Positions 1-20,000 of a DNA stretch of 20,000 nucleotides are shown piece after piece. Location of the stretch: positions 46,481-66,480 of IMG/VR virus record IMGVR_UViG_2799112846_000001; one strand, written 5' to 3'. The stretch's first letter is position 1. Each line of letters starts with the position of its first letter. The notes beneath the pieces are model-generated. The model was not told where the DNA came from and did no database searches. It saw only the letters and a program-made list of their open reading frames with translations. Source of the DNA: an uncultured virus (IMG/VR IMGVR_UViG_2799112846_000001). Lineage: Duplodnaviria > Heunggongvirae > Uroviricota > Caudoviricetes. The translations under genes were made by a program, and so were the position numbers.

Positions 1-1
1 T

Positions 2-175
2 CATATCTATATAGACAGACGAATGTGCCCTAAGACTTACAAAGAGTTTACTCACTATGAGTATCTCCAAGACAGAGAAGGTAACTGGATTAGTGATTAT
101 CCAGATGAAAATAACCACAGCATAGACGCTACAAGGTACGCATTGGAAAGATATTGCAATAGACGAGGTAATTAA
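2..175 (+). CDS. terL: Terminase large subunit, C-terminal fragment (PBSX-family nuclease domain), truncated by window start
   Basis: Manual translation of frame 2: HIYIDRRMCPKTYKEFTHYEYLQDREGNWISDYPDENNHSIDATRYALERYCNRRGN*. The 'CP..EF..Y.Y..D..G.....YPD..NH.IDA.RYALE' pattern is typical of PBSX-type TerL C-termini, and the gene lies upstream of the portal. Confidence 0.9.
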   Translation, partial: HIYIDRRMCPKTYKEFTHYEYLQDREGNWISDYPDENNHSIDATRYALERYCNRRGN

Positions 176-178
176 GAT

Positions 179-430
179 ATGGCAAATAAAGCAACTGGAA
201 TCAAATCACGACGCAACAAGTCGTGGAAAGGACAAGACACATCAGGTGTCTACGGTGCGAATAAGCGAGGTAGCAGTAATCGAGGTAAGAATTATAATAC
301 CGGCGATAATACTCTAAAGAAAACAAAGGGTATTGATGATTTGCAGGGCGAGACTAAAGAGAAGCGTGGACGCACTAAAAGTAATGCACCTAGAGGTAAG
401 AAGAAAGGTACAGGAAAGGGACATAACTAA
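179..430 (+). CDS. Small, very basic K/R/G-rich hypothetical protein
   Basis: 83-aa ORF starting 3 nt after the terL stop; its stop overlaps the next ATG (TAATG). About a quarter of residues are K/R. Confidence 0.65.
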   Translation: MANKATGIKSRRNKSWKGQDTSGVYGANKRGSSNRGKNYNTGDNTLKKTKGIDDLQGETKEKRGRTKSNAPRGKKKGTGKGHN

Positions 431-1077
431 TGCCGCAGTTATTAAATACATCTGTAAGAGAATATATTGGTGTTGGTGAATATGACATACCAGCTATTCA
501 GCCCGTATATGAGATGCCTAAGATAAATGATTGGTTAGAGTTTGAGAAAGCAAAGCGAGCCAGACATAAATCTAAAGCATCCGGAGTGCATTTCTTTGAG
601 TATGATTTTAAGTTTGAGTGTGTATGGAATTTTCCAGATAGATATGTTGATGTATTGTCACAATATGGGGCTGTCATAACACCCGATTTTTCTTATTATA
701 TAGATTTTCCAAAAGCGTTAAGAGTCTTTAATAAATATCGTATGCATTGGATTACAGCATATTGGCAGGAGCGGGGCATTACAGTGATACCACTCATACG
801 ATACGGTTTGGAAGAAGATTGGGATTGGTGTTTCGACGGATACCCTATAGACAGTATTGTAGCAGTATCAGCAGTAGGTGGTGGAAAATCAGCAGAACAC
901 ATAGAAGCCGGTATGCGTGGATATGAAGAGATGCTGAAACGACTCCAACCAAGAGAGATACTTGTATATACTAATACATTTGATTATCTACCGGGTAATG
1001 TAACATACATAAAGTATGATATAGATAAGCACATAAAAGGTATTGACGATACAAATAAGGAGGAAGATGATGATTAG
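430..1077 (+). CDS. DUF4417-like phage protein
   Basis: Motifs 'G.YDIP.I', 'GVHFF.YD.KFE.VWN.P', 'ITPDFS.Y.D.P', 'N.YR..W...YWQ..GI.VIP', 'WCFDG.P..S.VAVS' and 'GY.EML.RL.P..IL.Y' match my recollection of the DUF4417 family, which often lies next to phage packaging genes. Confidence 0.8.
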   Translation: MPQLLNTSVREYIGVGEYDIPAIQPVYEMPKINDWLEFEKAKRARHKSKASGVHFFEYDFKFECVWNFPDRYVDVLSQYGAVITPDFSYYIDFPKALRVFNKYRMHWITAYWQERGITVIPLIRYGLEEDWDWCFDGYPIDSIVAVSAVGGGKSAEHIEAGMRGYEEMLKRLQPREILVYTNTFDYLPGNVTYIKYDIDKHIKGIDDTNKEEDDD

Positions 1078-2920
1078 TTTTTCTCAAATCTTAGAAAAAT
1101 TAAAGGAGGTATTTGCTAAGATGATAGGCACCAAATCAATAGAAAACGTACTACATGTAGCACCTGTTATGTCGAGCGCAATGCAGAATCAAATACAGCT
1201 ATGGGAAGCTATGTACACAGGACATTCTCCGTGGTTAAAGTCAGCAACCTTTGATGACCCTAGTGTTATAGTTGGGCTTGGACTTCCACAGCAGATAGCA
1301 AACGAGAAAGCACGTACAGCACTGCTTGAGTTTAAGAGTGAAGTAACTACTCCAATGAAGGAAGTTGAGACACCTAGAGAGAACGCAGGCGAGAACATTT
1401 TAGAGCGTTTTAAACAGGATAATCAAGCAGATACGACAAATAATACAACTAACGCTACAGAAAGCAAAGAAAACGCTTCTAGCAATGCTACAGACGCTAA
1501 TACAAATCAGTTTAGCAGATATAATACATCACAGTTTCATCCACAAGCTACAGTTAAAGAATTAGTGCCAAAAGGTCCAACACAAAGGGCTGAGTATCTT
1601 AACAAGACATATCAAAAGAAGGTACTTAGAAAACTAAGAACACAAATGGAATGTGGTATCGCATTAGGTGGACTTGTAATAAAGCCATATGTAATAATGA
1701 ATGATACAGACGATAACGACACTAATGAAAATGCACTGACACTAAACACTAAGTTAGATAAAGCTGATATGGAGTTTGACTTTGTATATGCCAATAACTT
1801 TTATCCATTAGCATTTAATGGTAGCGGAGATATTACAGAAGCGGCATTTATTGAGCGTAAAGTTGATAAAGATATAACATACAGTAGATTAGAGCATCAT
1901 AAGTACGCTAATCACAAAGTTACTATAACAAATATGGCTTTTAAATCTACAGCAAAGACACAGAACAGCAACAATGATTTAGGACAGCAGATACCGCTTA
2001 AATCAGTACCTGAGTGGCAGAATATAGAAGAAACTACTATTATAAAGAATGTAGACAGACTTTTGTTTGCATATTTCAAAATGCCAGAAGCTAATACAGT
2101 AGATATTCATAGTCCACTAGGTGTTAGTGGTTTTGATAAAGCTATTCACCTTATCGAAGAAGCCGACAAGCAATTCAGCAGACTTCTTTGGGAGTACGAA
2201 GGTGGTGAACTAGCTATTGATATAGACAGAGATGCTTTACGTGATACTGAGGTTAGAAATGATAAGGGTGAACTTATCATTACGTCTAAGATGGGACATT
2301 TACAGCAGAGACTTTATAGACCAGTAGATATTGGAGCAGACGGAGATACATATAATCAATATGCACCAGTTCTACGTGATGCGAGCTATATTAGTGGACT
2401 TAATACTATACTGATGCATATAGAAGATGTAACAGGACTTTCACGAGGAACACTTTCTCAGGTAGATACAGCAGAAGCAAGAACAGCTACCGAGCTTAGA
2501 ATATTGAAGCAGAGAAGTTACCAGACAAATGCTGAGATTCAAAAAGCTATGCAGATATGTCTTGAAGACCTAGTATATGTAATGAATGTACTTTGTGAGT
2601 TATATGACATCACACCTGCCGGGGAGTATGAAGTATCTTTCGAGTGGGATGACAGTATCTTAGTTGACGTAGAAGAAGAACTTGGAAAGAGAATGACGCT
2701 TCTACAGAATGGTCTTATGAGTAAGAAAGAACTACGTATGTGGTACATGGGCGAGACTGAGAGACAAGCTAGAGAAGCACTGTTAGAAGTACAGGAAGAG
2801 AATAGAGTAGCAGTTGAAGATAATATAATGACGCAGATGGATATGGGACAACTCGGATTAGATGATACACTTCAAAGAAGTCCTGATAGTTTTAAGCAGG
2901 GAATGAACAATGCTCAATGA
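1070..2920 (+). CDS. Portal protein (A118/SPP1-like)
   Basis: Large ORF after terL. Motifs 'YFKMPEAN.VD.HSPLGVS.F', 'D.QFSRLLWEYEGGE', 'TATE' and 'VSFEWDDS' are typical of A118-type portals. AAGGAGG precedes ATGs at 1067/1070; an alternative in-frame ATG at 1121 also has an RBS. Confidence 0.9.
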   Translation: MISFSQILEKLKEVFAKMIGTKSIENVLHVAPVMSSAMQNQIQLWEAMYTGHSPWLKSATFDDPSVIVGLGLPQQIANEKARTALLEFKSEVTTPMKEVETPRENAGENILERFKQDNQADTTNNTTNATESKENASSNATDANTNQFSRYNTSQFHPQATVKELVPKGPTQRAEYLNKTYQKKVLRKLRTQMECGIALGGLVIKPYVIMNDTDDNDTNENALTLNTKLDKADMEFDFVYANNFYPLAFNGSGDITEAAFIERKVDKDITYSRLEHHKYANHKVTITNMAFKSTAKTQNSNNDLGQQIPLKSVPEWQNIEETTIIKNVDRLLFAYFKMPEANTVDIHSPLGVSGFDKAIHLIEEADKQFSRLLWEYEGGELAIDIDRDALRDTEVRNDKGELIITSKMGHLQQRLYRPVDIGADGDTYNQYAPVLRDASYISGLNTILMHIEDVTGLSRGTLSQVDTAEARTATELRILKQRSYQTNAEIQKAMQICLEDLVYVMNVLCELYDITPAGEYEVSFEWDDSILVDVEEELGKRMTLLQNGLMSKKELRMWYMGETERQAREALLEVQEENRVAVEDNIMTQMDMGQLGLDDTLQRSPDSFKQGMNNAQ

Positions 2921-4115
2921 TGTAGATATTGACAACTTAATACAGCCCTTTATTGATAGACAGATACAGTTAGAAAGCTATGTCATTAACACTATTGCAA
3001 CACGAGTAAAAGAAGTTGGTACATTGTCTAAGACAGACGTGTACCGACTTCAACAATTACTTAAAATAGGTAGTGATGTTAGAAGTATCAATAAACAGAT
3101 AGCTACAGTGTTAAATATCCAAGAGACACAAGTTAAGAAAATGATAAAGGACGTAGCAGTAGATACTTATAAAGGAGCACGTCCGTTCTATGATTATAGA
3201 CGAACTGCACAAGTACCTTATGAAACTAATAAACGACTACAGCAAAGTGTTAATGCTATAGGAAAACAGACCGCAGATACGTTTAAGAATCTGTCTAACT
3301 CTAAAGCAACTGGATTTTATATTCGTGATGCCAAGAATCGAACTACATTAAAGTTTCAGTCTGTAACTGACACCTATCAAAGCGTTATAGATGAGGCAGT
3401 TCAATCTGTACAGACCGGAGTTTTGGATTTTGATAGTGCTATGAGAAGAACACTAAAGCAGTTAAACGACAGTGGGCTACGTAGAGTTTATTGGGATAGC
3501 GGACATACAAGACGCTTAGATAGCACAGTTCGTATGAATATATTAGGTGGAGTACGTCAAATCAATCAAAAGGTGCAACAGCAGATAGCAGATGAAATAA
3601 ACGCAGATGGAATAGAATTATCAGCACATAGTTTTTCAGCACCTGACCATGAGCCAATACAAGGACATATATTCACGCTAGAAAACTTTGATAAGCTCCA
3701 AAATGAAAGAGCTTTTGAAGATACATATGGTCATAAGTTTAGTGCGATAAGACGTCCTATAGGTGAGTGGAACTGTAAGCATTTAACTCAGGCTGTTGTT
3801 ATAGATGCACATACACCTATATGGAGTTTAGCTGAATTAGAAGAACTGAAAAAAGCTAATCATGACGGTTATACTACTAAAGACGGAAAGCATTTAACTA
3901 TGTATGAATGTACTCAAGTACAGCGTAGCTATGAGACATCTATTCGATATGCTAAAGAGGGATATATAATGGCTAAAAATGCGGGTAATGAAAAGCTCAT
4001 GGACGAGTATGAAGCAAAGATTAGCCAGCTCAATAATGAGTATAGACAGTTCAGTAAAGACTGTGGTTTATCTATGCAGAAGAAACGTGCTTCTGTCAGT
4101 GGTTTTTATAAATAG
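2910..4115 (+). CDS. Minor head (capsid morphogenesis) protein, Phage_min_cap2-like
   Basis: Follows and overlaps the portal. Contains 'SGHTRRLDS.VR.NIL.G', 'ELSAH..SAPDHEPIQG', 'PIGEWNCKH' and 'T.YECTQ.QR.YET.IR..K'. Confidence 0.85.
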   Translation: MLNDVDIDNLIQPFIDRQIQLESYVINTIATRVKEVGTLSKTDVYRLQQLLKIGSDVRSINKQIATVLNIQETQVKKMIKDVAVDTYKGARPFYDYRRTAQVPYETNKRLQQSVNAIGKQTADTFKNLSNSKATGFYIRDAKNRTTLKFQSVTDTYQSVIDEAVQSVQTGVLDFDSAMRRTLKQLNDSGLRRVYWDSGHTRRLDSTVRMNILGGVRQINQKVQQQIADEINADGIELSAHSFSAPDHEPIQGHIFTLENFDKLQNERAFEDTYGHKFSAIRRPIGEWNCKHLTQAVVIDAHTPIWSLAELEELKKANHDGYTTKDGKHLTMYECTQVQRSYETSIRYAKEGYIMAKNAGNEKLMDEYEAKISQLNNEYRQFSKDCGLSMQKKRASVSGFYK

Positions 4116-4129
4116 CATGGATAAAAAAT

Positions 4130-4157
4130 AGTTTACATAATAATTATTATGTCGTAT
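4130..4157 (-). other. dif-like XerC/XerD recombination site candidate
   Basis: Minus strand reads ATACGACATAA-TAATTA-TTATGTAAACT (11-6-11). The right arm equals the B. subtilis dif XerD/RipX arm as I recall it (TTATGTAAACT); the left arm ends in CATAA like XerC arms. Confidence 0.55.
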
Positions 4158-4160
4158 AAT
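4132..4160 (+). promoter_or_regulatory. Sigma-A-type promoter candidate upstream of the scaffold/capsid genes
   Basis: TTTACA (4132-4137), 17-bp spacer, TATAAT (4155-4160). A perfect 18-bp palindrome ACATAATAATTATTATGT (4135-4152) spans the spacer. Confidence 0.6.
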
Positions 4161-4358
4161 ATTTATGTAAAAGATTGTTGTTTTGACAATTCTTTTTATT
4201 CTCCAATAACTACGTGATGGTTGTAGGGGGCACTCCTCTCCTATTACGTAGTTTGAGAGCTAATGTCGAGCATAAAGACGTTAAAACAAATGCCATTCAG
4301 TCCACACTGTAATGGACGATTAAATAAAACAGATATAAATGAATGAGGAGGACGCACA

Positions 4359-5027
4359 ATGACAATTAAAGAGATTTTTGAGAAGTCTACAGAACCGCTT
4401 ACTTATGAGAGTTTTGAAAAGCTGATGAAAGAAAGCGGAGCAAAGTTTGCAGATTTATCTGAGGGTAACTATGTTAGCAAAGATAAGTTTGACAACGAAG
4501 TAGCCGGTAAGGAGGGTCAAATCAATCAGCTTAATGATACACTCAAAGCTAGAGATAAGGATTTGAAAGACTTGAAAGCACAGCTTAAGGAAGCTGGCAC
4601 TGATGCAGATAAACTAACTGAGCTAGAGACACAGTTGGGTAATCTACAAACACAGTATAAGCAGGATACAGATAACTATAAAGCACAGTTATCAAAACAG
4701 GCTTATGAGTTTGCAGTAAAAGAGTTTGCAAGCGGAAAGAAGTTTTCAAGTAATGCGGCTAAACGAGATTTTATCAACTCTATGCTTGCCAAAGAATTGA
4801 AGATGGAAGGCGATAAGATTTTAGGAGCAGAGGATTTTGTTACAACTTATTCGGCAGATAATGCAGATGCATTTGTAGTTGAACAAGTAGAGAAGAAAGA
4901 ACCAGAAGCACCAAAGCCACAATTCTCTAATTCAGTGAGTCCGGATACAAACAATCAACCGACAAACGATAATCCGTTCGGATTCCATTTTAATGCTATC
5001 CGACAAAATCCAAATCAAAATAAGTAA
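4359..5027 (+). CDS. Capsid scaffolding protein (Phage_GP20-like)
   Basis: Charged coiled-coil protein with 'G.YVSKDKF' and 'LK.RDKDL.DLK', directly before the major capsid gene. GAGGAGG RBS. Confidence 0.85.
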   Translation: MTIKEIFEKSTEPLTYESFEKLMKESGAKFADLSEGNYVSKDKFDNEVAGKEGQINQLNDTLKARDKDLKDLKAQLKEAGTDADKLTELETQLGNLQTQYKQDTDNYKAQLSKQAYEFAVKEFASGKKFSSNAAKRDFINSMLAKELKMEGDKILGAEDFVTTYSADNADAFVVEQVEKKEPEAPKPQFSNSVSPDTNNQPTNDNPFGFHFNAIRQNPNQNK

Positions 5028-5041
5028 AGGAGATTAAAATT

Positions 5042-6046
5042 ATGCCAACAAGTTATGTAGCACCAGCAAATAATGGTACAGCGGGAACTTATGATGGTTC
5101 AACAGCTATGGGTTCACTCAACTATGCTGACGATTATCAAAGAGCACTTGAGCAGAACTTCCCTTATGTTCTTAATTATGGAGCACTTTATTCAACTCCA
5201 AATAACGGAAGATTTAAGTGGATTAACTCTAAGACAATCGAGATTCCATCAATCAGTACAACAGGACGTGTAGATGCAGATAGAGACACTATTGCATTTG
5301 CACAGAGAAACTTTAGTAACAAGTGGGTTCCAAAGACACTTGAGAATCAGAGAAAGTGGTCTACACTTGTTCATCCTAGAGATATTGATGAGACAAATAT
5401 GGTAGCAACTATCGGAAACATTACTCAGGTATTTAATGATGAGCATAAGTTCCCAGAGATGGATGCTTACTGCATTTCAAAGATTTATGCAGATTGGACA
5501 TCTATGAAGAATCCTGATACAGGAGAAACACATGTAGCAGACACAACAGTTCTTACTACAGCAAACATCCTTTCAGTATTCGATTCACTGATGCTCAATA
5601 TGGATAATGGTAGAGTTCCTGCAAACGGACGTATTCTCTATGCTCCATTTGAGATTCTTACTATTCTTAAAGAAGCTGAGAAGATTTCACGTTCTATGGA
5701 TATTACAAGCGGTCCTAACGCTATTGATAGACGTGTTAATAGACTTGACCAGGTACAGGTTATCGGTGTTCCTTCAACACTTATGAAGACTCTTTATGAG
5801 TTCACAACAGATTATGCGATAGCTGATGATGCACAGCAGATTAGCATGTTCCTTGTTCATCCACTCGCAGTTATCACACCTGTTAGCTACTCATTCAGTA
5901 AGCTTGATGCTCCATCAGCTATGTCTGAAGGTAAGTGGGTTTACTATGAAGAGTCATTCGAGGATGTATTCGTACTTGAGAATAAGTCAAATGCTATTCA
6001 GTTCAATGTATCAAATAGTGGTGGAACTGGTACAGGTACAAACTAA
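5042..6046 (+). CDS. Major capsid protein
   Basis: 334 aa after the scaffold. Motifs 'LNYA..Y...L.Q.F', 'KTIEIPSIST.GR.D' and 'FNDEHKFPEMDAY..SKIY'; strongly biased codon usage suggests high expression. Confidence 0.9.
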   Translation: MPTSYVAPANNGTAGTYDGSTAMGSLNYADDYQRALEQNFPYVLNYGALYSTPNNGRFKWINSKTIEIPSISTTGRVDADRDTIAFAQRNFSNKWVPKTLENQRKWSTLVHPRDIDETNMVATIGNITQVFNDEHKFPEMDAYCISKIYADWTSMKNPDTGETHVADTTVLTTANILSVFDSLMLNMDNGRVPANGRILYAPFEILTILKEAEKISRSMDITSGPNAIDRRVNRLDQVQVIGVPSTLMKTLYEFTTDYAIADDAQQISMFLVHPLAVITPVSYSFSKLDAPSAMSEGKWVYYEESFEDVFVLENKSNAIQFNVSNSGGTGTGTN

Positions 6047-6060
6047 AGAGGAGTTTTATT

Positions 6061-6285
6061 ATGACAGTTGTTCGTAAGGCAAATAGAATAATAAGAGTTA
6101 CCGATAATGAGTTACCTAGATATTTAGCTAACGGATATGTACAGGTAGACGTGGAGCGTAAAGCTCCACGCACACCTGATGCAGAGCCTAAGTTAGAATC
6201 AAAGGAAACTGAATCTCAAATCTTTGAGTCAGCTTTTAAAGAAGAAGCTACCTCAAAGCCAAGAACAAGACGTAATAAAAAGTAA
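6061..6285 (+). CDS. Small hypothetical virion-associated protein
   Basis: 74-aa ORF with GAGGAG RBS right after the capsid gene. N-terminal 'V.K.NR...V......YL..GY' pattern and a charged tail, as often seen at this position. Confidence 0.7.
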   Translation: MTVVRKANRIIRVTDNELPRYLANGYVQVDVERKAPRTPDAEPKLESKETESQIFESAFKEEATSKPRTRRNKK

Positions 6286-6292
6286 TTGAAAG

Positions 6293-6769
6293 GTGGTGGA
6301 GTCAATGTACCTAACTTATGCTGATTATCAAAATATGGGTGGGACGTTAGATGAAACCACTTTTAATACTTTTGAGTATGAAGCAGAGACTATAGTAAAC
6401 TGGTATACATTTAATCGACTCAAAGACGAGACTGAATATCCAGAAGAGTTAGCTAGATGTATGTTTAGACTTATCTACTTAGCTAAATTAGAAGCTGACG
6501 CATTATTACTTGGTAAACAAGTAACAGTTACTAGAGATGCAGAGGGAGAAGTTATAAATACAGCAGAAACTAGCGCAAATATAAAGTCACAGTCTAATGA
6601 TGGTGTATCAGTTAGCTATAACTCAGTTGATGCTAGTGACATCTTTGGAGCGTTATCGAAGAACAGTAAAGATAATCCGCTTATGAATACAGTATTTAGA
6701 TACTTACAAGGTGTAAGAAATAGTAAAGGCTACAGACTCACATATAGAGGTTTATATCCAGATGAATAA
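6293..6769 (+). CDS. Head-tail connector/adaptor (gp15/gp6-like)
   Basis: 'YLTYADYQ.MGG', 'TFNRL', 'SQSNDGVSVSY' and a C-terminal 'L.YRGL'; synteny. The start may be the ATG at 6305. Confidence 0.8.
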   Translation: MVESMYLTYADYQNMGGTLDETTFNTFEYEAETIVNWYTFNRLKDETEYPEELARCMFRLIYLAKLEADALLLGKQVTVTRDAEGEVINTAETSANIKSQSNDGVSVSYNSVDASDIFGALSKNSKDNPLMNTVFRYLQGVRNSKGYRLTYRGLYPDE

Positions 6770-7445
6770 TATATATGGTTATATCTATTTGACAACTAAC
6801 CTAAGAAATGCTAAAAAGTATATAGGACAACATAAAGGTAGTAAGCTAGATGCAAACTATTTTGGCAGTGGTACTTTAATAGCAAAAGCACTACACAAAT
6901 ATGGTAAAACAAATTTTAAGTGCGAGATAATAGATATAGCGTATTCAAAGGAAGAACTTGACACTAAGGAGATTTATTGGATAGGTTATTATGACGCTGT
7001 GCAATCAACAGATTATTATAATCTTGCAAAAGGCGGAACAATAACGGGCAGAGAAGTTGGACATTCAGTAAGCGAAGAAACTAGAGAGAAAATTCGTAAA
7101 GCAAACATAGGTAAAAAAGCTTCAAAAGAAACAAGAGCAAAGTTAAGCAGAATACAAAAAGGTAAAAAGTGTGGTGATAAAAATCCTGCAAAGCGTCCTG
7201 ATGTAAGAGAAAAGCTTAAACTTGCTAATAAAGGAAGTAATAATCCTGCTTACGGAAAACATTGGTTTACTAACGGTGTAGATACTGTATATGCGTATGA
7301 GTGTCCAGATGGGTATGTTCCCGGAAGAGGTACACATAAATCTAATAAATCTAAAATTGTGGGTAGACATTGGTATAACAACGGTGTAATGGAAATTATG
7401 GCGTATGAATGCCCCGAAGGATATAGTGAAGGGAGATTATACTAA
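6762..7445 (+). CDS. Free-standing GIY-YIG homing endonuclease with NUMOD3-type DNA-binding repeats
   Basis: N-terminal 'YGYIYLTTNLRNAKKYIGQH', 'YFGSG', 'E.YWI' and 'YYNLAKGG'. Then 'GHSVSEETREKIRKANIGKKASKETRAKLS' (NUMOD3-like) and two 'HW..NG....AYECP.GY..GR' repeats. Confidence 0.92.
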   Translation: MNNIYGYIYLTTNLRNAKKYIGQHKGSKLDANYFGSGTLIAKALHKYGKTNFKCEIIDIAYSKEELDTKEIYWIGYYDAVQSTDYYNLAKGGTITGREVGHSVSEETREKIRKANIGKKASKETRAKLSRIQKGKKCGDKNPAKRPDVREKLKLANKGSNNPAYGKHWFTNGVDTVYAYECPDGYVPGRGTHKSNKSKIVGRHWYNNGVMEIMAYECPEGYSEGRLY

Positions 7446-7897
7446 TGAATAATTCAAACTTCCCAGCATGGTGGGAAACCACAATAACTGTATATAACAA
7501 GTTTACAGACCCGCAGACTAAAGTTGTGCGTTGGTATAAAACTGTAATCACAGGTGCTTTTTGGAAAGATATTCACGAAAAAGTAAAGATAGGACAAACA
7601 GTGTTAGAAACTAATAGCATTATTTGTCGTATACGAAAAGATGATAGATTTCTTGAAAAGTATCTATGGGTACAAAAACCTAATGATGAGATGGCAAACT
7701 ACTTTACATTAGGTAAGGGAGATATTATCATAAGAGGAGAAGTAGAAGATACTATAGACGAGTATCAATCAGGCAGACGTTCTACTGACCTGATAGCAAA
7801 ATACAAAGAGCTTCAAGGTTGTATGAGTGTAGAAGAATCAACTATAAATGTAGGAGCAGGTAGATGTAATGAACATTATTTAGCAAGAGGTATTTAA
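7445..7897 (+). CDS. Head closure / head-tail joining protein
   Basis: 'TITVYNK..D', 'WYKTVI.G.FW', 'FTL.KGDIII.GEV' and C-terminal 'HY.ARG'; position after the connector. Confidence 0.7.
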   Translation: MNNSNFPAWWETTITVYNKFTDPQTKVVRWYKTVITGAFWKDIHEKVKIGQTVLETNSIICRIRKDDRFLEKYLWVQKPNDEMANYFTLGKGDIIIRGEVEDTIDEYQSGRRSTDLIAKYKELQGCMSVEESTINVGAGRCNEHYLARGI

Positions 7898-7900
7898 TGT

Positions 7901-8353
7901 ATGGCATGGATGAGACTACAAGTAGTGAATGAAGATTATATTGACCAAGTTACATCTTGGTTATTATCCCTTGTAGATAGTCCTAAAGTGCGTAGAGGTA
8001 TGAATGAGATTATTGCTGAATTATGTACTCCGTATGTACCAGTTAAAACGGGAGCATTACGAGACTCAGTTGCAATAGGTCCTAAAGAGATACAATGGCG
8101 AACTGATTATGCACGTTATCAGTACTACGGATTTGTATATCGACCAAACTACTTTATAGGATATGACGCTATGGGAGAAGCTATGTTTCGTTCTCCAGCT
8201 GGTAAGAAGAAATACCCTACAAGCATACCTCTTACATATCATAGAGGTGGTGGAGCATTTTGGTTTGAAACTATGCTTGCTCAAAAGAGTAGTGAAATGG
8301 ATTCAAAGCTCACAGCATACTTAGAAGCAGAATGTAAAAGGAGAGGATTATGA
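7901..8353 (+). CDS. Neck/tail completion protein (Minor_capsid_2-like, A118 gp10-like)
   Basis: 'PYVPVKTGALRDS', 'YARYQYYG' and 'GAFWFE' are typical motifs of this family; synteny. Confidence 0.8.
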   Translation: MAWMRLQVVNEDYIDQVTSWLLSLVDSPKVRRGMNEIIAELCTPYVPVKTGALRDSVAIGPKEIQWRTDYARYQYYGFVYRPNYFIGYDAMGEAMFRSPAGKKKYPTSIPLTYHRGGGAFWFETMLAQKSSEMDSKLTAYLEAECKRRGL

Positions 8354-8835
8354 TAGATAAGAACCAAGCAGTTATAGATTATCTTATAACTTGTGAAGAC
8401 ATACTCAATAGTCCTCTGTACTTCAATCTTATAGATGCTAAAGATAACACTATACAGATACTCACAACAGCAGAAGACAAGGCTTTATCAAAACCATTTA
8501 TTGACGGTAGTGTACAAAAGAGATACACATTTAATCTTATTACATTTAAGTCAATATCGGATATGGAAATAATTAAATCGTCGGACTATTCAAATGAGAA
8601 TGTAGATGAACTGCAAGATGTTCAAAAACTTCTCGATTGGGTGATAGCACAAGACGATTTAGGGAACTATCCAGATTTTGGAGAAGAGTGTACTATAGAC
8701 AGTATAGACACTACTACAGATGTTCCTAGATTTGACGGAATAAATACTGAGATAACACCACCACTTGCTATGTACACAATATCAATAGTTATCGAGTATT
8801 TAGATAGAAGTAGAGTAATTTATAATAACGAGTAA
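8350..8835 (+). CDS. Putative tail terminator
   Basis: Acidic 161-aa ORF directly before the tail tube gene, with 'FIDGS..KRY.F' and 'W...Q...GNYP.F'. Call rests mainly on synteny. Confidence 0.65.
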   Translation: MIDKNQAVIDYLITCEDILNSPLYFNLIDAKDNTIQILTTAEDKALSKPFIDGSVQKRYTFNLITFKSISDMEIIKSSDYSNENVDELQDVQKLLDWVIAQDDLGNYPDFGEECTIDSIDTTTDVPRFDGINTEITPPLAMYTISIVIEYLDRSRVIYNNE

Positions 8836-8849
8836 AGGAGATAAAAGTT

Positions 8850-9401
8850 ATGGCAATTAAACAGTTTAACTTAGCTGACAGGCAAAGAGCCGCACGTAAA
8901 CTTCTTATCACTGTTGCAGAGTGGAAGGAAGGAACTAATACTGTTAGAGAGATTCTTGGTACACGTACTGAGGATTCATCTATCGAGTATAATGCAGATA
9001 TTGAGACTATGACAGATATTCGTGGTATCAATTATACAGATGTCAACAGAACACAGCCACAGCAGACTTTCGACCCATTTCTTATTCTTGGTGGAAGTAA
9101 ACTTGGTGCATTTCTTAATGACATTAGACGTAGAAACGCAACTACAGAACTTAACAACTTCACTATCTATGTCATTACAGCTTTCATAGGTACTGCGGGA
9201 GCTTATGATGCAGAGAAGCATGATGGTTGTACAATAGCTTATACTGCTATTGGTGGAGATTCAAATGTCAATATGCCAATCGACGTTTATTATTCAAATG
9301 ATGGACTTGATGCAAACGGCAAGAGCACAGGTGCTCCAGTAGTAGGTACTGTTGATAAGCTCAGTGATGATTTCGTATTCACACCAGAGTCAGTAGGCTA
9401 A
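8850..9401 (+). CDS. Major tail (tube) protein
   Basis: 183 aa with AAGGAG RBS, 'LG.RTEDSSIEYN.D.ET..DI.G', and biased codon use like the capsid gene. Precedes the chaperones and tape measure. Confidence 0.85.
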   Translation: MAIKQFNLADRQRAARKLLITVAEWKEGTNTVREILGTRTEDSSIEYNADIETMTDIRGINYTDVNRTQPQQTFDPFLILGGSKLGAFLNDIRRRNATTELNNFTIYVITAFIGTAGAYDAEKHDGCTIAYTAIGGDSNVNMPIDVYYSNDGLDANGKSTGAPVVGTVDKLSDDFVFTPESVG

Positions 9402-9428
9402 TGATTTTTATTTGGGAGGATAAAAAGA

Positions 9429-9914
9429 ATGTCAAAAACAACAATAAATAATATAGACCTTAATATTGGTCTAAAAACTGAATACACTATCAATGGAAAT
9501 AAAGATTTAGTTATAAAGCTAAACACAAGTGATATGGGTATCATAGCAAGATTAGATGAAACAATACCCAAACTTAACGAACTAGAGTCACAGTATGCAG
9601 AACTCTTTGAAGATAATAATGATAACGCAGAAGAAGCATTAGGTGTGTTTACTACCAAGTTTAAAGAACTTGATAAAGAAGCACGAGACATAGTTAACTA
9701 TCTGTTTGATTATGACATATGTTCAGTATGTGCTAGTGGTGGTACAATGTTTGATTTGCAGGATGGTGAATATAGATTTGCAGTCATACTAGAAACATTG
9801 TTAAATCTGTATACCGATACTATTCAGTCAGAGTTAAATAAGCGTTTAGCTAAGATGAAGAAAAGAACTGAGAAGTATGTAAATAAAGACCATAAGAGAA
9901 AAGGAAGTAAATAA
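9429..9914 (+). CDS. Tail assembly chaperone
   Basis: Helical, acidic 161-aa ORF between the tail tube and a Gp15-like gene, with 'LN.SD.GI..RL' and 'R..VNYLFD..I'. Confidence 0.7.
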   Translation: MSKTTINNIDLNIGLKTEYTINGNKDLVIKLNTSDMGIIARLDETIPKLNELESQYAELFEDNNDNAEEALGVFTTKFKELDKEARDIVNYLFDYDICSVCASGGTMFDLQDGEYRFAVILETLLNLYTDTIQSELNKRLAKMKKRTEKYVNKDHKRKGSK

Positions 9915-10501
9915 TGTTTGAACTACCAACTACTCTTACAATAGATGATAAAGAGTTTGGTATTCGGGATGATGGAGATTATAGAATGGTGCTAGATTGC
10001 TTTGATGCACTCCAGGACCCAGATTTACCAAAGCGAGAAAGACTGATAACCGCCGTAGTGATATTCTACGACGGTTTTTCATTAGATAACGTATTTGAGT
10101 ATCTTGATACAGAGGATAAAGTTAGTGAAGCTGTAGCGCAGATGTTTGACTTCTTTAACTGCGGTCAAGCTGAGATTGGCAGTAAATCATCACATAAATT
10201 AGTTGATTGGCATCAAGACAATCACTTAATAGCAAGCGCAATAAATAATACAGCTAATATGGAAGTACGAAGTGTAGAGTACATGCATTGGTGGACATTT
10301 ATGGGACACTATATTTCAGTCGGAGAAAGTGTGTTAGCTACAGTAGTTAATATACGAAGTAAAATGGTAGACGGAAAGAAACTAGAAAAACATGAACAAG
10401 AGTTCAAACGTAAGAATCCAGGTTACTTTGTTTGGAATAGACAGACAGTCGAACAGCAAGAAGCAGACCAGCTTATTAGACAGATTTGGAATAGTCAGTA
10501 G
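9914..10501 (+). CDS. A118 Gp15-like tail assembly protein
   Basis: 'ELPT.L.I....F.IR..DYR.VL', 'DW.QD..LI.SAIN', 'YMHWWTF.G.Y..VGE' and 'VVNIR.K...GKKLEK.E.EF' match Phage_Gp15 motifs. Directly before the tape measure. Confidence 0.85.
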   Translation: MFELPTTLTIDDKEFGIRDDGDYRMVLDCFDALQDPDLPKRERLITAVVIFYDGFSLDNVFEYLDTEDKVSEAVAQMFDFFNCGQAEIGSKSSHKLVDWHQDNHLIASAINNTANMEVRSVEYMHWWTFMGHYISVGESVLATVVNIRSKMVDGKKLEKHEQEFKRKNPGYFVWNRQTVEQQEADQLIRQIWNSQ

Positions 10502-10516
10502 AAAGGAGGTTAAGAT

Positions 10517-13500
10517 ATGGCAAACAATATTACATTAAATGTTGGTGTAGATGCAAGTGACGCTAAGTCAGAAATGCAACGATTTGGAGATGTAGCACAG
10601 AAAGCTATTCAAGCCTCCGACGCTAAAATACAAAAGATGGGATTAAACTTGCAGAACAGCGTCAATAAGATGGAAAAGCTAAACGGTCAAATGACTGAGT
10701 TAGCAAGTAAACGTGTTCCAACTACAGAATATACAGCACTGCAAACTAAGATAAAAGAAGTATCGTCTAGTTTAAAACAAGCTAAAGACAGTCTAAGCGC
10801 ATTAGAAGCTACTTCACTGCATACAGAACAGTATGACTACATAACACAGAAAATACAAGACATAAATAAAGAGTTACAAGACGCTCGACAAAATCTTGGT
10901 AAATCTATTGCAACTTCTGGATATTCTGCTGAAACGGAAGCGTGGACTAACAAAGTTGCTGACCTTGAAGCTAAGTTGATTGAAGCTCAACAGTATCAAC
11001 AAGAGTTAACAGAAGCTGGTCAAAAGTATGCAAATGCTGATGAGTTTACTCCTAAGATAGAGCAGGTTCAATCATTAGAACAAGAGCTGGCGCAGTTGCG
11101 TACTCAAGAAGAAGCTATGAAGGCTGCCGGTACAGATACTATGTCTGGAGCAAACACAGCTAGATATCAAGATTTAGAAAATCAAATGGCATTAGCTCGT
11201 CAACAGTCAATATATATGGCTAATAATTTAGACACCGCCGCAAACTCAGCATCTAAGATGAGTTCTAATTTATCTAAAGGTAAGTCTTGGATGCAACGTG
11301 TTAAAGAATCATGTTCATCTCTTATAAGTAGTTTAAAGCGTGTCGGCAAGCAGTCTACAGAAACCGGAAAAACACACAATACCTCATTCAAGAAAATGCT
11401 TACAACTGTATTAAAATATGGTTTTGGTATTAGAAGTATTTTCTTATTATACAAAAAATTACGTACTGTTATATCTACTGGATTAAGTGAGATGTCTAAG
11501 CAATTCAGTGATGTGGCAGATGATGTATACACACTAAAGAATAGTTGGAGTGGATTTAAGGCAAGTTTAGTTAGTGCTTTTCAGCCTATCTTCTCATATG
11601 TAGTGCCAGCACTTACTACACTTATCAATTATTTAACTACAGCTATGAATGCCTTAGCTAATTTCTTTGCACTGCTTACCGGACAAAGTTATTATTATAA
11701 GGCAAAGAAAGGTAATGAGAGCGTTGCAAAGAGTATAGGAGGAACTGGTTCCGCCGCCGCAGAAGCTAATGAGGAGTTAGCTGAATATGATGACTTGATT
11801 GTTATTGAACAAGACAACAGTTCCGGTGGTGGTAGTGGAGGCAGTGGCTCCTCTGATAGTGATGCTTGGAATTGGGAGAAAGTTGATGTAGAAGCCAATT
11901 CCTGGGTAGACAAAATAAAAAGCGCATTTAGTAATTGGGATTTCACTGAGTTAGGAGCTGAGTTAAGTGCTAAACTTACAGATGTGCTAAAGAATATACC
12001 TTGGGATACGATTTATTCATATGCGTCTAATTTTGGTAAAGGATTAGCAACTTTTCTTAATGGACTTATAACTGAGGATTTATTTAGTGCGTTGGGAACA
12101 ACTATAGGAAACGCAATAAAAACAGCATTAACATTTTTAAATACGTTCGGAACAACTTTTGATTGGACTAACTTTGGTAGTTCTATAGCATCTGGAATCA
12201 ACGCTTTCGTACAGACAAACCCACTGTCTTTAGCTGTAGATACATTTAACACATGGGCTAATGGTATATTAGATACTCTTAATACTGCTGTAGAAGGAGT
12301 AGGTTGGTCTACAATTGGACAGCATATAGCTGATGGTATAGGTAAAGTTGATGCTTGGAATATTGGATGGAAATTGGGCACACTTGTTGACAATTTAGTT
12401 AATGGTGTGTATGACCTAGTATCAATTAAAGATACATGGACAAATCTGGGCACAAAAGTAGCTGACGGCATAAATGGTTTCTTTGAAGGCTTTAGTGGTA
12501 AGGACTTAATAGATACTATGAACGCTATAAAAGACGGTCTGTTTGAAGCTATATCTACCGCTATTAGAAAGATAAAATGGGATGAGGTTGGTAAAGATAT
12601 AACTGACTTCTTAAATGGTGTAGATTTAGGAACAGTGTTATTAACAATAACTTCGGTAGCTTTAGCCGCCGCCACTAAGACATTACTCGCAACAAAGCTT
12701 CCAGCATTACTTAAATCTGAATGTAAAGGTATTATTGGCTTTAATGGAAAAGCAGTATCAGTGGGCACAGTAACACTGTCAGTTATAGCGTCATTAGTTA
12801 TAGGCTGGGAAATAGGAACTAAACTTTATGAGTCACTAACAGGTGAAGAAGTTGAACAGTCTATGTTAGAAGAATGTTGGGATATTCTTGATTTTATAGG
12901 TGGTGATAGTGGTACTATACAAAGTAGATTAACTGGTTATGCTAAACAAGTACTTAGTCCGTTAACATTTCCAGTCAGTGTTGGATGGAATCTGTTTGAA
13001 GAAACCTCTTTGTATGATACACTAAAGACATATTTGCAGAGCGGTGTTGACGAATTAAAGGCAAACTTAGATAATCTAATAAATAATTCATCTATATCAC
13101 AAACAGTAAGTTCATTATGGTCAAAGATTAAAAATGTGTTCACGTCATTCTTTAGCGGAAATGGAACATATGGACATGGTTATAATGGCATGCCATCCGA
13201 GGTTGCGTCAGCGTATGAGTCTTCTCAAGCTAGTAGCTTTTGGAATGATATGGGTAAAAATATAGTTGATGGTATTGTAGAGGGCATAAAACTGTCACTG
13301 CAAACAAATCCATTCACTGCCCCAATAGTAGCTCTTTATGATGCAATTAAAAATGCACTAGCAGATAAGTTTGATTCACACTCACCAGCTAAAGCCATGT
13401 ACGAAGATGGAGAGAATATACTAAATGGTATTATTCAAGGATTTAAGAATGCCATAACATCTATTCCTACTGCCATTGCTGAGTTTTATAATAACTTTAA

Positions 13501-14989
13501 AACTAAGGTTAAAGAGAAATTCCAGAACTTTAGTATAACTGAGTTATTAAGTAATGCGGGAAATATAGCAATCACACTGACAACTACACTTGCAGGCGGA
13601 CTTACAAAGCTAGCTGACTTTACAGGACTCAGCACATTCTTTAGTAATGTGAAGACAAAGTGGAATAATCTTAAATCTACGTTGAAGACTACTCTTAGTG
13701 GAGCATTTAGCTCAATCACAGGTAGCAACAGTTTAACATCACTGTCTAGTTTGTGGAGCGGTTTGAAAGAGAAGTGGGTAGATAAATCAGCGACACTTAA
13801 AACATTCTTAGGTGGTCAAATGTCTTATGTATCCGACTTAACTACGTGGACTAACGCATTTAGTACATTAAGAAGTACTTGGGCAGATAAGACAGCTACT
13901 ATGAAGGCATATGTGGGTGGTGCAGTTAGTAGTATTGAAGATATTGTAAGTAACAGTGCTAACAGCTGGAAAACAAAGTTCACCACATTCGTTAACACTA
14001 TTTGGCAAGACCATACAGCTACTATGAAGGCTACAGCTAATATAGGTGGTCAGGCTGATAATACATTATCAAACTTTAAATACGGCGGTGGTTGGTATAG
14101 TACTGTAACAAACTTCACTAGCAAGATTTGGAAGGACACGCCAGCATTATTTAGCACTACTGCAAAAGTAGGTGATACAACTAATAACTCTCTGTCGGAA
14201 ATGACTTCTAGTGGTTCATCAAATGGCTGGTATAAGAGATTTACAAGTTTTGTAAATACTTGGAAACAAGGTGCAACTGCTTTATTCACAAGTAAGTTCA
14301 CTAACTCGGATACCAACTCACAAGGCTATAAAAACCTGACTGCATTACGTAGTGCATGGAGTCAAACAGCGACAGCACAGTTTACAAGCACTTATACTAA
14401 CTCGGATATGAACTCTGCCGGTTATCAAAACTTTAATGCTTTGTGGCAGAATTGGTATGGAAGAAATGCAGACTTTACACTAAGTTTTTCAGGTAATACA
14501 GCAGACATTAAATCATTAGCAAATAATGTTCTTGATAAGGCATATGATGCACTTGATAGGTCTGGTATTAAAGTTAAAAATAAAGTGTGGATGGCACGAG
14601 GTGGTGTCGTTGCAGGACTTACAAATCTTACAGATATTATGGTTGGTGAAGCAGGTGCCGAAGCTATAGTACCACTTGAAAGAAACTTAGGTTGGCTTGA
14701 TAAGATAGCTACTATGCTTTCCGACAAGTTATTAGCTACTGATTTACCTGATATAGTAACTGGTAAAACTCTTCCATCTACACAAGAGTTTATTTCAACA
14801 TTCAACGCAGGTACTAAGAATATCGAATACCTGTTAGAAGAAGTAATAAATAGACTGTCAGCACTTGAAGATGAGCGCAGTGATATGCAACCAATTCAAA
14901 TACAAGTTGACGGTAGAACAGTCGCACAGGTTGTATGGGATGAAACTGAGAAGCGTTATAAGCAGACCGGCGTAAGATATGGATATTAG
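10517..14989 (+). CDS. Tape measure protein
   Basis: 1490 aa. N-terminal coiled coil, central 'DW...G..IA.GIN.F' amphipathic repeats, 'FDSHSPAK' (HSPS-like) motif, and C-terminal 'MARGGVV...MVGEAGAEAIVPLE' and 'IQVDGRTVAQVVWDE'. Confidence 0.93.
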   Translation: MANNITLNVGVDASDAKSEMQRFGDVAQKAIQASDAKIQKMGLNLQNSVNKMEKLNGQMTELASKRVPTTEYTALQTKIKEVSSSLKQAKDSLSALEATSLHTEQYDYITQKIQDINKELQDARQNLGKSIATSGYSAETEAWTNKVADLEAKLIEAQQYQQELTEAGQKYANADEFTPKIEQVQSLEQELAQLRTQEEAMKAAGTDTMSGANTARYQDLENQMALARQQSIYMANNLDTAANSASKMSSNLSKGKSWMQRVKESCSSLISSLKRVGKQSTETGKTHNTSFKKMLTTVLKYGFGIRSIFLLYKKLRTVISTGLSEMSKQFSDVADDVYTLKNSWSGFKASLVSAFQPIFSYVVPALTTLINYLTTAMNALANFFALLTGQSYYYKAKKGNESVAKSIGGTGSAAAEANEELAEYDDLIVIEQDNSSGGGSGGSGSSDSDAWNWEKVDVEANSWVDKIKSAFSNWDFTELGAELSAKLTDVLKNIPWDTIYSYASNFGKGLATFLNGLITEDLFSALGTTIGNAIKTALTFLNTFGTTFDWTNFGSSIASGINAFVQTNPLSLAVDTFNTWANGILDTLNTAVEGVGWSTIGQHIADGIGKVDAWNIGWKLGTLVDNLVNGVYDLVSIKDTWTNLGTKVADGINGFFEGFSGKDLIDTMNAIKDGLFEAISTAIRKIKWDEVGKDITDFLNGVDLGTVLLTITSVALAAATKTLLATKLPALLKSECKGIIGFNGKAVSVGTVTLSVIASLVIGWEIGTKLYESLTGEEVEQSMLEECWDILDFIGGDSGTIQSRLTGYAKQVLSPLTFPVSVGWNLFEETSLYDTLKTYLQSGVDELKANLDNLINNSSISQTVSSLWSKIKNVFTSFFSGNGTYGHGYNGMPSEVASAYESSQASSFWNDMGKNIVDGIVEGIKLSLQTNPFTAPIVALYDAIKNALADKFDSHSPAKAMYEDGENILNGIIQGFKNAITSIPTAIAEFYNNFKTKVKEKFQNFSITELLSNAGNIAITLTTTLAGGLTKLADFTGLSTFFSNVKTKWNNLKSTLKTTLSGAFSSITGSNSLTSLSSLWSGLKEKWVDKSATLKTFLGGQMSYVSDLTTWTNAFSTLRSTWADKTATMKAYVGGAVSSIEDIVSNSANSWKTKFTTFVNTIWQDHTATMKATANIGGQADNTLSNFKYGGGWYSTVTNFTSKIWKDTPALFSTTAKVGDTTNNSLSEMTSSGSSNGWYKRFTSFVNTWKQGATALFTSKFTNSDTNSQGYKNLTALRSAWSQTATAQFTSTYTNSDMNSAGYQNFNALWQNWYGRNADFTLSFSGNTADIKSLANNVLDKAYDALDRSGIKVKNKVWMARGGVVAGLTNLTDIMVGEAGAEAIVPLERNLGWLDKIATMLSDKLLATDLPDIVTGKTLPSTQEFISTFNAGTKNIEYLLEEVINRLSALEDERSDMQPIQIQVDGRTVAQVVWDETEKRYKQTGVRYGY

Positions 14990-15003
14990 AAAGGAGTGGT
15001 AAT

Positions 15004-15438
15004 ATGTCAGCACCAACATTTAGAGGATATTTAATAAAAGCAGTTAAGACAGATGCTATATTACCACTCAAGTTCATTCAGTGGGACTCCTATAAGATAA
15101 CTCCTAATCAACGTGAAGAGATAAAGGCTTATCGTGATGATAATACTAGAAACTTAACTAGAGTTACAGCAAGCGGTAAGAAAACAGCTATTGAGTTCAA
15201 ACTCAGAGCTATGTGGTTAGAAGATATGATGGAGTTCCAAGGATGGCTTGGGGATGGTATAGAAGATACGCAAGAAGCGCATGAGCAAAGAAAGATACAA
15301 CTTGAAATATACGACACAGAAGAGAACGTATATAAAACAGGTTATTTCTATGTTCCTAATATGGACTATACAATCTTGCGTATTACAGATGATAGCATTA
15401 AGTACAAAGAGCAGACAATTAAGTTTATCGAATATTAA
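15004..15438 (+). CDS. Distal tail protein (Dit-like)
   Basis: 144 aa directly after the TMP with AAGGAG RBS, 'AYRD....L.R', 'YKTG.FYVP...Y' and C-terminal 'FIEY'. Confidence 0.7.
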   Translation: MSAPTFRGYLIKAVKTDAILPLKFIQWDSYKITPNQREEIKAYRDDNTRNLTRVTASGKKTAIEFKLRAMWLEDMMEFQGWLGDGIEDTQEAHEQRKIQLEIYDTEENVYKTGYFYVPNMDYTILRITDDSIKYKEQTIKFIEY

Positions 15439-15449
15439 GGGGTGTTTAT

Positions 15450-17408
15450 ATGGCACAATTTTTACGAATACAAATATATAATAGTGCAGGCACTGAGATT
15501 GAATATGATAATAAACACGACACTGATTGGGGCATTACAACAGGTACAGCTAAACTTGAATCAATTATTATGCTTGAGGAATTAAAGTATGGTACTGTTA
15601 ATGCTAGCATGTTTGAAGTGCAGATATTCGGACTCAACATAGATTTGTCTAAGCGAAAAATAAGGGTTCGTATGGAGTATGATACTATTGATGATGACAG
15701 TGTTATCATAACAGATGAGGATAAAAAGCTCATTACAGATAGCGGTAAGCATTTTAAGTTTGTACATGTTCGTGCAAAAACATTATTCACAGGCACTATT
15801 CAATCAGCTAAAAAGAATAATGCAAACTCTCAAAGAGATATAGTTGCATATGATAGACTGTATGATGATAAGCAAGTTAATATAGCTCCGTTTTGGGAAT
15901 CATTTTGGTCGGGGCATGAGACGGCTACAATAGCACAATTTAGAACAGCACTATTAAATTATATGGGTATAGACTATGTAGCTAAAACGCTACCTAATGA
16001 TTCTGTTCAAATAACTAATACTTTTGCATATGAGGTAACAGAATTAAGTTTTGATACACTGCTACGTATGATAGGTGAGTTACAAGCATTTTGTCCTCAC
16101 ATCAATGGAGTAGGTAAGCTAGAGTTTATTCAGTTGAATGATGACGCTCCGTTAGACATTACTAATAACTCAGAGGGTGAAAGATGTTATTGGGAAGAAT
16201 ATACAACACAGACGATAACTGGTGTAGCTGTCTATGCATCAAGTGTTGAGCTATCACAAGTTGTAGGTAATGAAGGAAATCTGTATAACATAGTTGGTAA
16301 TGTGTTATTACTTAATATGACAGGTGCAGAAATCACAACAATATGTAATAATCTGTTAACCCATTTATCAACAATAAATTATACTCCATTTTATGCATCA
16401 TTGATTATATCTCAACCCGAATCTAATCTTGGTGATAAGGTTATAACTAAATACGGTGATGGATATATAATGCACTCTATATTATCAGGACCCTTACTTA
16501 TAGATGAGTACGTAGATTGCAAAGCGCAAGGACCATATTTAAACACGACAGCAACACAAATAAATGATAGAATAATAGAAGCAAATAAACGTGCAGTTAT
16601 AGAAAAAACCGTAGATGAGTTTTATAGTGAATATACTGACTATACTGAGGATACGACATCTACAATCAGTCAAATGTCCGATAGAGTCGTAGTTAAGGTG
16701 GACAGCAATGGAAATATAGGTTTAGCAGAATTAGGTGCTGACCCAGATACCGGAGTAACTCACATTCAATTAAATGCTAACAGTGTTGATATAAACAGTG
16801 ATACCATACAATTTAATAATGAGGGTTATCGTGTAACTGGTCCGATATTTACGTCTAACATACAACCAGATAAACATGAAACAATTTGTGATTATTCAGA
16901 AATTACAGACAAATCATATTTTCCGCATATAGATTTTAGTAGCACAAAAGCGTTTGAACAGTTATGCTCTTATGTACATCTTAAATCTACTGCAACTTCA
17001 CAGGAGCGTATATTTGGATATAATTGTTTTGTTATAAGTAATTTTACTTTTACAAGTCAATTTATTTCGGGAGACTTTAACGATAGGGTGATACCGAACC
17101 GCACAGTTATAGGTGTGCATCTTACTATGTCACGAACATCCTACACTCAATTTATATCGGATGGAGGGCGTATTTTAGATAGTGGCTATCTAGTATTACC
17201 ATCTAATAAGAGATATACAGATTATCTTGGCACAGCATACCTATCACGATTGACGGAATATACTATTGGTCCGGGTGGTCCTAATATGGCTATTATTGCA
17301 TATTTATCTCCAGAGGATATGATTGACCCTATTGAACAAGGTATGTGGGACATAGTAGAGGGTACCGGAGCAATAGTATGTGTTAACCCAGAGTCTACGT
17401 TAACATAA
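15450..17408 (+). CDS. Baseplate hub / tail-associated (Tal-like) protein with C-terminal extension
   Basis: 652 aa after Dit: 'L.YG.VNAS.FEV', 'LFTG.I.S', 'IVAYD.LY', 'HING.GKLEFI', then a coiled segment 'IEKTVDEF.SEY...STISQ.SD.V' and a distinct C-terminal region. Confidence 0.75.
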   Translation: MAQFLRIQIYNSAGTEIEYDNKHDTDWGITTGTAKLESIIMLEELKYGTVNASMFEVQIFGLNIDLSKRKIRVRMEYDTIDDDSVIITDEDKKLITDSGKHFKFVHVRAKTLFTGTIQSAKKNNANSQRDIVAYDRLYDDKQVNIAPFWESFWSGHETATIAQFRTALLNYMGIDYVAKTLPNDSVQITNTFAYEVTELSFDTLLRMIGELQAFCPHINGVGKLEFIQLNDDAPLDITNNSEGERCYWEEYTTQTITGVAVYASSVELSQVVGNEGNLYNIVGNVLLLNMTGAEITTICNNLLTHLSTINYTPFYASLIISQPESNLGDKVITKYGDGYIMHSILSGPLLIDEYVDCKAQGPYLNTTATQINDRIIEANKRAVIEKTVDEFYSEYTDYTEDTTSTISQMSDRVVVKVDSNGNIGLAELGADPDTGVTHIQLNANSVDINSDTIQFNNEGYRVTGPIFTSNIQPDKHETICDYSEITDKSYFPHIDFSSTKAFEQLCSYVHLKSTATSQERIFGYNCFVISNFTFTSQFISGDFNDRVIPNRTVIGVHLTMSRTSYTQFISDGGRILDSGYLVLPSNKRYTDYLGTAYLSRLTEYTIGPGGPNMAIIAYLSPEDMIDPIEQGMWDIVEGTGAIVCVNPESTLT

Positions 17409-17456
17409 TATTATAGTAAACTAACATTAAAAAGAGTGAAAGTGAGGTGCAAGATA

Positions 17457-18110
17457 ATGGATGAAGATATTAGAATAAAAGACTTACCCTTAGTAGAAGA
17501 CGGAATACAGTCAACTGATTATATAGCTGTTGATAATGAAGATGATGGCACACGAAAAGCAACTATGCAAGATATTGCAGAAGCTAATATAAATGGCTTA
17601 GAAACAGAAGCAACTAATACAAAAGGAGCTATAAACGAGTTATTTAATAAGGCATCAAGAACGGTGTCCTTAACACAGGCTGAATATGATGCTTTACCAG
17701 CTAGTAAATTGAGTGATGATATAGCTTATTTTATTACTGATGGAGAACCTGATGTAGATAATACATTGTGGGCAAAGGTAGGTAGAGCTACACTAGATAC
17801 TCAAGCTCAAAACTGTAGTGAGGCTATAAATGAGATAAAGCAGAGTTTATCTAACTTACTAACAATTAAATCTATAACTGTTAGTCATGGTACGATAAAT
17901 GCAGGGCAAGCTAGTACAATAACAGATGCTAGACTTAAAAATGAAAATATAATCATTTGTTCTATAAGTGTTGGAGGTTCGTACAATAGTGATTGTATTC
18001 CTTGGTCTTACTATGGAAGTGCAAATGGTTTTGTATCACGTTTAAAAAACACGGGAAGCAATCAGGCTACAAATATTGTAGTAACTTATAGATATATAGA
18101 ATTGCCATAA
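17457..18110 (+). CDS. Tail fibre / receptor-binding-like protein 1 with variable C-terminal domain
   Basis: ATG at 17457 after GAGGTG. N-terminal 'IRIKDLP...DYIAVD....TRKAT', 'LETEA....GAINEL', 'LTQAEYDALP....DDIAYFITD' and 'AINEIKQSLS', then a beta-rich domain of about 85 aa. Confidence 0.7.
   Translation: MDEDIRIKDLPLVEDGIQSTDYIAVDNEDDGTRKATMQDIAEANINGLETEATNTKGAINELFNKASRTVSLTQAEYDALPASKLSDDIAYFITDGEPDVDNTLWAKVGRATLDTQAQNCSEAINEIKQSLSNLLTIKSITVSHGTINAGQASTITDARLKNENIIICSISVGGSYNSDCIPWSYYGSANGFVSRLKNTGSNQATNIVVTYRYIELP
17829..17856 (+). repeat. Palindromic site, type A copy 1 (AATGAGATAAA-gcagag-TTTATCTAACT)
   Basis: TGAGATAAAGCAGAGTTTATCT (17831-17852) is identical at 19314-19335 and 19355-19376. 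AGATAAA/TTTATCT arms flank a 6-bp asymmetric core. Confidence 0.9.
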
Positions 18111-18126
18111 TTTTAAATTAAAGGTT

Positions 18127-18154
18127 AGTCAGATAAAAAAGCATTTTGTTGACA
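18127..18154 (+). repeat. Palindromic site, type B copy 1 (AGTCAGATAAA-aaagca-TTTTGTTGACA)
   Basis: ATAAAAAAGCATTTTGTTGAC (18133-18153) is identical at 19902-19922. The left arm is the exact reverse complement of the type A right arm TTTATCTGACT (19370-19380). Confidence 0.85.
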
Positions 18155-18228
18155 AAGTTAAATCATAAAGAGGAATATAGTATGATACATATACACTTAC
18201 CAATAGAAGTATATAGGAGGTTTATGAT

Positions 18229-19161
18229 ATGATAAATGTAATTCAAAAGTTAGCATATAAATCAAACTATGGTAAAACTCGTAGTGCTGATTCTATTAAA
18301 TATATAGTCATTCATTACACCGCCAATGATGGAGATAAAGCGTGGAATAATGCTAATTACTTCGCTAATAATTCTAATCTAAAAGCTAGCGCACATTATT
18401 TTGTAGATGATAATTATATTTATCAAAGTGTGCCTGATACTGCAATAGCGTATTCAGTAGGCGGTAAGAAACTGAATAGTCATGGCAGACTTCACGGAAT
18501 ATGCACTAATGCAAATAGTCTTAATGTAGAATTATGCGACACTGAGAAGAACGGTAAATATAATGTAACGCAAGCCACTATAAATAGAGCAATCGAACTT
18601 GTAGCACTGCTGATGTTCACCTATAATATTTCTAGTGATAATGTAATTAGACATTATGACGTTACTGGTAAAGAATGTCCTAAGTATTGGATAGATAATA
18701 ACAAATGGGAGTTAGAGTTCAAACTTCCGTTAATATCTACTTACAACAAGAAATATCGGGTAGGTTGGATTGAAGATGTAAAAGGTTGGTGGTATAGATA
18801 TGAAGACGGTACATATCCAAAATCACAGTGGGTAACAATAGATGGTAAAGACTATTACTTCAATGCAGATGGATACATGGCTAGCAAAGAATATATCAAA
18901 TCTGCTGACTATGACACTAACAAGAAGCTCTATTGGGTAGACAAAGATGGAGCTTGGAACGGTAAAGAATATACATGGAAGCAAGACGCAAAAGGTTGGT
19001 GGCTAGCAGAGATTGGTGGTAAATGGTATGCTCAAAATGAATGGGCGAAGATAGATGGCAAGTGGTATTACTTTGACGATACTGGATATATGGTAGCAAA
19101 TAGAATTAAAACGATAGACGGAAATGTGTATCAATTTAGAACTGATGGCACTTTAGTATAG
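18229..19161 (+). CDS. Endolysin: N-acetylmuramoyl-L-alanine amidase (Amidase_2) with C-terminal cell-wall/choline-binding-type repeats
   Basis: 'IKYIVIHYTAN', 'ASAHYFVD', 'NANSLNVELC' and 'VIRHYDVTGKECP' catalytic motifs; C-terminal 'GWW', 'W..IDGK.YYF...GYM' repeats; AGGAGG RBS. Confidence 0.93.
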   Translation: MINVIQKLAYKSNYGKTRSADSIKYIVIHYTANDGDKAWNNANYFANNSNLKASAHYFVDDNYIYQSVPDTAIAYSVGGKKLNSHGRLHGICTNANSLNVELCDTEKNGKYNVTQATINRAIELVALLMFTYNISSDNVIRHYDVTGKECPKYWIDNNKWELEFKLPLISTYNKKYRVGWIEDVKGWWYRYEDGTYPKSQWVTIDGKDYYFNADGYMASKEYIKSADYDTNKKLYWVDKDGAWNGKEYTWKQDAKGWWLAEIGGKWYAQNEWAKIDGKWYYFDDTGYMVANRIKTIDGNVYQFRTDGTLV

Positions 19162-19173
19162 GGGGTGTAAATC

Positions 19174-19670
19174 ATGCCAAAAGTAATATTAAATGGAATA
19201 GAATATGCAAGTGGACTCGACCAAACAACATATGGAAAGATAGGTGATGAACCTCTTGAGACAGAAGCGCAAGATTTATCAGGAGCTACAAATGAGCATG
19301 AAAATGATATTAGTGAGATAAAGCAGAGTTTATCTGACATGAAAATGATATTAGTGAGATAAAGCAGAGTTTATCTGACTTAGACACCGACTTAACGAAT
19401 ACCATAGCAAAGTTAATTCCATTTACTAAGAATCACACTAATATAGACCTTAACACACAGAGAGCAGAAGCCAAGATATTAAGTGGTAATAATTGGGTTA
19501 ATGGCGCAAGTACTAACTATTCTATAGTGTTTATATTTCCTAATCCTAACGCTGATTATGTGTTCCAAATGCAGATTATCAATAATTGGAATGGTTCTTT
19601 TAGAATTGCGGCTAGACACTCGAAATCGTCAAGTGAGTGGGGAGCATGGCAAACTATATTTAATTTCTAA
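19174..19670 (+). pseudogene. Tail fibre/RBP-like gene 2 (possible pyocin-knob-like C-terminus), frameshifted by a 41-bp tandem duplication
   Basis: ORF 19174-19362 is paralogous to fibre 1 (KIGDEPLETEAQDLSGATNE..ISEIKQSLS). A second frame open from 19338 to 19670 encodes HENDISEIKQSLSDLDTDLTNTIAKLIPF...RIAARHSKSSSEWGAWQTIFNF*. Removing one 41-bp copy gives a continuous 151-aa ORF. Confidence 0.75.
19297..19378 (+). repeat. Perfect 41-bp tandem duplication containing type A site copies 2 and 3
   Basis: CATGAAAATGATATTAGTGAGATAAAGCAGAGTTTATCTGA at 19297-19337 and 19338-19378. Confidence 0.97.
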
Positions 19671-19685
19671 CTGAGATAAAAAGCA
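19668..19685 (+). repeat. Partial type B site (TAACTGAGATAAA-aagca, right arm absent)
   Basis: Left arm and near-core overlap the fibre 2 stop codon and are followed directly by an AAGGAGG RBS instead of the TTTTGTTGAC arm. Confidence 0.6.
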
Positions 19686-19700
19686 AAAGGAGGTGTTTTT

Positions 19701-19901
19701 ATGGCAACATCTAGTATTACACATAATTTTGTTATAAGAAACAAAGAAAGTGCAGTAAAGTTTGTTGAGGTTTTAGATAAGTCAAAAATTAAAAAATCAA
19801 CAGTTGATTTTCGACATATATCCGATACAAAAGAGATAAAACATCTTTTGGATAAGTGTCGAAATGTTGGAGAATGTGAGAACTCTGATGTTATTAGTTA
19901 A
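19701..19901 (+). CDS. Small hypothetical protein (MATSSITHNFVI...)
   Basis: 66-aa ORF with a strong AAGGAGGT RBS. Its stop codon lies within the left arm of the downstream type B site. Confidence 0.7.
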   Translation: MATSSITHNFVIRNKESAVKFVEVLDKSKIKKSTVDFRHISDTKEIKHLLDKCRNVGECENSDVIS

Positions 19902-19923
19902 ATAAAAAAGCATTTTGTTGACT
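19896..19923 (+). repeat. Palindromic site, type B second full copy (AGTTAAATAAA-aaagca-TTTTGTTGACT)
   Basis: 21 bp identical to 18133-18153; outer arms TTAGT...ACTAA are complementary. Confidence 0.85.
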
Positions 19924-19936
19924 AACTAGATAGAAC

Positions 19937-19965
19937 TTTACACTTGACAATTTTATATGTATAAT
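19937..19965 (+). promoter_or_regulatory. Sigma-A-type promoter candidate for the next gene (RBS at about 19982-19989, ATG at 19998)
   Basis: TTTACA (19937-19942), 17-bp spacer, TATAAT (19960-19965), followed by AAAGGAGGT and an ATG at the window end. Confidence 0.6.
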
Positions 19966-20000
19966 TATTATGTAAACTATAAAGGAGGTATATTCCAATG

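Follow-up and report, generated by a model that had tools for sequence, protein, structure and literature searches.

How two fibre genes of one phage come to carry the same short nucleotide sequence exactly where their products cease to resemble each other is the question raised by this locus. The window analysed here, a stretch of 20,000 nt, forms the terminal part of a 66,480-bp contig (C29) which carries the entire genome of a virulent-type gut phage. A first-pass annotation had proposed that the shared sequence is a recombinase site, and that receptor-binding domains are exchanged as cassettes between two classes of 11-6-11 palindromes.

Fibre genes and conserved boxes

Fibre gene 1 (17457–18110, plus strand, with an alternative GTG start at 17436) comes after the genes for the tape measure, a DUF6711 protein and a 652-aa tail protein, and encodes a putative receptor-binding protein (RBP) of 217 aa with an N-terminal part, a helix and a beta-sandwich head. 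In its AlphaFold model (mean pLDDT 66) the helix of residues 113–134 spans the peptide of the shared sequence, box A, and strands are found at residues 137–215, a block with a pLDDT of 75–94; the head is encoded by cassette v1 (about 17859–18110, plus strand). An endolysin gene (Amidase_2 with choline-binding repeats; 18229–19161, plus strand) sits between this gene and fibre gene 2, whose constant N-terminal part lies at 19174–19337 and whose head, cassette v2, lies at 19379–19670 (both plus strand). A small ORF of 66 aa (phrog_6339; 19701–19901, plus strand) is located beyond v2 and belongs to the v2 allele only.

Fibre gene 2 had been annotated as a single ORF from 19174 to 19670 and as a paralog of gene 1. 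The first of these points did not hold, since a perfect 41-bp tandem duplication of two copies (19297–19337 and 19338–19378, plus strand) shifts the reading frame; the assembled ORF ends at a stop at 19362 (62 aa), and v2 is in frame with the sequence from 19338 onward, a frame differing from that of the 62-aa ORF. The second held in part. When the intact fibre-2-type protein of a relative (P0017) was substituted for the broken window gene, similarity to fibre 1 (41% identity) was limited to a stretch of approximately 58 residues surrounding the joint, and at the DNA level the two genes had 34 nt in common and nothing more.

Searches of Pfam and PHROGs placed the fibre proteins in no family, the sole match being a sub-threshold one to Phage_tail_C, and Foldseek comparison of the fibre-1 model (mean pLDDT 66) with the PDB gave no matches at E ≤ 0.001. 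The highest-ranked rows, all weak, consisted of phage fibres, tailspike C-termini, H-type lectins and jelly rolls. In the ESM Atlas only viral hypothetical clusters were matched, and these are leads at most. A blastn search of 15400–20000 against GenBank phages returned two 77-nt matches to Agathobaculum phages in the endolysin region and nothing else, and a protein search of IMG/VR found no relatives of fibre 1.

Box A (GAGATAAAGCAGAGTTTATCT, a 21-mer) encodes the peptide EIKQSLS. It was located at 17832–17852 (A1, plus strand, within a similar block at 17825–17858), at 19315–19335 (A2a) and 19356–19376 (A2b), and at C29:77–97, with no further site in the 2.45-Mb assembly when up to two mismatches were allowed. 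Both A2a and A2b lie in the 41-bp duplication, and the copy at 19315 exists because of that duplication alone; the further site annotated at 19314 is thus merely its first copy, and the A-A tandem does not constitute a second site. The pattern AGATAAA-N6-TTTNTNT matched the three A sites (six matches with both strands counted, against 0.03 expected), a number reached by none of 200 shuffles. The arms around the GCAGAG spacer pair at seven of seven positions and, taken as 11-nt arms, at 10 of 11 in fibre 2 and 9 of 11 in fibre 1. Palindromes of the 11-6-11 type with at most one mismatch are no rarity in this phage (nine in the contig vs. 1.5 in shuffles). As single-stranded DNA, the hairpin of A in fibre 2 had a z of −3.85 (none of 200 shuffles folded equally well), and the hairpins of A1 and the B sites were no better than shuffles.

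All seven codons of A are identical among genes with otherwise unrelated flanks, with adjacent codons varying synonymously (AGT/AGC, ATT/ATA, GAC/GAT), in a DNA sample of joints that is biased to exact A as it was collected by pattern search. A random synonymous encoding of EIKQSLS at the codon usage of the phage would equal box A with a probability of ~0.0015; fibres 1 and 2 are nonetheless identical there. Among 11 aligned proteins KQS.S is invariant and I, L, and L are nearly invariant, the remainder being variable. Of the six A-type joints of other contigs, five retain the palindrome arms (L132 having C instead of G), and gene 2 of contig L011 has lost them. Codon-degenerate forms of EIKQSLS[DN]L were found in IMG/VR in the L011 contig and one unrelated gene only. 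The degenerate A pattern had eight loci in genome contigs, none of them in a fibre context, and 11 of its 17 loci in metagenome contigs were in unrelated contexts. A search for A with up to two mismatches across 400 genomes from the family of the host gave three matches (of two mismatches) vs. one for a reversed-pattern control, which is chance level. The idea that A or B might be dif-like was rejected by eye, the arms being unlike a dif-type 11-mer found nearby.

Box B (TAGTSAGATAAAAAAGCATTT) lies at the stop codon or just after it. It starts at 18123 and 19894, and a partial copy is found at 19668. B1 (GGTTAGTCAGATAAAAAAGCATTTTGTTGAC..., 18123–18156) begins 13 nt past the TAA stop of gene 1 and contains a TAG in frame with that gene; the partial copy B' (TAACTGAGATAAAAAGCA, 19668–19685) is at the stop of v2, and B2 (TTAGTTAAATAAAAAAGCATTTTGTTGAC, 19894–19925) lies on the other side of the small ORF (all plus strand). 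The type B 21-mer ATAAAAAAGCATTTTGTTGAC was detected at 18133–18153, 19902–19922 and C29:342–362, with no other copy. Pattern and 21-mer searches thus confirmed that the A and B sites are real and occur at the places and in the order annotated, all in direct orientation. The description of both as palindromes was borne out for A; the arms of B pair at only 7 of 10 positions in the window. The left arm and spacer of B are conserved and its right arm changes from phage to phage (TTTTGTT, TTTATCT, TTTAACA, TTTAATT, AAAATCC), the box of L011 (AGATAAA-AAAGCA-TTTATCT) having the same arms as A.

A and B are 69% identical in an ungapped alignment over 32 nt. Every one of the six copies of the 11-mer AGT[GC]AGATAAA in the phage lies at A or B, and the remaining 2.38 Mb has five copies; as the 11-mer is confined in the phage to these sites, each cassette is bounded by an 11-nt direct repeat. 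Box B is non-coding and yet forms a conserved island among phages whose downstream DNA is unrelated. The region 17300–20000 contained no terminator and B no terminator-type hairpin, and promoter-like sites in that region were at shuffle level (15 vs. a mean of 14.6); a role of B as terminator or promoter was therefore rejected. The only strong promoter in the region lies 15–45 nt downstream of B2. A small ORF stands between two B copies both in the window and in contig L132, an arrangement which looks like site-directed insertion. A 16-mer of B had at least 119 loci in IMG/VR (L012–L091), which were left out as unspecific chance matches. Homologous recombination has no need of a palindromic A or of two boxes that resemble each other, and the conservation of a non-coding B, the small ORFs between B copies and the 11-nt repeat that bounds the cassettes also speak against a homologous reading.

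Two alleles at one locus and mosaic relatives

The first and last 99 bases of C29 are copies of internal sequence. Its first 99 nt equal window positions 19239–19337 (left anchor, plus strand) and its last 99 nt, window positions 19902–20000 (right anchor, plus strand, carrying a promoter-like TTTACA-17-TATAAT at 19937–19965), equal C29:342–440; in all, 22 contigs of the assembly, C29 included, share 99-nt ends. The contig is a walk through a k=99 graph in which both branches of a bubble were included. Because the contig ends repeat internal 99-mers, v2 and a third cassette, v3 (C29:100–341), represent alternative contents of a single locus in a circular graph, and the two alleles of the fibre-2 locus differ solely between A and B. 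Both were found in X1, the probable source metagenome run. The X runs were compared as Logan contigs, not reads, and in X1 depth was 8.9–10.5 for the flanks, 4.1 for v2 and 7.5 for a 295-nt contig matching v3 from A to B. Uncovered parts of the window and the small-share runs X3–X20 were kept out of habitat naming and absence claims. The junction of the 41-bp duplication coincides with the branch point of the alleles, and the duplication probably represents a join made in assembly or a minor variant. The X1 pieces, one ending at 19337 and the next beginning at 19349, would fit a graph without the duplication junction.

The first-pass annotation also called for a test of whether identity between relatives drops at A and resumes at B. 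Contigs from two runs of other studies (X3 and X5) match the window to 17858 and resume at 18123–18126, with other DNA between. X3 additionally has joints from 19336 to 19902 and from 19339 to 19894, again with other letters between, and its loose ends were read as a v3-like head; no joints were listed among the Logan contigs of X1. When the fibre region of the window was compared with five other contigs, the common DNA was found to be A (27–48 nt, 85–100%) and B (20–33 nt, 90–100%), the exceptions being the v3 block and 65–71 nt of the fibre-2 N-terminus in L141. Shared cassettes were also identified: L132 and gene 1 of L011 have a 98%-identical block from AGATAAAGCAGAG to AGATAAAAAAGCA with unrelated DNA on either side, and v3 is 89% identical to L011 gene 2 across 267 nt that begin within A and reach B, the v3-like head of L011 lying behind a diverged A without the palindrome. 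The breakpoints are at the boxes, their apparent positions varying from inside A to ~10 nt to its right.

The fibre-2 N-terminus was found with v2, v3, the head of P0016 and an L145-type head (P0017), the fibre-1 N-terminus with v1 and the head of P0005, and the v3 head behind three N-termini. Overall, contigs and proteins from other metagenomes combine at least six N-termini with at least eight heads, with breakpoints at A and B. Heads resembling v1 also occur behind a different, ALNSKISTIK-like joint peptide (P0006–P0008), and in P0016 the head is joined directly after SLS. Short conserved islands thus flank variable segments in dissimilar genes, and the relatives are mosaics with breakpoints at these motifs. 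Together with the two alleles, these comparisons support the proposal that A and B bound exchangeable head modules of about 0.25–0.55 kb.

Recombination genes and the mode of exchange

The recombinase that had been expected elsewhere on the contig was not detected. Tyrosine recombinases (PF00589) gave eight matches in the assembly and serine recombinases (PF00239) two, with none of either on C29. Neither type was found by a Pfam scan of 78 ORFs of C29:1–46655 and seven window proteins, by a PHROGs search of 47 proteins, or in a 24.9-kb record of a relative (41% complete). The contig has no invertase, and all A and B sites are direct and on the plus strand. There was no indication of a diversity-generating retroelement, with no reverse-transcriptase family among the scanned ORFs and no template-like head copy in the contig, and self-comparison of contig and assembly revealed no silent or template-like copy of any head cassette. 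The phage does encode a UvsX-like recombinase (RecA type), an SSB, a Cas4-domain exonuclease and two Holliday-junction resolvases, as well as at least three HNH/GIY-YIG-type endonucleases, with homing endonucleases among the annotations.

It is therefore considered probable that related phages swap fibre tips by homologous recombination at the conserved boxes A and B, as in T-even fibres and the PeSL elements of T4-like phages. Both genes would encode small RBPs of a siphovirus-type tail, in which the N-terminal part may anchor the protein to the tail, the helix would end in EIKQSLS(D/N)L, and the beta-sandwich head may recognise the host. A head cassette would begin in box A (in frame, with ~21–38 nt kept letter for letter) and finish in box B (the stop codon and ~18 nt). 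When two phages of the group meet in one cell, heads could be exchanged by a pair of crossovers, the first within A and the second within B or past it. We infer that such crossovers are homologous and made by the phage's own enzymes; possible catalysts are its UvsX-like recombinase, SSB, exonuclease and junction resolvases, or else host RecA. Selection may then favour recombinants with a new host specificity, and repeated exchange could keep the boxes identical in otherwise unrelated genes. The short box identity, 21–38 nt, counts against this reading, such lengths being close to the minimum for efficient exchange of the RecA type.

Three other explanations were weighed. Exchange by a dedicated enzyme at the AGTSAGATAAA-containing boxes, whether a host recombinase (e.g., Xer-type), an unrecognised phage protein or a site-specific nuclease, and by cut-and-paste or break-stimulated repair, is unlikely. 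The palindrome with its 6-nt spacer (arms 10/11 in fibre 2, 9/11 in fibre 1) lies exactly at the joint, but it is lost at the joint of L011 gene 2, v1-like heads stand behind another joint peptide, and breakpoints spread to ~10 nt right of A. Similarly, the hairpin score of the fibre-2 A agrees with this reading, whereas the hairpins of A1 and B are at shuffle level. The restriction of the 11-mer to A and B, the likeness of the boxes, the A-type arms of the L011 box B and the B-ORF-B arrangement in the window and L132 point the same way, against which the right arm of B differs in each phage and X1 has no listed joints. As to the enzyme, the host assembly has its eight tyrosine-recombinase matches and the phage its HNH and homing endonucleases, but neither the complete 66-kb phage nor the 24.9-kb record of a relative (41% complete) carries a tyrosine or serine recombinase. 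The recombinase-driven part of the first-pass proposal was not supported. Also improbable is a bolder version, in which A and B would be two forms of one ~27-nt site (AGTSAGAT..AAAGCA..TTT), and heads and lodged small ORFs would be cassettes moved between phages by an unrecognised enzyme (a host recombinase in trans, or a phage HNH-type nuclease cutting the palindrome); if true, virulent phages of gut anaerobes would have an integron-like system in which host-range domains travel as in-frame cassettes.

It is quite doubtful that the boxes are functional sequence only, A being the end of a trimer helix before the head and B a 3' signal, with recombination rare, only chimeras at domain boundaries surviving, and identity reflecting recent common descent. 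The near-invariance of the A peptide among the 11 proteins, its position at the end of the predicted helix directly before the head, and the shuffling of heads behind the ALNSKISTIK-like peptide and right after SLS are consistent with such a constraint. Yet all seven A codons are identical across unrelated flanks where neighbouring codons vary synonymously (in the sample biased to exact A), and B is conserved as an island although non-coding. Very improbable is the view that nothing is ongoing in the phage, and that one contig merges two strains or contains an assembly error, with the A/B pattern as a by-product. The source is labelled a metagenome, the contig walks both branches, and the 41-bp duplication has the look of an artefact of joining where the branches part; both branches, however, are genuinely covered in X1, boxes and breakpoints recur unchanged in independent studies and collections, and a mixture of strains would still be two near-identical phages differing by just the cassette.

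Comparison with known systems

Exchange of tips at conserved motifs is already well known from T-even phages. What is added by the present locus are nucleotide-level boundaries for how uncultured gut and rumen phages may alter host recognition, with a fixed anchor and plug-in heads from a shared pool, two of which coexist at a single locus within one population. Boxes A and B offer a handle for locating cassettes in metagenomes and for predicting which phages can trade specificity. They also allow a test of whether short conserved linkers promote exchange or merely mark viable joints, a question as old as the modular theory of phage evolution.

The RBPs of lactococcal phages have a modular shoulder-neck-head build. 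As in these siphoviruses of Gram-positive hosts, the present genes combine a conserved N-terminal part with a head exchangeable at a short neck; Pfam, PHROGs and Foldseek, however, gave the fibre proteins no sequence or significant fold match, and we know of no description of conserved nucleotide boxes at both head ends of lactococcal RBPs. Cassette exchange by Cre/lox and Flp/FRT uses heterospecific sites, and Xer/dif sites have arms around a short spacer. The locus resembles these in having two different direct sites around an exchangeable segment, with arms around a 6-nt spacer in A, but differs in that the phage carries no recombinase, the second site has no conserved right arm, and similarity boundaries vary around A.

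The invertase shufflons Gin (Mu), Cin (P1), Min (p15B) and Rin (Bifidobacterium prophages), which vary fibre or RBP tips, the Rin site being the 11-bp rix, require an invertase alongside, sites in inverted orientation and silent cassettes within the same genome (PMC6109161). As in the systems described there, a constant N-terminal part is combined with variable C-terminal parts at a short site at the in-frame joint; the window phage, in contrast, has direct sites, no recombinase and no silent cassette in phage or assembly, and its alternatives come from other genomes. PeSLs are described as promoter plus stem-loop terminator units in hyperplastic early-gene regions of T4-like phages, where these short conserved elements mediate modular shuffling, the choice between homologous and site-specific recombination being left undecided by the authors in that text (PMC4122927). 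The use of short conserved sequences as exchange points between unrelated DNA is similar, as are small ORFs between copies (cf. B-ORF-B). Unlike PeSLs, B has no terminator-type hairpin, its single-stranded folds being at shuffle level, and its 5' partner A is part of a coding frame.

In T-even phages, adhesin specificity is swapped by recombination at conserved motifs, as stated in a later account (PMC3157838, citing Tetart 1998). The likeness lies in short conserved in-frame motifs flanking specificity segments, chimeras at or near the motifs, and a virulent phage with a UvsX-type system. Unlike in T-even fibres, the proteins here are unrelated small siphovirus-type RBPs, a single in-frame box, palindromic and related to the 3' box, is paired with a second, non-coding box after the stop, and the unit of exchange is a whole head with its stop codon and sometimes an extra small ORF.

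Gene content and position of the fibre genes

The window was found to form the end (46481-66480) of the 66,480-bp contig C29, which holds the whole phage and has nearly all of its ORFs on one strand. Its genes include those for replication (PolA, DnaB-type helicase, primase, clamp and clamp loader, one subunit of the latter with an intein), packaging (small and large terminase) and recombination (UvsX-like RecA, SSB, a Cas4-domain exonuclease and two Holliday-junction resolvases), along with three HNH/homing-type endonucleases. The first-pass annotation had proposed that fibre tips are exchanged by a recombinase and that the rest of the contig be searched for one of the tyrosine type. No tyrosine or serine recombinase was detected on C29, and the 8 and 2 matches, respectively, in the assembly are all on other contigs.

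Some other features of the contig were observed. The clamp-loader gene (DNA pol III gamma/tau-like; C29:30969-33062, L009:11969-14059) is split by an intein, with hits to Intein_splicing and PT-HINT. Near it is a gene for a NUMOD3 homing endonuclease, and HNH endonucleases are found at C29:3731-4381 and 24289-24969. The phage DNA may be hypermodified, as suggested by predicted genes for a TET-associated glycosyltransferase and another sugar-transferase-like protein (C29:19692-20573 and 13450-14157); C29 further carries a Lar restriction-alleviation gene and one that is ArdC-like. Seven distinct copies of the 11-mer TTATGTAAACT lie in the 66-kb phage, compared with a single one in the other 2.38 Mb. 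One place is in the window at 19968-19978 (also C29:408), and four of the six further C29 sites are on the minus strand within ~1 kb (C29:44369-45317). The lone copy outside the phage (contig C32), preceded by ACTTCC..., looks like the host chromosomal dif site, and the 11-mer may resemble a dif XerD arm. The phage copies could be a promoter or origin element, or Xer-related.

Upstream of the fibre region are genes for a tape-measure protein (1490 aa), a DUF6711 protein and a 652-aa tail protein. Siphoviruses carry receptor-binding proteins in the tail region after such tail genes, and fibre genes 1 and 2 are therefore at the usual position for these proteins. The plus strand encodes, in order, the ORF of gene 1 (17457-18110, 217 aa), an endolysin recognized by domain matches (18229-19161; Amidase_2 and choline-binding repeats), the ORF of the second small gene, gene 2 (starting at 19174), and an ORF of 66 aa (19701-19901). 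No family was found in Pfam or PHROGs for either fibre protein. In an AlphaFold model of the gene 1 protein (input alignment of 10 rows, mean pLDDT of 66, residues 1-61 unmodelled) the peptide EIKQSLS lies inside a long helix (113-134), directly followed by a beta-sandwich (137-215, block pLDDT 75-94). With a cut-off of E <= 0.001 Foldseek gave no matches to this model; the best of its weak hits were to phage fibres, tailspike C-termini and H-type lectins. On this model the protein may be read as an anchor, a helix and a head.

Boxes A and B and the breakpoints at them

The EIKQSLS codons form box A, the 21-mer GAGATAAAGCAGAGTTTATCT, with copies in the window at 17832, 19315 and 19356, as previously annotated, although the copy at 19315 exists solely because of a 41-bp duplication. 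The search for A in the rest of the assembly gave one further copy, at C29:77, with v3, an alternative head of fibre 2; allowing up to 2 mismatches, no other was found in the 2.45 Mb. A looser palindrome pattern gave 3 sites (0.03 expected). The arms of A pair at 7/7 positions; extended, they pair at 10/11 in fibre 2 and at 9/11 in fibre 1. Palindromes as good as these are not unique, with 9 in the contig compared with 1.5 in shuffled sequence, and single-stranded hairpins of the boxes are weak (-2.8 to -4.4 kcal/mol), only that of the fibre-2 copy being better than all 200 shuffles. Another palindrome that pairs at 10/11 positions around a 6-nt spacer, ACTAACAATTA-AATCTA-TAACTGTTAGT, was noted at 17858-17885, directly 3' of the fibre-1 box at the start of its head, v1.

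Box B, at or just after the stop codon, has the consensus TAGTSAGATAAAAAAGCATTT (18123-18156, 19894-19925 and C29:333-365), with a B-like copy one base short at 19668. The proposed relatedness of the two boxes holds in that they align ungapped at 69% over 32 nt (family D1) and have in common the 11-mer AGT[GC]AGATAAA, but the right arm of B is different in every phage. All six copies of this 11-mer in the phage contig are at A or B, and the other 2.38 Mb contain five; every head thus lies between direct repeats of 11 nt.

With the codon usage of this phage, a random synonymous encoding of EIKQSLS would give box A with p ~0.0015, and fibres 1 and 2 are identical across box A although they have just 34 similar nucleotides in common. 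The wider sample of A-bearing loci is biased toward box A because it came from a DNA pattern search; a codon-degenerate EIKQSLS search of IMG/VR, intended as unbiased, returned just the already known contig L011.

The claim that heads are exchanged between A and B was borne out by relatives, in which identity ends at 17858 or 19336/19339 and resumes at 18123-18126 or 19894/19902. In X3, a sequencing run of another study, one Logan contig matches fibre 1 over 17637-17858 and then enters a v3-like head (GAACTTGATACCATAACACTT...), while in a second a v3-like end (...TATCATCTTGGACCTATAA) is followed by a match that runs from 18124 across the endolysin. Two contigs of X5, likewise from another study, have joints from 17858 to 18123 and from 17858 to 18126, and X3 also has joints from 19336 to 19902 and from 19339 to 19894. 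Different letters lie between the two matching sides of all these joints. A contig of X2, another metagenome, joins 19140, where the endolysin gene ends, to 19947, in the promoter region 3' of the second B box, with just 34 other letters between, so that this diverged relative has no fibre gene 2.

A pattern with the left arm of A left free gave 17 metagenome loci, six of them fibre-type, on five contigs (L132, L133/L134 on the same contig as L011, L141, L142 and L145). Their A reads (G/C)AGATA AAG CAG AGT TTA TCT, except in L011 gene 2, where a diverged A without the palindrome, TCATTGAAACAGAGTGTATCT, nevertheless starts a v3-like cassette. The codons beside A vary (AGT/AGC/ACT, ATT/ATA/GTT, GAC/GAT/AAC). 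Box B follows the stop in 4/6 of these A-bearing genes outside the window (L132, L011 gene 1, L141 and L145) and is degenerate after one (L011 gene 2). It is unreadable in L142 because this 1093-bp contig runs, right after TAGTGAGA, into probable sequencing-adapter sequence, with which it ends. By blastn, the window's fibre region matches these contigs at A (27-48 nt, 85-100%) and B (20-33 nt, 90-100%), and beyond these only where v3 matches L011 gene 2 (267 nt, 89%) and in the fibre-2 N-terminus in L141 (65-71 nt). L132 and L011 gene 1 share a 98%-identical block from AGATAAAGCAGAG to right after AGATAAAAAAGCA, with unrelated N-termini and downstream DNA. L132 also has, on its reverse strand (1110-1423), a 66-aa ORF between two B boxes with two CxxC pairs (zinc-ribbon-like) and its own promoter-like sequence TTTACA...TATACT; it parallels the 66-aa ORF of the window, which lies between the partial and the second B box, and the two sequences are unrelated.

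Searches of a collection of 5.8 billion proteins gave further combinations. The fibre-1 N-terminus occurs with a new head (P0005), that of fibre 2 with a different new head attached immediately after SLS (P0016), and a fibre-2-like one with the L145 head (P0017). A different N-terminus (junction SQIKQSLSDL) precedes a head 100% identical to v3 (P0012), and v1-like heads follow other N-termini at a different, ALNSKISTIK-like joint (P0006-P0008). In an alignment of 11 proteins KQS.S is the sole invariant part, with I, L and L nearly invariant. By our own count from protein comparisons there are at least six kinds of N-terminus and at least eight of head. Exchange at the joint is thus recurrent, and it does not depend strictly on the A peptide. 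P0013 (103 aa, another sample) has the first 23 residues of the L011-gene-2-type N-terminus followed by SDLELDT and a v3-like head, and represents a naturally occurring internal deletion whose end is at the joint.

Two heads at the fibre-2 locus

The first 99 nt of C29 are identical to window positions 19239-19337 and its last 99 nt to C29:342-440. Shared 99-nt ends occur in 22 contigs of the assembly, C29 included. The assembly is therefore a k=99 graph, and C29 is a path round a circular graph that takes both arms of a bubble. From anchor L, which ends in box A, to anchor R, which begins in box B, the phage has two alleles: v2, of 564 nt with the small ORF, and v3 (C29:100-341, 242 nt), whose protein is intact and ends ...KLYHLGAIS. 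Closed with v2 the circle measures 66,040 bp, and with v3 65,718 bp. The rest of the assembly contains nothing resembling C29 and hence no store of silent cassettes. Of the 22 runs listed, 20 contain the stretch in whole or in part, the best being the probable source run X1 (0.91 of words, labelled metagenome); every run was compared as contigs. In X1, depths, as means of Logan contigs rather than read counts, are 8.9-10.5 for the flanks, 4.1 for v2 and 7.5 for a 295-nt contig whose match to v3 begins 30 nt ahead of the allelic base and extends 30 nt into B. Both alleles are present in the sample. A further X1 contig with unrelated sequence before A is another A-bearing gene of the same sample.

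The second fibre gene had been described as carrying an A site and its own C-terminal domain. Both the site and head v2 are present, but 19297-19337 is repeated exactly at 19338-19378, and this 41-bp duplication shifts the frame such that the assembled ORF stops at 19362 after 62 aa and v2 is read from 19338 in a different frame from the gene start. The duplication junction is at most 1 base from the point at which v2 and v3 diverge, and the unit is single in the v3 allele and in P0016 and P0017, both fibre-2-type proteins from other samples. The Logan contigs of X1 break in this region, one ending at 19337 and that of v2 beginning at 19349, which would match a k=31 graph lacking the junction; with the junction, the first break would be expected near 19326. 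The duplication thus appears not to belong to the system and is regarded as an assembly join or minor variant.

Mechanism and comparison with known systems

Homologous exchange at the conserved boxes is probably the mechanism, since A and B are islands of identity, the phage has a full recombination toolkit and there is precedent. T-even fibres are a close precedent for exchange at conserved motifs (PMC3157838) and PeSL elements for exchange at short conserved sequences (PMC4122927). Homologous recombination leaves unexplained the conservation of non-coding B, the relatedness of A and B, their palindromy and the small ORFs between two B copies in the window and L132. An enzyme-directed mechanism, as first proposed, appears unlikely: neither the complete phage nor a 24.9-kb relative fragment encodes a dedicated site-specific recombinase, the right arm of B is variable and the palindrome is dispensable in L011 gene 2. 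Moreover, apparent boundaries spread from inside A to ~10 nt to its right, and intramolecular recombination of direct A sites would remove the endolysin. That the boxes are conserved as functional sequence only is rather unlikely, and that the bubble reflects a strain mixture or artefact is very improbable.

Tested against their features, the A/B system fell outside both the shufflons and the lox/dif-type systems. Homologous exchange at its boxes would instead work like the T-even fibre and PeSL cases. Tip exchange at conserved motifs is of a known kind. Particular here are a head flanked on either side by one of two related nucleotide boxes, of which one is in frame and palindromic and the other has the stop codon, the B-ORF-B insertions, and the occurrence of two heads together at one locus in one phage population.
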